Positions 1 to 53,112 of a stretch of 53,112 nt of DNA are shown piece by piece. Below the pieces are notes generated by a model, which had not been told where the DNA came from, made no database searches, and saw nothing but the letters and a program-made list of their open reading frames with translations. How positions within the stretch are numbered: the stretch's first letter is position 1; each line of letters starts with the position of its first letter. The position numbers and the translations under genes were made by a program. This DNA comes from a virus (lineage: Duplodnaviria > Caudoviricetes): the IMG/VR virus record IMGVR_UViG_3300027859_000022, positions 1 through 53,112 of that record. One strand, given 5' to 3'.

Positions 1-2
1 TG

Positions 3-956
3 GAGTCTGGTAAGGAATTTGCTTCAAAAGCAGATTTAGAAAAGATGGATGTTACAAATTTTATCAAAGATTATGGAGCTGAAGTTTATCAAACAGGTAT
101 TTTGCAGACTAAGGTTAAAACTTTGCAGAAAGCTTTGAAAAATACAAAGGATGCTGCCGAAAAAACAAAAATTAAAAATGATATTAAATCTTTACAAACA
201 GATATAAGAAAGTCTATTGATACTTTAGAAAAATCTATAGGCGATATGGATGTTAATTTCGGCTTACCTAAGTTTAGTGATGTAAATAAACCAGGCACAA
301 AAGAAGCTTTTAAAAAGTTTTTGAGAAAAGAATATTATGACCAATATAGACCAGGTTTGGCAAATATGGATGCAGATAGAATTATCAAAAAATCTGATCT
401 AGCTAAAGGCAGGGTACCATCTACTCTGAATTATTTAAGAGATAGTATGCCAGGCAGAGGCAAACAGTTTTTAAACGAAGGTGTGCCAGAAGATGCAATC
501 TTCAACAAAATTATTTCTGCAAGACCGATAACCAATAAACTTTACAGAAGTCCTTTTGATGAAGGTGGAGGTTCAAAAGGGTTTACCACTAATTATATCG
601 AACCTGTTGTAAGAAGAGACTTGGCTGAAGCTATTGACGAAGGGTACGACATTTTTAGAGTAACTTCTGGTAAATCTATGTCTAAGACTAAAGAAGTAGC
701 TCCAAAGGTTTATGATGAATTGATACCCAACGCACTCAAAAAAATATTTAAACAAGAAGGTCTAGATCCTAACGAATATATATTCCAAATAAGTGATGTT
801 GGACAAATCGCAACCGATACAGGAGATAGTCGTCAAATACATGCCCTTACAGGTACTTTTGTAAAAATTGATGACAAGCTCAGAGAAATATTTAGAAAAA
901 GTGGACTACCTACTTATAGAAAAGGTGGAATAGTAAATGCTATACAAAGTTTATGA
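3..956 (+). CDS. C-terminal part of a large putative virion-internal protein (5'-truncated by the window)
   Basis: Frame is open from base 3 through the ORF-track ATG at 45. Ends ...TYRKGGIV, a motif shared with other proteins here. Stop overlaps the terL start. Confidence 0.6.
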   Translation, partial: ESGKEFASKADLEKMDVTNFIKDYGAEVYQTGILQTKVKTLQKALKNTKDAAEKTKIKNDIKSLQTDIRKSIDTLEKSIGDMDVNFGLPKFSDVNKPGTKEAFKKFLRKEYYDQYRPGLANMDADRIIKKSDLAKGRVPSTLNYLRDSMPGRGKQFLNEGVPEDAIFNKIISARPITNKLYRSPFDEGGGSKGFTTNYIEPVVRRDLAEAIDEGYDIFRVTSGKSMSKTKEVAPKVYDELIPNALKKIFKQEGLDPNEYIFQISDVGQIATDTGDSRQIHALTGTFVKIDDKLREIFRKSGLPTYRKGGIVNAIQSL

Positions 957-2413
957 GTTTCAATCACTTATCAGATGCGGAGATAAAAGAAGCCTTAGCT
1001 TTACGAGAAAGATTAGACTTACTTAAAAAACAAGAAATCTGCAAAACCAATTTTTTAGAATTTATAGACCACATGTGGGATGGGTTTATTTGTGGTCGTC
1101 ATCATAAAATCTTTGCTGAAAAACTAGAAGGTATTGCTAATGGCACGATCAAAAGATTGATTGTCAATATGCCACCAAGACACACAAAGTCTGAATTTGC
1201 TTCCACATATTTTCCAGCTTGGATTATGGGAAGGGATCCGAGTAGAAAAATTATGCAAACTACGCATACAGGAGAACTTGCTGTTAGGTTCGGTAGAAAA
1301 GTTAGAAACATGATGGATAGCGATATTTATAAACAAATATTTCCTGAAGTAAGTTTATCGTCTGACAGTAAATCAGCAGGTCGTTGGGAAACTAATAAAA
1401 GTGGTGAGTATTTTGCAGCTGGTGTCGGAGGAGCAATTACGGGTCGTGGTGCGGATTTATTAATTATTGATGATCCTCATTCTGAACAAGATGCTATGAG
1501 TCCGACAGCCATGGAGTCTTGTTGGGAATGGTACACTTCTGGACCAAGACAAAGGTTACAACCAGGCGGATCTATTGTCCTAGTTATGACAAGATGGAGT
1601 GGTATAGATTTAACAGCTAAGTTATTAGAAGCTCAGAAAGAGGCTTTAGCAGATCAATGGGAGATTGTAGAGTTCCCAGCTATTTTTCCTGAAACCGAAA
1701 ATCCTTTATGGGAAGAGTTTTGGTCATTAGAAGAATTGTTAAAGGTAAAAGCATCTTTGCCTGTTATGAAATGGAATGCTCAATGGATGCAAACTCCAAC
1801 TTCCGAAGAGGGCTCGATAGTTAAACGTGAATGGTGGCAAAAATGGGAAAGCGATACTTTGCCTAATGTAAGCTACATAATTCAATCTTACGATACTGCT
1901 TTTTCTAAAAAAGAAAATGCTGACTACTCTGCTATTTCAACTTGGGGCGTGTTTAGACCTGATGAGGATTCACCAGATTCGATTATACTTTTAGATTGTC
2001 AAAAAGGCAGATACGATTTTCCTGAGCTTAAAAGATTAGCTATGGAAGAATATAAATATTGGGAGCCTGATATGGTGTTAATTGAAGCAAAAGCTTCGGG
2101 TACGCCTTTGACTCACGAACTTAGAAGATTGGGTATTCCTGTTGTTAATTACTCTCCTACAAGAGGACACGATAAAACCACTCGAATGCACTCTGTTGCA
2201 CCTATCTTTGAAAGTGGGTTAGTGTATGCTCCACAAAAAGCTTTTGCGGAAGAAATGATAGAAGAGTGTGCTTCTTTTCCTTTTGGTGCTAATGATGATT
2301 TATGCGATACTATGACTCAAGCCTTGATTAGATTTAGAGAAGGTGGGTTATTATCATTACATGATGATTACGAGGACAATGATCAGGCACCAATAGTTAG
2401 AAGTTATTATTGA
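953..2413 (+). CDS. terL: Terminase large subunit
   Basis: Walker A-like NMPPRHTKS, ITGRGADLLIIDDP Walker B, and RNase H-like nuclease motifs QSYDTA and NDDLCDT. Confidence 0.95.
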   Translation: MSFNHLSDAEIKEALALRERLDLLKKQEICKTNFLEFIDHMWDGFICGRHHKIFAEKLEGIANGTIKRLIVNMPPRHTKSEFASTYFPAWIMGRDPSRKIMQTTHTGELAVRFGRKVRNMMDSDIYKQIFPEVSLSSDSKSAGRWETNKSGEYFAAGVGGAITGRGADLLIIDDPHSEQDAMSPTAMESCWEWYTSGPRQRLQPGGSIVLVMTRWSGIDLTAKLLEAQKEALADQWEIVEFPAIFPETENPLWEEFWSLEELLKVKASLPVMKWNAQWMQTPTSEEGSIVKREWWQKWESDTLPNVSYIIQSYDTAFSKKENADYSAISTWGVFRPDEDSPDSIILLDCQKGRYDFPELKRLAMEEYKYWEPDMVLIEAKASGTPLTHELRRLGIPVVNYSPTRGHDKTTRMHSVAPIFESGLVYAPQKAFAEEMIEECASFPFGANDDLCDTMTQALIRFREGGLLSLHDDYEDNDQAPIVRSYY

Positions 2414-2583
2414 TGGATATATTTATTACGCAATATATAAGTGAAAATAGAATTGAAGATGGGCCATGTATTTATGCAGAATCTTTACAGTCTGCAACTG
2501 AACAAGCTAATTTTCTTAATTTAGAGATAATTGGTAGAATGAAGTATGATGGCGATATTGAAGATTTAAGAACGATACATTAA
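2413..2583 (+). CDS. Small hypothetical protein (56 aa)
   Basis: ATG overlaps the terL stop. The ORF MDIFITQY...LRTIH fills the gap to the portal gene. Confidence 0.6.
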   Translation: MDIFITQYISENRIEDGPCIYAESLQSATEQANFLNLEIIGRMKYDGDIEDLRTIH

Positions 2584-2585
2584 CT

Positions 2586-5063
2586 ATGGCTATAGAGAAC
2601 CAACCGATTGCTCCCGTCAGTTTAAATGAGGAGAAACCAAGATCAGATGAAGAACAGCAGTTAGTAGAAATAGCTGACGCAGTTGCTTTAGGTGAGGATA
2701 ACGAAGGCTTTACTATTTTAGAAGATGGTAGTGCAGTTCTTGGTCAAGAAGAAATGCCTATGGTTAATAATGATTTCAATACAAATCTTGCTGAACTTAT
2801 TGATCCAGACGAACTAAATAAAATATCTTCTCAGTTAACTGAAGGTATTGAAAAAGATAAATCTTCTAGAGAAGATTGGGAAAAAACCTATCAAGATGGT
2901 CTGAAGTATTTAGGGATGAAATTTGATAACGAAAGATCCGAACCCTTTGCAGGAGCATCTGGCGTTATTCATCCTTTACTAGGTGAAGCAGTAACTTCTT
3001 TTCAAGCTCAAGCTTACAAAGAATTATTACCTGCTAACGGACCAGTCAAGACTCAAGTAGTAGGAGAGTATAATTCTGTAGTTGAAGAACAAGCTCAACG
3101 AGTTAAAGAGTTTATGAACTATCAAATAACTCATGTGATGGAAGAGTATGACGCTGAGTTAGATCAATTATTGTTTTATTTACCTCTTGCAGGTTCTGCA
3201 TTTAAAAAAGTTTATTATGATGAAGTGATGGGTAGAGCTGTATCTAAATTTGTAGCTCCTGAAGATTTAATAGTCCCTTACTACACAACTGATTTAGAAA
3301 GTTGTCCTAGAATAACTAACATAATAAAAATGCCTGAGAATGAAGTTAGAAAACTTCAAGCACAAGGTTTTTATAGAAATGTAAATATAGATTATGGAGT
3401 ATCTGCCGAAGAATCTTCTCAGGTAAAAGAAGAAATAGAAGAACTCGCAGGTATGGAACAAAATTATGATACTTCTGAAGTAACAGTTTTATACGAAGTT
3501 CATTGTAATTTAGATTTAGAAGGCTTTGAAGATGCTAATAATCAAGGTCAATTAACAGGCGTAAAATTGCCTTATATAGTAACCATAGATTCAAACTCTC
3601 AACAAGTTTTATCAATTAGAAGAAACTTTTTAGAACAAGATCCTTATAAGAGTAAAATAGAATACTTTGTGCATTTTAAATTTTTACCAGGATTAGGGTT
3701 TTATGGATTTGGTTTAACCCACATGATAGGTGGGTTATCGAAAGCATCTACATCTATACTAAGGCAACTTATAGACGCAGGAACTCTTGCGAATCTACCT
3801 GCTGGATTCAAAACAAGAGGGATTAGAATACGAGATGAAGATTCTCCTATTCAGCCTGGAGAATTTAGGGATGTAGATGCACCTGGCGGTTCATTAGCAG
3901 ATGCAATACAACCACTACCGTTTAAAGAGCCAAGTCAAACTTTATTGTCTTTACTATCAGTTCTTGTAAATTCAGGAAAACAGTTTGCCTCTATTGCTGA
4001 AATAAATACAGGACAAGGTAATCCTCAAGCTCCAGTTGGAACAACTATGGCTTTATTAGAAAGGTCAACAAAAGTTTTATCTGCAATTCATAAAAGATTA
4101 CATTCTGCACAAAGAAAAGAATTTAAATTATTGGCAAAAGTATTTAAAGAATATCTTCCGCCTGAGTACCCTTATATGACTGCTAACGGAGGTGGTCAAT
4201 TAAAAATTACTGACTTTGATGATCGTGTGGACATAATTCCTATATCTAATCCCGACATATTTAGTTCAGCACAAAGAATAGCTATGGCTCAAGAAATGAT
4301 GAATTTAGTTCAATCAAATCCACAAATACATGGGCCTAATGGTATTTACGAATCTTACCGAAGGATGTATGCTGCTATAGGAGTTGATAACATAGATTCA
4401 TTATTACAACCACCTCCTCCTACAGATCCAATTCCTACTGAGGCAGGTGTAGAAAATAACACATTATTGCTTGGTGGAACTGCTAAAGCTTTTCCTGAAC
4501 AAAACCATGATGCACATATTGAGATACACAAATCTCTTTTAAAAACATCACCAGTTCAATCAAACTTACAAGTACAGGCAAATATTTTTTCTCATATTAT
4601 GGAACACTTACAAATGAAAGCTGATGGAATAGCCCAATCGCAAATGCCTCCTGAAGCTTTAACTCAGTATCAACAATTACAACAAGCTTCACAACAAACT
4701 TCAGGTCAAGAACAACAACAATTAGTACAACAAGCTGCACAAATACTAGGTCAATTTAGTGCTCCAATATTAGCTCAATTAGTTGCTGAATTTACTGAAA
4801 CCGTATCTTCGCCAGAAGATGAAGATCCTTTAGTAACAATTAGAAAGCAAGAGTTAGCTCTTAAAGGTCAAGAATTAGCACAAGAACAAAGACAATTTGC
4901 TGCAGATCAAGAAAGAAAAATTCAAGAAAGCCAAGCAAGAATAAGTGTTGATAAAGAAAGAATTGATGCTTCTGAAGATATAGCTAGGATGAAAGATGAT
5001 ACTGCTCAAGACAGATTAGAACAACAAAGGGTTTTTAAATCTATAGATTTACAAAATAAATAA
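2586..5063 (+). CDS. Portal protein
   Basis: 825 aa directly after terL. Motifs GSAFKKVYYD, PGLGFYGFGL and PGEFRDVD, with a Q-rich coiled-coil C-terminus typical of P22-like podoviral portals. Confidence 0.9.
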   Translation: MAIENQPIAPVSLNEEKPRSDEEQQLVEIADAVALGEDNEGFTILEDGSAVLGQEEMPMVNNDFNTNLAELIDPDELNKISSQLTEGIEKDKSSREDWEKTYQDGLKYLGMKFDNERSEPFAGASGVIHPLLGEAVTSFQAQAYKELLPANGPVKTQVVGEYNSVVEEQAQRVKEFMNYQITHVMEEYDAELDQLLFYLPLAGSAFKKVYYDEVMGRAVSKFVAPEDLIVPYYTTDLESCPRITNIIKMPENEVRKLQAQGFYRNVNIDYGVSAEESSQVKEEIEELAGMEQNYDTSEVTVLYEVHCNLDLEGFEDANNQGQLTGVKLPYIVTIDSNSQQVLSIRRNFLEQDPYKSKIEYFVHFKFLPGLGFYGFGLTHMIGGLSKASTSILRQLIDAGTLANLPAGFKTRGIRIRDEDSPIQPGEFRDVDAPGGSLADAIQPLPFKEPSQTLLSLLSVLVNSGKQFASIAEINTGQGNPQAPVGTTMALLERSTKVLSAIHKRLHSAQRKEFKLLAKVFKEYLPPEYPYMTANGGGQLKITDFDDRVDIIPISNPDIFSSAQRIAMAQEMMNLVQSNPQIHGPNGIYESYRRMYAAIGVDNIDSLLQPPPPTDPIPTEAGVENNTLLLGGTAKAFPEQNHDAHIEIHKSLLKTSPVQSNLQVQANIFSHIMEHLQMKADGIAQSQMPPEALTQYQQLQQASQQTSGQEQQQLVQQAAQILGQFSAPILAQLVAEFTETVSSPEDEDPLVTIRKQELALKGQELAQEQRQFAADQERKIQESQARISVDKERIDASEDIARMKDDTAQDRLEQQRVFKSIDLQNK

Positions 5064-5099
5064 TTTACTTTTTTACAATTTATACAATAGAATAGCAAA

Positions 5100-5258
5100 A
5101 TGAAAAGTTCAATTAAATATCAAGGCAAAGGAACTGTTAAGTTAAAACAACAAAAAAGTGTTTCAGCTAGTACAACTCCTACGCCAGGAATGGGTAAAGG
5201 TAAGGTCAAAGGAAGTGGTATTGCGGAAACGGGTACTAAATTCAATGGCGTTTATTAA
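5100..5258 (+). CDS. Small basic protein (52 aa)
   Basis: MKSSIKYQGKG...GKVKGSGIAETGTKFNGVY. Stop overlaps the next ATG. Confidence 0.7.
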   Translation: MKSSIKYQGKGTVKLKQQKSVSASTTPTPGMGKGKVKGSGIAETGTKFNGVY

Positions 5259-5467
5259 TGTCCATATTTGATTTAAGAGAAAAATATTTAAAATCTCTTA
5301 GAGAACGACAAGAGGATGTCAAAACCCAAATGTTAAATGGGGTAAAAGACATGTCTCAATATGAATTTTTGCGTGGGCGACACAGTTCTCTCGTTGACGC
5401 AGAAAGTATTTTTAGAGAACTGCTTGGAAAAGAGTATGAAGAGCCAGAACAAAGTGGTAGTCCCTGA
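5258..5467 (+). CDS. Hypothetical protein
   Basis: ORF track. Coupled to its neighbours, between portal and GroES. Confidence 0.7.
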   Translation: MSIFDLREKYLKSLRERQEDVKTQMLNGVKDMSQYEFLRGRHSSLVDAESIFRELLGKEYEEPEQSGSP

Positions 5468-5927
5468 CCACATAGCCAAAGAAATAGAAGAATCTCAACA
5501 AGAAGTACAGCCTGAAGAAACAGAAGCTGACCAAGCTTACATTGAAGAGAGCAAAAGAGTTTTAGATCCAACTTTATTAGAAACATCTTTATTAGAAAGA
5601 ATGCCACAACCTTCGGGTTATAGGATTCTTGTCTTACCTTACAAAGGTAAAGGTGTGTCTGATGGAGGTATATTATTAACACAACAGCATGTAGAAAGAG
5701 AGTCTTTGGCTTCTGTATGTGCTTATGTAGTTAAGATGGGGCCTCTTTGCTATAAAGATAAATCTAAATTTGGAGGTACCTCTTGGTGCCATGAAAAACA
5801 ATGGGTATTGATAGGTAGATACGCTGGTTGTCGTTTTAAGTTAGGTGATGAAGCCGAATGCAGACTTATAAATGATGATGAAGTTTTAGCTACTATTAAA
5901 GATCCTGATGATATAGTTGCTGTATAG
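5436..5927 (+). CDS. GroES/Cpn10-like co-chaperonin
   Basis: PQPSGYRILVLP, SDGGILL, VVKMGP, GRYAG and RLINDDEVLA follow the Cpn10 pattern. Likely start is ATG 5436. Confidence 0.85.
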   Translation: MKSQNKVVVPDHIAKEIEESQQEVQPEETEADQAYIEESKRVLDPTLLETSLLERMPQPSGYRILVLPYKGKGVSDGGILLTQQHVERESLASVCAYVVKMGPLCYKDKSKFGGTSWCHEKQWVLIGRYAGCRFKLGDEAECRLINDDEVLATIKDPDDIVAV

Positions 5928-5936
5928 GAGGTTTAT

Positions 5937-6827
5937 ATGTCTGAGTTAATACAAGAAGAAAACTTGCAAGAATCTACGGATAATGTGGATGAAATTGAAG
6001 TTATAGAGGAAGAACAAACTGAAATTCAAAACGAAGAGTCTGTCGAAAATGAACAGCCTGAAGAGGTAAAAGCAGAAACAGATGATGAGCTTGAAAATTA
6101 TTCAGATAATGTTCAGAAAAGAATAAACAATCTTACAAGAAAGCTTAGAGAAGCCGAAAGAGGTAGAGATTCTGCACTTAATTATGCTAACAGCATGAAA
6201 TCAGAATACGATAGCCTTAGAGGTAAAAGCGAAAAGATAAATCAAGATTACTATGCAGAAGCAGAGACAAGACTTCAAAGTCAAAAGGCACAAGCTACAA
6301 GAGTTTTAGCTGAAGCTCAAGAGGCTCAAGATTTTGAAAAAGCTGCAAAAGCAACAAGCGTTTTATCTACTATTGCAGTTGAAGAAAATAGAATCAGGAC
6401 AGCTAGGGAAAAACCTACTAATGAAACTATAATTCCACAACCAAACTTACAACAAGAACAATTACCTCAGCCTGATGTAAAAGCAGAAGCTTGGGCTGAT
6501 AAGAATAATTGGTTTGGCGAAGATAGAATTAGGACTCTTGCTGCATTTACAATACACGATGATTTAGTTCAAGAAGGTTTTGACGGTCAGACTGATGAGT
6601 ATTACAATGAATTAGATAAAAGATTGAGAACTAAGTTCCCAAATGATTTTGGTGTAGAAACTGAGATTGCTCAAACACCACAAGCTACTCAAAGAGTGGC
6701 TTCTGCTGCTAGAGCAGATTCTCAAGGTTCTAACAAAAAGCAGGTTAGACTTTCTCCTTCAGAGGTAGAAATGGCTAAAAAACTAAACGTACCTCTTAAA
6801 GAGTACGCAAAATTTGTTAAAAGGTAA
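5937..6827 (+). CDS. Putative capsid scaffolding protein
   Basis: Acidic coiled coil upstream of the capsid genes. C-terminal EMAKKLNVPLKEYAKFVK helix. RBS GGAGG. Confidence 0.7.
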   Translation: MSELIQEENLQESTDNVDEIEVIEEEQTEIQNEESVENEQPEEVKAETDDELENYSDNVQKRINNLTRKLREAERGRDSALNYANSMKSEYDSLRGKSEKINQDYYAEAETRLQSQKAQATRVLAEAQEAQDFEKAAKATSVLSTIAVEENRIRTAREKPTNETIIPQPNLQQEQLPQPDVKAEAWADKNNWFGEDRIRTLAAFTIHDDLVQEGFDGQTDEYYNELDKRLRTKFPNDFGVETEIAQTPQATQRVASAARADSQGSNKKQVRLSPSEVEMAKKLNVPLKEYAKFVKR

Positions 6828-6831
6828 AAAC

Positions 6832-7314
6832 ATGACAAAGAAAACAACAGATAACCAACAAGAATTTAACAGAGCTCCACGTTCTGCGGACACACGAGAG
6901 TCCCTTGAATCTCGCAAACCTTGGCAACGCCCATCAACTCTAGAAACTCCAGAACCTCCTGAAGGTTATGAATACAGATGGATTCGTGCTGAAATCGCTA
7001 ACCAACCCGACAAGAAAAATGTTATGTCTCGATTAAGAGAAGGCTTTGAACTTGTAAGGGCTGAGGAAATTCAAAATTTTGAACTACCAACGATTCAGGA
7101 TGGAAAACATGCAGGAGTTATTAGTGTAGGTGGACTTTTATTAGCTAAGATTCCTTTAGAAACTCGACAAGAAAGAAATAATTATTTCACAGATAGGTCG
7201 CAAACTATGCAACAAGCAATAGATAATGATTTAATGAAGGAATCTGATGATCGTTCTCCAATAGAGAGGCCAAGAAGATCATCTAGCGTTACTTTTGGTG
7301 GCGGTAAAAGATAA
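6832..7314 (+). CDS. Conserved head-module protein
   Basis: PPEGYEYRWIR and GGLLLAKIP. Lies between scaffold and capsid genes. Confidence 0.65.
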   Translation: MTKKTTDNQQEFNRAPRSADTRESLESRKPWQRPSTLETPEPPEGYEYRWIRAEIANQPDKKNVMSRLREGFELVRAEEIQNFELPTIQDGKHAGVISVGGLLLAKIPLETRQERNNYFTDRSQTMQQAIDNDLMKESDDRSPIERPRRSSSVTFGGGKR

Positions 7315-7363
7315 ATGGGAGTATCGCTGTTTACTAAACTTTCATAATTAAAAGGTATTTATT

Positions 7364-7933
7364 ATGGCAAATAAAGATGCACCTTTCGGTTTTAAGCTAG
7401 TAGGCAGATTAGGTTCAAGTGTCCAAAATAATGGAACTACAGAATACGAAATAGCCTCTGGTGCAACTGGAAGTATATTCTCAGGCGACCCTGTAAGAAT
7501 GACTGCTGCTGGTTCAATACTCGTATGTGATGCTGCGGGTGAGCAACCAATATTGGGAATTTTTAGGGGTTGTAAATTTGTTGATACTGACGGACAAGTT
7601 GTGTTTAAAGCACACTATCCATCAGGACAAACATCTACAAGTACAATTACTGCTTTAGTTGAAGATGACCCAAACAATCTTTACGAAGTACAATGTACTG
7701 GTTCTCTTGCGTTAGCTGCGGTTGGTGCTAACGTAGATCTAGCTTATACAGCTGGTTCTACTGTTACTGGCCAATCAAAAGCTGAAGTAGATTCAGGAGC
7801 AACTTCTGCTGCTGAAAACTTCAGAATTGTTGGGTTCTCAAAAGACCCTGACAATGACGAAAGAGGTTCTGCTAACGTGAATGTGGTCGTTAAAATTAAC
7901 GAACACTTCTACTCAACTACTACAGGGGTATAA
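7364..7933 (+). CDS. Putative capsid decoration/minor capsid protein
   Basis: MANKDAPFG, IFSGDPV and DDPNNLYEVQ. Immediately upstream of the major capsid gene. Confidence 0.65.
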   Translation: MANKDAPFGFKLVGRLGSSVQNNGTTEYEIASGATGSIFSGDPVRMTAAGSILVCDAAGEQPILGIFRGCKFVDTDGQVVFKAHYPSGQTSTSTITALVEDDPNNLYEVQCTGSLALAAVGANVDLAYTAGSTVTGQSKAEVDSGATSAAENFRIVGFSKDPDNDERGSANVNVVVKINEHFYSTTTGV

Positions 7934-7935
7934 CC

Positions 7936-8841
7936 ATGGCAATTAATAGAGCACAATTAGCTAAAGAGTTAGAGCCAGGTCTAAACGCACTTTTTGGTAT
8001 GGAGTACAACCGATACGACAACGAACATTCTGAAATCTTTGAAGAAAATAGTTCTGATAGAGCTTTTGAAGAAGAAGTAATGATTGTTGGTTTTGGTAAT
8101 GCCCCAACTAAAGCAGAAGGTGCTGGCGTAGCTTTTGATAATGCAACTGAAGGATTTACAGCTCGTTATGAACACGAAACTGTAGCTCTTGCTTTCGCAT
8201 TAACTGAAGAAGCAGTTGAAGATAATTTGTATGACCGTTTAGGTTCGAGATATACCAAAGCATTAGCTAGAAGTATGGCTCATACTAAACAAATTAAAGC
8301 TGCAAATATTCTGAACAACGCATTTAGCACTAGCTTTCCTGGTGGAGATGGTAAGCCGTTAATCGCTACTGACCACCCGTTAAGCACTGGTACTGCTGCT
8401 AACAGAGCAACAACTTTTGCTGACCTTAACGAAACATCTTTAGAAGATGCTTTGATAAGGGTTTCAACTCAAACTGATGATCGTGGTTTGAACATAGCTT
8501 TACAAGGAACTAAATTGATTATTCCACCACAATTACAATTCGTGGCGGATCGTCTTTTAAATACTCCTGGTAGAGTTGCTACTTCAGACAACGACATTAA
8601 CTCAATCAGAAACCAAGGAATGCTTCCTCAAGGATATGTGGTAAACCACTACCTTGTAGATCCAGATGCATTCTTCTTGAAAACAGATGTTCCTGACGGG
8701 TTTAAAATGTTTGTTAGAAGTCCTTTACAAACTGCATTAGAAGGTGATTTTGATACTGGAAACATGAGATATAAAGCCAGAGAGAGATATTCATTTGGAT
8801 TCTCTAACTGGAGATGTGTTGACGGTTCTCAAGGAGCTTAA
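7936..8841 (+). CDS. Major capsid protein
   Basis: MAINRAQLAKELEPGLNALFG...GDFDTGNMRYKARERYSFG, an HK97-fold Mu gpT-like type. Followed by a terminator. Confidence 0.9.
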   Translation: MAINRAQLAKELEPGLNALFGMEYNRYDNEHSEIFEENSSDRAFEEEVMIVGFGNAPTKAEGAGVAFDNATEGFTARYEHETVALAFALTEEAVEDNLYDRLGSRYTKALARSMAHTKQIKAANILNNAFSTSFPGGDGKPLIATDHPLSTGTAANRATTFADLNETSLEDALIRVSTQTDDRGLNIALQGTKLIIPPQLQFVADRLLNTPGRVATSDNDINSIRNQGMLPQGYVVNHYLVDPDAFFLKTDVPDGFKMFVRSPLQTALEGDFDTGNMRYKARERYSFGFSNWRCVDGSQGA

Positions 8842-8851
8842 TAACGAATAA

Positions 8852-8882
8852 AGAAGGGAGGGCTTAGGCTCTCCCTTTTTTT
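8852..8882 (+). terminator. Rho-independent terminator after the capsid gene
   Basis: AAGGGAGGGC-TTAG-GCTCTCCCTT followed by a T tract. Confidence 0.85.
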
Positions 8883-8885
8883 AAA

Positions 8886-9302
8886 ATGTGGTTACACGAA
8901 CCAAATAATTTATCTGAAACCCCTTGTGTGGGTAGATGTACCACCTCTGTAATACCATTTGACGATGTATGCAAAGGTTGTGGGAGAACTGTCGCAGAAA
9001 TTAGAGATTGGGGCAGTTATACTGAATTAGAAAAAAAATTAATTAATATTAGAAACTCAAGAAAATACGAAATTAGACAAGTGAAACAATTTAAAATTAT
9101 GACCGACAAAGAAAAAAGCGAAGATATAAGAGGAAGATTAGTTACGACAAGATGTTTAATAGAAATGATTGGCGAAGATTTAATAAAAACTTATGGTAAA
9201 AATAATTTAACAAAAGAAGCTTACGAAAAATTATATGAAGCACATAAGTCAGTTTTAGAAGCTACAGAAAAATTACCTATTGAACATGACAAAGCCGTGT
9301 AA
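8886..9302 (+). CDS. DUF1289-like cysteine-rich protein
   Basis: TPCVGRC...VCKGCGRTVAEIRDW matches the DUF1289 pattern. Has an extra C-terminal helical part. Confidence 0.7.
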   Translation: MWLHEPNNLSETPCVGRCTTSVIPFDDVCKGCGRTVAEIRDWGSYTELEKKLINIRNSRKYEIRQVKQFKIMTDKEKSEDIRGRLVTTRCLIEMIGEDLIKTYGKNNLTKEAYEKLYEAHKSVLEATEKLPIEHDKAV

Positions 9303-9308
9303 TAAAAT
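9280..9308 (+). promoter_or_regulatory. Sigma70-type promoter
   Basis: TTGAAC-N17-TAAAAT upstream of a structured leader and gene 9396. Confidence 0.5.
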
Positions 9309-9395
9309 TAATTCATCTAGGATTAATTAACTGTTTTATAGACTGACCTAGCAGACAAGCCAAGACTATAAGACTTATTTCCCAAGGAGGAAATT

Positions 9396-9902
9396 ATGGC
9401 AAAATCAACATTCTCAGGGCCAGTTAAATCTATCTCTGGTTTTATAACTGCTGGTAGTACATCAGTAGTAAGCTTAACTGCTGATACATCTCTAACAGTT
9501 GATGCACATGCAGGTAAAATTTTAACTTGTAATGATGCAGACGGTAAATTTACTTTACCAAGTATTGTTACTACAAGTCCTTCAGATCCAACAGATCCAA
9601 ACCAAGCTAATAATTTAGGAGCTTCTTTCTTCTTTTTTGTTGAAACTGCTGCTACTGATTTAGATATTAAAACAGACGGTACTGACAAATTTGTTGGAGG
9701 TTTATACATAGGTGTAAACAACAGCACAGGTAAAACTTTTATTTCAGGAGCATCTAATGATGTAATTACCCTGAATGGTTCAACCAAAGGTGGTATTGCT
9801 GGAAGTATTATTAAAGTTACAGCAGTTGCTTCTGCTAAGTATGCCGTTGAAGGTATTGTCTTAGGATCAGGAACTCTAGTAACTATGTTTGCTGACGCAT
9901 AA
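9396..9902 (+). CDS. Putative virion protein
   Basis: MAKSTFSGPV. G/S/T-rich beta-type sequence with strong RBS AAGGAGG. Confidence 0.65.
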   Translation: MAKSTFSGPVKSISGFITAGSTSVVSLTADTSLTVDAHAGKILTCNDADGKFTLPSIVTTSPSDPTDPNQANNLGASFFFFVETAATDLDIKTDGTDKFVGGLYIGVNNSTGKTFISGASNDVITLNGSTKGGIAGSIIKVTAVASAKYAVEGIVLGSGTLVTMFADA

Positions 9903-9912
9903 GGAGTAAATT

Positions 9913-10320
9913 ATGGCTGATACAGTAACATCACAAACCATCCAAGATGGTGAAAGAGTTGCTATTATGAAATTCACTAATGTTTCAGATGGAACTGGTG
10001 AATCTGCTGTAAAAAAAGTAGATGTCTCTGCTTTGGCTAGTAGTAGTCAAGGCAAGACATGTACTTCAGTTAAAGTAGCTAAAATATGGTGGGCTTGTAG
10101 AGGTATGGGTGTCAATATTGAATTTGATGCTTCTACTAATGTTTTAATAACAGGCTTACCTTCTGACTCTACTGGTGATGAATATTACTCTGACGTTTTT
10201 ACTGGTATTCCAAACAATGCGGGATCTGGTAAAACTGGTGATATTGATTTCACTACAGTAGGACATAGTTCAGGAGATACTTATTCTATTATTTTAGAAT
10301 TAGTAAAAGACTACGAATAA
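9913..10320 (+). CDS. Putative virion protein
   Basis: MADTVTSQTI...GKTGDIDFTT...GDTYSIILE. RBS AAGGAG. Confidence 0.65.
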   Translation: MADTVTSQTIQDGERVAIMKFTNVSDGTGESAVKKVDVSALASSSQGKTCTSVKVAKIWWACRGMGVNIEFDASTNVLITGLPSDSTGDEYYSDVFTGIPNNAGSGKTGDIDFTTVGHSSGDTYSIILELVKDYE

Positions 10321-10598
10321 TGGCTGAATATAAAGGCAAAAAAGTAACTTTGAATAGTCCAAGAGCTCTCCGTCAAGGAGAGCCTGGCTATGGCAAAAAA
10401 AGAAAAGTTGTTTTCGTTATGGGATGTAGTAGCGAAAGCAAAAGAGTAAAAAGAATTACATTTGGTGATGCCAAATTAGGTATGCACAAAAATACAAAAT
10501 CAAGAAAAAAATCTTATTGTGCTAGAAGTGGCGGAATGAAAGGCACGACAGATAGATGTAGTGCTAACTATTGGGCTAGAAAAGATTGGGATTGTTAA
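10320..10598 (+). CDS. Small basic protein
   Basis: K/R-rich. KRITFGD, RKKSYCAR and SANYWARKDWDC. Confidence 0.7.
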   Translation: MAEYKGKKVTLNSPRALRQGEPGYGKKRKVVFVMGCSSESKRVKRITFGDAKLGMHKNTKSRKKSYCARSGGMKGTTDRCSANYWARKDWDC

Positions 10599-10599
10599 T

Positions 10600-10818
10600 A
10601 TGGGTGAAAAAACAAAAAAAGACGCTTGTTATCACAAAGTAAAAGCCAGATATGATGTTTGGCCTTCTGCTTATGCAAGTGGAGCTTTAAGTAAATGTAG
10701 AAAAGTAGGAGCTGCAAATTGGGGCAATTCTAAAAAGAAAAAACCAGTTAAAAAATCAACAGGTGGTTTAGTTTCTGTTAGAGGTCAAGGTGCAGTTATG
10801 AAAGAAAGATTAAGGTAA
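10600..10818 (+). CDS. Small basic protein
   Basis: DACYHKVKARYDVWPSAYASGALSKCR, ending KKSTGGLVSVRGQGAV. Start ATG 10600. Confidence 0.7.
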   Translation: MGEKTKKDACYHKVKARYDVWPSAYASGALSKCRKVGAANWGNSKKKKPVKKSTGGLVSVRGQGAVMKERLR

Positions 10819-11219
10819 TGTCTAAAAATTCATTAAGAGATTGGTTTGCAAAAAATGACGGAAAAGGATGGGTTGACTGTAAAACAGGAAAACCATGTGG
10901 TCGTAAAAAAGGCGAAAAAAGAGCATATCCCGCTTGTCGCCCAACTATGGCTCAATGTACTTCAGCAGCCAAAAAGAAAACTGGCCCAAAAAGAATTAAT
11001 TGGCAAAAAAAATCAACAGGTGGTGAAATGGTAAAAGATAAAAGCAAAGCAGATTTAAATAAAGACGGCAAACTTTCTTCTTACGAAAAGAAAAGAGGTA
11101 TGGCTATTGAAAAAGCTATGGCTCAACAAAATAGAGTAAAAATGAAAAATGGCGGATTTATTGCAAAAGGTTGCGGTCAAGTAATGAATAACCGTAGAAA
11201 AGTAACAAGCATATCTTGA
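10818..11219 (+). CDS. Small basic Cys-containing protein with an EF-hand-like loop
   Basis: GWVDCKTGKPCGRK, YPACRP, DLNKDGKLSSYE and two xxxGG motifs. Confidence 0.7.
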   Translation: MSKNSLRDWFAKNDGKGWVDCKTGKPCGRKKGEKRAYPACRPTMAQCTSAAKKKTGPKRINWQKKSTGGEMVKDKSKADLNKDGKLSSYEKKRGMAIEKAMAQQNRVKMKNGGFIAKGCGQVMNNRRKVTSIS

Positions 11220-11226
11220 GGTAAAA

Positions 11227-11445
11227 ATGACTTTTAAAAAAACAAAAGGGTATAGCGTGAAAAAGATGTCCAAAGGCGGAGCTTTAATGAAGAAGTCCAA
11301 GGGCGGAGCTATGATGAAGAAATCAAAAGGTGGATCTATATTAAAGAAATCCAAAGGCGGTTCTTTAATGAAGAAATCAAAAGGGGGTTCTATGATGAAA
11401 AAATCTAAGGGCGGAGCTTTAAACAAAAACAGTAAAAAGAAATAA
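11227..11445 (+). CDS. Lysine-rich repeat protein (KKSKGG repeats)
   Basis: About six 10-aa units with a 30-nt period. Synonymous divergence between units supports coding. Confidence 0.75.
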   Translation: MTFKKTKGYSVKKMSKGGALMKKSKGGAMMKKSKGGSILKKSKGGSLMKKSKGGSMMKKSKGGALNKNSKKK

Positions 11446-11474
11446 CTTTTTAGTTTAAAAAACAACTTACATTT

Positions 11475-12149
11475 ATGTCATACTTACTTAGTAATGTCCC
11501 ACATTTTAAATGTTGGGTAAGAAGGGAATTTACTCACAATCACGAAAAATACCATGACGAGTATTTACATGCTTTAGTTATTGCAGTTAATACTATTCCA
11601 GATAGGTCTTTGAGTTTTCAAGTAGTCTTTACGGGTTGTGAGTCAGATTGTGAAGATAACAACGAGCCGAATATCCATGGCGGAGCTATGTGGGCTAGAA
11701 TGCCTATTCAGGCTTTAGTGGCTGATATTCCTATGGATGATTTTCCTAAACCAATGGAAGATCATATTGCACAACCTTGGGATTGTGAATCTAGAAACCA
11801 CTCAGTAATAGTTATGGATAGAGTAAGCTCATCACCTTGGCTTTGTAAATTAGATGGCGAATTTTTTAAAGGAAGATATTTGTTTACTGTTGATTATACT
11901 GACTCCGATATTGCTGACGATAGTGCACAACATAAACAATCTCATGTATTATATATAACAGAAGATTGTAAATGGAAAGGTAACTTAGTAGCCTTACCAA
12001 ACAACAGAGTAAGGGCTACAAGTCCTGCTCTTTGGGTAACAGGAGATGGTGCTCCTGACTTTAAACCTTCACAATGGACACATTCTGCTGAAGGACACGA
12101 AAGTTACTTAGATCCTGCAATAACTTTTGATAACTTATATGAAGATTAA
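11475..12149 (+). CDS. Conserved hypothetical phage protein
   Basis: 224 aa globular protein. GGAMWARMPI, QPWDC, HKQSH and LPNNR. Confidence 0.75.
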   Translation: MSYLLSNVPHFKCWVRREFTHNHEKYHDEYLHALVIAVNTIPDRSLSFQVVFTGCESDCEDNNEPNIHGGAMWARMPIQALVADIPMDDFPKPMEDHIAQPWDCESRNHSVIVMDRVSSSPWLCKLDGEFFKGRYLFTVDYTDSDIADDSAQHKQSHVLYITEDCKWKGNLVALPNNRVRATSPALWVTGDGAPDFKPSQWTHSAEGHESYLDPAITFDNLYED

Positions 12150-12820
12150 TGGCATTATCAGGTAGCACAAATTTTGAACCAAATGTAACTGAGTTTATAG
12201 AAGAGGCTTTTGAAAGATGCGGTATAGAGCTCAGAACTGGGTATGATTTAAGAACTGCAAAAAGGTCTATTAACATCATGTTAGCTGAGTGGGCTAACAG
12301 AGGTCTTAATCAATGGACTATTGAGCAAACTACTCAAACAGTAACAGAAGGAACCAATAGCTACAGTTTAAATTCTAATGTAATTGATATTTTAGATATG
12401 GTTGTTAGAAGAACAACTAATTCTGTAAATACAGACACTAATATGAGCAGAATAAGTAGAAGTGAGTATTTAAATATTCCAAACAAAGATACAAAAGCTA
12501 GACCTAATCAATTCTTTTTTGACAAGCAAACAACACCTGCAATAAAGGTTTATCCTACACCAGAAAATTCTACAGACATTTTGGTTTTTAATAAGTTAGT
12601 TAGAATGGATGATGCTGATACTGCAACAAACACAATGGATTTACCTTTTAGATTTTATCCATGTTTTGCAGCAGGTCTTGCTTACTATATAAGTATAAAA
12701 AGAGCTCCGCAAAGAACAGCAGAACTAAAAGCAATCTACGAAGAAGAATTTAGAAGAGCTGCTGACCAAGACGAAGATAAAGCTTCTTTTAGATTAAGGC
12801 CTTATTTAAGGAATGTCTAA
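12149..12820 (+). CDS. Head-tail adaptor-like protein
   Basis: IEEAFERCG, EWANRGLNQW, YPTP and AGLAYYIS. Position in the virion module. Confidence 0.65.
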   Translation: MALSGSTNFEPNVTEFIEEAFERCGIELRTGYDLRTAKRSINIMLAEWANRGLNQWTIEQTTQTVTEGTNSYSLNSNVIDILDMVVRRTTNSVNTDTNMSRISRSEYLNIPNKDTKARPNQFFFDKQTTPAIKVYPTPENSTDILVFNKLVRMDDADTATNTMDLPFRFYPCFAAGLAYYISIKRAPQRTAELKAIYEEEFRRAADQDEDKASFRLRPYLRNV

Positions 12821-13605
12821 TGGCTTATGCAAGTGGTAAATTTGCATACGCTTTATGTGATAGATGCGGGTTTCGATATAAGTACAAAGATTTAAGAAAA
12901 GAATGGAATGGTGCTAAAACTTGTCGTTCTTGTTATGAAGAAAAACATCCTCAATTAGAAACTACGAGAAATGTTATAGATCCAGAAGCTTTGTATGAAG
13001 CTAGACCTAATACAGATAGGGAGGTTGGAAACGGTAGGGTTTCAACTAATAATGATTTAGTAGGCAGAACATTTGTAGGTTTTAAAACAAATGTATCTTT
13101 AGGAACTTTAACGGTTACAGAAAATGATAGTGGTACATCTCAAAACCTAAGTTCTCAAGAAGCTACAGCTAGTTTAGGATCTGTTTCAGTAACAGGTAAT
13201 ATAGGAATTAATGTTTCTATATCTCTTAACGAAGCTACAGCTTCAACAGGAGCAGTAACTATTAATTCAAATGTAGCCACTTACTTAGTAGAAGTTGCTT
13301 CTTACCTAGGTTCTAACAAATACTTTATAGATAGTCTTGTTACTCCTACTTTGACTTTATCTGAGGGAAGCACTTACATATTTGACCAATCTCAATCAAG
13401 TAATGCAGGACATCCTTTAAGATTTTCAACAACATCTGATGGCACACATAATAGTGGTACAGAGTACACTACAGGAGTTACAACAAATGGAACACCAGGA
13501 AGTTCAGGAGCATATACTCAAATAGTAGTTGCGGTAGGAGCACCTACACTTTACTATTATTGTACTAACCACTCAGGTATGGGAGGTCAAGCAAATACTC
13601 CTTAA
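12820..13605 (+). CDS. Virion protein with N-terminal CxxC pairs and a C-terminal cupredoxin-like domain
   Basis: CDRC...CRSC at the N-terminus. GHPLRFS...LYYYCTNHSGMGG at the C-terminus. Confidence 0.6.
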   Translation: MAYASGKFAYALCDRCGFRYKYKDLRKEWNGAKTCRSCYEEKHPQLETTRNVIDPEALYEARPNTDREVGNGRVSTNNDLVGRTFVGFKTNVSLGTLTVTENDSGTSQNLSSQEATASLGSVSVTGNIGINVSISLNEATASTGAVTINSNVATYLVEVASYLGSNKYFIDSLVTPTLTLSEGSTYIFDQSQSSNAGHPLRFSTTSDGTHNSGTEYTTGVTTNGTPGSSGAYTQIVVAVGAPTLYYYCTNHSGMGGQANTP

Positions 13606-13622
13606 TTTGATATAATTTAATT

Positions 13623-14297
13623 ATGACTTTATCTGAATTGAAAACCCTAATACAAAATTATGTAGAGAATGATGAAACTACCTTTACAAGCACTTTGAAT
13701 GACATTATTAAAAATGCAGAGGAAAGAATTTTTGAATTAGTGCAATTTGATTTTTTCAAAAAAAATGTAACTGGTGTTTTAACTACAGGTAATAGATTTT
13801 TAACTGCACCATCAGATTATGTTTTATCTACTTACTTAGCTGTAAAAGATAGTAATGGAGATTACACATATTTAGAAAAAAAACATTCATCTTTTATGCA
13901 AGAATACTCTGTTGATCCAACAGACGCTTCTCTTAGAGGAAAACCTTTATATTATGCTGATTACGATAAAGAATTATCTACAGCATCTGATAATGGCTCA
14001 ACCTTAGTATTAGCACCTGTACCAGATAGTAATTACGCAGTTGAGTTGCAATATGTTTATAAACCAGCTTCCATTGTTACAAACACAACAGGTACTTGGC
14101 TATCTACAAACGCTAGAAATGGTTTGTTATTTGCTTGTTTATCTGAAGCTTATTTATTTATGAAAGGAGATGCTCAGTTGCAAGAGCAATACGAAAGAAG
14201 ATTTCAAGAAGAAATATCAAGATTGAAAAATAGAGCTGAAGGCAGAGGAAGAAGAGATGAATATCGCTTTGATTCTTTGCGTTCTCAAATAACCTAG
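13623..14297 (+). CDS. Head-tail adaptor/tail tubular-like protein
   Basis: MTLSELKTLIQNY, IKNAEERI, LAPVPDSNY and LLFACLSEAYLFMK. Confidence 0.65.
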   Translation: MTLSELKTLIQNYVENDETTFTSTLNDIIKNAEERIFELVQFDFFKKNVTGVLTTGNRFLTAPSDYVLSTYLAVKDSNGDYTYLEKKHSSFMQEYSVDPTDASLRGKPLYYADYDKELSTASDNGSTLVLAPVPDSNYAVELQYVYKPASIVTNTTGTWLSTNARNGLLFACLSEAYLFMKGDAQLQEQYERRFQEEISRLKNRAEGRGRRDEYRFDSLRSQIT

Positions 14298-14308
14298 AGG
14301 AGGTAAAA

Positions 14309-15046
14309 ATGGAGAAGATAGAATCCCTAAAGGGCAAAACCGTAGCTATAGTAGGTATGGGAAGAAGTTGGCACGACTACAATTTAGCTAAATCACATGG
14401 CATACACTTTGACGAAGTTTGGGCTATAAATTCTGTTGCAAGTGTAATATTTCACGATAGAGTTTTTATGATGGATCCTCCATCAAGATTTTTAGATAGT
14501 GATGATGCGGGAGGTCAAACCGACACTATGCGAAAACTTTTACAAAAACATGACAAGCCAATATATTCTTGTATTACAGACGAAAGATGCCCAACTGTAG
14601 TTGAGTACCCAATAAGAGAATTAGTAAGAGATACGCATTGTTATTATTTAAATAATACAGTCGCTTATGCAATAGCTTTTGCTTATTGGAATGAAATAGC
14701 AAATCTTAAAATGTTTGGTATTGATTTTAGTTATAAAGGTAATTTGCACTTTGCAGAAGCTGGTAGAGGATGTTGTGAATTTTGGTTAGATAAGTGTATG
14801 CACAAAGATATTCAGGTAGAAGTTGCTAACAGTTCTGCTTTATTAGATTCAAATGAAGATGCTCAGGATAAATTGTATGGTTACCACAGACTAAAAGATC
14901 CTATGGTTGTTGTCTTAGACGAAGAAAAAAAATTAAAAGTTTTAAAGAAAAGTGAATACGAATCTTCTATAACTAGGTCAGAAAGAACACCTGTTATGGT
15001 AGATAGAAATGATCCTAATGTTCTTGGAGAGCCAAAAAAATGGTAG
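14309..15046 (+). CDS. Putative glycosyltransferase-like protein (CstII/MptE-like fold)
   Basis: VAIVGMGRS, EVWAIN, NTVAYAIAFA and MFGIDF. Confidence 0.45.
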   Translation: MEKIESLKGKTVAIVGMGRSWHDYNLAKSHGIHFDEVWAINSVASVIFHDRVFMMDPPSRFLDSDDAGGQTDTMRKLLQKHDKPIYSCITDERCPTVVEYPIRELVRDTHCYYLNNTVAYAIAFAYWNEIANLKMFGIDFSYKGNLHFAEAGRGCCEFWLDKCMHKDIQVEVANSSALLDSNEDAQDKLYGYHRLKDPMVVVLDEEKKLKVLKKSEYESSITRSERTPVMVDRNDPNVLGEPKKW

Positions 15047-15333
15047 ATGAAATAACGCCAGGGGTTTCTTTTGAGCTTGGCTTGGTCGAAACTAAAACCA
15101 CCAATAATGGAGGTCATTCTCCTGAATTTTGGGCGGAAAGATTAACAGAAAAAATAGTTGGGTATTCTGAAGATAATGAACCTCATGTAAAAGAACAGGC
15201 TAAAGCTTTTAGAGATGTAATTTACAAAGTTTGTTTAATTTACATAAAAAATGCTATAAAATCATATCAATCCACTTTAAAACAAGATTTAATTAAAAGT
15301 GGAGAAAACGAATTAGCAAAAATTATTAAATAA
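15040..15333 (+). CDS. Hypothetical protein
   Basis: ORF track. TTNNGGHSPEFWAER. Confidence 0.65.
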   Translation: MVDEITPGVSFELGLVETKTTNNGGHSPEFWAERLTEKIVGYSEDNEPHVKEQAKAFRDVIYKVCLIYIKNAIKSYQSTLKQDLIKSGENELAKIIK

Positions 15334-15348
15334 AATTAAAGGTAAATC

Positions 15349-15777
15349 ATGGCTATTACTTCCACACTAACCTCTAGTTTTAAGAAAGAATTACTGCTTG
15401 GTAATCACAATTTTACCAATAGTTCGGGAGATACTTATAAACTAGCTTTATACACAAGTTCCGCTACATTAGGGGCAACTACCACTTCTTTTACTACAAC
15501 AGGTCAAGCAAGTGGTACTAACTACACATCTGGTGGTGGTACTTTAACTAATGTAACTCCAACTATAAGTGGCACAACTGCTATAACTGATTTTTCAGAT
15601 TTAACATTTAGTACGGCAACAATAACAGCTAGAGGTTGTATGATCTATAACAGTTCTGATTCTAATAAGTCAGTAGCTACTATTGATTTTGGTGGAGATA
15701 AAACTTCAACTGCTGGAGACTTTACAATAGTTTTTCCTGCGGCAGCAGCTAGTACAGCCATTATAAGAATAGCTTAG
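15349..15777 (+). CDS. Tail/fibre-associated structural protein
   Basis: YKLALYTS, NYTSGG and IDFGGDKTST. Confidence 0.65.
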   Translation: MAITSTLTSSFKKELLLGNHNFTNSSGDTYKLALYTSSATLGATTTSFTTTGQASGTNYTSGGGTLTNVTPTISGTTAITDFSDLTFSTATITARGCMIYNSSDSNKSVATIDFGGDKTSTAGDFTIVFPAAAASTAIIRIA

Positions 15778-15786
15778 GAGGAGGGC

Positions 15787-17223
15787 ATGGCTCTTGTCCT
15801 TAACGATAGGGTAAAAGAAACCACTACTACTACAGGCACAGGCACCGTAAATTTAGCTGGAGCAGAAACAGGCTTTGAATCTTTTGTAGCTGGAATTGGT
15901 AATTCTAATACCTGCTATTACACGATTGCTCATCAATCAGCAGATGAATTTGAAGTAGGTTTAGGAACAGTTACAGATGCCTCTCCCGATACATTGGCTA
16001 GAACTACAGTTATAAGCAGTTCTAATTCTGATTCCGCAGTTAATTTTTCTTCAGGAACTAAAGATGTATTTTGTACATTACCTGCAAGTAAAGCTGTATT
16101 TCTTAATAGCTCTGCGGATATAAACCTTGCGGATAGTAGTAAAATTTTATTAGGAGCAGGAGATGATTTACAAATTTATCATGACGGCAATAATAGTATT
16201 ATTGCTGATGAAGGAACTGGTGGTTTATTTTTAAGAGGAACAAATACTGTAGATATACAAAGTGCACTAGGACATAACTACTTAAAATCTACAATAAGTG
16301 CAGGAACTCAAATTTATTACGATAACTCAGAAAAGTTTGCAACTGTATCAGGCGGAGTAAAAGTTACAGGTAACATTGAGAATGCTTCTGGAGATATGAC
16401 TCTTGATGTTGCAGGGGATATTATTCTTGATGCTGATGGCGGAAGTATTTCACTTAAAGATAATGGTACAGAAATAGGTCTTTTTACTTTAGACAATTCT
16501 GGTTATTTTGATATTTTTTCTTCTGTATCAGATGCTGATTTAAGAATAAGAGGAAACGATGGTGGCTCAACAATAAATGCTCTTACTTTTGATATGTCTG
16601 ATGCAGGAAGAGCTATATTTAATGGTTCTGTTGATATTGGAGGTACTTCGATTACGAGAACAGGAGATTTAACTTTAGATGTATCTGGAGATATTATTTT
16701 AGATGCTGGTGGAGAACACATAAGGTTTTATGATGACGGCAATGAGTGGGGAAACATTGAAAGTGGCTCTTCAAACTTTAATTTAACAGTTACAGGGCAA
16801 GACAACGATTTTGTATTTTTAGGAAATGATGGTGGCTCAGGTATTATTGCTTTAAGAATTGATATGTCAGATGCAGGAGCATTAATTTGTAATGGTAATA
16901 TCACAGCTTTTGGAAGTACATCAGATATAAGATTAAAAGAAAATATTGAAGTTATTCCTGATGCTATTAATAAAGTAAAACAATTAAAAGGAATTACTTT
17001 TAATTACAAAAAAGATGGAAAGAAAAGCACAGGTTTAATAGCACAAGATTTAGAAAAAGTATTACCAGAAGCAGTTTACGAAACTTCTGATGTAGATGAT
17101 GAAGATAAACACTTAGCTGTTCGTTACGGGAATACAGTAGGTTTATTAGTCGAAGCTATAAAAGAACAACAAGAACAAATAGAAACTCTTACAGCTAGAG
17201 TAAAAGAATTAGAAGGTAAATAA
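15787..17223 (+). CDS. Tail fibre 1 with C-terminal intramolecular chaperone (peptidase S74)
   Basis: N-terminal DRVKETTTTTGTG, repeated LDVxGDIILDAxG units, SDIRLKENI autocleavage motif and a final coiled coil. Confidence 0.85.
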   Translation: MALVLNDRVKETTTTTGTGTVNLAGAETGFESFVAGIGNSNTCYYTIAHQSADEFEVGLGTVTDASPDTLARTTVISSSNSDSAVNFSSGTKDVFCTLPASKAVFLNSSADINLADSSKILLGAGDDLQIYHDGNNSIIADEGTGGLFLRGTNTVDIQSALGHNYLKSTISAGTQIYYDNSEKFATVSGGVKVTGNIENASGDMTLDVAGDIILDADGGSISLKDNGTEIGLFTLDNSGYFDIFSSVSDADLRIRGNDGGSTINALTFDMSDAGRAIFNGSVDIGGTSITRTGDLTLDVSGDIILDAGGEHIRFYDDGNEWGNIESGSSNFNLTVTGQDNDFVFLGNDGGSGIIALRIDMSDAGALICNGNITAFGSTSDIRLKENIEVIPDAINKVKQLKGITFNYKKDGKKSTGLIAQDLEKVLPEAVYETSDVDDEDKHLAVRYGNTVGLLVEAIKEQQEQIETLTARVKELEGK

Positions 17224-17861
17224 TGGCTACTCCAAGTTCAGGTGCCATAAGTTTAAATGAAATGCACGTTGAAGTAGGTGGTTCTTCTGGATCTACAGTA
17301 TCAATTAATGATTCCGATATAAGAGCATTAACAGGCAAAAGCTCAGGTGCTACAGCTTCTTGGAACGACTACTATGACAAAGCAAAAGATTGGAGTATCT
17401 CAATGACTGTTGGTGCAACAAATGTTTTTACTGCCGCAGGTGATTATAATGCTGAGTCAAATATAAGATATAAGGGATATAACACTACTTTTAGACCCAG
17501 CGGTACTAATTATGGTTCTATGAATGACTACGCTGACTCTGATTTTTTAGGTGGACAAACTATAGAAACTTTTAACGTATCTGGAAATAGTACAGTCACT
17601 ACGTCTCAAGCAACTACAATGTTGTTTGCGACTGACAGTTCTTCAGCACTTGTTGCGAATAATGATACTGCATTTAAAAAAGTTACTATAAACAGTAATG
17701 TTTACAACAGAAGTGATGCTACTTATACAGGTGCTTCTGGAGATAGAAGTCAATGGCAATGGGCAATAAATCAAACTGTTGCAGACGATAATACTTCTGC
17801 TCAAACTCCTTTTACTGCTCCAGGTAACTCTTGTTCTATTGTTTTTAGTAGAAACCCATGA
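17223..17861 (+). CDS. Fibre-associated putative receptor-binding protein 1
   Basis: MATPSSGAISLNEMHVEVGG...SINDSDIR. N-terminus is paralogous to 21122..21841. Confidence 0.6.
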   Translation: MATPSSGAISLNEMHVEVGGSSGSTVSINDSDIRALTGKSSGATASWNDYYDKAKDWSISMTVGATNVFTAAGDYNAESNIRYKGYNTTFRPSGTNYGSMNDYADSDFLGGQTIETFNVSGNSTVTTSQATTMLFATDSSSALVANNDTAFKKVTINSNVYNRSDATYTGASGDRSQWQWAINQTVADDNTSAQTPFTAPGNSCSIVFSRNP

Positions 17862-18883
17862 GCAAAATAAAACTAGCAAAATATACAGAAGAATTTGGAA
17901 ATATAGGGATAAATCCTGACGTTGATGAAAAAGACAAACCCTTTAATAGAATATCTTTATGGGTACAAGATCCAATTACAAAACAAAATTTGCGTTATGA
18001 ATGGAACAAAACAGATAGCGGAATAATTCTTACTGAAGAAGGTGATGACACTTATGTAGAAACTAAAGATGTCGAGTATTATCAAAAATTGTGGGAAGCA
18101 AATACCTATCAAGAATTTTTAGCTCTTTCTACTTTAATACCACCTAAAGAAACAGATACTTATAACATTGAAAATAATATGGCTGTGCCAAAAAGCACCA
18201 ACACTTATGATGAAGTTTATGTAAACAAAAAATTAGTAAGAACTGATTACAATATAGGACTATGGCAATCTGATAAGTTAATAGAAGAAGTAGAAAAAGT
18301 ATTTGGCAAAGACCAAGAATGGAAGGGCAATAGATTTAATATTATTGGTACTTATCAAGAACATGATGATGCACCTTTAAGACCACCATACACGAATGTA
18401 AAAACATATAGTTGGTACAATGTTTTTACAGATGTTCCGACAGAAACATTGAATGCTTTTAAAGTTCCTGATGTGGGCTACACATACAAAGAATGGAACG
18501 CTATAAAATACAATACAGTAACAGGTAAAAAGCAATTTAAGTTGGTTATAGCAGATACGGAACATACAAGTAATTATCAAAAGCACCCTAACACTTTTAT
18601 ACCAAGACCTGAAGTTCCTGTTTATGCACCATCAACTTTCTTTTTTGCAAAAATTTTTAATGAAGATGGTACAGAAGCAGATGAGTATGACGTTTTCTTT
18701 ACAACCACTAAAGATATTATGAAAGAATTTTGTAAAGAAAAAAATTTAAATTTTCCTGTTCCTGAAAACAGAGAAGATGATTTTATTTGGATATACGGCT
18801 TAGTTTATGATAAAAAAACTTTAGAAATTAAACAGGTAAAAGGCTATATTCGTTATCCTACAGACCAAGGCGAATGGCTATAA
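17858..18883 (+). CDS. Hypothetical protein
   Basis: 341 aa ORF coupled by an ATGA-type overlap. No motif recognised. Confidence 0.7.
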   Translation: MSKIKLAKYTEEFGNIGINPDVDEKDKPFNRISLWVQDPITKQNLRYEWNKTDSGIILTEEGDDTYVETKDVEYYQKLWEANTYQEFLALSTLIPPKETDTYNIENNMAVPKSTNTYDEVYVNKKLVRTDYNIGLWQSDKLIEEVEKVFGKDQEWKGNRFNIIGTYQEHDDAPLRPPYTNVKTYSWYNVFTDVPTETLNAFKVPDVGYTYKEWNAIKYNTVTGKKQFKLVIADTEHTSNYQKHPNTFIPRPEVPVYAPSTFFFAKIFNEDGTEADEYDVFFTTTKDIMKEFCKEKNLNFPVPENREDDFIWIYGLVYDKKTLEIKQVKGYIRYPTDQGEWL

Positions 18884-18978
18884 AGTTAGACACAAAAAAA
18901 ATAGACAAAAAATTCTACAAAAAAGTAGAAGAAGAAAAAAAATTACGCAAGGAATTTAGAAAAAAATTTTATAATTAA
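18874..18978 (+). CDS. Small lysine-rich ORF (34 aa)
   Basis: MAIKLDTKKIDKKFYKK...; fills the gap to 18981. Confidence 0.4.
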   Translation: MAIKLDTKKIDKKFYKKVEEEKKLRKEFRKKFYN

Positions 18979-18980
18979 TT

Positions 18981-19946
18981 ATGTTTGGTAATAGTGCATT
19001 TGCAGAAACTCCTTTCGCAGCTCTTGGAGGGGTTGACGGAAGTGTAAGTGTAAGTTTAACTGGTCAAGCTGGCACAAGTGCTGTTGGCTCTTTTACTTTT
19101 ATAGCAAAAGCAAATGTAACTCCTAGTTCTCAAGTTGGTACATCAGCTTTAGGTTCAATTACATCTATTGCTAAAGCTATAACTTCTATAAGCGGAAATT
19201 CATCAACAAGTTCATTAGGCACTATTTCAACAGATGCTGAAGCAAATGTAACTCCAAGCGGTCAATCAATAACAAGTGCAGTAAGTAGTGTAGGTGTAAA
19301 TGGAAGTGTTGTTGCAGTTTTACCAAGTGTTTCAGCAAATGTTGGCTCTGTAAGTGTAAGCATTACGGCAAAAGCAAATGTTTCAATACCTTTGGCTGAT
19401 GAAGGAGAATCTGCTTTAGGTAGCGTTGCTACTATATCTAAATCTAATGTTACTCCAACTACTTTAGTAGCTACTGCAAATGTAGGATCTACAACTCAAA
19501 AAGGTTTTGCAAATACAAATTTATCAAGCCAAATTGGCACAACATCTTTAGGAACGCCTAGTACTTCTATAAGTATTTCAGTTTCTTTAAGCGGAGTTGC
19601 TGCAACAAGCTCTGTAGGAACAGTTACTCAAAAATCATCAAATAAAGTATCTGTATCAGGTTTAACTGCAACTGGCTCACTTGGATTACCAACTTTTATA
19701 GGTAAAGCTAATATTTCTGTTGTTGGGGTACAATCTATTGGTTCTGTAGGTACAGTATTAGTTTGGTCAGATGTAAATCAAAGTCAAAGCTCTAATTTTA
19801 ATCAAACTACTAATACTCAAACACCTAGTTGGTCAGGTACAAGTGAAGATCAAAGTTCCAACTTTAGTCAAACTACTAGCACACAAACACCTAGTTGGTC
19901 GGATGTAAATGATTCAGAAACGCCTTCTTGGGAAGAAGTAGCTTAA
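18981..19946 (+). CDS. Repetitive Ser/Gly/Val-rich virion protein
   Basis: MFGNSAFAETPFA start, quasi-repeats xGQxxTSAxGS...AKANV, and C-terminal QTPSW repeats. Confidence 0.7.
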   Translation: MFGNSAFAETPFAALGGVDGSVSVSLTGQAGTSAVGSFTFIAKANVTPSSQVGTSALGSITSIAKAITSISGNSSTSSLGTISTDAEANVTPSGQSITSAVSSVGVNGSVVAVLPSVSANVGSVSVSITAKANVSIPLADEGESALGSVATISKSNVTPTTLVATANVGSTTQKGFANTNLSSQIGTTSLGTPSTSISISVSLSGVAATSSVGTVTQKSSNKVSVSGLTATGSLGLPTFIGKANISVVGVQSIGSVGTVLVWSDVNQSQSSNFNQTTNTQTPSWSGTSEDQSSNFSQTTSTQTPSWSDVNDSETPSWEEVA

Positions 19947-19983
19947 AAACAATAATTTAATTATAATTTAACAGAGGTTAAAA

Positions 19984-21138
19984 ATGGCTAGTTCATACGA
20001 AAACGATTTAAGATTGGAGGAAATGGGTACAGGAGAACAAATTGGTTCTTGGGGTACTACAACAAATACAAATTTAAGTCTGATTGCAGAGGCTTTTTCT
20101 TATCAAACAGAGGCAACTTTTAGTTCAGATGCAGATGTAACTGCAACAATAGCTGATGGAGCTTCAGATAAAGCTAGAGCTTTTTATTTAAAAGTTACAT
20201 CTTCAGGCAGTTTGTCTGCAACTAGAACTTTAACAATAGCTCCAAATACGCTGTCTAAAGTAATTTTTATTGAGAATGCCACTACAGGATCTCAATCTAT
20301 AAATATATCTCAAGGATCAGGTGCAAATGTAACTGTTGGTAATGGTCTTACAAAAGCATGTATTTTAGACGGAGGTGGTTCAGGTGCTGTAGTTTATGAT
20401 ATGTTTGATAAAATTGATTTAGGTGCTAATGCTAAATTAAATGGTGGAGATTTTGGTGTTACTGCATCTTCAACAACAACTTTTACCAATAAAACTTTTG
20501 ATGCAGACGCAACGGGTAATAGCTTAACTAATGTGGAAGATGCCAATATTAAATCAGGTGCTGCAATAGATGCTACTAAAATAGCAGATGGTTCAGTAAC
20601 AAGTACAGAGTTTCAATATATCAATACACTTTCATCTAACGCACAAACTCAAATAAATGCAAAATTAAGTAATACTGTTGATACTTATGCAACTTCAAGT
20701 GAAGGTGATGAAAGATTTTATTTTGCCAATAGTGGTGAAACTTATTACAAAGCAGATGGCAGTCATATTTTTAGGAATGCTTCAAATGCTAACATGGCTA
20801 CTATTGACACTAGCGGTAATTTTGTAGCTACAGGTAATGTTTCTGCTTATTCTGATTTAGCACTCAAAGAAGATATTTACCAAATTGAAAATGCCTTAGA
20901 AAAAGTAAAAAAATTAAGAGGTGTACATTTTACTCGTAAGTCCGACAATACAAAAGAAATTGGAGTTGTAGCTAACGAAGTAGAAAAAGTAATTCCAGAG
21001 CTAGTAGATGAACATCAAGATAAAGATTTAGGTGTAGTAAAAACTATGAAGTATGCAAATACTGTTGGTTTGTTAATTGAAGCGGTAAAAGATTTAAGCA
21101 AACAAGTAGAAGAATTAAAAAATGTCTCTAGCGACTAG
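19984..21138 (+). CDS. Tail fibre 2 with C-terminal intramolecular chaperone (peptidase S74)
   Basis: N-terminal GEQIGSWGTTTNTNL, then GNVSAYSDLALKEDI and GLLIEAVKDL. Confidence 0.85.
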   Translation: MASSYENDLRLEEMGTGEQIGSWGTTTNTNLSLIAEAFSYQTEATFSSDADVTATIADGASDKARAFYLKVTSSGSLSATRTLTIAPNTLSKVIFIENATTGSQSINISQGSGANVTVGNGLTKACILDGGGSGAVVYDMFDKIDLGANAKLNGGDFGVTASSTTTFTNKTFDADATGNSLTNVEDANIKSGAAIDATKIADGSVTSTEFQYINTLSSNAQTQINAKLSNTVDTYATSSEGDERFYFANSGETYYKADGSHIFRNASNANMATIDTSGNFVATGNVSAYSDLALKEDIYQIENALEKVKKLRGVHFTRKSDNTKEIGVVANEVEKVIPELVDEHQDKDLGVVKTMKYANTVGLLIEAVKDLSKQVEELKNVSSD

Positions 21139-21841
21139 CGGTTTAATAACTCTTGACCAAATACATCAAGAAGCAGGTGGTACAACCACAACGGCTTGTT
21201 CTATAAACGACCAAGACATAAGAAATTTATATGAAGCTCCTGGCAAAACTATAAATAACACTCAAGGAACTGCAATAGATTTTGGAGATTTTCATGGAGC
21301 TTCTAATGATCCAAGAATAAGCTTAACTGGCTCTCCAAGTTTAAATGGAACTTTAACTATTAACGAAAATTATCAAACAACTTACATAGTTAATAGCCAA
21401 ATAACTACAAGGTATAACGGGTTTGTTGCTAGTAGCTATGGTTCTTCAGGAAGCTCTGGAGGTGGCACAAAAGGAGCTTGGTTAAATGGTTCTGAAACTT
21501 GGATGAATGTAGGAGTGGAAGCTTTTTACTGTTATAGCACTCCATACGTTCTTGGTATGTTTAATCCTAATAATACTTATAGTTTTGTAATAGATAAGCC
21601 TGTTTTTAACTCTGGTTGGACTTCTATTTCTTTATATCATCCTTACAGTAATTATAGCAATCCTTATGTATTTACAAGAGCTTCTGCAAGTTATTCTTAT
21701 ACTCAATCGCAAACAGGAGTTACAATTTGGAGTTGGATATTAAATGCTGACCAATCCTCCGCTTCTAATAACTTATTACTTGGCTCTCCTAGAACTAATG
21801 CTCTTCAAGGGACAAGCTATCAAACTTTAGTAATAGCATGA
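21122..21841 (+). CDS. Fibre-associated putative receptor-binding protein 2
   Basis: MSLATSGLITLDQIHQEAGG...SINDQDIR. Follows the second S74 fibre. Confidence 0.6.
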   Translation: MSLATSGLITLDQIHQEAGGTTTTACSINDQDIRNLYEAPGKTINNTQGTAIDFGDFHGASNDPRISLTGSPSLNGTLTINENYQTTYIVNSQITTRYNGFVASSYGSSGSSGGGTKGAWLNGSETWMNVGVEAFYCYSTPYVLGMFNPNNTYSFVIDKPVFNSGWTSISLYHPYSNYSNPYVFTRASASYSYTQSQTGVTIWSWILNADQSSASNNLLLGSPRTNALQGTSYQTLVIA

Positions 21842-21857
21842 TATATTAGGAGGTATT

Positions 21858-21992
21858 ATGGAAATTATTATTTGGATAGGTCTATCTTTAATTATTGCAA
21901 AAGCTTTATTAAAAGCTGTAAGACCTGATATAAATAGATATGTAAACAATAAAACTAAAGACTATTGGAATAGTTTAAAGGATTATTTTTAA
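21858..21992 (+). CDS. Small membrane protein (44 aa)
   Basis: RBS AGGAGGT. MEIIIWIGLSLIIAKALL hydrophobic N-terminus. Confidence 0.7.
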   Translation: MEIIIWIGLSLIIAKALLKAVRPDINRYVNNKTKDYWNSLKDYF

Positions 21993-22201
21993 TGTCAAGA
22001 TCTACAGTAAACGAAGTTGACAAAAGGCTTTCAGCACATGAAGCTGCTTGTGAACAGCGTTGGCGAGAAAATTGGAGAAGATTGGAAAATATTGAAAATG
22101 GCATAATGTCTTTAAACAAACTGATTAGAAACAGTTTAATCTTTTCTCTTACTATATTTTTGGGAATTACAGGATTTCTAACAAAATTTATCTTTTTTTA
22201 A
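21992..22201 (+). CDS. Coiled-coil plus C-terminal TM protein (holin-like)
   Basis: LSAHEAACEQRW followed by a hydrophobic tail. Directly upstream of the lysozyme. Confidence 0.55.
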   Translation: MSRSTVNEVDKRLSAHEAACEQRWRENWRRLENIENGIMSLNKLIRNSLIFSLTIFLGITGFLTKFIFF

Positions 22202-22624
22202 ATGCAAGAACTTTTAAATCTGTTAAAGCTTCACGAAGGCTTTGTAAGCCATTGTTATGATTGTAGTGAAGGCTACAAAACTATTGGGTTTGGCAGACTT
22301 ATTGATAAAAAACTAGGCGGAGGTATTACGGAAGAGGAAGCAGAGTATTTACTCAAAAATGATGTAAATAAATCTGTAGTTGTTTTACAAAATAAATTAG
22401 ATTTTTTTTCAGAACTATCAGAAGTAAGAAAAACTGTTTTAATTGATATGTATTTTAATATGGGGAACAGATTGTTTAAATTTGAAAAGACACTTGAGCA
22501 TATTAAAAACAAAAATTTTACTAAAGCCGCAGAAGAAATGTTGAACAGCAGATGGGCTGGCCAAGTTGGTCAAAGAGCTGTAAGGCTTTCAGAAATGATG
22601 GAGTCTGATGAATACCCTTTTTGA
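22202..22624 (+). CDS. Lysozyme/endolysin (GH24, T4 lysozyme-like)
   Basis: HEG-x6-D-x5-TIGFG catalytic pattern, MYFNMG and EMLNSRWAGQ. Confidence 0.9.
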   Translation: MQELLNLLKLHEGFVSHCYDCSEGYKTIGFGRLIDKKLGGGITEEEAEYLLKNDVNKSVVVLQNKLDFFSELSEVRKTVLIDMYFNMGNRLFKFEKTLEHIKNKNFTKAAEEMLNSRWAGQVGQRAVRLSEMMESDEYPF

Positions 22625-23058
22625 ATATGACTCGCCAAACAGAACGGATTGGAAGATCAGGCGAATACGCAGTCGCTAGTTTTTTAAGTTTAGAAAGCGA
22701 TACCGTTCATGTCTTACCACATGGTAGTCACGCTGACATAATATTTGAAATAAATGACATTATGTACAAATGCCAAGTAAAAACTTGTTCTAAAAAGAAA
22801 ATGTGTCATAAAACTCACAAAAGAGTAAATTGGTGTTTTGACATGCGTAGAGGGGCTAATACAAAGCTTAGAGATTATAAAAAAGGTATGGTTGACCTTT
22901 ATGCTTTTTATTGTTTGGAATACAATACAATAGTATTTAAAATTTTTAAGGATGGCAAAAGAACAAAAATAACTTTTAAAGACTTTCTTATGAAAAACAT
23001 AAATTCTAAAGAAAGTTTGTATGATGCTCTTGATAAAATAAAAAATGGCTTTAATTAA
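22621..23058 (+). CDS. PD-(D/E)XK endonuclease
   Basis: GRSGE...ADII...CQVKT motif arrangement. Confidence 0.7.
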   Translation: MNMTRQTERIGRSGEYAVASFLSLESDTVHVLPHGSHADIIFEINDIMYKCQVKTCSKKKMCHKTHKRVNWCFDMRRGANTKLRDYKKGMVDLYAFYCLEYNTIVFKIFKDGKRTKITFKDFLMKNINSKESLYDALDKIKNGFN

Positions 23059-24907
23059 GTATAAATTCAAACCTGGTATAAATAGAGAAGGAACTTCTTA
23101 TTCTAATGAAGGGGGTTGGTTTGATTGTAATTTAGTTAGATTTAGAATGGGATTACCTGAAAAATTTGGTGGTTGGGCTAAATTAGTAACTTCTACCTTC
23201 AAAGGTACTGCACGTTCTCTATTTAATTGGATTGCTCTTGATGGTGCTAGATATTTAGGGATAGGAACGCATTTAAAATTTTATATACAATCAGGATCTT
23301 CTTTTCACGATATTACACCTATAAGAAAAACTGTATCAGGAAGTATAACCTTTACCAAAACAACTAATGGTTCTAGTTCGATAAAAGTAACTGATGCTGG
23401 ACATGGTGCTAACCCTGGAGATTTTGTAACTTATAGTGGTGCAAGTACCTTGGGTGGAAACATAACCGCAGCAGTTTTAAATCAAGAGTATCAAATACAG
23501 TCTATTTCAACTGCAAACGGTAATGAATATTTTATAAATGCAGTTGATACAAGTGGCAACGCTGTAACAGCTAATTCAAGTGACAACACTAGCGGAAGTG
23601 CAAATGCTGAATACCAAATTATAACAGGCTTGGATGTTTTTGTAGAAGGTACTGGTTGGGGTTCTGGTGCTTGGAGTGCAGGTGGTTGGGGATCATCTAG
23701 TCCTCTTTCTGCTTCAAACCAATTAAGAATTTGGTCGCAAGATAACTACGGAGAAGATTTAGTTATGGGCGTTAGAGGAGGAGGTATTTTTAGATGGGAT
23801 GAATCTTCTGGTACAAACACAAGAGCTGTTGAATTAAGTTCAATTACTGGAGCAAATTTAGTTCCAACTAAATGTATTAAAGTTTTAACTTCTGAAACGA
23901 ATAGACACTTAATAGTTTTAGGAGCAGATCCTATAAGTTCAGGAGTTCGTACAGGTGCTTTAGATCCTATGTTAGTTGCCTTTTCTTCTTCAGAAGATTT
24001 GTTAGATTTTGAGCCAAGAACAACAAATACCGCAGGTAGTGTAAGACTTTCGTCAGGTTCTCAGATTGTTGGTGGGATAAAAGCTAGACAAGAAGTTGTT
24101 ATTTTTACTGATACTTCAATTTACAGTATGACAAATATAGGGCCGCCTTTGGTTTTTGCTATTAATCTAATTGATGAAGCTGCTGGATTAATAGGCCCTA
24201 ACGCTTGTGTAAATGGCCCAGAGGGTGTTTATTTTATGGGTAAAGATGCTTTTTATGTTTATAAAGGAGCAGTTAGCGAATTACCTTGTACCGTAAAAAA
24301 TTATGTTTTTTCAGATTTTAATACAGCACAAGCATACAAGACTTTTGCTTTTACTAATAAACAACATTCTGAAATAGGTTGGTTCTATCCTAGTAGCTCC
24401 TCTCAAGAAAACGATAGGTATGTTATTTACAACTACCAAGAAGCAGTTTGGTATTATGGGCAGCTTACTAGAACATGTTGGTTAGATACAGGAGTTGTAT
24501 CTTATCCACAAGCTACTGCTAATAATTACTTATATCAGCACGAAGTTGGGTTTAATGATGATGGTAGTGAAATGCAAAATGTATTTATTGAGTCTGGTGA
24601 TTTAGATATACAAGATGGAGAAAACTTTTCTTTTTTAAAAAGGCTAGTACCTGATGTCAAGTTTCTTACAAGCGATAGTTCAACTAATGTAAATATAGAA
24701 ACTAAGGTTAGAAACTTTCCTGGCGACAGTCTTTCTTCTGTAGCAACTTCAACTATCAGCCCAACTACAAAACAATCCCATATAAGAGGCAGAGGGAGGC
24801 AAGTGGTTTTTAAAATTAAATCAAATGATGGTGATTCAGGAAATGATGGAGTTGGATGGAGATTAGGAGATACTAGATTAGACATACAGCCTGATGGCAG
24901 AAGATAA
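23045..24907 (+). CDS. Tail nozzle/DNA stabilisation protein
   Basis: 620 aa beta-rich protein. FKPGINRE, NTAGSVRL and WRLGDTRLDIQPDGRR. Precedes the ejection genes. Confidence 0.7.
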   Translation: MALIKYKFKPGINREGTSYSNEGGWFDCNLVRFRMGLPEKFGGWAKLVTSTFKGTARSLFNWIALDGARYLGIGTHLKFYIQSGSSFHDITPIRKTVSGSITFTKTTNGSSSIKVTDAGHGANPGDFVTYSGASTLGGNITAAVLNQEYQIQSISTANGNEYFINAVDTSGNAVTANSSDNTSGSANAEYQIITGLDVFVEGTGWGSGAWSAGGWGSSSPLSASNQLRIWSQDNYGEDLVMGVRGGGIFRWDESSGTNTRAVELSSITGANLVPTKCIKVLTSETNRHLIVLGADPISSGVRTGALDPMLVAFSSSEDLLDFEPRTTNTAGSVRLSSGSQIVGGIKARQEVVIFTDTSIYSMTNIGPPLVFAINLIDEAAGLIGPNACVNGPEGVYFMGKDAFYVYKGAVSELPCTVKNYVFSDFNTAQAYKTFAFTNKQHSEIGWFYPSSSSQENDRYVIYNYQEAVWYYGQLTRTCWLDTGVVSYPQATANNYLYQHEVGFNDDGSEMQNVFIESGDLDIQDGENFSFLKRLVPDVKFLTSDSSTNVNIETKVRNFPGDSLSSVATSTISPTTKQSHIRGRGRQVVFKIKSNDGDSGNDGVGWRLGDTRLDIQPDGRR

Positions 24908-25296
24908 TGTCCAGATTATTAAAAACAGCTTTGCCTTTTGCTACAACAGAAGTTTCTCCACAACTTTATAATAGATTAGTAAGAATACTTGAGTTAAATG
25001 TAGGTAGCTTTGATCCTGATAGGACACCACACTTCACACAAACTGAATTAAATACTTTAGATTTTCAAGAAGGTGATGTAATATGGAATACAACTGTTGG
25101 CTCTTTACAAGCTTATTTAGGCAACAGATTTGTTCAGTTAACAGAACCAACTGTAAAAAGTGCTGGTTTTGAACTGCTTGGCTCAGTAGGTACGTTGAAA
25201 ACAACTGTAAAAAGTTCTGGTTTTGTACTGCTTGGCTCAGTAGGTACGTTAAAAATAGACGTAAAACTTAGTGGTGGTATTAAAATAGAGTTGTAG
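24907..25296 (+). CDS. Hypothetical virion protein
   Basis: EGDVIWNTT. Contains a 54-bp imperfect in-frame tandem repeat. Confidence 0.65.
   Translation: MSRLLKTALPFATTEVSPQLYNRLVRILELNVGSFDPDRTPHFTQTELNTLDFQEGDVIWNTTVGSLQAYLGNRFVQLTEPTVKSAGFELLGSVGTLKTTVKSSGFVLLGSVGTLKIDVKLSGGIKIEL
25148..25254. repeat. 54-bp imperfect tandem duplication
   Basis: caactgtaaaaagt(g/t)ctggttttg(a/t)actgcttggctcagtaggtacgtt starts at 25148 and again at 25202. Confidence 0.9.
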
Positions 25297-25326
25297 CCCC
25301 ACTATTGCTTATAATAAAATAACAAG

Positions 25327-27457
25327 ATGAATGAACAAATAACTGGTCTTGCAAGTTTAGGAAGATACGAAGATAACAGAATAGCACACGTTGCTGATGG
25401 GGAAATGATTGTTCCACCATTAGCTATTTCTTTAGCTACGAGAAGGCAAATATTCAGAGACATGTTAAATCAGGGCATTAACCCTGCTAATTATATTGTG
25501 GGTAGCTCTATGGGTATCAACCCTAATTCAGGATTGCCAGAGTTTTTTTTAAAAAAACTTGTAAAAAAAATAATAAAACCAGTAAAAAAAGTAGTTAAAT
25601 TTCAAACAGGATTAGTAAAAAAAGTAGTCAAAAGTAAATTATTTAAAAAATTAGCACCTTATGCAGGAATAATAGCAGCTCCTTTTACAGGAGGATTATC
25701 TGCAGCTTTAATTGGAGGTCTAGGTGGTTTAGCCTCAGGTAAAGGTTTGAAAGGTGGAATTATGGGAGCTCTTGGAGGATTTGGTGCTAGTGCTGCTTTA
25801 GGAAAATTAGGACTTACAGCTTCTGCTATTAAAGGGGCTGGTGGATTAGGTGCTGCTTTAAAAGCCGTTCCTGCTAAATTAGGATTAGGTAGTGGTGGTA
25901 TTAAAAGTTTATTTGCAGGTAAAGGCGGTTTTAGTAGTCTTTTAGGAGGAGGAAGCGGTACAGGAGGTTTTAGTAGTCTTTTAGGAGGAGGAAGCGGTAC
26001 AGGAGGTTTTAGTAGTCTTTTAGGAGATATCAAGTTTACTTGGATCAAGTCAAAGCCCTCTTATGACATTAGCAAAAAGTGCAATATCAGGAGATTCTAA
26101 TCCTTTAAAAACTCTTGCATTAGGCAGAATGGGTAGATCAAGTAATCCATTATTAAGAATGGTTAGTAATGCTTATGGTCAACAAGTAAGCGATCCTAAT
26201 GATCCAGACGCAATGAATCGTGAGTACGATCTTTATAATGAAAATCTCATGAAACAATTTTACGACCAACAAATGAAAAATGCCGCTGGAGTTGCTGTTC
26301 CAGCAGGAGCATTAAGTTATTACGCAGCAAAAAAAGAAGCTGACAATCCTTTACAAGATGTAAGAGACACCATTAGACCAGATTTAAGAATGGCTGATGT
26401 ATATGGTCAAGGGGGCTTTGATTTAGGATTTAAAGGTTATTCTGACGGTGGGCCAGTTAGGGCTTTACAAAATAACCCTTTATTTAAATTTAGAAGAGCT
26501 TTGCCTTCATATAGCCCTGATGCAAAATTTATAGATGGTGTGGGTATTGAAGATGTTGCTAAAGATGTAGGTTCTTCTTTGTATGACATATATCAAATAA
26601 CTCAAAGTCCTGAACAAATTGGTGTTCTTGCAGCTAGAGCTCAACAAGATTTTGGAAAAGTTATGGCAGAAGCTCAAGAACTTTTTAATGATGGAACTAA
26701 ACCTATTCAAGAATTTGTAGATAAAGTAAGACAAGGTTATAGAATGGAAAAAGAAAAAGAAATGATAGGGTATTCTGGAGGTGGAGAAGTTTTAGAAAAA
26801 AGGTTAGCTCCAGGTTCTTTAGCAGCACCAGCAAGAGGTGTATTAGCTCCAAGTTCTTTAGCAGCAGCAGGAAGAGGTGCATTAGCCCCAGCTCAATCCA
26901 CTTTATATGCAGCGGCAAGAGGTGCATTTCCAATAGCTAGTATGGCAGCAAGATTTAATCCTTATGGTGCTGCTCTTGGTAGTGCTATTTCATTATATAG
27001 TTTATATAAAATGTCTCAAGATCCTGAACAAGTTGGAGCTCTTGCAGCTAGAGCTCAAAAAGATTTTGAAGAAACTATGGCAGAAGCCCAACAAATTTTT
27101 AATGATGGAACTCAGCCAATCAAAGAATTTATAGATAAAGTAAGACAAGGCTATATGACGGAAAAAGAAAGAGAAATGACAGGTTATGCTGAAGGCGGAG
27201 AAGTTTTAGATATGAGAGATGGCGGAGAATCTATTGGACCAGGAACAGGAACTTCTGACGACATACCAGCTATGTTATCTGATGGTGAGTTTGTTATGAC
27301 TGCTTCTGCTAATAATGGTATGGGCGGTTATAAAATTACTAAAGAAAAAGATAGTCTAACTCTAATACCAAACGGTAAGCCAAGTAGAAAAAAAGGTGCA
27401 CAGAATATGATGAACCTTATGAAAACTTTTGAAAAATACAACGAAGGTAAAGCATAA
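25327..27457 (+). CDS. Putative ejection/internal virion protein, one gene split by a frameshift near 26026
   Basis: ORFs 25327..26100 and 26063..27457. The second frame reads ISSLLGSSQSPLM upstream of its ATG, continuing the SSLLG repeat. Motifs AHVADGEMIVP, INPNSGLPEF and GPGTGTSDDIPAMLSDGEFV. Confidence 0.7.
25924..26026. repeat. 39-bp tandem repeat (about 2.6 copies, GGFSSLLGGGSGT)
   Basis: ggttttagtagtcttttaggag occurs three times with a 39-nt period. Confidence 0.9.
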
Positions 27458-28518
27458 TGAGTTACGGCATACCCACTCTTGCACCTGGACAAAAAGTATC
27501 TGACGTTATAGGAGATCCTTATACCCGAAGTTTATACTTTGGCACAAGCACAACTCCTGGTTTTATAAACCAACTGCAACAAGTTGCTAGAAAAAGATTT
27601 GCTGAACCTCTTCCTGAGTTAAAAATAACAGACCTAACAGATTTAGAACAAGCAGGATTAGATAGATTAAAAAGTGGTATTGGTGGTTACGAAAGATTTC
27701 TAACTTCAGGTGAAGATCAATTAAGTGCAATAAGAAATCTACAAGATCCTTTTGCTTTCAGACAATTTGAAAGTCCTTACCAACAAGCAGTAATTGATCA
27801 AGCTACTGAGGATGCAATAAGAGGCTTTGATATGTCTGAGAATCGTAGAAGATTTAGAGATTTACAAACAGGCGGAGAATCTGCTTTTGGCTCAAGAGCA
27901 AGATTAGGTGCACAAGACAGAATGGAAGAATTTAGCAGAGGTTTGACCAAAGAACTTGCAGGTTTGAGACAAGCTGGCTATCAGGATTCTTTACAAAGAG
28001 TTCAAGATCAAATTAACACAAGAAGAAATTTATTTGGAGACTTCAGAAATCTTGCGGGAGATACTCAAAGATTATCTCAGGCAGGAATTCAAAATATTAT
28101 GAGTATAGGTAACCTTCCTAGAAAATTAGATGACGCTAGAAACTTAGCAGCTTTCAATAGGGCAACTTTACAAAGAAATGATCCTTTGGCTGTTATGCAG
28201 GGCTTGAGTCAAATTTTGCCAAATTATTCTCCATCTACAGCTACAGTAGATTCACAATACGGCAGGAGACCAAATCCTACAGCAGTAGGTTTGGGTAGTT
28301 TTTTAAATACTTTTTCTCAATTTATGCCTAACTTAAATACATTTCCTAGACAGCCTATGGAGCCTAATGTTTATGGTCAAAACCCTACTAATCAAAACAA
28401 CCAACCACAAGCTCAAAATGTTCCGCAAAATAATCAACCTATTTCTATTTATAATCCTCAAAACAATTCGCAAACACAACCTTATGGATATTATAATCCT
28501 GCTCCTCAATATTTCTAA
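27457..28518 (+). CDS. Putative DNA ejection protein
   Basis: FESPYQQAVID, AFGSRA and LRQAGYQD. Q/N/P-rich tail. Confidence 0.6.
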   Translation: MSYGIPTLAPGQKVSDVIGDPYTRSLYFGTSTTPGFINQLQQVARKRFAEPLPELKITDLTDLEQAGLDRLKSGIGGYERFLTSGEDQLSAIRNLQDPFAFRQFESPYQQAVIDQATEDAIRGFDMSENRRRFRDLQTGGESAFGSRARLGAQDRMEEFSRGLTKELAGLRQAGYQDSLQRVQDQINTRRNLFGDFRNLAGDTQRLSQAGIQNIMSIGNLPRKLDDARNLAAFNRATLQRNDPLAVMQGLSQILPNYSPSTATVDSQYGRRPNPTAVGLGSFLNTFSQFMPNLNTFPRQPMEPNVYGQNPTNQNNQPQAQNVPQNNQPISIYNPQNNSQTQPYGYYNPAPQYF

Positions 28519-30490
28519 TGGCAATAACAGATAGAGAAATGTTTCGACAAACTTCAATTATAAGTCCTGATGTTACTGTTATTGGAGAAAGTGGAGGTGG
28601 AGTAAGGCCACAAAAAGTCCTGATGTTACTGTTATTGGAGAAAGTGGAGGTGGAGTAAGGCCACAAATAGATATTCCGCCACCTTCTGCTGAGATAGATA
28701 TTGGCGGTTTTGATCAGCCAGAGTTTGAGGTTAATCCTATTATTAGCGGTTTAACTTTAGACAAAAATGTCAATCCAGATATACCTGACACTAGCAATCA
28801 AATAATTTTATCTACAGGTGAAGTTATAACTATTAATCCCGAAAAATTAAAAAACATTGTAAATAGTGATTCGATTTTTACTTTAGATGTTTTTGGAATG
28901 TTAAATAATCCTAAAGTAACTCTAGGCAGTAATGTAAGAAGTATTTTACAAGAGGCTATGGGAGGTAGAGAATCATCAATAAATTATGATGATTATATAG
29001 GAGGTGTAGGTAATATACCAGCAGATATACATCTTTTGGGAAGGATGTTTAAGGAAAGAGGACTTCAAACCGCAGAAGATATGCTTAATTTCTTTGGTAG
29101 CAATATAGATGCAATTATAAAAAATCCTCAACTTAGAGGTTTATATAAGAAAAAATTAGAAGAGGAACAAATGGAAAGAATTTCCAAAGGAGAGATTCCT
29201 GAATATGTACCTTTTGATTTTTTTAAATCTCCTTTGAGAGAAGGCGATATGTCTTATGTTGAAGCTCAACTTTCAGGTATGAAAAATCCTGAAGAGCTAG
29301 ATGAAATGTATAGAGCAGCTCAATTACAAAGCGAAATTGACGATTTAGATAAACCTAGTCAAACAGACATGGAATCTGATGTAACCGAAGAGTTACCTAC
29401 AGAAGAAATAGCAGCTAACACCATTGAAACACAAGATAGTGTGGATGAGCTTCCTTCTGATGTAGATACTCAAGCTGACTTAGAACGAAGAATAAAAGAG
29501 GGTCAAGCACAAGCTGAATTAGATAAAGTGGACAGATCTACTTTGACCAAAAAAGAAAGAGAAGATAGGATTAGAGAAGATATAGACGAAACTGAATTTG
29601 TAGTAAGTAAAGAGCAACAAGATAAGTTTTTTGCTGATGAACAAAAGTACATAAAAGATTTAGCTATTGCAGAAACTTTTGGTGGTCAAAAATTCAAAGA
29701 TTACTTAGGCAGTATAGGTAAACAGTTGGTAAGAACTGGATCATTTATGGGAATACCATTAGGTACAGCAGACTTTGTAGAAAGTGAAGAAGGCAAAAGA
29801 GCTGCTGAAGCTAAACTAGAAGGTGAATTTGCTATAGAACAATTAAAGCAAACTGGCGAAGATACTAGTGGAATAGAATTAAAACCATCTGAATTTTTGA
29901 AAGTAGGTGCTGAAATACAAGAAGAAGTACCTTTCTTTGAAGGAAATATTCAAGCAGTAAAACTTTTAGAAAAAGCTATAGATATTGTTGAAAAAAATCC
30001 AGACACAGTTACTGGTGCTAGGGGATTGTTTTCAAAGTATGTGGATGATGTAAGAAACTTGATGGGAATGGGTGTAACGAATTTTGATAAATTGCCACCG
30101 TATGTACAAGTTGCGACTATTATTGAAACTATAAGACAAAAAAACCTACAAGCTGTTTTAGGCGAATCAGGAAGAACTATTTCAGATAGAGATAGGCAAA
30201 TTATAACTAAAGTGTTTGGTGATTTAAGAAGTGGTTTTGCTTCTACTGGAGAATTGAAAAAACTTTTACTTCAATCTTTGGCTGGTTTTAAAGAAAGTGG
30301 CAAAGCTTACCAAGTTAGCATAAGAAGTAACTTAGCTATGGTGAAAGCAGATCCTAGATATAGAGCACAAGCTGAGCCTTATTATGATCCTAAATTTGAT
30401 AAATATAATTTAGATTATGACGCTTTGACTGAAGCTATAATAAATACTAAGAGACTTTTAGATACTGATATTATTGATATAGATTTGTAA
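28518..30490 (+). CDS. Putative ejection protein, frameshifted by a 53-bp duplication
   Basis: ATG 28518 overlaps the previous stop. Removing one 53-bp copy joins it in frame to ORF 28898..30490. Contains VLGESGRTISDRDR. Confidence 0.7.
28562..28667. repeat. 53-bp exact tandem duplication
   Basis: aagtcctgatgttactgttattggagaaagtggaggtggagtaaggccacaaa at 28562 and 28615. Confidence 0.95.
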
Positions 30491-30494
30491 TGAC

Positions 30495-33400
30495 ATGCCA
30501 ACTTATAATGTAAATGTAACCGACACAGAATCTTTACAAGTCGAAGCTGAATCTCCTGATGAAGCAAGAGCTAAAGTAAAAGCGATAATTGCAGAAAGAA
30601 CTTTAGCTCCACAAGCTGACAATATATTTTTTAATTACGATAGCGGAGTCAAAAACGCAAAGTTGAGATTTGATTTAGGACTTGCAGAAAACGAAGTAGA
30701 GAGAGAAAAAATACTTAGTAAGTATGTAGGTAACGAATACGCAGTTGATTCTTCAGGACAGTTAGCTTTGACACCAGAAGGCATGAAAATGCTAGGTCTT
30801 GCAGATCAAGTCAGGACTATAAAATTAAAAAATGGCCAGGAACTAGAACAAAATACCGTTATAGATGAAAGGACTTTTGGTTTTAACAGATATGATCTTG
30901 CAGATTTTTCAGGCGTAGTAGGCCCTATATTTGGTAGTGTAATAGCCTTAGTTCCTCAGTTAAGAGTAGCCAAAGTCTTAGCAAATCTTTTAGGTGGCAG
31001 ACCTGCTTTGTCTAACATGTTGCTTTCAGGATTAGGTGGAGCTGCAGGTAAAGGTGTTGAGGAGGCTTATGAAATTAATAAAGGTTATCAAGCACAAACT
31101 AGAGATGAGCTAAGAAATCTTTTAGCTTATGAAGGTGGTTTAGGCTTTGTTGGACAAGGGCTTGGCGAAGGTCTTTTTAAATTTTATTCTTTACTGTTAG
31201 GCAAACAAGCTCCTTTTGATAATTTAAGATTTCAACAACAAGCCATAAAAGGTAGATCTATTTTAGACATTATGAAACTAGATGAATCTTTTGGTAGAGA
31301 GGCTACAGAAAGAGAAATTAAAAAAGCTATAGCTCAGGGTAAAGTAGGTAAAAATGAAGTAAAAGCTTTACCATCACAATCAGCTTTGAATAGAGTTATA
31401 GCAGGTAGATTACAAGCTGTTTCAGAAACAGTTCTTGGTAATAAAAGAGTCCTAAGTACCAAAGCTTATCTAAGAGAAGAAATAGACAGACTAAACAGAC
31501 TTATCAACGGAGAAAACTTTGCTGGTGAAGAATTTGTAAAAGAATCTACTAGAGAACAAATTACAGGAGCTTTAAGTGCCGCAAGACAAAAATTAAGTTC
31601 AGCAGAAATTCAAACCAATAAACAGGTAAACAGCCTTGTACAAGAACTTATGGAAGGTATAACTTCTGCTGATGATTTTGGTAGTGCTTTAAATAGGAAG
31701 CAAATTGGAGAAATTTTAATAGACAGCCTTTCGGAATCACACAAAGCAGTAGAAGATCAGTTGAAGAAAAAATATATTAATGTTGATAAGATGCTTCTTG
31801 CAGTAGGAAAAGATGATCCTGAATTGCTTGAAGGTATAGCAAGATCTATAAACGAACATATTTCCGAATCCATTGGAAAAATAGCACAAGCTTACGGTAA
31901 AAAATACGGAAGAAATCCTTTAGAGCAAACAATTAAAGCTCCAAGAGAAATTGATGATCATACTTCAGACGAAGTAACAAATTTTGTAGAGGGCTTGTTA
32001 ATAAGAAAAAGAAGAATAGATGAAGCTTTGAATTATGAAGGTGGGTTTTTAAAGTATTGGGAAGATTTAGATCCAAGAGCTTTAAATCCAAAATTTCCTG
32101 AAATAGGTAGAGCACAAAAAGAACAACTTTTATTTGGTGAAAACTTACAAAGAATTAGAAACGATTTATCTACTTTGAAAGGACAAAGATTAAATAGCTT
32201 AAATGTCGGAAGAAATACTTCTTTATTAGACGACATCATTAAGATATTAGATAACCCAGAAGATGTTATTCATAATCCTGGCTTATTAAATATTCTAGAA
32301 AATCCAAACAGTTTAGTTAAGATGTTTACCAAAAAAGGAGAGGTAAAAGGCTATATAAATAAAAGATTAGATAAAACCGCATCTAGAGAAATTGCTAAAG
32401 CAGTAGAAGAATTGAGGTCAGCAAATAGGTTAGCAAGAGAAAGACTAGCTCCTTATGATTCTTTAAAAATAAAACAAATAATTGGTGAGTCGCAACAAGG
32501 TAATTACAACATCAATAGCGTTTATGATGAATTTATATTGTCAGGATCTAAAGACACAAAACCCTTTGAAGATTTTTTTAAAGCTATAAGAGATCATGAA
32601 GATTATTTGAGAAAAACTTATGGAAACGATCCAAAACTTCTAGCACAAAAACTTGAAAAATTTGGCGGAGAGCAATACATAAAAACACAATTACAAAGAA
32701 AGGTTTTACATGACGCTTGGCGTGAGTCTTACGACAAAACAAGCAAGTCTTTAGATTTCAAAAAATTTGCAGATGAGATATTAAAATTTGATAGGACAAA
32801 AGAAGGGAAAATGGAAATTATCTTTGGGGCGAACTACAAAAATATTTTAGACACAGTTACTCAATTAAGAAGAATAACTCCAAGCATGTATAACAAACAA
32901 CCAATAGAGCTAGAAAATTTAATTAACCAAATTGTAGAAACTGATGGCGGACTTAGAGATACTGCTACTGCACAAAAATTTTTGGATGCTTTGAAAAATA
33001 AATCTGTCGCTGCAAAAGAAAGAATTGCTTTTGAGCAAAATTCTATTATAAAAAGATTAGATGTTTCAGGAACTGACGAGATTGCAGATGTAGTATTCAA
33101 ACCAAATAGTGCTGCTAACATTCAGATAGTTAAAGATACTGTAGATCCAGAAACATTCATTGAAATACAACAAGCTAGTTTATCTAAATTGCTAAAAGAT
33201 TCTTTTGATCCATCCAAAGAAAAAATTACAGATATATTTAAACCTGACAGACTGAGAAGGACTTTAGATAGTTATGGAGATTCGACACTAGAGGCTATGT
33301 TTGGTAAAGAATCATTGATGGGTTTTAGAGCATTACAAAGAGCTTTAGATGGTTTAACTATAGAAAAGTCAGCAGGTACTCTTGTAGCTGCGGGTATTGC

Positions 33401-33839
33401 AGTAAACGCTTTAAGCATAGGTATGTTGCCAACTGTTGCAGGATTAGCACTTATGAGACAAGCTTTTTCAAGTCCTAGAATTTTAAATATATTAGCTAGT
33501 AAAGATCCTAAAGCTATTGGTAGAACAATTCAGTTCTTTATTAGGACTGCTAGACAACTTGGCATAAGATTAGTTGGTGATGCTATTTCTGAAGGAAGAG
33601 AACAAGCAGAACGTGGCATTGAAAGAGGTCAAGAAGAGTTGCAAGATATGCGAAACCAAAATCCAGATGTTAAATCTTTTGAAGAATCTTTAAGAAATTT
33701 AAGAGAGCAAAGCCAAAGAGACATTAGAAACTTACAATCTAGCACTCCTTTGCCTGAAGTAGAGCCCGTTAGCGTAGATCCGCTTTCTCCTGAAAGATTG
33801 GATTTTGCAGAAAGATTGGCTAATAGACCTGTTATTTAA
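30495..33839 (+). CDS. Large internal virion/ejection protein
   Basis: 1114 aa, mostly helical. Last gene of the virion operon, with Gly/Ala-rich hydrophobic stretches. Confidence 0.65.
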   Translation: MPTYNVNVTDTESLQVEAESPDEARAKVKAIIAERTLAPQADNIFFNYDSGVKNAKLRFDLGLAENEVEREKILSKYVGNEYAVDSSGQLALTPEGMKMLGLADQVRTIKLKNGQELEQNTVIDERTFGFNRYDLADFSGVVGPIFGSVIALVPQLRVAKVLANLLGGRPALSNMLLSGLGGAAGKGVEEAYEINKGYQAQTRDELRNLLAYEGGLGFVGQGLGEGLFKFYSLLLGKQAPFDNLRFQQQAIKGRSILDIMKLDESFGREATEREIKKAIAQGKVGKNEVKALPSQSALNRVIAGRLQAVSETVLGNKRVLSTKAYLREEIDRLNRLINGENFAGEEFVKESTREQITGALSAARQKLSSAEIQTNKQVNSLVQELMEGITSADDFGSALNRKQIGEILIDSLSESHKAVEDQLKKKYINVDKMLLAVGKDDPELLEGIARSINEHISESIGKIAQAYGKKYGRNPLEQTIKAPREIDDHTSDEVTNFVEGLLIRKRRIDEALNYEGGFLKYWEDLDPRALNPKFPEIGRAQKEQLLFGENLQRIRNDLSTLKGQRLNSLNVGRNTSLLDDIIKILDNPEDVIHNPGLLNILENPNSLVKMFTKKGEVKGYINKRLDKTASREIAKAVEELRSANRLARERLAPYDSLKIKQIIGESQQGNYNINSVYDEFILSGSKDTKPFEDFFKAIRDHEDYLRKTYGNDPKLLAQKLEKFGGEQYIKTQLQRKVLHDAWRESYDKTSKSLDFKKFADEILKFDRTKEGKMEIIFGANYKNILDTVTQLRRITPSMYNKQPIELENLINQIVETDGGLRDTATAQKFLDALKNKSVAAKERIAFEQNSIIKRLDVSGTDEIADVVFKPNSAANIQIVKDTVDPETFIEIQQASLSKLLKDSFDPSKEKITDIFKPDRLRRTLDSYGDSTLEAMFGKESLMGFRALQRALDGLTIEKSAGTLVAAGIAVNALSIGMLPTVAGLALMRQAFSSPRILNILASKDPKAIGRTIQFFIRTARQLGIRLVGDAISEGREQAERGIERGQEELQDMRNQNPDVKSFEESLRNLREQSQRDIRNLQSSTPLPEVEPVSVDPLSPERLDFAERLANRPVI

Positions 33840-34053
33840 CAATCAAATCTAATTTTCTTTTTTTAAATAATTCCATCATGTTTTCATATCCTTTTGGATA
33901 TATATCTTTGCACATGTGTATCACTTGATAATTTGTATTGTAATGATCGTAAAGATTATCTAAAGTTTTAATGTTTGGAATGTTAAAACTTAAAATCTTA
34001 AAACAATCTTTTGCAAAAGTTTCTCTTTCTTTATTTGTAAGCGTCTTTAACAT
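33832..34053 (-). CDS. Hypothetical protein
   Basis: ORF track. Last gene of the minus-strand operon. Confidence 0.55.
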   Translation of the reverse strand: MLKTLTNKERETFAKDCFKILSFNIPNIKTLDNLYDHYNTNYQVIHMCKDIYPKGYENMMELFKKRKLDLIVK

Positions 34054-34459
34054 TCCCCTCTACCATATTATTACGAGCTACACCTTTCCATTTTTCAGCA
34101 GTTCTTAAACCACCGAGACCAAGTAAAGATAAAGTCAAAGTCATTAAGCCTTCAGTATTTAAAACTGGTGGCTGTATTGATGAGCCTGAAATAACTACTA
34201 TCCAATTCATCAAAGGTGCTAAAAAGTATTGCCACATCAAGGCCAATGCACAAATCCAGAGGATCGCAGGGCGGCTTCCCGAAACAAAAATACTAGGATG
34301 TTTGGCTTGTTCTAAATTAATTTCTGCTTGAGCTTTTTGCAAATCAATCATTTGTGATTTGATACTAGCTTCTAGTTCCATACGCTTAGTTTTATCAGGT
34401 ATAGCCTTACCAATTAAATCACTTATTGGTTTAAAAAATTTATCAATCATCTGTTTCAC
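34031..34459 (-). CDS. Holin (GTA 3TM holin-like)
   Basis: INLEQAKHPSIFVSGSRPAILWIC and LLGLGGLRTAEKWKGV. Confidence 0.8.
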   Translation of the reverse strand: MKQMIDKFFKPISDLIGKAIPDKTKRMELEASIKSQMIDLQKAQAEINLEQAKHPSIFVSGSRPAILWICALALMWQYFLAPLMNWIVVISGSSIQPPVLNTEGLMTLTLSLLGLGGLRTAEKWKGVARNNMVEGNVKDAYK

Positions 34460-34805
34460 CTCGCAGTATTTTTTCTAATTTAGCTTTTTTCTCCTCTGTA
34501 CTATCAACATGTAAATCTTTATCAATTATTTTTTCTAACTTTAAATAATCAATCCTTTGATTTGGAACATATCTCCAAGTATAGCCATCCTTAGCAGTTA
34601 CGCCAAAGACAGAAGTAGTCATGCCGATTTTTATTACAACAGCCTCCTCTCCATCAAGTTTTACTTTATCGCCTTCTTTAAATTGTGGATTCATTTTAAA
34701 GTTCAATCCTTTGATAAAACTTACTGACCAATCCTTTAAGGCTAATCCTGAAATAACTGAAGCAACAAAAATAGACAGCTCTAAGTAGTATTGCTCTATA
34801 TTCAT
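34443..34805 (-). CDS. MscS-like small membrane protein
   Basis: N-terminal TM, then FKEGDKVKLDGEEAVVIKIGMTTS...VPN resembling the MscS beta domain. Confidence 0.6.
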   Translation of the reverse strand: MNIEQYYLELSIFVASVISGLALKDWSVSFIKGLNFKMNPQFKEGDKVKLDGEEAVVIKIGMTTSVFGVTAKDGYTWRYVPNQRIDYLKLEKIIDKDLHVDSTEEKKAKLEKILRGETDD

Positions 34806-34815
34806 ATAGCATATT

Positions 34816-35277
34816 CTAAAACCCTATTTCCTCTCTGTCCAAACCTAATGGCTTATCTGACAAACATTTACATATATCTTTTGGGAAGTGTACATAAGGC
34901 TCATTATCTTCTTCAAATTTAGGATCTTCTTTAAGATTCATCCTAATGTCATACTCATGTTCTGGATTCCATTGATGATACCAAACACTATCTTTCATAG
35001 CCCAAACAATAATAAAAGGGACATTTGTACCTTTTGCAAAAGAAGCTCCTTTTCTAAGTTTATTTGCAGACACAATAAAAGTTTCATACTTAGTTGCAGG
35101 AAAAGAACGACATTTAACTTCGCACCAAAAACAATTATTTTTAGACTCTATCCAATAATCTAAGCTGTAATTGGTTGGCAACTTATGGCAAGTTACTCCC
35201 CACAGCCCTTCTAAAAAACCTGCTACTCGTTCTTCCCGTTTCTGATCATCTTTGGTTTCTAAGCTTGGTGTTTTCAT
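34816..35277 (-). CDS. PD-(D/E)XK nuclease
   Basis: YSLDY...WCEVKCR motif. Confidence 0.65.
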   Translation of the reverse strand: MKTPSLETKDDQKREERVAGFLEGLWGVTCHKLPTNYSLDYWIESKNNCFWCEVKCRSFPATKYETFIVSANKLRKGASFAKGTNVPFIIVWAMKDSVWYHQWNPEHEYDIRMNLKEDPKFEEDNEPYVHFPKDICKCLSDKPLGLDREEIGF

Positions 35278-35279
35278 AG

Positions 35280-37409
35280 CTACTCCTCAAAAAAGTTTGG
35301 ATCTACAGCAACTAATCTTTTAGTTGGCCTTCCTTTTCCTCCCACTTTGACTTCTACCTCTTGAATTTCTCTAGCATTCATAAGCCTTTCTATTATTTCT
35401 TTTACTTCATAAGACTTCATACTTCTAAACAGTTCATGTCTATCAACTTCTCTTTTTGATATACCCTCCCCATTTCTTGACCTAATAAAAGACAGCACTT
35501 GTTTTATTTTTGATTCTATTGCTGAACTTGCAACTCTATCTCTACAAGCTTCTATAAACAGCAAGTCATAGTATCTGACAAAATCAACACACCATTTCAT
35601 AATGTCCCCTGGAATCTTTTTTGCTTTGGGATTCTCCGCAAGAGTAACTGAAAGGGATAGTCGCATGGCTTTTTCTCTAGATCTTGATAGTAATGGCTCT
35701 AAGTTATCTTTCTCAAGTATATCTTGCCTTTTAACAATCTCAGATGCAAAGTCCTGCAGCACTAATTCTGCGTCTTGGTCAAAGTCTAGTACAACTTGCT
35801 CCAAATCAATATCGGCATTGTCAATAGCTACTTCATAAAAATCATTTATAGGTCGCCTTACATAATTAACCCAATTAACAATTCTTAATGGTGCATCTCT
35901 GAACTTTTTAAGTTGTGCAACTCTTCTTGGTTCTTTTGATTCTACAATTAAAAATCTGTTAAGAAATCCGTCTGCTATTCTTCCGCTGTTGAGAGCTTTA
36001 TAAAAGTTTTTAGGCACCGATAAACCAACTAGAGTTATGTTTGGCTTGTGTGTAAGTCGATTCATAAATTGGTCTTTATATTGGTCTGGAACATTCATTA
36101 AAGAATAATTATCAGGTCTTAAAGTACCATGACACCTACCCCAAGCTTCCATTAAAGTTTGAAGTCCATCTTCTCTATTAAAATTTTGTTGTCCGCCTAT
36201 TGACTCCAACCTTTTACCAAACTCATCCATAATGGTAATTTGTGTTGGTCTTTGTCTAAGTATTGAGTGCACAGCTCCACTTGAAGTATAGCCATCTCCT
36301 ACTATCAGCTTTGAATGTTGTGATTCGTTTAGTATGGTTTCTACAAATGTTTTTATGTTTTCTTTTCCTTGTCCTGACTTGGCAATACACATAAAAAACA
36401 AACTAGAAAAATTATTCATATTAGTTCTATAAACTCTGCCACAAGATACTGATGCCAAAGATAAAGCAGCGACCATAGATAATTCAGGTTGTGGTACTTG
36501 TGCAATATCTTCGCAAAAGTTATACATGTCTTTTAATAATCCAGGTGGATCATATAAATCTTTTGGTGGTTTTATATTATCAACTGCTTGAACAAACAAA
36601 GGAGCTTTTTGATTTTTTCTGTCATGTGTAGATTTCACGCTATCAACAACTTGATCAATTTCTCTGATAGTAAGTGGCGGATTATTATTAGTGTTCCACG
36701 ATCTTAAAAAGAATTTTGTAAAGTTAAGGTTTACATTTTTAGAAATCATATAACCTGCAATCCTTGCTGCCTGATCATTCCTTGATCCTTCATTAACTCC
36801 ATCAAGAGAGAAAGGTACAGTTATATTTTTATCTTTGGCACCTGACTCTTTAGGTACACCTGTAATTTTGTACCATTCTTTTTCCGTAAAATCAGGTAAA
36901 TCTCCAATATCATAAACACTCCATCCATCAAGAAAAACAGGTTTGTAAATTGCACCGTTTGCATGTCTATTGTAAGGAGCAATAATTAATCCGCCTTCTC
37001 CTCTAATATCAATAAGTCTTTCTATTGGCGTTTCATTTGTTCTTCTTGTGGCAAAGGTCGTAAAGTTTTGTGGATTATTGTAATAGAAGTGCATACCCTT
37101 ACCTGTAATAACTTTGTAAGGAGTTACTGGTAAATTTTCTTCTACCCAAGTCATAGCCTCAGGCGTGTCTGCATCTACTACAATAAATTTTCCACAAACT
37201 ATAGCAACGACAAGATCATCTCTATCTTTAAACCACTCTTCAACTTTTTCTCTTTCAGGTCTTTTGGTTTTGTATTCTTCCCAAGAGCCTAAATTTTTAG
37301 GGGGCTTTTTATCTTTCCTCTGCAAAGGAATTACACTAAGACCTTCTTCATAATAAGCCATAGCTAATTCATAAGGAGAGTCCTCCTCTGATAAATTTAT
37401 TTGAAACAT
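35280..37409 (-). CDS. Bifunctional primase/polymerase fused to PriCT and a DUF3987-like helicase
   Basis: SVIPL, VVDAD, TGKGMHFYY, DIRGEGG, EGSRND, AKSGQGKE, MDEFG and DGFLNRFL. Confidence 0.85.
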   Translation of the reverse strand: MFQINLSEEDSPYELAMAYYEEGLSVIPLQRKDKKPPKNLGSWEEYKTKRPEREKVEEWFKDRDDLVVAIVCGKFIVVDADTPEAMTWVEENLPVTPYKVITGKGMHFYYNNPQNFTTFATRRTNETPIERLIDIRGEGGLIIAPYNRHANGAIYKPVFLDGWSVYDIGDLPDFTEKEWYKITGVPKESGAKDKNITVPFSLDGVNEGSRNDQAARIAGYMISKNVNLNFTKFFLRSWNTNNNPPLTIREIDQVVDSVKSTHDRKNQKAPLFVQAVDNIKPPKDLYDPPGLLKDMYNFCEDIAQVPQPELSMVAALSLASVSCGRVYRTNMNNFSSLFFMCIAKSGQGKENIKTFVETILNESQHSKLIVGDGYTSSGAVHSILRQRPTQITIMDEFGKRLESIGGQQNFNREDGLQTLMEAWGRCHGTLRPDNYSLMNVPDQYKDQFMNRLTHKPNITLVGLSVPKNFYKALNSGRIADGFLNRFLIVESKEPRRVAQLKKFRDAPLRIVNWVNYVRRPINDFYEVAIDNADIDLEQVVLDFDQDAELVLQDFASEIVKRQDILEKDNLEPLLSRSREKAMRLSLSVTLAENPKAKKIPGDIMKWCVDFVRYYDLLFIEACRDRVASSAIESKIKQVLSFIRSRNGEGISKREVDRHELFRSMKSYEVKEIIERLMNAREIQEVEVKVGGKGRPTKRLVAVDPNFFEE

Positions 37410-37730
37410 TTAAGATTGAAGATCTTTTATGTTTCCAAATATAGATTCGTAAGTAAGCTTACCCTCTGTCGCTTTAATTATTTGATGAGCTTGTTTTATA
37501 GATGGATTTCTATATCCATAACGCCAAGCTTTAATAGACGCTTCAGAACAATCAAAAGTTGATGCAGACTCCTTAACTCCTAAAAACTCAATATAGTCTT
37601 TAAGTGAGTAGTGCTTTACTTTTTTGTTTTGAAACTCTGGCTCATGTCCAGATTTTTTTAGATTTTTTAGTGCTTCATCCGACAGTTTTTTTTGTCGGTG
37701 ATAGTAATTAGCTTTCCAAATTTCATTCAT
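37410..37730 (-). CDS. Cro-like HTH regulator
   Basis: SASTFDCSEASIKAWRYGYRNPS...IIKATEGKLT. Divergent from the Sak4/SSB operon and upstream of the primase. Confidence 0.7.
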   Translation of the reverse strand: MNEIWKANYYHRQKKLSDEALKNLKKSGHEPEFQNKKVKHYSLKDYIEFLGVKESASTFDCSEASIKAWRYGYRNPSIKQAHQIIKATEGKLTYESIFGNIKDLQS

Positions 37731-37752
37731 TTTTTGCTCCTCTTAATAAATG

Positions 37753-37781
37753 TTTACACATAGTATAGTATAGTCTATAAT
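37753..37781 (+). promoter_or_regulatory. Sigma70 promoter with TTAC-N5-GTA box
   Basis: TTTACA-N17-TATAAT. Confidence 0.75.
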
Positions 37782-37817
37782 CTTTCAAGTTCATTAATTA
37801 AAACAGAGAGGTGAAGA

Positions 37818-38552
37818 GTGAGCATAAAAAATAAAATTGTTACGCCTAGTCAGTTAGTAGATGATCAAGGAGCTAAAATCCTTATCTTTGGCGAAGCTGG
37901 TTCAGGTAAAACAACTATATGTGAAACAGCTCCAGGTAAGACATTAGTCATATCTGCTGAAGCTGGTTTACTTTCTATTAAAGACTCTAAGAATGTTGAT
38001 GCTTTAGAAGTTAAAGAAGCTGCTGAAGTTATGGAAATTCATAGACTTTTAGAATCTGGTGAGATTAAGTACGACACCGTTTGTCTCGATTCAATATCTG
38101 AGATAAGTGAAATCTTACTTAATTTTGAAAAATCAAGAAACAAAGATCCTAGAGCTGCATACGGTAATGTACAAGAAAGCATGACCAATGTTATGAGAGC
38201 TTACAGAGATTTGAAGATGCATGTGGTCTTTTTAGCTAAAAGCGAAAGGACTATTGCTGACGGCATTCCTAATTATGAACCAAAAATGGTTGGTACTAAA
38301 TTAGGTCAAGCTGTTACATATTTCTTTGACGAAGTTTTATCTTTAAGAATAATTGAAGATCAAGACGAAGAAGGTAATGTAATCAAAAGAAGATGGTTGC
38401 AAACTGAAACTGGTCAAGGTCATGTGGCTAAAGATAGAAGTGGTAAGTTAAATCCATTTGAAGAACCTAATCTTACAAAGCTTATTGATAAGTTAGGATT
38501 TGGAGGGGTTAAACAAACCACGCAAGAAGAACCTTTAACTAAAGCGGGGTAA
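37818..38552 (+). CDS. AAA_24/Sak4-like ATPase
   Basis: GEAGSGKTT, SAEAGLLS, VCLDSISE and AKDRSGKL. GTG start. Confidence 0.85.
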   Translation: MSIKNKIVTPSQLVDDQGAKILIFGEAGSGKTTICETAPGKTLVISAEAGLLSIKDSKNVDALEVKEAAEVMEIHRLLESGEIKYDTVCLDSISEISEILLNFEKSRNKDPRAAYGNVQESMTNVMRAYRDLKMHVVFLAKSERTIADGIPNYEPKMVGTKLGQAVTYFFDEVLSLRIIEDQDEEGNVIKRRWLQTETGQGHVAKDRSGKLNPFEEPNLTKLIDKLGFGGVKQTTQEEPLTKAG

Positions 38553-38554
38553 TA

Positions 38555-39034
38555 ATGGTAGATTTTGCAGACGTAGATTTCATTGATAGTATTGATGAAA
38601 TGCCTATAGGCCCAAGTGTGGCACCTGAAGGAACTTATCCTTGTAAGGTAATTGAAAGTGTTAAGTACCAATCTAAATCAGGTAATAATACTTTGAAGAT
38701 TACTTTCCAAGTAGATAACGGTAAGTATAAAGATCATGTTGAATACTTTAGTCTTTGGCACCCAACCGAAGATGTTAGAAGGATTGCAACTGAAAAGTTT
38801 ACTAGATTAGCTAAAGCTGTCGGGTTTAAAAAGTACCCAGATGATGCTTCAGCTTATGTTGGTAAAGAATTACTAATGAATCTCAGAAATGTAGATGAAG
38901 ATTGGAAAGATAATGACGGTAATACTCGTACTACGACAAAAACTGTCGTCAGGTCTTATGAATTTAAGAACGACTTTCCTCAATCATCTGAGTCTGCGTC
39001 AGAAGATTCAGAAGTAAGTCCACCTCCTTTTTGA
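38555..39034 (+). CDS. DUF669-like ssDNA-binding protein
   Basis: PEGTYPCKV and SKSGNNTLKITF, with an acidic tail ending PPPF. Next to the Sak4-like gene. Confidence 0.75.
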   Translation: MVDFADVDFIDSIDEMPIGPSVAPEGTYPCKVIESVKYQSKSGNNTLKITFQVDNGKYKDHVEYFSLWHPTEDVRRIATEKFTRLAKAVGFKKYPDDASAYVGKELLMNLRNVDEDWKDNDGNTRTTTKTVVRSYEFKNDFPQSSESASEDSEVSPPPF

Positions 39035-39306
39035 TTGATAAAATCGAAGGGGGAGTCTTGTATATGCTCTCCCTTCACCAACACCCCAACAGAATCATCT
39101 AATAACTTTCTAATAATAGCAGGAAACTCTGCTCTTTCTGGCTGCATGTCCATAGTCCAAACTAAATCTGAAAAAGATTGTTTGATTTCTTCGTAACTAG
39201 GCACTATTTGACAAAAGTAAGTCTCTAATTCTTTATTTTTTTTTGATAATTCATCAACTTTTTTTTCTAAATTTTCTATATAAACATCTTTATCTAGTTC
39301 TTTCAT
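38980..39306 (-). CDS. Hypothetical protein
   Basis: ORF track. Coiled-coil N-terminus; tail overlaps the SSB gene. Confidence 0.55.
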   Translation of the reverse strand: MKELDKDVYIENLEKKVDELSKKNKELETYFCQIVPSYEEIKQSFSDLVWTMDMQPERAEFPAIIRKLLDDSVGVLVKGEHIQDSPFDFINQKGGGLTSESSDADSDD

Positions 39307-39458
39307 CTTCCTTGCCCTCTATATTTTAATTTTTGTTGTCTCCTCTTATGCTTGTTCATTGTGCTAGTCATAGTATTTTTATGAATACCCTGGCTTGTTT
39401 TTTTTCCTCTAGATCCACAAACAGATTTGTGTTCTTGAAAATGTTTTGTTTTTTGCAT
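39303..39458 (-). CDS. Small basic peptide (51 aa)
   Basis: MQKTKHF...KKTSQG...STMNKHKRRQQKLKYRGQGR. Overlaps both neighbours at start and stop codons. Confidence 0.7.
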   Translation of the reverse strand: MQKTKHFQEHKSVCGSRGKKTSQGIHKNTMTSTMNKHKRRQQKLKYRGQGR

Positions 39459-39712
39459 TATCTTAAGTTCGCTTTTATTATGTGAAAAGCTACATTTATT
39501 TTATCTAGTTTATATTCTATTTTCTTTAGTTTTTCTTTATTTCCCGTATCTGTCCACGCAAAAGAAACCTCATCTATAAAATCTTCTATAATTTTTAAAG
39601 ACTCTAATAGGGCCTCGTCAGCTTCAGATTTTGTGTGTTGTTCTTTTAAATTGTTCCAAAGAGCTTGATTAAATTCTTTCTCTGCTTTTTTATTTTTCTT
39701 CTTTTTCTTCAT
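39458..39712 (-). CDS. Hypothetical protein
   Basis: ORF track. Confidence 0.6.
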   Translation of the reverse strand: MKKKKKNKKAEKEFNQALWNNLKEQHTKSEADEALLESLKIIEDFIDEVSFAWTDTGNKEKLKKIEYKLDKINVAFHIIKANLR

Positions 39713-39812
39713 CTTCCCAATTTTGTATTTGTTCTAATAGGTGCTCAGGCAATACAACTTCATTGTTTGCTACTTTATTTTCAAGATAATCTTTTAATTT
39801 TTGTAATATCAT
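39690..39812 (-). CDS. Small hypothetical protein (40 aa)
   Basis: MILQKLKDYLENK...; ATGA overlap with the methyltransferase stop. Confidence 0.5.
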   Translation of the reverse strand: MILQKLKDYLENKVANNEVVLPEHLLEQIQNWEDEEKEEK

Positions 39813-41125
39813 TTTAGATCCATATTTTTTAAAATGTGTGCGATAACATCTATAGTCCAACCGTTGCCTAACATTTTTAGTCTTTGCGAGTTTGATACAT
39901 GGTTAGTGTAATTATCAGGAACTGTTTGAAGGCGTTCACATTCTATTGGTAAAAGTTTTCTCCAAGATAAATCTTCTACTACAACACTATCCTTTTGTAC
40001 TGATCCTATTGAATTACTTTTTTGATCTTTTCTTAGCTCTAGCATTTGCTCAGGCTTTGAGTCTTTCCATTTTACCCTTTGCCCTTTATCGTCATAAGAC
40101 CTTGCTCTCCAAGCTCCTGATAAAACTTTAGGCTCACGATTACCACCTCCCATTGTATTTAATGTTGGCGACTTGCCTTCTGGTGAGTAAACTCTTTTTA
40201 GTATGTCGTGTCCATTTATGTCAACAGCTACGCCAACTTGCATAGGCGTGGTTGCTTTTTCATTTACCCACATGTTTCCATTGCTGATATTTGTTCTTAG
40301 CGTAGTGGATTTATTACCTTTAATTTCTTTTTTATTATAAGGATCATTGAATTTAGCATTTTTATTTTCGACATATTTTTCTACGGAGTTTTTAGATATG
40401 TATTTTTTGTTTAAAGCATAAAGGCTATCTGTCGATTGTTTGTATTGATTTGCAAGTAAAGCCCCACTCTTTTCTTGGCCAGGTTTAAAAGCTCTGGATC
40501 TTGGGTTATCTTTTGCTCTTTTATTTGCAAGATCAGATAAAGCATAACTTTCTGTATTTTCTTTAATAAGAATATCTTCCAAAATAATATTTTTATCTAT
40601 TGGCTGCTCTATGTTTGGTATGTTAGTCCAATACAATCTCAGTCTATTTTGAGCTGATACAAGAGCTGAATTAATTAAAATGGGCTTTATCTTACCTTCA
40701 AATAAATCGCCACCTTGAAACTCAGGATAGCAAACAGAAACCTGGTTTGTTATTACATCTTGAAACTCTTGTTTCATTCTGACATTTTCTAATAAAAAAT
40801 ATTTTGGCTTTATTTCTTTTAATAACCTAATGAACTCAAAAAATAGTGCAGACCTTGGATCGTCAAAAGCCAACTGTTTGCCAGCAAAAGAAAAACCCTG
40901 ACAAGGAGAACCAGCAAGTATTAAATCTACATCTTTGAAATCTTTTGGATCTAAATTACAAACATCTCCAACTTGGATTGTGTCGGGAAAATTAGCTTGG
41001 GCTACTTGAATTGCAAACTTGTCTATTTCACTTGCATAATAAGTATCTACCTCAATACCAAGTCTTTTTAGAGCTAACTGACCACAACTCATTCCATCAA
41101 ACAAACTTAGAACTCTAATCCCCAT
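39809..41125 (-). CDS. DNA (cytosine-5) methyltransferase
   Basis: LSLFDGMSCG, GSPCQGFS, LLENV, QNRLRLYW, ECERLQT and LGNGW. Confidence 0.95.
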   Translation of the reverse strand: MGIRVLSLFDGMSCGQLALKRLGIEVDTYYASEIDKFAIQVAQANFPDTIQVGDVCNLDPKDFKDVDLILAGSPCQGFSFAGKQLAFDDPRSALFFEFIRLLKEIKPKYFLLENVRMKQEFQDVITNQVSVCYPEFQGGDLFEGKIKPILINSALVSAQNRLRLYWTNIPNIEQPIDKNIILEDILIKENTESYALSDLANKRAKDNPRSRAFKPGQEKSGALLANQYKQSTDSLYALNKKYISKNSVEKYVENKNAKFNDPYNKKEIKGNKSTTLRTNISNGNMWVNEKATTPMQVGVAVDINGHDILKRVYSPEGKSPTLNTMGGGNREPKVLSGAWRARSYDDKGQRVKWKDSKPEQMLELRKDQKSNSIGSVQKDSVVVEDLSWRKLLPIECERLQTVPDNYTNHVSNSQRLKMLGNGWTIDVIAHILKNMDLK

Positions 41126-41318
41126 CTGTCCTAGTATAATAAATAGTAAAAGATTTTGTAGCTTTATTAGTAATCTTTTTAATGAAACAATCAGGCGATA
41201 AAGCTTTTACCTTATTGAAAGCATGTTCAAAAGAAACACAGTCAGATGCCTGAATAATTTTTAACTTATCTCCTTGCTGAACTTCAGCTTGATAATCGTG
41301 TCTAACCTCTAAGGTCAT
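41115..41318 (-). CDS. Hypothetical protein
   Basis: ORF track. Confidence 0.55.
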   Translation of the reverse strand: MTLEVRHDYQAEVQQGDKLKIIQASDCVSFEHAFNKVKALSPDCFIKKITNKATKSFTIYYTRTDGD

Positions 41319-41442
41319 CTTTAATATTAAGTATGTGTTTAGATCTTGCTACTGGATCTGCTATATACATCCGATAAATGCAATCATCTTTGCCGTCAAA
41401 ACCTAATATAACTTCCCCTTCAATTCTGTAATAAGCGATCAT
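41302..41442 (-). CDS. Small hypothetical protein (46 aa)
   Basis: RBS AGGAG. MIAYYRIEGEVILGFD. Confidence 0.55.
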   Translation of the reverse strand: MIAYYRIEGEVILGFDGKDDCIYRMYIADPVARSKHILNIKDDLRG

Positions 41443-41530
41443 TTTTTCTCCTTTTTTTAACATGTTTTTGTAATCTTAACAAAGTTTGATCTGTTAATTT
41501 ACCTGCATATTTTATTTTTGTGTTAGTCAT
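41420..41530 (-). CDS. Small basic ORF (36 aa)
   Basis: RBS GGAG. MTNTKIKYAGKL. Confidence 0.45.
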   Translation of the reverse strand: MTNTKIKYAGKLTDQTLLRLQKHVKKRRKNDRLLQN

Positions 41531-41630
41531 ATACTTCTCCAAATACAATCCAAACATCTATATTTGCTAACAAAAATATTAAAGATCCTGCTAAGAAAAG
41601 TATTATGTAATCTTTTGCAGTAAGTTTCAT
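41523..41630 (-). CDS. Small membrane peptide (35 aa)
   Basis: MKLTAKDYIILFLAGSLIFLLANIDVW. Confidence 0.55.
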   Translation of the reverse strand: MKLTAKDYIILFLAGSLIFLLANIDVWIVFGEVYD

Positions 41631-41725
41631 AAACTAACAATACCGACTGCTATATTCCAAGACATAATCAGTAGCCCTATCAAGATGCAAATCCCCAAAG
41701 CTATAGCCCACTTATCTTCTCTCAT
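41627..41725 (-). CDS. Small membrane peptide (32 aa)
   Basis: MREDKWAIALGICILIGLLIMSW. Overlaps both neighbours. Confidence 0.55.
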   Translation of the reverse strand: MREDKWAIALGICILIGLLIMSWNIAVGIVSL

Positions 41726-42609
41726 CAAATCTCTCTGTCGTTGTCCTCTCTGAGCTTAATTTCTACAAGATTAGGAGAATTGTAGATCATAGGCTCTTCG
41801 CCCTTCATAACATCTCTATATAGCCCTAAAGTGCCTTCTAATGCTATCCACCCAGCTACTAAATCTTTTTCAGACATTTTGAAGATTTTACTAGCATAAG
41901 GTTTCTTTTTTTCTTGTGCGACAAAGTAAAACCCTTCTACCTTAAATCCTGCCTTTTCATACCCTCTTTTGTACCAAGACGCTTGTAAATCATAGCCGTA
42001 CTTACGAACAGAGCTTAGAAATCCTTTAGGCGAACAATCCATTGTAGTTTTGTAATCAACAATAATTATATTCTTTTCGGAATACGGCTGACCTATTGGG
42101 TGTCTAATAACATCAGATCTTAACTTGCAAAGTGTTTCTCCTTCATACCAATAAAATGACGACTCATATGGACTTTCAAATATAGAAGGATAATCAAGCT
42201 CATTTGGATTGAGGTACTTACTTGCCTCAGGAATAAGTGCATCTTGCATGGCAAAAATATCTTCTTTTTGTTGATTATTAATGACGGTATAACCTCTTTG
42301 CTCATAGTCTGCTTTTAACGACTTATTGGCACTTGTATAAGGAGATCCGACAATAACTGCTATATCCTTATCAAAAGCCTCTTGACCTTCAACTATAAGG
42401 GCGTGGGCTGCTGTCCCAAACCTTAGAGCTGGAGAGTCCTCTATCTCTTGATATAAAGCATGTACTTGGCTATCCATAAACTTTCTTATGGTTGACGAAC
42501 TTACGCCTGGACTGTTGTGATAAAAGCTATTGGTTAGCTTTGGGAAATAATATGCTTCATTCAAAACATAATTTTTATGTGGCTCTAGTATTTCAGGCAG
42601 ACTTTGCAT
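41725..42609 (-). CDS. RecE/exonuclease VIII-like PD-(D/E)XK nuclease (DUF3799-like)
   Basis: YHNSPGVSSS, FGTAAHALI, CKLRSD, VDYKTT, YGYDLQASWY and FVAQEK. Confidence 0.85.
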   Translation of the reverse strand: MQSLPEILEPHKNYVLNEAYYFPKLTNSFYHNSPGVSSSTIRKFMDSQVHALYQEIEDSPALRFGTAAHALIVEGQEAFDKDIAVIVGSPYTSANKSLKADYEQRGYTVINNQQKEDIFAMQDALIPEASKYLNPNELDYPSIFESPYESSFYWYEGETLCKLRSDVIRHPIGQPYSEKNIIIVDYKTTMDCSPKGFLSSVRKYGYDLQASWYKRGYEKAGFKVEGFYFVAQEKKKPYASKIFKMSEKDLVAGWIALEGTLGLYRDVMKGEEPMIYNSPNLVEIKLREDNDREI

Positions 42610-42724
42610 GTTGCTCCTCCTCTTTTAATTTTTGTTTAATTTCCTTAATCCATTCTTTAGTTCTTGCTAAGTCAAACTCAGCCATAGCTAACTGATGAAT
42701 TAAATCCTCTTCTTCTCTTTTCAT
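42593..42724 (-). CDS. Small coiled-coil protein (43 aa)
   Basis: RBS AGAGGT. MKREEEDLIHQLAMAEFDL. Confidence 0.55.
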   Translation of the reverse strand: MKREEEDLIHQLAMAEFDLARTKEWIKEIKQKLKEEEQHAKSA

Positions 42725-42785
42725 AAACTCTTACCTCTGCTTGTATTATATACACAATTAGTATAATATGTCCACTATTCGTAAT

Positions 42786-42900
42786 TAAGGGGAGATTTTT
42801 TAAGTTGCTCCTCTTAGTTCTAGTGCCGTTCATGTCATTCTCCCAAATTAACGGCTAAGGTTTCGGAGAGAGCCTGGCTAGAAATCTCTCCGCCCTTTCC
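42786..42900 (+). ncRNA. Candidate three-hairpin small RNA
   Basis: Stems 42786-42816, 42825-42855 and 42864-42892 in an ORF-free gap. TATAAT at 42762. Strand inferred from G-U pairs. Confidence 0.5.
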
Positions 42901-42930
42901 TATAGTCGTTAAGTATGTATATAATCTGTT

Positions 42931-43224
42931 ATGGCTTACGAAGTTATAAATTTTACTGAAAAATTAGGGCCGCCTACTACTCAAGAACTTATAAGCAAAT
43001 GCGATAGCATAGTAGATAATCATTGCATAAGAGGAGAGTCGGAACTTATGACTAGCCTTTGTATGCTTTCTTATGCTTTGCAAAAGATAATGCAGATCAC
43101 ACAGTCGGAACAAGAAACAGTACGCCTGGTTAATGAAACTTTAGATGCTCATTTACCTGATAATTACATAGGGGAAGAAGGTATATATTTTACTGCTGAT
43201 TTTGAATTAGATCCTGAAAATTAA
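42931..43224 (+). CDS. Hypothetical protein
   Basis: ORF track. TATAAT about 6 nt upstream suggests a leaderless mRNA. Confidence 0.6.
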   Translation: MAYEVINFTEKLGPPTTQELISKCDSIVDNHCIRGESELMTSLCMLSYALQKIMQITQSEQETVRLVNETLDAHLPDNYIGEEGIYFTADFELDPEN

Positions 43225-43445
43225 TATTGTCGGGTTTTTGTCATGGTGTTTATGACAACGCAAACCCTTTATTTATAAGGCTTTCATTAATATTTTATTT
43301 TTTTCATTTTTGTCATAAGAATAATAAGAAAATACCCCTTAATACTCTAAAGTTCTTGACAACTAAACAGTCGGGAGTGTACCCTTGCTACACACTATTG
43401 GGAGAATGGTGGGAGGAGGTCGTATTAGAATACGCTAAAAAAATC

Positions 43446-43982
43446 ATGGCAGATTATCAAAAGAAACATGATACAACTTACGAAGGCAATCTACTTGCTG
43501 AAAAAGATACTCCTCCTATCGAAACTTGCAACCTAGACAAGAAACTCAATCGCAGACAAAGAATATTCATTTGGACTGCTGTAAATAATCCTAGACTATC
43601 TCTGATCGAGTCGGCTGCGAAGGCAGGTTATAAAGATCCACGACAGGCCGCAAACAAGCTCATGAGCAATCCTTTAATTAGATCCGAATACAATTACCTG
43701 ATGAATGAAGTTAAGAAGAAGTACGAGCTTAATTATGATCGGGCAGTTCAAGATTTGTACGACATTCGGGATAAAGCTTTGGAAGCTGGATCCTTTAATG
43801 CAGCAATCTCAGCTCAGAATAGTTTGCTTAGAGTCGGGGGACTTATTGTTGACCGTAAGGAAGTTATGTTCGGAAAAATTGACCAAATGAGTAGAGAAGA
43901 AGTCGAGGGCCGCTTAGAAACGCTGCTTGGTCAGACAATAGAGGCACAAGTTATTCAAGATAGCACAAGTTATTCAAGATAA
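43446..43982 (+). CDS. terS: Terminase small subunit
   Basis: LNRRQRIF...SAAKAGYK...AANKLMSNP HTH, then LYDIRDKALEAGSFNAAISA and GGLIVDRKE. The C-terminus is altered by a 19-bp duplication; without it the gene ends at 44034. Confidence 0.75.
   Translation: MADYQKKHDTTYEGNLLAEKDTPPIETCNLDKKLNRRQRIFIWTAVNNPRLSLIESAAKAGYKDPRQAANKLMSNPLIRSEYNYLMNEVKKKYELNYDRAVQDLYDIRDKALEAGSFNAAISAQNSLLRVGGLIVDRKEVMFGKIDQMSREEVEGRLETLLGQTIEAQVIQDSTSYSR
43944..43981. repeat. 19-bp exact tandem duplication
   Basis: gcacaagttattcaagata twice. Confidence 0.95.
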
Positions 43983-44009
43983 CGCTTTAGAAAATGATGA
44001 TGTGAGTGA

Positions 44010-44069
44010 TCTAGAAAGTGAAGTAGAGCAATAAAAGGGGAGAAAAAGACAAGTATCACTCTACTTCGG
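44010..44069 (-). ncRNA. Candidate hairpin small RNA with an anti-RBS loop
   Basis: Minus-strand promoter TAGACA-N18-TAAAAT (about 44103-44074). Stem GAAGTAGAG/CTCTACTTC; loop contains UCUUUUUCUCCCC. Confidence 0.5.
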
Positions 44070-44100
44070 TTATATTTTAACTGCTAATTACACCTCTTGT

Positions 44101-44172
44101 CTAACCAAAATAGTAATCAATTAAGACAACTATTCCGATTAATGCAACCAGCACTATTTCCCAAAACACCAT
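44101..44172 (-). CDS. Membrane micropeptide (23 aa)
   Basis: MVFWEIVLVALIGIVVLIDYYFG. Paralogue at 49386. Confidence 0.65.
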   Translation of the reverse strand: MVFWEIVLVALIGIVVLIDYYFG

Positions 44173-44534
44173 TAATGACTAATGAGTGCTTTGATTTTAT
44201 TAACTTGGAAAACCATTTGCAGTTTATCTAAGTCTTTTTTAGAGTGTCCACCGACATTCCATTCGGTAATCTGATCAACTTCTAATCCGTCATCTCCTAG
44301 ATAGTTCTTGCCATTCTTCCAATTATAAATATGTAAGTATGTGCCGTCTTGGAATTCAATATCCCATTCGACATCTGTCTTACCGTCTGAAGTAGATAAA
44401 TCTATCTTCATTGGCTCTCCAAAAGAGTCGATTAACTCTTGATAAGAACATTTTAAATAGCCAATTAAACTTGATCCAAAGATCGCATTTTCATTGACAC
44501 CTTCATTATGTGTAATGAACATATATGGTTTCAT
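44172..44534 (-). CDS. Conserved hypothetical phage protein
   Basis: SSLIGYLKCSYQELIDSFGEP, DGKTDVEW, IYNWK and WNVGG. RBS GGAGGT supports start 44534. Confidence 0.7.
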   Translation of the reverse strand: MKPYMFITHNEGVNENAIFGSSLIGYLKCSYQELIDSFGEPMKIDLSTSDGKTDVEWDIEFQDGTYLHIYNWKNGKNYLGDDGLEVDQITEWNVGGHSKKDLDKLQMVFQVNKIKALISH

Positions 44535-47500
44535 ATTACCTCCTCTGTTTCTAATACTATACCAATCCATTTTACATTCCTCATGCTCTTTAAAGCTTGA
44601 GAAAGTAAACTGAAATCTGCTTGATTATCCACCGAAATCCAAACTATTGGTTTATTACCTAACTTGGCTTTTCTTGGATTGAGATCGCTTTGTATCGTTC
44701 TCAGATACTCTATAGCGTCTTGTACTTGTTTAAGTTTTAAGTTCTGCATTAATCTTTGTAATAAAAATCTTCTGAACATTCTATTAAAAATTTTACTTCT
44801 AATAAGTTATCTAATTCTTCTTGCCACCTTTCTTCTTTTGGCTCTGATTTAATTTGATTATTAGCAACTCCAATTAGACATTTAACAACTGCTAAAGCTG
44901 TTTCTAGTTCCTTGCTTGTTCTTTTGTGTGTAAGCTCTATACTCATGAGATCTCCTCTTTTTTAATAAATATTTCTCTTATGTCCTCTATAAAATATTGC
45001 ATAGTTTCTAAATCAACCTCGACTCCATCTCTTAGTTCAGATATTTGACTATGTACCCATTCAATTTTTTCGTAATCAGTCATGCGACCTTCCTTCCACA
45101 AGTTTAATTGTTCATCAATTATTGATGATAAATCCGAATAAAATTTTAAAGCTTCTTTGCGATCAGAAGTACAAAAACCTTCCATACAATCCATAGTGAA
45201 ATAATTATCTTCGTCAATTTGCAACTCGTCTTTTAGTTTATTTTTAATTACTTGGTCTATATCTTCAGTAATATCCCATTCGACAAAGTATCTAGTCTGT
45301 TTATCTTGACCTATTTCTTGTTCAAAATTACACCAAATTTCTTGATCTATATCTCCATGTTCTTTGTAAGTTCTCATATCTACTCCTCTAAGTAATTATT
45401 GAAACAAATTCTTTGTTATCGTCTTGTTGCACATCATCAATCTCAAGCCATTCATCTGCAAATACAGGTTTATCATTTTCCCAATCGCACACAACAAGTT
45501 TATCTTGCACTTGAATATCGACTATGGCTTTTGGATTGCATTCTTTTAATCTTTTTATTAGTTCGTGTACTCTCATACTTCCTCCTTATCAATTAAAAAC
45601 TCTCCAAATAAATCATTAGCAAGTTCGCTACATTTTTCTGCAAAACAATCTTGGTAATCATCAAGAAAATCTTCCCATTCATCATCACTTAATTCATTTT
45701 CTAGGTCTAAGTGTTCCTTCTTCATATATTGGTAAAGGGTATTACTTAGTTCTTGGTTTAGTTTAGGTATTTCCATTATGCGTCCTCCACTTCAAAAAAA
45801 TTACTAGGATAAGGACTGCATTCTTCAGAAGTATCTATAAAATGCTGTGCCTCCTTTTCACTATCAAAAACATGTTCAAGCAAATAAGAGTCCATAGTGT
45901 CTGTATATCTAATTTTAAATTTAAGTTTACTCATGCTTTCTCCTTTAAATTAATTCTTTATCGTGTTCGTAAGTTCCCTCATTCATGCTTTCCACCCATT
46001 TCCACTTGCCTTCAATCCTGTAAAGAATATCTTTGCAACATGACATACCATGAACAACCAAAGCTATATCGCCACTCCAAGCAGGACAGTCAGGCATATA
46101 CCCTTTTAAAACAACTACATTGGTTAAGCTATTTTCACAAAAATACTCTCCATGCTTATCTTCTATAAATCCATAAATATCATTTAACTCTTTTGCTATC
46201 TCTTTAAGATCATTAATTGTTGGCTCACTCATAAGTTCTCCTTGTTAAAAATTTCTACATTGTGTTCTATTATTTGAAAGTCTGTAATTTTTTCAGACAC
46301 GAGTCCATAGCCATCCCTTTGTTTATTATTTTCTTTTAACCACTCGTCAGGGTTATCTGTGATAGCAACTAAATCTCTATCGCCATAACTGTCATAAAAA
46401 TAAATTAAATATAGTTTCATTGTTCCTCCTCTTGTAAAAAAATATCTTGGTTATCTGATTGAATGCTTTGGTACTTATCGGGATTTTCTTGCATATCTTC
46501 GGAAGTCCATTTCTCTGCTAAATCCCAATCTTCTTCTTCGCTTGTGTTGTAAGGCAAATGATCTTTTGGATCAAATTCTTCTACATCTATAGCAGGATAT
46601 AATCTATCGTTCATATCTTGATCTAAAAGAAGTTCTGCTTTACCTTCGGCTTGTAATAAATCATCTGCTAATACTTTGTAATAGCCAACATAATCTGCCC
46701 TAACTCTAATATAAAAAGTTTTTTGATCTTTCATTTGCAAAACCTCTCAACAATATCTAGTTCTTCTCTAGTTATAGATTGGACTCGTTTAACCATGTAT
46801 AAAACACCATTCCAATCGTATGTATGCTCATCTTCAAAGTTTTCTTCAATTTGCTCATCTTCAAGTCCAAAAAAATCAATGAGTATGTCTTTATCAGTTA
46901 TGATCCCATTCTCATAATCTTTATAACTCATGTGGAAATAATCTGTTTCTCGATGCTCATTCCCACCGTCTAAAATTGCAAAATTTACATATATTAAATT
47001 TTCTGTCATTAGTTCTCCTCTACTGCTCTGTAGTCTGTTTTTCTAGTAATAAACATTTCTGCTTGGTACTTGTGGTTAAAATCAGCTACGGTTTTTCTAG
47101 TTTCAACATCAACCACCACATAAGATGTATCGACTTGGTTTCCTCTTTTCCTTATTACTTCAACTATATTGAACATATCTCCTCCTATTCTTGTTTGTTA
47201 ATAAAATCTTCAATGTAATCAAGAGTTTCATCAGGCGTTGCTCTATCCCAATAAGTTCTTGCTTTGTCCCATTCGTCAGACGACATAATATCTTCACAAC
47301 AATCAAACATTTTGTTGGTTAAATAACATTCGTCTATTTCGCCACACCACCAATCGTCATATTGTTTTTCGGTTTGTTCGTCTGATAAATTTCTAGTATC
47401 AATAATTTGTATTATTGATCTGATTTCTTTTCTTAATAAGCTTTTATTACTGCTCATTATCCTAACTCCTCGTCATTCCACTCGAATTCCCAACCAAGTT

Positions 47501-47887
47501 TAAGGCATAACTTTTTGTAAGTTTTTCTCCCACTTGTAGTCATTGATTGATAATCCCAACCTAGATCGTCAACCAAATTCACAATAATTGTGTATTCCTT
47601 TAATCCTATTTTTGAAATAAGTTTTTTTGCATTTTTATTCATTAGTCCTCCCTCACTATATTGAATTTTTGTTTAAGAAAGTTTTCTACTTCCCAAACTA
47701 TTTCGTCAAAAATTATTTGTCCTTCTGTAGTGAAATGACTAATTCCGTCTTGATCAGAAATAAGTTCGTCAAACTCAGTCAGTCCATTTACCGTTGGTGT
47801 GTTAAATTTTTTTATCATTACACTAGCTGAAAATTCATCAACCAATTCAAGATAATCTTCAGGTTTTAATATCGTTTTGCCACTCAT
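44531..47887 (-). other. Operon of about 14 small, mostly acidic early genes
   Basis: ORFs 44531-44779, 44749-44946, 44943-45377, 45388-45576, 45573-45776, 45776-45934, 45945-46232, 46229-46420, 46417-46740, 46731-47009, 47009-47176, 47185-47457, 47457-47642 and 47642-47887. Mostly overlapping start/stop codons with GGAG RBSs. Confidence 0.75.
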
Positions 47888-47928
47888 TAGTTTAATTCTC
47901 CTTTTAAATAATTGATTACTATTTGTAT

Positions 47929-47956
47929 ATTATAGACACTAATCAAGAGATTACAA
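47929..47956 (-). promoter_or_regulatory. Leftward early promoter
   Basis: TTGTAA-N16-TATAAT on the minus strand, flanked by TTAC-N5-GTAT boxes at 47916 and 47951. Confidence 0.6.
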
Positions 47957-47998
47957 TAAGTATCTATAAAAAATAATAAAAAATATTCAGTCGTTGCT

Positions 47999-48213
47999 AT
48001 CAGAAAAGGAAATCGCATTACCCCTCTCTTTTGATCGCTTACTGTAAAAAAAAGCAGTTTTTCCTAACTGAATAGGATCAACAAAGTCGGCTCACATAAT
48101 ATCTAATCGTTGTAATCAGAAAAGGAAATCGCATTACCCCTCTCTTTTGATCGCTTACTGTAAAAAAAAGCAGTTTTTCCTAACTGAATAGGATCAACAA
48201 AGTCGGCTCACAT
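47999..48213. repeat. 99-bp exact direct repeat (47999-48097 and 48115-48213)
   Basis: atcagaaaaggaaatcgcattacccc...aaagtcggctcacat twice, with a 17-bp spacer. Confidence 0.95.
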
Positions 48214-48407
48214 GTCGGGAGTCGGTTTAGGAATTGTCGGGTAAAGTTTTTGGAGTATATACACATAAGTTTAACACAACTGATCCTTCAGGCCAGGGGA
48301 TCTTTTCTTGGATCTCAAACCTGCCAGGATGATTTTTGGTTTACAAATAGTATAACTAAAAGTTATAAGAATTGTTTACTTTATGTAAAATTAATCTAAA
48401 TAAATAG

Positions 48408-48436
48408 TTGACAAATAGTAAACTGTCTGACATAAT
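48408..48436 (+). promoter_or_regulatory. Early sigma70 promoter
   Basis: TTGACA-N17-CATAAT. Confidence 0.8.
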
Positions 48437-48467
48437 ACACTCATAACTTAAACAAAAGGGAGACATT

Positions 48468-48710
48468 ATGACTAAAAAAGATTACGAACTAATAGCTAAA
48501 GCGATCAAAGATAATACCGAATGGGTGCGAGTTGATGACGGATATGGCGAAACTCTTGAAGAAAGAAAAATACATCCCGTTGATATTATGGTCACTCTAT
48601 CGATTGCTTTTGAAAAAGAAAATCCAAATTTTGACCAATACAAATTTTTTGATGCTTGTAAAAAACCTTATCCTGAAGATTGGAAACCCGAAAAAACTAC
48701 AGAAGAATAA
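48468..48710 (+). CDS. Early hypothetical protein
   Basis: MTKKDYELIAKAI...ENPNFDQYKFFDAC. RBS GGGAG. Confidence 0.8.
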   Translation: MTKKDYELIAKAIKDNTEWVRVDDGYGETLEERKIHPVDIMVTLSIAFEKENPNFDQYKFFDACKKPYPEDWKPEKTTEE

Positions 48711-48726
48711 AGTCGGGAGCAGTCGG

Positions 48727-48751
48727 GGGGAGCTTTTGCTCCCCTTTTTTT
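48727..48751 (+). terminator. Rho-independent terminator
   Basis: GGGGAGC-TTTT-GCTCCCC plus a T tract. Confidence 0.85.
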
Positions 48752-48846
48752 GTTTTAAAAAAAATCTAAAGTACACAATAAAGATCACAAGCTCCTCCAG
48801 CCAGGTAGATCTTGTTCTGCGTGTTCTCCAGGGGTAAAAACAATAG

Positions 48847-48875
48847 TTGACAATTAGTAGCCAAGTAGATATTAT
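48847..48875 (+). promoter_or_regulatory. Early sigma70 promoter
   Basis: TTGACA-N17-TATTAT. Confidence 0.8.
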
Positions 48876-48905
48876 TTAAGTTCACTAATTAACGGAGAAA
48901 AAGAT

Positions 48906-49064
48906 ATGAGTGAGAAACTTAAATATGTATGGAAAGAAAATAAGTACGGGCATTACCGTATATCTATAGTATCTATAGATGGTCTAGAGTTTAATTCTCT
49001 ACGCCAAGCAAAAGTTCATATTAAAAATAAAAAGGCGAGAGCTAGGAGGAGATTGAATGGCTGA
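48906..49064 (+). CDS. Small basic early protein (52 aa)
   Basis: RBS GGAG. MSEKLKYVWKENKYG...FNSLRQAK. Confidence 0.65.
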   Translation: MSEKLKYVWKENKYGHYRISIVSIDGLEFNSLRQAKVHIKNKKARARRRLNG

Positions 49065-49389
49065 TTTAAAAAGTTCAACAGACGAAAGACTTTACGAGAT
49101 GTGTAAAGACATTCAAGAAAACATTCCTAACTATCAATTTCATGATCCAGAAGATGACAACTATCTTGAAGTATATGATGAAAAATATATTGTTGGTATA
49201 GATGGCGAGTTTCAAGACTGTATCCTGATGGTTGCAGGTGGTGGTCCAGTTATATGGATTGATACTTGGAGTCAAGAGGTCCAGGGGTATTGGGGTACGG
49301 ATAAAGTAGCTCTGCCGATATATGACTACGAGCATATAAAAGACCACTTTGAAGAAATGTGCGTGGGTAAAACTATAGGTCTTTCATGA
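49057..49389 (+). CDS. Early hypothetical protein
   Basis: ILMVAGGGPVIWIDT...GYWG. RBS AGGAGGAG. Confidence 0.8.
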   Translation: MADLKSSTDERLYEMCKDIQENIPNYQFHDPEDDNYLEVYDEKYIVGIDGEFQDCILMVAGGGPVIWIDTWSQEVQGYWGTDKVALPIYDYEHIKDHFEEMCVGKTIGLS

Positions 49390-49460
49390 TGATGGAAATG
49401 GAAATAGTTTTACTGACCTTAATAGCTCTAGTAGTGTTGGTTGATTACTTACTAAGCTAG
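49386..49460 (+). CDS. Membrane micropeptide (24 aa)
   Basis: MMMEMEIVLLTLIALVVLVDYLLS. Paralogue at 44101. Confidence 0.65.
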   Translation: MMMEMEIVLLTLIALVVLVDYLLS

Positions 49461-49478
49461 TCGGAGTCGGAGCAATCG

Positions 49479-49509
49479 GGGGCAGTTTTCGGACTGCCCT
49501 CTCTTATTT
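49479..49509 (+). terminator. Rho-independent terminator
   Basis: GGGCAGTT-TTCG-GACTGCCC followed by TCTCTTATTT. Confidence 0.75.
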
Positions 49510-49588
49510 GGATCTGAATATAAACACACAAAAACAACCAGCCAGGTATGCCAGGAGAGGAAGTGGGTTTGGATATGTTTTTGTTTTG

Positions 49589-49617
49589 TTTACAAATAGT
49601 ATATTTACTGTTATAAT
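49589..49617 (+). promoter_or_regulatory. Early sigma70 promoter
   Basis: TTTACA-N17-TATAAT with an extended TG. Confidence 0.8.
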
Positions 49618-49639
49618 AAAATCTTTACGGAGAAACATT

Positions 49640-49939
49640 ATGAAACTATTAAAAGATGCTAAAGCTAATTTGACTGACGAGCTTATAGATGTTGTTCTTA
49701 AATCAGAAACTGATGATAAAGAATATGATGTTGGTTATTACTTTGGAGTTAAGACAGTAATTCAAAATAAAGAGATAAAAGATGCCGTAGCAGGTATTAG
49801 CTATATAGTTGGAGAGGTTGAAGAGAAACATTATGCTGAACATTATAATGTTGAAAATCCTAACGACATTCCAACAGAAGAACTGCAAGAGCATGTTTAC
49901 AAATATATCAGAATTCTTGTAGATAATTTTGGAGCTTAG
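49640..49939 (+). CDS. Early hypothetical protein
   Basis: RBS GGAG and ACATTATG start just after the promoter. Confidence 0.75.
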   Translation: MKLLKDAKANLTDELIDVVLKSETDDKEYDVGYYFGVKTVIQNKEIKDAVAGISYIVGEVEEKHYAEHYNVENPNDIPTEELQEHVYKYIRILVDNFGA

Positions 49940-49940
49940 T

Positions 49941-50195
49941 ATGTCGGAATACCTAGATAGAATAAACCATCACGAGTTTGATATGAAGATTGGACTTAAG
50001 CAAGGCACATTTGAAATGTTCGGACACATCAACTCTGATGGGGATATTGACTACGATTTCTTCTTAGACCAAAAGCATTTAGATTGTGGCTGTCTTATGA
50101 TTTCGGTTGCAGATAGTAGCGAGTCGTATTGGTGGGAATGGATTGTTTGCGATATTTTAAAAACATACGATTTCAATAAAAAAAGATTTCTTTAG
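49941..50195 (+). CDS. Early hypothetical protein (paralogue A)
   Basis: LKQGTFEMF...YDFFLDQ shared with the 50370 gene. Confidence 0.75.
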   Translation: MSEYLDRINHHEFDMKIGLKQGTFEMFGHINSDGDIDYDFFLDQKHLDCGCLMISVADSSESYWWEWIVCDILKTYDFNKKRFL

Positions 50196-50210
50196 TCGGA
50201 GTCGGAGGTC

Positions 50211-50241
50211 GGGCAACTCTTAGGGGTTGTCCTTTCTTTTT
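50211..50241 (+). terminator. Rho-independent terminator
   Basis: GGGCAACTC-TTAG-GGGTTGTCC plus a T-rich tail. Confidence 0.75.
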
Positions 50242-50315
50242 GCCTGAAGGATATATATACACAAATAATCACAAATTTATGATCCAGGCAAGTTGTTGTG
50301 CTAGTTCTCTCTAAG

Positions 50316-50344
50316 TTTACTTTTAGTAATAACCAGGTTATAAT
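50316..50344 (+). promoter_or_regulatory. Early sigma70 promoter
   Basis: TTTACT-N17-TATAAT. Confidence 0.75.
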
Positions 50345-50369
50345 AAATAAAACTTAAATGGAGAATAAT

Positions 50370-50675
50370 ATGAGTGAGGAGTATCAAGACTATATTGTTG
50401 ACGGTTTGCCTGAATACAATTTTAAGCTAGAACTTAAACAGGGGACATTTGAAATGTTTGCAACTATCAATAGCTATGGCTTTATGGACTATAACTTCTT
50501 CCTGGATCAACAGCTTTTAGATGGTGGTGTGTACGGAGGATATTGGTGTAAGTCAGATAGCTATGGCGACTTCAATGAAAGTGATGAGAGCAGTCTTTAT
50601 GAGCAAGAGTGGGGTTATCTCTGCTCATTCGTTCTTAAAGATTACGACTTTGAAAATAAAACTTGGGGTGTGTAA
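50370..50675 (+). CDS. Early hypothetical protein (paralogue B)
   Basis: LKQGTFEMF...YNFFLDQ...LKDYDF. RBS GGAG. Confidence 0.75.
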   Translation: MSEEYQDYIVDGLPEYNFKLELKQGTFEMFATINSYGFMDYNFFLDQQLLDGGVYGGYWCKSDSYGDFNESDESSLYEQEWGYLCSFVLKDYDFENKTWGV

Positions 50676-51013
50676 TGACGACAAAAGTGTATTGTGATGA
50701 ATGCGATAAAGTTTTACATGTAAATTGTGCAGGTGGTGTCGGAACAGAAGTAGATGTGGAGATGCCAAATGCTGATTATGTTTTAAGGATTGGAGATTTT
50801 GACACAGATTTATACTTGTGTCCAGCTTGGAATACGAATGACTTTCATGTCTGTCTTGATTGCTACTACGAGAAGTATGTGTGCAAAGAAGGTTGGGTAG
50901 ATGTGTCGGCTCAACTGTTTGAGTTCATGCAAGAGATTGGAATGGAAGAACAGTATGCAGATACTAGAAAACACCTGACTGATATGATCCAGAGGGGTAT
51001 TGACAAAAAGTAG
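50675..51013 (+). CDS. Cys-rich putative Zn-binding early protein
   Basis: CDEC and CLDC motifs. TAATG overlap with the previous gene. Confidence 0.7.
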   Translation: MTTKVYCDECDKVLHVNCAGGVGTEVDVEMPNADYVLRIGDFDTDLYLCPAWNTNDFHVCLDCYYEKYVCKEGWVDVSAQLFEFMQEIGMEEQYADTRKHLTDMIQRGIDKK

Positions 51014-51027
51014 AAAGTAGCTATACT
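51000..51027 (+). promoter_or_regulatory. Sigma70 promoter driving a non-coding transcript
   Basis: TTGACA-N16-TATACT. Confidence 0.75.
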
Positions 51028-51033
51028 AACTTG

Positions 51034-51110
51034 GTCAATAATAGCTTTTGCTATTCTTGGTCATAATGTCCCAAATTGAAACCTCTAGTCTCGGCTAGGG
51101 GTTTCTCTTT
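51034..51110 (+). ncRNA. Candidate antisense small RNA (about 75 nt)
   Basis: Own promoter, hairpin 51040-51055, linker GGUCAUAAUGUCCC, terminator hairpin 51078-51105 plus UCUUU. No ORF of useful length. Confidence 0.7.
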
Positions 51111-51289
51111 ATGGGCGAAGGTAAGTCGGCAGTCGGGTGTCGGGTTTTCTTTTGTACGGGATTTACAGGGGAGCTGGGGTATGTCCACAATATAAACACA
51201 ATATTTTTTTTAGGATCCTGTGGGTAAATTTGGGGATTGGGGTTTGAAAAGACAGGCCAGACTTATTTAAATTATTTTTGCTTTGAGGG

Positions 51290-51318
51290 TTTACATTAAG
51301 TAATCTATTTGTTATTGT
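51290..51318 (+). promoter_or_regulatory. Early sigma70 promoter
   Basis: TTTACA-N17-TATTGT with an extended TG. Confidence 0.65.
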
Positions 51319-51347
51319 GTGCTTATAAACAATTAAAGGAGGACATT

Positions 51348-51692
51348 ATGGTTTATATAAGAGAATGGGAAGTAGAAAAAGTATTTCAATCTTTATTGTC
51401 ATTAAATGATGAAAAGAAATATTTACTTTTAAATGATTATAGAGAGTTGCAAAAAATTCAAAGTGATTATGCAAAAGAAATAAAACCACTTGAAAACAAA
51501 ATAAAAAAACTAGAAGAAAAAATAAATCAAAAAAGAACTACTGTATCTCAATATAGAAGAAGTTATATGTGTAGGCATTTAAAACAATTAGATTTGCCTG
51601 TTTCAAAAATGGAAAAATTTGTGCATGACAGTTTTACTATTTTGGAAGAACAAATAAGACTTTTAGCTTTTAAAAAAGAGGAGGATAAGTAA
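51348..51692 (+). CDS. Early coiled-coil protein
   Basis: RBS AAGGAGG and ACATTATG start. Confidence 0.75.
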   Translation: MVYIREWEVEKVFQSLLSLNDEKKYLLLNDYRELQKIQSDYAKEIKPLENKIKKLEEKINQKRTTVSQYRRSYMCRHLKQLDLPVSKMEKFVHDSFTILEEQIRLLAFKKEEDK

Positions 51693-52081
51693 TGAAAGGA
51701 TATATTATTGATAGTAATTTAAAGGGCGTTTTTCCAATAGATATTAGAAGTGATATGGATTACAAAGACATCTATAAGTATTTACATACAGATGTTAAGC
51801 GAGTAAGTGCTTTTGATGCAGTTCGGGTAAGAGGTACTAATGATTTGATTTATGTTGATGACGAGGGTTTATTAACTAGGGAGAATTATATGTTTGTTTT
51901 TGATCACTTGGACAAACATCATCTATTCGGGAATGGCTTAATACTTGGTACTGATACTGAAGGAGAAAGCATGACTCCCGAAATGTCATTAAATTGGTAT
52001 AGAGATAAAATTACCTTTGCAGATGAGTTGGTTTTGTGTGAGGACTATTTAGTTCCTCCTGTCTTTGTGCCTATTAAATAA
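51692..52081 (+). CDS. DUF3846-like protein
   Basis: DLIYVDDEGLL and LFGNGLILGTDTEGES. Confidence 0.65.
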   Translation: MKGYIIDSNLKGVFPIDIRSDMDYKDIYKYLHTDVKRVSAFDAVRVRGTNDLIYVDDEGLLTRENYMFVFDHLDKHHLFGNGLILGTDTEGESMTPEMSLNWYRDKITFADELVLCEDYLVPPVFVPIK

Positions 52082-52083
52082 AT

Positions 52084-52113
52084 TTTACTTTTAGTATCTA
52101 CTCGTGGTAAGCT
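52084..52113 (+). promoter_or_regulatory. Early sigma70 promoter
   Basis: TTTACT-N18-TAAGCT with an extended TG. Confidence 0.55.
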
Positions 52114-52145
52114 TACCTTATTAACTAATCAATTAAGGAGACATT

Positions 52146-52388
52146 ATGAGAGTTAAAAAACTATTAATAAAAGTAGAGTTAGAGAATGGTGCCGAATGTA
52201 ATTTCGTTGAGTATCAAGCTTTTAGCTTAGTAATAAATGGCACACCTTATATTGTGAACGGAGAGTTCGATACTATCGATATGGAACGAGTTGTTCGCAT
52301 GACTGAGGACAGCATAAGGAGAGAGGGCAACACCATTGTTAATGGGCAAGTCCAAAATCCTAGATTGGAGAATGATTTAGACAGCTAG
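52146..52388 (+). CDS. Early hypothetical protein
   Basis: RBS AAGGAG and ACATTATG start. Confidence 0.75.
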   Translation: MRVKKLLIKVELENGAECNFVEYQAFSLVINGTPYIVNGEFDTIDMERVVRMTEDSIRREGNTIVNGQVQNPRLENDLDS

Positions 52389-52407
52389 AACAATTCTCCC
52401 TAGTTGG

Positions 52408-52442
52408 AAGAGTCAAGCAGAAATGCTTGGCTCTTTTTTTTT
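52408..52442 (+). terminator. Rho-independent terminator
   Basis: AAGAGTCAAGCA-GAAA-TGCTTGGCTCTT plus a T tract. Confidence 0.85.
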
Positions 52443-52615
52443 GGGACTCTTATTGGTCGGGAAAAATGATGCAGGTCGGCAGCTCTCTGGGTCGGCACCC
52501 CAAAATGGTATATATACACAAAGGTAGGTACAAGCACAATAATACACACAAACAATAACAATCATTTTAACAATTCTTCTTTTTGGGTTATATTATGCTC
52601 ATGTATGGCATAAGT

Positions 52616-52669
52616 AGTAGGCTCAGACTTTTCCTAAACTCTTCTCCTCTAGATTTGTTTGGGCCTACT
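52616..52669 (+). ncRNA. Hairpin with a large pyrimidine-rich loop in the leader of 52687
   Basis: 13-bp stem AGTAGGCTCAGAC/GTTTGGGCCTACT with two G-U pairs. Loop contains AAACUCUUCUCCUCU. Confidence 0.5.
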
Positions 52670-52686
52670 CACTACGGAGTAAAGAT

Positions 52687-52998
52687 ATGGAAAACATGAT
52701 GAATCCAGGAATGGGTATGAACGAAGAATTAGAAACTTTATCAAGTCAAGATATGGATGAGGCAAAAGCAGCTATGGGCGAACTCATCAATATGATCGCA
52801 GAAATGAAAGCTGCTGGCATGTCAGATGAAGAAATAAATCAATTTTTAAGTGAGTTTGGTTTGACTTTAGAAGAAGTTTTAATGGCAGACCAAGCATTAA
52901 AAAATCCTGAAATGTTAAATGATCCTAACATGATGGGTGGACAGCCTGAAATGGCTCAAAACAATCAAATTCAAGCACAATTAGATGAATTAATGTAA
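52687..52998 (+). CDS. Acidic Met-rich hypothetical protein
   Basis: ORF track. RBS GGAG. Confidence 0.75.
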   Translation: MENMMNPGMGMNEELETLSSQDMDEAKAAMGELINMIAEMKAAGMSDEEINQFLSEFGLTLEEVLMADQALKNPEMLNDPNMMGGQPEMAQNNQIQAQLDELM

Positions 52999-53112
52999 TG
53001 GCTAGACAACGTTCTGATTTAGATAATAATATTTTAAGTTCCCTAGGGGAAGCAGTAGTAACTGAAACTGACAAGATTTTAGAAAACCCTAGTATGATTG
53101 ACCTCTTTCCGA
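52998..53112 (+). CDS. N-terminus of a gene running off the window
   Basis: TAATG overlap. MARQRSDLDNNILSSLGE... stays open to the end. Confidence 0.6.
   Translation, partial: MARQRSDLDNNILSSLGEAVVTETDKILENPSMIDLFP

Follow-up and report, generated by a model that had tools for sequence, protein, structure and literature searches.

Do the conserved hairpins with CU-rich loops that lie between positions 42,786 and 52,669 of this phage genome act as small RNAs that block the ribosome-binding sites (RBSs) of the phage's own genes? The whole stretch of DNA analysed here (53,112 nt, hereafter the window) represents a complete phage genome of 53 kb that is circular or permuted; its terminase shares 58-63% identity with Pelagibacter phage terminases, and its likely host is alphaproteobacterial. 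An earlier note on this DNA had described five elements, here called E1 to E5, as a network of anti-RBS RNAs. We find that all five hairpins are real, each beating 200 dinucleotide shuffles in folding, and that each occurs in 10-19 related loci at 82-100% identity. The CU-rich stretches are likewise genuine, with TTCTCC on the + strand at 42838, 52394 and 52642, and GGAGAA at 44039, corresponding to the minus-strand loop of E2. The network itself does not hold up: pairing of 9-14 nt across RBSs had been claimed for four elements, but over the start regions the loops of E1, E2, E4 and E5 pair no better than shuffled loops, and E3 alone exceeds chance. Because E3 combines the anatomy of a small RNA gene with a seed complementary to the Shine-Dalgarno (SD) sequence, spacer and AUG of several genes, the anti-RBS idea survives for one RNA and not for a network. 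Our preferred reading, to which we give somewhat less than an even chance, is that the five elements are not one system, that E3 is most likely an independent small RNA pairing in trans with a shared start-site cassette, and that the other four are cis elements, either ordinary or of less certain kind.

A candidate small RNA gene

E3 (51034..51110, + strand) is a candidate small RNA of about 75 nt in which folding places a 5' hairpin (51035-51060), an unpaired seed UCAUAAUGUCCCAAAUU (about 51061-51077) and a terminator hairpin (51078-51105). It is preceded by a promoter (51000..51027, + strand) consisting of a -35 TTGACA (51000-51005), a 16-nt spacer and a -10 TATACT (51022-51027), which gave 11 of 12 matches in a promoter scan. 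Sixteen distinct variants from IMG/VR and metagenomes, retrieved with a search pattern that left body and seed unconstrained, all have the same -35 and spacer length, and their -10 reads TATACT, TAATAT, TAGTAT, TACTAT or TATTAT, always keeping TAnnnT. The body TCATAATGTCCCAAA is identical in 16 of 16, whereas discriminator, linker and terminator vary. In relatives of the L085 type, homology begins at 50997.

The predicted fold of E3 (-25.4 kcal/mol) has a z-score of -5.5 against 200 dinucleotide shuffles, and its architecture is identical in the four variants folded (z -4.7 to -5.6), in all of which the seed is unpaired in both MFE and centroid structures. At the 5' end of the tested segment, four to five bases (CUUGG) take part in a weak outer helix of the MFE structure. 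The terminator occurs as three stem types of 12-14 bp, all of which fold and which differ by paired indels, and T.G pairs assign the hairpin to the + strand. As in an intrinsic terminator, the GC-rich stem-loop at 51078-51105 is followed on the transcribed strand by a U tract, although a weak one (UCUCUUUAU) compared with that of the E4 terminator. E3 thus has, in silico, both a promoter and a defined 3' end of its own. Most likely it is a small RNA that is transcribed on its own, from a promoter of the sigma-70 type to an intrinsic terminator, with the 5' hairpin and the unpaired seed in between.

Pairing with a start-site cassette

The seed UCAUAAUGUCC is complementary to a start-site cassette, GGAG(N)ACAUUAUG, that is common to the first genes of four rightward units (48468, 49640, 51348 and 52146). 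When pairing was tested over 88 curated start regions (-30..+15) with 200 shuffles per loop, the longest run of E3, 11 nt, was reached by none of the 200 shuffles, and its best energy, -22.6 kcal/mol, was matched by 1 of 200 mononucleotide and 4 of 1000 dinucleotide shuffles, and by 2 of 120 when long leaders were included; as five elements were tested, these p-values need an about five-fold correction. The best predicted target (48452..48476, + strand) runs from the SD through the spacer and AUG into codons 2-3 of gene 48468-48710, which is the first to follow a promoter at 48408-48436. The duplex there has 14 contiguous pairs plus 2, and this start is the best non-self site of E3 among 10,616 genome windows on both strands. 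Duplexes of -16.7 and -15.0 kcal/mol are predicted at the starts of genes 52146-52388 (52129..52150, + strand; cassette GGAGACAUUAUG) and 51348-51692 (51340..51352, + strand; GGAGGACAUUAUG), both of which rank outside the top 40 E3 windows genome-wide, and the cassette listing adds the start of gene 49640-49939 (49625..49642, + strand; GGAGAAACAUUAUG). The complementarity of E3 therefore lies in an unpaired region and exceeds chance, with the caveat that 37 of 1588 intergenic 23-nt windows (2.3%), most of them repeat copies or GC-rich terminator stems, also reach -22.6 kcal/mol or better against some start region.

Where 2.57 +/- 1.71 copies of ACATTATG would be expected, there are 10, four of them at rightward gene starts. 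The cassette at the 52146 start is kept in 10 of the 11 related loci examined, relatives keep it even before a non-homologous gene (for example at position 9661 of L085), and among the loci compared it is confined to the E3-bearing clade, with no occurrence in about 150 more distant loci. Seed (in 16 variants) and cassette core are both invariant, which is co-conservation without the variation that would reveal covariation. The long pairing at gene 48468 is not itself conserved, the SD side being GGGAA or GGAA in L081, L082, L011 and L004; in the last two the codons after the AUG of the counterpart gene also differ. What persists is a core of about 9 bp.

Complementarity, promoter, terminator and invariant body can thus be read from the sequence itself, and from them we infer that E3 is transcribed, pairs in vivo and represses. 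Its seed, UCAUAAUGUCC(C), would base-pair in trans with GGAG(N)ACAUUAUG and cover the SD and AUG of the cassette genes, thereby lowering their translation, with gene 48468 as the strongest predicted target.

It is also conceivable, if on balance unlikely, that none of the five elements acts in trans, E3 being a cassette relic, a cis leader or attenuator, or a conserved DNA site, and the others terminators, stabilising stem-loops or protein-binding sites. The intergenic windows that pair equally well with some start region are in keeping with this, as are the GTCGG arrays and the further promoter that follow E3 just as they follow other terminators. As a relic, E3 would descend from a start-site cassette that was copied in inverted orientation beside a terminator: its minus strand reads GGGACATTATGACCAAG, similar to the start of gene 48468, and since this strand resembles the cassette plus a 9-codon frame, the complementarity could stem from an inverted duplication. 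However, a neutral relic would not keep about 38 nt unchanged in 16 variants whose flanks vary, and the maintenance of the promoter through five different -10 hexamers also counts against such a reading of E3. As a cis element, the anti-start sequence of E3 would fold back on the 51348 start region in read-through transcripts of the downstream unit, and a cassette start does lie directly 3' of E3 in the window and in L085, L084, L086 and L004. In L081, though, the unit 3' of E3 has no cassette, and an obligatory cis partner is therefore disfavoured.

The other four hairpins and their shared loop motif

E4 (52382..52406, + strand; loop AACAAUUCUCC) folds over the stop codon of gene 52146-52388; of 10 related loci with flanks of 84-88% identity, 9 have it unchanged (100% identity). 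It runs into the intrinsic terminator of the rightward unit (52406..52445, + strand), a 13-14-bp stem with a GAAA loop (hairpin 52406-52437) and then a run of 9 T, in whose stem L011 has a compensatory A-U to G-C change. Together they fold at -26.1 kcal/mol (z -5.2), and 115 of 200 shuffles pair with start regions as well as the E4 loop does (94 of 120 with long leaders). Judged from its sequence, E4 is a stop-codon hairpin followed by the terminator of its unit; the latter, like the 3' hairpin of E3, resembles Rho-independent terminators in its GC-rich stem and T run.

E5 (52613..52673, + strand) has 16 pairs and a 28-nt loop containing CUCUUCUCCUCUAG, and lies about 10 nt 3' of the start predicted from a promoter-like site (52567-52596) and 14 nt upstream of the AUG of gene 52687, with which the structural operon begins. 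It folds at -18.5 kcal/mol (z -3.8); in relatives 96 of 96 stem cells are paired, with one compensatory pair and three one-sided changes, and the loop core is conserved while its 5' part varies. Three diverged relatives (L258, L255 and L257) have, at the same position, analogues with a UUCUCC loop on unrelated stems, so that both the compensatory change and the shared position mark a conserved structured leader. Shuffles matched the loop over start regions in 21 of 200 cases (35 of 120 with long leaders). These features make E5 a conserved stem-loop close to where the structural-operon mRNA is predicted to begin, comparable to 5'-terminal stabilising stem-loops; its probable role is to stabilise the mRNA or to bind a factor.

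E2 (44020..44067, minus strand) is a 14-bp stem topped by a loop of 20 nt, CUUGUCUUUUUCUCCCCUUU, between convergent genes; in relatives it overlaps the last codons and stop of a small-terminase-like gene. The minus strand folds at -14.4 kcal/mol (z -5.7), and substitutions at 44057 and 44058 change its G.U to Watson-Crick pairs. At this position distant lineages have hairpins with unrelated stems and a GGGAGA-type loop. A promoter-like site, TAGACA-18-TAAAAT (44074..44103, minus strand; 10 of 12 matches), is placed to start transcription at E2, and 44073-44106 has no variable site in 12 distinct close relatives, at distances too short to be informative. Over start regions, 117 of 200 shuffles pair as well as the loop (87 of 120 with long leaders). 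From its sequence E2 appears as a conserved hairpin at the 3' end, or over the stop, of the small-terminase-like gene, and either strand may be the working one. The loops of E2 and E5 are unusually large (20-37 nt) and have a conserved pyrimidine motif, neither of which a terminator or stabilising role requires. Y RNA (RF00019) was rejected for the E2 minus strand, at 20.9 bits against a gathering threshold of 38; the alignment is driven by a UUUUCUCCCCUU tract, and its terminal helix has deletions and non-standard pairs.

E1 (42786..42892, + strand; 107 nt) lies between a leftward promoter (-35 42774-42769, -10 42750-42745) and gene 42931, which is apparently leaderless. Its + strand folds at -36.2 kcal/mol (z -3.6; minus strand z -1.5), and in relatives 96.6% of 407 cells over 37 pairs are paired, with no compensatory change, five one-sided changes and four pairs with breaks. 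Two of the five elements had been credited with clear promoters of their own. The promoter of E3 is supported, but the + strand TATAAT of E1 (42762-42767) is not conserved, reading TATATC in L014 and L011 with a 15-nt spacer. The motif CAU..CCCAAAUU, said to be shared by E1 and E3, does occur in the window, although in relatives of both elements its AAAUU half varies. Shuffles pair with start regions as well as the E1 loop in 98 of 200 cases (10 of 120 with long leaders). Over 11 nt the loop matches the small-terminase-like leader, and relatives show no covarying substitutions between the two. Lying between two divergent promoters, E1 is, to judge by its sequence, a structured stretch or else two protein-binding sites in inverted orientation.

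The loops of E1, E2, E4 and E5 have UUCUCC in common, a hexamer able to pair with the common SD variant GGAGAA. They are conserved, and in E2 and E5 the motif lasts into distant lineages on other stems. Together with the E1 leader match, these observations speak for the earlier proposal that all five are trans-acting anti-RBS RNAs that together turn off early and replication genes or silence those of a superinfecting relative. Yet pairing of the four loops is within the range of shuffles, and TTCTCC is not enriched in hairpin loops family-wide (41 of 755, 5.4%, against 1.0-6.1% for 19 permuted hexamers). Moreover, E4 and E5 lie inside mRNAs, as 3' end and 5' leader respectively, and E1 has neither a conserved promoter nor covariation with the leader; we give this proposal scarcely any credence. 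CU-rich loops "matching" SD sequences are what chance predicts in an AT-rich genome with GGAG-type sites. It is improbable, too, that UUCUCC(C) is a common recognition motif for a single RNA-binding factor or for the 30S subunit or S1, or that it pairs with a G-rich box in the small-terminase-like leader (43398-43419) and so couples early units with packaging and late expression. One hexamer does recur in four conserved loops, with the E5 loop core kept and UUCUCC(C) retained in the distant E5 and E2 analogues, and the G-rich box is conserved down to 71% protein identity, with predicted loop energies against the leader of -23.6 (E1), -19.0 (E5), -16.3 (E2) and -9.7 (E4). However, these energies are within shuffle range and without covariation, the box becomes GGGTAAAGTGGGGGTAG in distant lineages with no matching loop change, and the hexamer, which lacks loop enrichment as noted, was picked after looking at the data. 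A still broader and very improbable possibility is that the four pyrimidine loops (UUCUCC/UCCC) and E3 would form one layer of control at the RNA level in these abundant marine phages, in which anti-SD-like loops on long stems titrate or pair with purine-rich boxes and set when expression passes from early units to packaging and structural genes. Such boxes would include the deeply conserved G-rich small-terminase-like leader and the shared start-site cassette.

Relation to known antisense RNAs

Across the whole window Rfam gave no match at the gathering threshold, and E<=5 yielded sub-threshold hits at chance level; for E3 neither setting returned the C4 antisense RNA family or any other. A review describes c4 of P1 and P7 as a small phage RNA that blocks translation of a phage mRNA by pairing, through exposed sequences, with its ribosome-binding region (PMC12197685). 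E3 is similar in its predicted pairing with phage ribosome-binding regions, making it one plausible c4-like antisense RNA; the likeness, predicted from sequence, is one of mode of action. Whereas c4 is cut out of a longer operon transcript and targets one antirepressor mRNA, E3 has its own promoter and terminator and is predicted to target a cassette of several genes. The review also describes sar (P22) and OOP (lambda) as phage RNAs of 68-77 nt that lower phage mRNA expression by pairing (PMC12197685). E3 resembles them as a short phage RNA predicted to pair with phage mRNA. Both sar and OOP are transcribed opposite their target and are thus cis-encoded. In its table the review classes sar as trans (PMC12197685). 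E3 differs from both in lying 1-2.6 kb from its predicted targets and in its partial complementarity (11-16 bp). In S. aureus, RNAIII and the Rsa family pair with SD sequences through unpaired UCCC or CUCC loop motifs. Unpaired UCCC is likewise present in E1, E2, E3 and E4, but S. aureus is unrelated to the window phage and its likely alphaproteobacterial host, and the pairing of E1, E2 and E4 is at chance level.

To our knowledge, phage RNAs that block RBSs of their own phage come from only a few well-studied temperate coliphages, and we found no paper in the open literature searched that combines pelagiphages and small RNAs. Provided that E3 is expressed and acts as a repressor of the cassette, the uncultured marine relatives of Pelagibacter phages would have their first regulator of this kind, and it would explain why an identical SD-spacer-AUG cassette precedes unrelated genes in mosaic genomes.

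Five hairpins and their pairing with gene starts

The 53,112 bases of the window make up the entire assembly (GC 34.4%), and since an ORF that leaves the window end from 52998 resumes in frame at base 3, the genome is circular or permuted. It carries tailed-phage genes for a large terminase, portal, primase/helicase, Sak4-like annealing protein, SSB, C5 methyltransferase and exonuclease. Its terminase shares 58-63% identity with the terminases of Pelagibacter phages HTVC027P and HTVC023P and of phage DSL-LC04, and megablast against deposited phages gave no near match to the window, which holds no tRNAs and no Rfam families at gathering score. Gene blocks switch direction alternately along the genome. 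Three regions are of interest here: the control region at 42725-42930, where transcription diverges; the gap at 43983-44171, where it converges; and a rightward block of small ORFan genes (48468-52998), in which promoter-like and terminator-like sites mark off short units.

Five hairpins, E1 (42786-42892, plus strand), E2 (44020-44067, minus), E3 (51034-51110, plus), E4 (52382-52406, plus) and E5 (52613-52673, plus), do exist as sequence features: all fold better than their own dinucleotide shuffles (z -3.5 to -5.7), and related metagenomic loci contain each of them, 10-19 loci per element. Conservation is higher in the cores of E2 (96-100% identity) and E4 (97-100%) than in their respective flanks, and four of the five loops share the hexamer UUCUCC. 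The earlier note had read these elements as a network of trans-acting small RNAs that pair with the ribosome-binding sites (RBSs) of the phage's own genes. We compared each loop with the start regions of 88 curated gene starts, using 200 shuffles per loop, and found pairing beyond shuffles for E3, whereas for E1, E2, E4 and E5 an equal or better best energy was reached by 98, 117, 115 and 21 of 200 shuffles, respectively. E2 is a partial exception among these four in that its longest pairing run, 11 nt, was reached by 9 of 200. With leaders extended to -65, the four were again matched, by 10, 87, 94 and 35 of 120 shuffles. The note's own caveat, that a GGAG common to all RBSs makes part of each match a chance one, applies in full to E1, E2, E4 and E5, and the five-RNA network is not supported because the pairing of four loops is no better than that of shuffled loops; overall, the hairpin observation is partly confirmed. 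A family-wide enrichment of TTCTCC in hairpin loops was also rejected: across 175 family loci, 41 of 755 distinct occurrences (5.4%) lie in loops, compared with 1.0-6.1% for 19 permutations of the hexamer used as controls.

E3 as a candidate antisense regulator

The unpaired linker of E3 (about 51061-51077; CUUGGUCAUAAUGUCCCAAAUUG), which we call the seed, forms a perfect run of 11 nt with a start region, a length reached by none of 200 shuffles. Its best energy, -22.6 kcal/mol, was reached by 1 of 200 mononucleotide, 4 of 1000 dinucleotide and 2 of 120 long-leader shuffles. The best predicted partner lies in gene 48468 (48468-48710) and comprises its Shine-Dalgarno (SD) sequence, spacer, AUG and initial codons, and this start is the best non-self site for E3 among 10,616 windows on both genome strands. 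Weaker sites of moderate strength are predicted at the starts of genes 52146 (-16.7 kcal/mol) and 51348 (-15.0 kcal/mol). Among 1588 intergenic 23-mers, 37 equal or better the energy of E3 against some start region, mostly copies of repeats or GC-rich terminator stems, and in the predicted fold a weak outer helix takes up the first 4-5 bases of the E3 segment that was tested. None of 10 proteins examined, the predicted targets and their neighbours, matched a PHROG family.

The predicted target sequence is a start cassette, GGAG(N)ACAUUAUG, common to four first-in-unit rightward genes (48468, 49640, 51348 and 52146); there are 10 copies of ACATTATG, where 2.57 +/- 1.71 would be expected. The cassette is kept in relatives, precedes a non-homologous gene in one of them (L085) and, among the loci compared, is restricted to the clade that bears E3. 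In two related loci (L011 and L004), a core of some 9 bp is all that remains of the long duplex with 48468. A search with a pattern unconstrained at the seed returned 9 viral and 18 metagenome stretches, none with an altered seed; seed and cassette are both invariant, so that we observe co-conservation without covariation.

Around the seed, 16 distinct variants from viral and metagenome contigs all retain TTGACA and a 16-nt spacer, followed by a -10 box of TATACT, TAATAT, TAGTAT, TACTAT or TATTAT, and they vary in the discriminator, in the linker beyond CCCAAA and in the terminator. The terminator occurs in three versions that differ by paired insertions and all fold, with T.G pairs that are compatible with the plus strand only. 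In L085-type relatives homology starts exactly at the -35 box, a boundary that fits E3 being a self-contained module. A small peptide encoded in E3 was rejected, the frame being shifted by an A insertion in relatives.

Judged by its sequence, E3 is a credible candidate for a regulator of a type already known. Its predicted mode of action would be the same as that of the c4 RNA of phages P1 and P7, as described in a review (PMC12197685), and it belongs neither to the c4 family nor to any other Rfam family. The antisense strand of E3 resembles an inverted copy of the cassette, a likeness that offers a plausible origin for an antisense regulator and that also allows E3 to be a relic of such an inverted copy. 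A 14-mer scan of viral contigs gave mostly chance matches and no further family members, and a de novo search of distant relatives for anti-start elements turned up nothing but the starts of genes encoded on the other strand. In an open library, no paper combined 'pelagiphage' with 'sRNA', and the main text of the HTVC027P transcriptome paper (PMC12753301) does not mention antisense, non-coding or small RNA, intergenic, promoter or terminator.

The stretch 48086-52495 is also rich in GTCGG, a motif with 45 occurrences against 14.0 +/- 3.3 expected, 33 of them on the plus strand. The motif clusters at 48202-48240, 48712-48726, 49460-49470, 50195-50212, 51125-51143 and 52456-52495 in tandem arrays with a 6-7 nt period, directly before or after the intrinsic terminators of rightward units. 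Relatives keep the copies and vary the spacers, and distant terminase relatives have (GGGTGTC)n arrays at comparable places, one of them (L257) G-quadruplex-like. The arrays might bind a regulator that acts on the next promoter, or form a structure that prevents read-through. At 47990-48215, within the large intergenic region between divergent genes, lie two direct copies of about 110 bp; each contains one GTCGG as well as the start of a small frame on the minus strand.

E1 and E2 beside the terminase-like gene

E1 is a 107-nt hairpin (42786-42892) with a conserved leftward promoter on one side and gene 42931 (42931-43224) on the other. In the region 42911-42933, a conserved TATAAT ends 6 nt before the ATG of this gene and there is no SD, which suggests that its mRNA is leaderless. 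The plus-strand promoter proposed for E1 itself has a 15-nt spacer and is not conserved, losing its last T in two relatives. The E1 fold fits 11 distinct sequences, with 96.6% of 407 cells paired, no compensatory changes and 4 pairs with breaks. An 11-nt stretch of its loop can pair with a G-rich box in the leader of the small-terminase-like gene (-23.6 kcal/mol); 10 of 120 shuffles do as well, and substitutions in loop and box do not match each other. An equally good reading is that E1 represents two inverted protein-binding sites, one next to each promoter; its inverted arms lie at 42789-42804 and 42877-42892, and the repressor-like 106-aa protein encoded at 37410-37730 is a conceivable binder. 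Two small peptides were rejected: the frame from TTG 42805 has TTA in the L085 group, and a 1-nt insertion in two loci (L012 and L013) disrupts the 51-aa minus-strand frame that begins at 42833. The 5' stem segment at 42805-42827 (GCUCCUCUUAG...), itself paired within E1, is predicted to form a duplex of -27.7 kcal/mol with the start of gene 49057, stronger than that of any other intergenic window with a start region once repeats and terminators are set aside.

The 97-aa gene is separated from the small-terminase-like gene by a 220-nt non-coding stretch (43225-43445) that all lineages conserve, down to those at 71% protein identity. In it are TTGTCA repeats, a box ATTTTATTTTTTTCATTTTTGTCA, a promoter-like TTGAC-18-TAYCCT and the G-rich leader box (window TTGGGAGAATGGTGGGAGGAGG). 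The stretch could be a packaging site, a regulatory site or a structured leader.

At E2 (44020-44067), the small-terminase-like ORF of all 13 distinct close relatives stops within the hairpin, at a TAA matching window 44031-44033. In the window the ORF is thrown out of frame and cut short by a tandem duplication of 19 nt (43945-43982); none of the 13 has this duplication, and their ORF ends 51 nt further on. Substitutions at 44057 and 44058 turn minus-strand G.U pairs into Watson-Crick pairs, and stem mismatches in other lineages are mostly C.A on the plus strand, with G.T in two lineages, so that either strand may be the working one. Several lineages have hairpins at this position with different stems and a GGGAGA-type loop; in some, the loop contains an SD and the ATG that opens a frame some 20 codons long. 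A minus-strand promoter-like site is placed such that transcription would start at the hairpin. A Y RNA identity for E2 was rejected, the match being below threshold.

E4 and E5 at the ends of transcription units

E4 (52382-52406) folds across the stop codon at the end of gene 52146-52388. Directly after it comes a textbook terminator, in which a stem of 13-14 bp is closed by a GAAA loop and followed by nine T; one relative (L011) has a compensatory change from A-U to G-C in this stem. The simplest reading of E4 is the 3' end of a transcription unit; an RNA derived from this 3' end is conceivable.

E5 (52613-52673) begins about 10 nt past the start predicted from a promoter-like sequence at 52567-52596 and has 14 nt between its 3' end and the AUG of gene 52687, which is followed by the ORF that wraps around the genome end and by the large terminase, so that E5 heads the structural operon. 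In six distinct close sequences all 96 pair cells of the stem are standard, with one compensatory change from U-A to C-G and three one-sided changes; the core of the loop is UCUUCUCC. Blastn found no homologues of E1 or E5 in more distant terminase relatives; three loci at about 76% terminase identity (L258, L255 and L257) have, as located by position, hairpins with unrelated stems and a loop containing UCUUCUCC or UUUCUCC. The retained stem and these positional analogues argue that E5 is a leader structure under conservation rather than a free-standing small RNA.

A CA-rich stretch (52500-52615) that precedes the promoter of the structural operon is near-invariant in close relatives and shares a box, CAATAATACACA, with relatives at 76% terminase identity (L258, 2340-2420); it may be a phage-specific late-promoter element.

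Follow-up and report, generated by a model that had tools for sequence, protein, structure and literature searches.

Most phage small RNAs known to act in trans come from temperate phages of enterobacteria and Vibrio, and their targets are mostly host genes or just one phage gene. In P1 and P7, the c4 antisense RNA functions in lysogenic immunity; it is processed from the operon that also carries its only target, icd-ant, and is not the same in the two phages. The sar RNA of P22 and the OOP RNA of lambda are transcribed opposite their targets and are thus fully complementary to them. In T4, the translational repressor RegA and the endoribonuclease RegB, which cuts GGAG in early mRNAs, are both proteins. 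The boundaries called PeSLs consist of a terminator followed by a promoter; we know of no reported antisense relation between PeSLs and gene starts.

Here we analyse a unit at positions 51000-51112 of a stretch of DNA (the window, 53,112 nt at its full length) that is the whole genome of a marine phage. Like c4, a small phage RNA whose exposed sequences pair around the ribosome-binding site (RBS) of a distant phage mRNA and block its translation (PMC12197685), the unit is predicted to specify a small RNA complementary to phage RBSs. Unlike c4, it has its own promoter and terminator, several dispersed predicted targets and a seed that is invariant in the clade. It is not processed from an operon in an immunity region with an antirepressor; its early neighbours have no family match, and an Rfam search gave no sequence similarity to c4. 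Its length and bounded form recall sar and OOP, which are about 70-80 nt long, have their own promoter and terminator and repress phage genes by pairing (PMC12197685, whose table lists OOP as acting in cis and sar in trans); the RNA described here is not transcribed opposite its predicted targets. VpdS of VP882, PreS of lambda and prophage DicF are likewise short, phage-borne, trans base-pairing RNAs, and DicF acts at the translation start region of ftsZ (PMC12197685); trans-acting phage sRNAs are also covered in bioRxiv 10.1101/2024.10.31.621285. These three mainly target host mRNAs, with VpdS and PreS dependent on Hfq, whereas the predicted regulon here is the phage's own early cassettes.

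Two further comparisons concern logic and arrangement. The likeness to RegA and RegB is a functional analogy only, in which one phage factor lowers many early genes through a short RBS motif. The 48-53 kb block resembles the PeSL cassettes of T4-type phages, in which early promoters and stem-loops are kept while ORFan genes are shuffled (PMC2839356; PMC4122927). The region as a whole fits that pattern, but the unit itself runs from promoter to terminator and has an extra conserved hairpin and a linker that complements leaders. As sequence predictions, the general features of a trans-acting sRNA are present: a bounded, ORF-less transcript, a conserved accessible seed and complementarity to RBSs. 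Our literature search found no phage sRNA aimed at a start tag common to several early genes; the supplementary ncRNA candidates of PMC10914365 could include comparable cases.

Anatomy and setting of the unit

The unit is built from a promoter, a 5′ hairpin, a linker predicted to stay unpaired, and an intrinsic terminator; it contains no conserved ORF (Table 1). A preliminary description of this DNA had proposed a promoter, an ORF-less stretch and a terminator; all three lie where it placed them and belong to a conserved unit. Its term "stand-alone" holds in part. The unit has its own promoter, matching the consensus at 11 of 12 positions, but this promoter overlaps the stop codon (51011-51013) of ORF 50663-51013. 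No terminator lies between that ORF and the unit, so the unit sequence is also the 3′ end of the upstream operon, which the predicted terminator also ends.

Table 1. Positions in the window of the parts of the unit and of its predicted targets
Feature	Coordinates	Strand	Details or basis
Sigma-70-type promoter of the small RNA	51000..51027	+	TTGACA 51000-51005, 16 nt, TATACT 51022-51027
Predicted ~79-nt non-coding RNA	51034..51112	+	no tRNA/tmRNA; no Rfam family at gathering score
5′ stem-loop SL1	51035..51060	+	UCAA / U / AAUAGC, loop UUUU, GCUAUU / C / UUGG
Unpaired linker, the seed UCAUAAUGUCCCAAAUU, holding an anti-start CAU	51061..51077	+	predicted folds, conservation
Intrinsic terminator and U-rich tail	51078..51112	+	stem 51078-51105, 12 pairs, loop 4, then UCUCUUUAU
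Array of three (A)GTCGG pentamers, then T-run	51122..51155	+	directly 3′ of the RNA's terminator
Predicted target 1: gene 48468-48710, RBS spacer, AUG and first codons GACATTATGACTAA	48462..48475	+	promoter 48408-48436
Predicted target 2: start of gene 52146-52388, GACATTATGA	52140..52149	+	rank 2/92
Predicted target 3: start of gene 51348-51692, GGACATTATGGTT	51341..51353	+	rank 4/92; promoter 51290-51318
Predicted target 4: start of gene 49640-49939, ACATTATGA	49635..49643	+	promoter 49589-49617

The RNA start was placed 7 nt past the -10 box and its end at the terminator tail, which is interrupted (UCUCUUUAU). The resulting sequence folds with a minimum free energy of -25.4 kcal/mol (z = -5.9), a value that none of 200 shuffled sequences reached. 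Across eight folded variants the seed segment UAAUGUCCC has a predicted probability of being unpaired of 0.68-1.00, and of at least 0.97 in the window's own variant; the first UCA of the linker is partly held in the base of SL1 in the predicted fold. Searches of the window with ARAGORN for tRNA and tmRNA genes and with Rfam covariance models at gathering score returned nothing. The best sub-threshold Rfam match, RybB, scored 15.3 bits against a cutoff of 40, and the best such matches had E values of about 1.

Coding explanations were considered and rejected. The only plus-strand ORF in the unit, a 10-codon frame from ATG 51066, lacks a Shine-Dalgarno sequence (SD) and gives way in relatives to a different frame of seven codons, and the minus-strand ATG frame MTKNSKSYY shifts with a 1-nt loop deletion (all judged by eye). 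Minus-strand ORF 51051-51188 is disrupted by an insertion of 8-9 nt in the loop of relatives, and no conserved minus-strand gene lies under 51034-51112.

The pentamer array beside the unit is kept in relatives. Its pattern GTCGG-N1-3-GTCGG has six matches where none is expected, and similar arrays follow the stop codons of other early cassettes.

Among cultured phages, the nearest terminases, 58-63% identical, belong to DSL-LC04, 023Pt_psg01 and the Pelagibacter phages HTVC027P and HTVC023P; in a genome paper on HTVC023P-type phages (PMC9599517), the words promoter, terminator and small RNA are all absent. A DNA search of a phage collection with 50600-51400 gave no match, and the neighbouring 129-aa protein has one weak match, in Ruegeria phage RpAliso. 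Lysogeny genes were not seen in the parts of the phage examined. A contig of 53,352 bp listed with a Gammaproteobacteria MAG contains the core of the unit too, at most a weak hint at a gammaproteobacterial host. One metatranscriptome run contained contigs of a relative, and an assembled contig of 1172 nt spans 50499-51357. This contig crosses a gene, the RNA unit and the next leader; it may reflect read-through or DNA, and transcript ends, strand and level are not readable from it.

Conservation of the hairpin and linker

Homologues of the unit were found in 28 contigs (9 related viral contigs, 18 metagenome contigs and one MAG contig), and the unit is present in all nine related IMG/VR contigs that cover the site, despite differing genes on either side. 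The objection that the segment might be an inverted, decayed gene fragment not kept in relatives is answered by this conservation. The 41-nt core of hairpin and linker is unchanged in all homologues except for one loop T: both arms of SL1 are invariant, with a loop of four T or three T, and the sequence UCAUAAUGUCCCAAA is identical in 28/28 contigs, variation being limited to the last 2-4 nt of the linker.

Around the core, change is frequent and patterned. The promoter spacer diverges among contigs and positions 3-5 of the -10 box vary as well; at the same place relatives have TATACT, TAGTAT, TAATAT, TACTAT or TATTAT. Retention of T1, A2 and T6 through these five variants argues that the promoter is used. 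Relatives have a longer terminator loop, and changes in the terminator stem keep pairing (for example, the closing C-G becomes G-C and an A-U becomes G-U). In an alignment of 14 distinct RNA variants, in which MAFFT misaligned the terminators of short-loop against long-loop variants, changes are limited to the first 3 nt, the loop T, the last 2-4 bases of the linker, the terminator (with pairing kept) and the tail. Such a distribution of variation, read from the sequences, is as expected for a base-pairing sRNA.

The invariance of the seed also appeared in further searches. When only the promoter and the 5′ arm were fixed in a metagenome search, all 18 contigs retrieved shared the same 3′ arm, linker and seed. 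A search of viral contigs with the hairpin alone (40 matches: 9 homologues and 31 unrelated) and a 16-mer search (46 matches: 9 homologues and 37 unrelated) gave no homologue with a changed seed.

Whatever its role, few non-coding stretches in this phage group are as strongly conserved as the element, which would call for an explanation even if the sRNA reading were wrong.

Complementarity to early start codons

As the preliminary description had proposed, the linker UCAUAAUGUCCC complements the start context (G)ACAUUAUG(A), here called the tag, of genes 48468, 49640, 51348 and 52146. The segment GGTCATAATGTCCC (51059-51072) has its reverse complement, GACATTATGAC, at 48462-48472 and also complements GGACATTATG (51341-51350), GACATTATGA (52140-52149) and ACATTATGA (49635-49643). 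All four genes stand first behind early promoters, that of gene 52146 being a weak one (TTTACT-18-TAAGCT at 52084-52113) that came from a regex search and is absent from the main promoter-prediction list. The leader and first codons of gene 52146 are 99-100% identical in eight relatives.

The tag is enriched and confined. Counted on both strands, ACATTATG has 10 copies against 2.57 +/- 1.71 expected, a number reached by none of 100 shuffles, and GACATTATGA has five copies against 0.13 expected. In a crude gene list, ACATTATG lies at only 4 of 92 starts, each behind an early promoter in the 48-53 kb block, so the motif is not common at other starts, one of the outcomes on which the earlier proposal had been staked. 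Relatives show the same restriction, with CATTATG at 34/63 promoter-proximal starts. Among the 106,192 windows of 17 nt in the genome, 28 complement at least five translation-initiation regions (TIRs) by at least 9 nt; the linker window is one of them, and the rest are mostly anti-SD strings or windows on the strand opposite the genes.

Predicted pairing strengths are uneven. An accessibility-corrected helix-enumeration model applied to the 92 TIRs of the crude gene list ranks gene 48468 first (14 contiguous pairs including one G-U, -11.6 kcal/mol) and gene 49640, a weak candidate, fifth (-5.3 kcal/mol); the non-target start 10600 outranks two of the four tagged starts. The seed-leader helices are short (9-14 bp) and their model energies modest (-5.3 to -11.6 kcal/mol). 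A loop-tolerant duplex scan of the whole genome gave many comparable energies and was too noisy for ranking targets.

A second pairing site had also been proposed for gene 48468, in which a segment of the RNA matches 48491-48502 and would allow bipartite pairing. The match exists, at 11 of 12 positions, but the bipartite pairing is not conserved: relative L002, which has the same gene, reads GATTGCTAAAGT there. The second segment is also buried in the loop and 3′ arm of SL1, and opening the hairpin would cost about 7 kcal/mol.

In every tagged gene the tag falls precisely on the start codon, an indication of a role at the level of translation. In relatives it precedes about ten different ORF beginnings in at least seven different 5′UTR backgrounds; SD-proximal bases of the tagged leaders vary while ACATT is kept, and the promoter-leader modules that bear the tag stand before about ten unrelated ORFs. 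No covariation between seed and tag was found, the seed being constant while tags vary (AAATT, an inserted T, C to T). The C-to-T variant retains a G-U pair, but AAATT and the inserted T do not. The perfect tag is replaced by GAAATTATG in L049 and L180, and is lost at the start of gene 51348 in G002 and L185, which read GGACATTTATG there; all four contigs keep the RNA with an unchanged seed. Among 80 contigs with terminases 75-100% identical, the tag (three contigs) and the RNA unit (one of the 80 loci) occur only at 99-100% identity, and more distant relatives have few promoter-leader units near the terminase.

Two properties of the tagged leaders bear on how much weight their number carries. 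The leaders look paralogous; the four targets are therefore not independent and are effectively one motif. The reverse complement of the seed resembles a 48468-type leader together with its first three codons; the seed probably arose as an inverted copy of such a leader, and its complementarity may thus stem from this origin as well as from function. The predicted RNA lies 0.3-2.6 kb away from the starts it would target and has only 9-14 nt in common with them.

The explanation we favour, though with evenly balanced confidence, is a trans-acting antisense sRNA that covers RBS and AUG in the tagged leaders of early genes. An RNA of about 79 nt would be made from 51034-51112 from its own early-type sigma-70 promoter, and the same RNA sequence would also be made as the 3′ end of the upstream operon, ending at the intrinsic terminator. 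In the cell, its seed UCAUAAUGUCCC would pair with early mRNAs whose short leaders (~25 nt) bear (G/A)ACAUUAUG, covering the end of the SD region, the ACAUU spacer, the AUG and the next 1-4 bases. Binding of the 30S subunit would be blocked, so that translation of the tagged cassettes (48468, 52146 and 51348, and weakly 49640) would be dampened or shut off. The tag belongs to portable promoter-leader modules, and unrelated ORFan genes landing behind one would come under the same control.

Pairing of the linker leaves the invariance of both SL1 arms unexplained. The promoter of the RNA is of the early type, like those of its predicted targets, a point against the antisense reading because the regulatory logic is then hard to see.

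Competing explanations and significance

The strongest competitor, which we consider unlikely, dispenses with regulation in trans. The unit would be a conserved boundary module of a mosaic early region, a compound of terminator or 3′UTR and promoter kept for upstream termination and as homology for cassette shuffling, and its anti-start match would be a by-product of an inverted leader. The early region is indeed mosaic: the ORFs change, but the modules of promoter, leader and terminator that separate them persist in 4-9 relatives, and other intergenic intervals, such as 48120-48140, 48720-48740, 52120-52180 and 52380-52440, are as conserved as the RNA unit. Within the unit, types of promoter, linker end and terminator are combined independently from contig to contig, suggesting internal recombination, and the resemblance of the seed's reverse complement to a 48468-type leader fits as well. 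PeSLs have been described as drivers of such shuffling (PMC2839356). A boundary module, however, needs no invariant unpaired stretch of 15 nt amid a diverging stem, loop and promoter spacer. The order of the unit, promoter then terminator with no gene between, is the reverse of a PeSL, and retention of the three -10 box positions also counts against this account.

Alternatively, the RNA may be real and have its main targets elsewhere, in host mRNAs, at internal phage sites, or as a partner or sponge of a chaperone or host sRNA; this we hold to be rather improbable. The longest perfect match to the seed is not at a tagged start but in the primase gene (GGGACATTATGA, 12 nt, 35595-35606, minus strand, mRNA sense), where it surrounds an in-frame Met codon, and a second sense-strand GACATTATGA lies inside ORF 30495-33839. 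The invariance of SL1 hints at a further partner, and Hfq-dependent phage sRNAs acting on host mRNAs are known in VpdS and PreS (PMC12197685). The primase site, however, varies synonymously in 10 close relatives (seven GAC, three GAT) and has Thr in place of Met in most of the distant relatives, and targets elsewhere would leave the exact coincidence of tag and start codon at many unrelated early ORFs unexplained.

It is also conceivable, if quite improbable, that no RNA-RNA pairing is involved and that a DNA-binding protein of phage or host uses the 11-bp site GACATTATGAC as its operator. The site is a CAT-N-ATG near-palindrome that lies 18-35 nt downstream of the -10 box at five early promoters, once inverted, and the adjoining AATAGC-N4-GCTATT is a perfect DNA palindrome. 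Yet an operator gives no reason for exact coincidence with the start codon in each tagged gene, and the promoters lie at differing distances from the site. Relatives differ by 1 bp in the spacing of the SL1 palindrome (a loop of four T or three T), a shift which an RNA loop tolerates and a two-half-site operator mostly does not, so it fits an RNA hairpin better. No candidate binding protein was found among the early proteins, which have no family match.

That the complementarity is pure coincidence and the unit functionless is scarcely credible: an inverted match of 8-11 nt is by itself nothing unusual when a stretch of 75 nt is compared with an AT-rich genome of 53 kb, and the loop-allowing duplex scan yields many comparable energies, but the core is invariant in 28/28 related contigs amid diverged flanks, the motif is limited to promoter-proximal starts and the seed window is within the top 28 of 106,192.

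The antisense sRNA that we favour would be a variation on known phage antisense regulators. If it is real, an uncultured and apparently widespread marine phage clade, with relatives in viral, metagenome and MAG collections, co-regulates several of its own early cassettes with one sRNA. Modular shuffling of early ORFan genes would then be linked to their regulation, since it is the promoter-leader module, not the gene, that carries the tag along.

We advance more tentatively, as a possibility on the doubtful side, that the RNA is the counterpart of T4 RegA in a lytic marine phage, governing an early host-takeover regulon through the portable start-codon tag ACAUUAUG. Were this so, an ORFan captured behind a tagged module would be wired automatically into post-transcriptional shut-off while untagged modules would escape. 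Seed and tag being the same throughout the clade, a resident phage could also use its RNA to silence early genes of a superinfecting relative. The locus would offer a compact, testable example of how phages could time the shut-off of early genes without a protein.

The early block and its modules

The genome is a single contig of 53,112 bp with a G+C content of about 34%, carrying the tailed-phage genes for large terminase, portal, tail-fibre proteins, primase-helicase, DNA methyltransferase and exonuclease; the nearest cultured terminases, from phage DSL-LC04, phage 023Pt_psg01 and Pelagibacter phages HTVC027P and HTVC023P, are 58–63% identical. An ORF just upstream of the large terminase gene spans both ends in frame (52998–53112 joined to 1–956), so the assembly is circular (closed) or permuted, and cut inside a gene. 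The first 34 kb are coded on the + strand and the stretch of 34–48 kb on the − strand, after which genes return to the + strand for a final block at 48–53 kb. This block, presumably early judging from other phages, is made up of small ORFs grouped into cassettes, every cassette having a sigma-70-like promoter and terminator hairpin (13 terminator-like sites in 46000–53112 versus 3.8 expected from shuffles). None of its ORFs reached a curated Pfam cutoff, the closest match being DUF3846 in gene 51692 (26.2 bits versus a cutoff of 27.5), and PHROG matches were only marginal (E of 0.0025 or weaker).

The block is a mosaic in which promoters, leaders and terminators are kept and ORFs are swapped. 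Between 48000 and 53000, promoter–leader and terminator modules are common to 4–9 relatives (from the matching contigs L001–L009, L019–L049 and L173–L191), and homology often stops a few codons after the ATG, resembling the PeSL-mediated shuffling of T4-type phages as outlined in the abstract of PMC2839356. Repeats also occur here. Two neighbouring ORFs, 49941–50195 and 50358–50675, are paralogous, with a 109-nt direct repeat at 72% identity (49981–50089 and 50419–50527) and common peptide stretches including LKQGTFEMF and FFLDQ. The 450-nt gap between the diverging − and + strand gene blocks holds a 116-nt unit in two tandem copies that are 96% identical (47982–48213); the repeat is found at 81–100% identity across six relatives and could be a replication origin or another non-coding RNA. 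Finally, (A)GTCGG pentamers form arrays of 2–4 copies, all on the + strand, in the stretch that separates an early cassette's stop codon from its terminator hairpin or T-run (six matches to GTCGG-N1-3-GTCGG, versus none in 100 shuffles). The array 3′ of the RNA unit is kept in relatives, and these arrays may be a protein- or RNA-binding signal linked to termination.

A conserved non-coding unit

Among these cassettes lies a real, strongly conserved non-coding unit. Folded alone, 51034–51112 forms a 5′ stem-loop and the terminator, separated by about 15 unpaired bases, with a minimum free energy of −25.4 kcal/mol (z = −5.9) that was equalled in none of 200 shuffles; the RNA matched no Rfam family. 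Its promoter overlaps the stop codon of ORF 50663–51013 with no terminator in between, so the sequence of the unit is also the 3′ end of the upstream operon.

Features of the RNA unit and the pentamer arrays of the early block
Feature	Position	Strand	Basis
RNA-unit promoter	TTGACA 51000–51005, 16-nt spacer, TATACT 51022–51027	+	11/12 score
Terminator-like hairpin with U-rich tail	51078–51105	+	hairpin scan
(A)GTCGG arrays	48214–48225, 48712–48730, 49460–49470, 50195–50212, 51125–51143	+	pentamer count

To find relatives, we searched first with the proteins of both flanking genes and next with DNA patterns. Nine IMG/VR contigs carry the unit, one being G001, a complete genome of 55 kb that has terminal repeats; the unit is present in 9/9 contigs covering the place, with the upstream gene common to only two and the downstream gene to only one. 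A metagenome pattern that fixed only the −35 part of the promoter and the 5′ hairpin arm recovered 18 contigs, all with an identical 3′ arm, linker and seed, and when the pattern was reduced to both hairpin arms, no homologue with a different seed came up. One further copy, with two tagged leaders, lies on a contig of 53,352 bp (L191, NHFF02000028.1) filed in the MAG Gammaproteobacteria bacterium TMED104. A phage genome probably ended up in a bacterial bin here, and the label is at most a weak hint to the host.

We aligned 14 distinct RNA variants (13 listed) with their promoters. The differences fall in the promoter spacer, positions 3–5 of the −10 box (TATACT, TAGTAT, TAATAT, TACTAT, TATTAT), the first three transcribed bases, one hairpin-loop T, the last 2–4 linker bases and the tail. 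The terminator stem varies with its pairs preserved, for example from C-G to G-C, and its loop is 4 nt or 8–9 nt by folds. By contrast, 41 nt are invariant, from TCAATAATAGC through CCCAAA, and the seed is predicted to be unpaired in all eight variants folded. Such variation would be expected of a base-pairing RNA and argues against a decaying remnant; the preliminary description had named a decayed fragment lacking conservation in relatives as one possible refutation, which the invariant 41-nt core contradicts.

Complementarity to tagged start codons

In reverse complement, the linker exactly matches the start contexts of genes 48468 (11 nt), 51348 (10 nt), 52146 (10 nt) and 49640 (9 nt). The promoter, the terminator and this complementarity were all found where the preliminary description had placed them. 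Its overall interpretation, one RNA repressing several early cassettes through a shared start-codon tag, is partly supported; the proposed second pairing, of another RNA segment with 48491–48502, was rejected.

Several counts bear on chance. First, ACATTATG occurs 10 times on both strands, versus 2.57 ± 1.71 across 100 dinucleotide shuffles, of which not one reached 10, and GACATTATGA occurs five times versus 0.13 expected. Second, in a crude gene list of our own making, curated to 92 starts, ACATTATG ends at the start codon of only these four genes, all behind promoters in the 48–53 kb block; it is absent from the first gene of three further cassettes (48906, 50358 and 52687) and from every internal gene. 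Third, when every 17-nt window on both strands served as a mock seed (n = 106,192), 28 windows, the linker window included, complemented at least five initiation regions by at least 9 nt, the others being mostly anti-Shine-Dalgarno strings or opposite coding sequence. Fourth, a simple pairing model combining perfect helices of at least 6 pairs with the opening energies of both partners ranked the tagged starts 1, 2, 4 and 5 of 92 (−11.6, −7.6, −6.2 and −5.3 kcal/mol), with the unrelated start 10600 in third place.

Compared by eye, the seed region in reverse complement (TTTGGGACATTATGACCAAG) is similar to the 48468-type leader and its first three codons, GGGA(G/A)ACATTATGACTAAA, both encoding M-T-K, and the tagged leaders are themselves mutually alike (families D3 and D7). 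The simplest history suggested by these sequences would be an inverted duplication of a leader that was later fixed. Under that history the four matches count as one motif and complementarity by itself is no proof of function, so the conservation pattern carries the argument.

In relatives, 34 of 63 first-gene starts behind early-type promoters end in CATTATG (18 metagenome contigs). Over all sequences, the 51 distinct leaders include 25 with ACATT-ATG and two with GCATT-ATG; these precede about ten different ORF beginnings in at least seven different 5′ UTR backgrounds, and ACATT is kept while the SD-proximal bases vary. Directly downstream of the RNA unit the gene varies from contig to contig, in most cases with a tag, and nearly all contigs share an identical leader for the 52146 homologue. 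Exceptions in which the RNA is kept are a mismatch (GAAATTATG, two contigs), a one-base insertion (GGACATTTATG, two contigs, one of them G002) and GATATTATG (three contigs), which preserves a G-U pair. In 80 contigs with terminases 75–100% identical to that of the window, the SD-ACATT-ATG context occurs in only three, all at 99–100% identity; one of these carries the RNA unit and the other two end before its expected position, so tag and RNA are common to a narrow clade. A joint change of seed and tag was never seen in the relatives compared, and the strongest comparative proof is therefore absent.

Searching the viral collection with the 16-mer TTGGTCATAATGTCCC yields many non-homologous matches, mostly in one conserved gene family of high-G+C phages (about 25 contigs) whose reverse strand reads GGGACATTATGACCAA at an apparent gene start; these are unrelated to the RNA element. 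In two unrelated viral contigs (L058:1590–1710 and L061) the 16-mer is part of an intergenic leader, about 60 nt before the start context GAGGACATTAATATG; it could fold back on that RBS in cis, or the match may be chance.

Competing readings and proposed action

The most likely reading, at about an even chance, is an antisense sRNA acting on the tagged early leaders, its expression and repression both being predictions from sequence. An unlikely candidate, albeit one that the mosaic fits, is a boundary module without action in trans, which leaves unexplained an invariant unpaired stretch beside a diverging promoter and diverging stems. It is quite unlikely that the RNA is real and its partners lie elsewhere: the seed perfectly matches 12 nt around an in-frame Met codon in the primase gene (35595–35606, − strand), but that site has a synonymous change in three of ten close relatives (seven GAC, three GAT), and most of the distant relatives (73–76%) have Thr in place of the Met. 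This site, GGGACATTATGA with an extra 5′ G, is the longest perfect seed match and looks like an internal RBS; both here and in a 1114-aa ORF (31266–31275, + strand), GACATTATGA coincides in the mRNA sense with an internal, in-frame Met codon. A DNA operator is very unlikely, as it fits poorly with a motif placed exactly at start codons and a hairpin loop that changes by 1 bp. Chance complementarity, given the conservation, is extremely improbable.

For an antisense sRNA, the tagged leaders are short, with about 25 nt between the inferred start site and the AUG, and show no obvious structure by themselves. Pairing from the 3′ part of the SD across the AUG to +4 or +7 would fall within the 30S footprint, so repression of initiation would be expected. 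With its early-type promoter, the RNA may set a threshold, or a delayed shut-off as it accumulates, and when a related phage superinfects, it may silence that phage's early genes. Its functional parallel would be the T4 proteins RegA and RegB. In mechanism, the RNA would stand nearest to c4 of P1 and P7, sar of P22 and OOP of lambda, in which a phage gene is under antisense control at the RBS; VpdS, PreS and DicF, phage sRNAs that act in trans, come close as well, as these systems are outlined in passages of PMC12197685. None of these has any sequence in common with the RNA. At the level of abstracts and passages, the literature yielded no description of a phage sRNA regulon built on a shared start-codon tag. 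If true, the system would be distinct as a regulon of the phage's own early cassettes, set by a start-codon tag on exchangeable leader modules.
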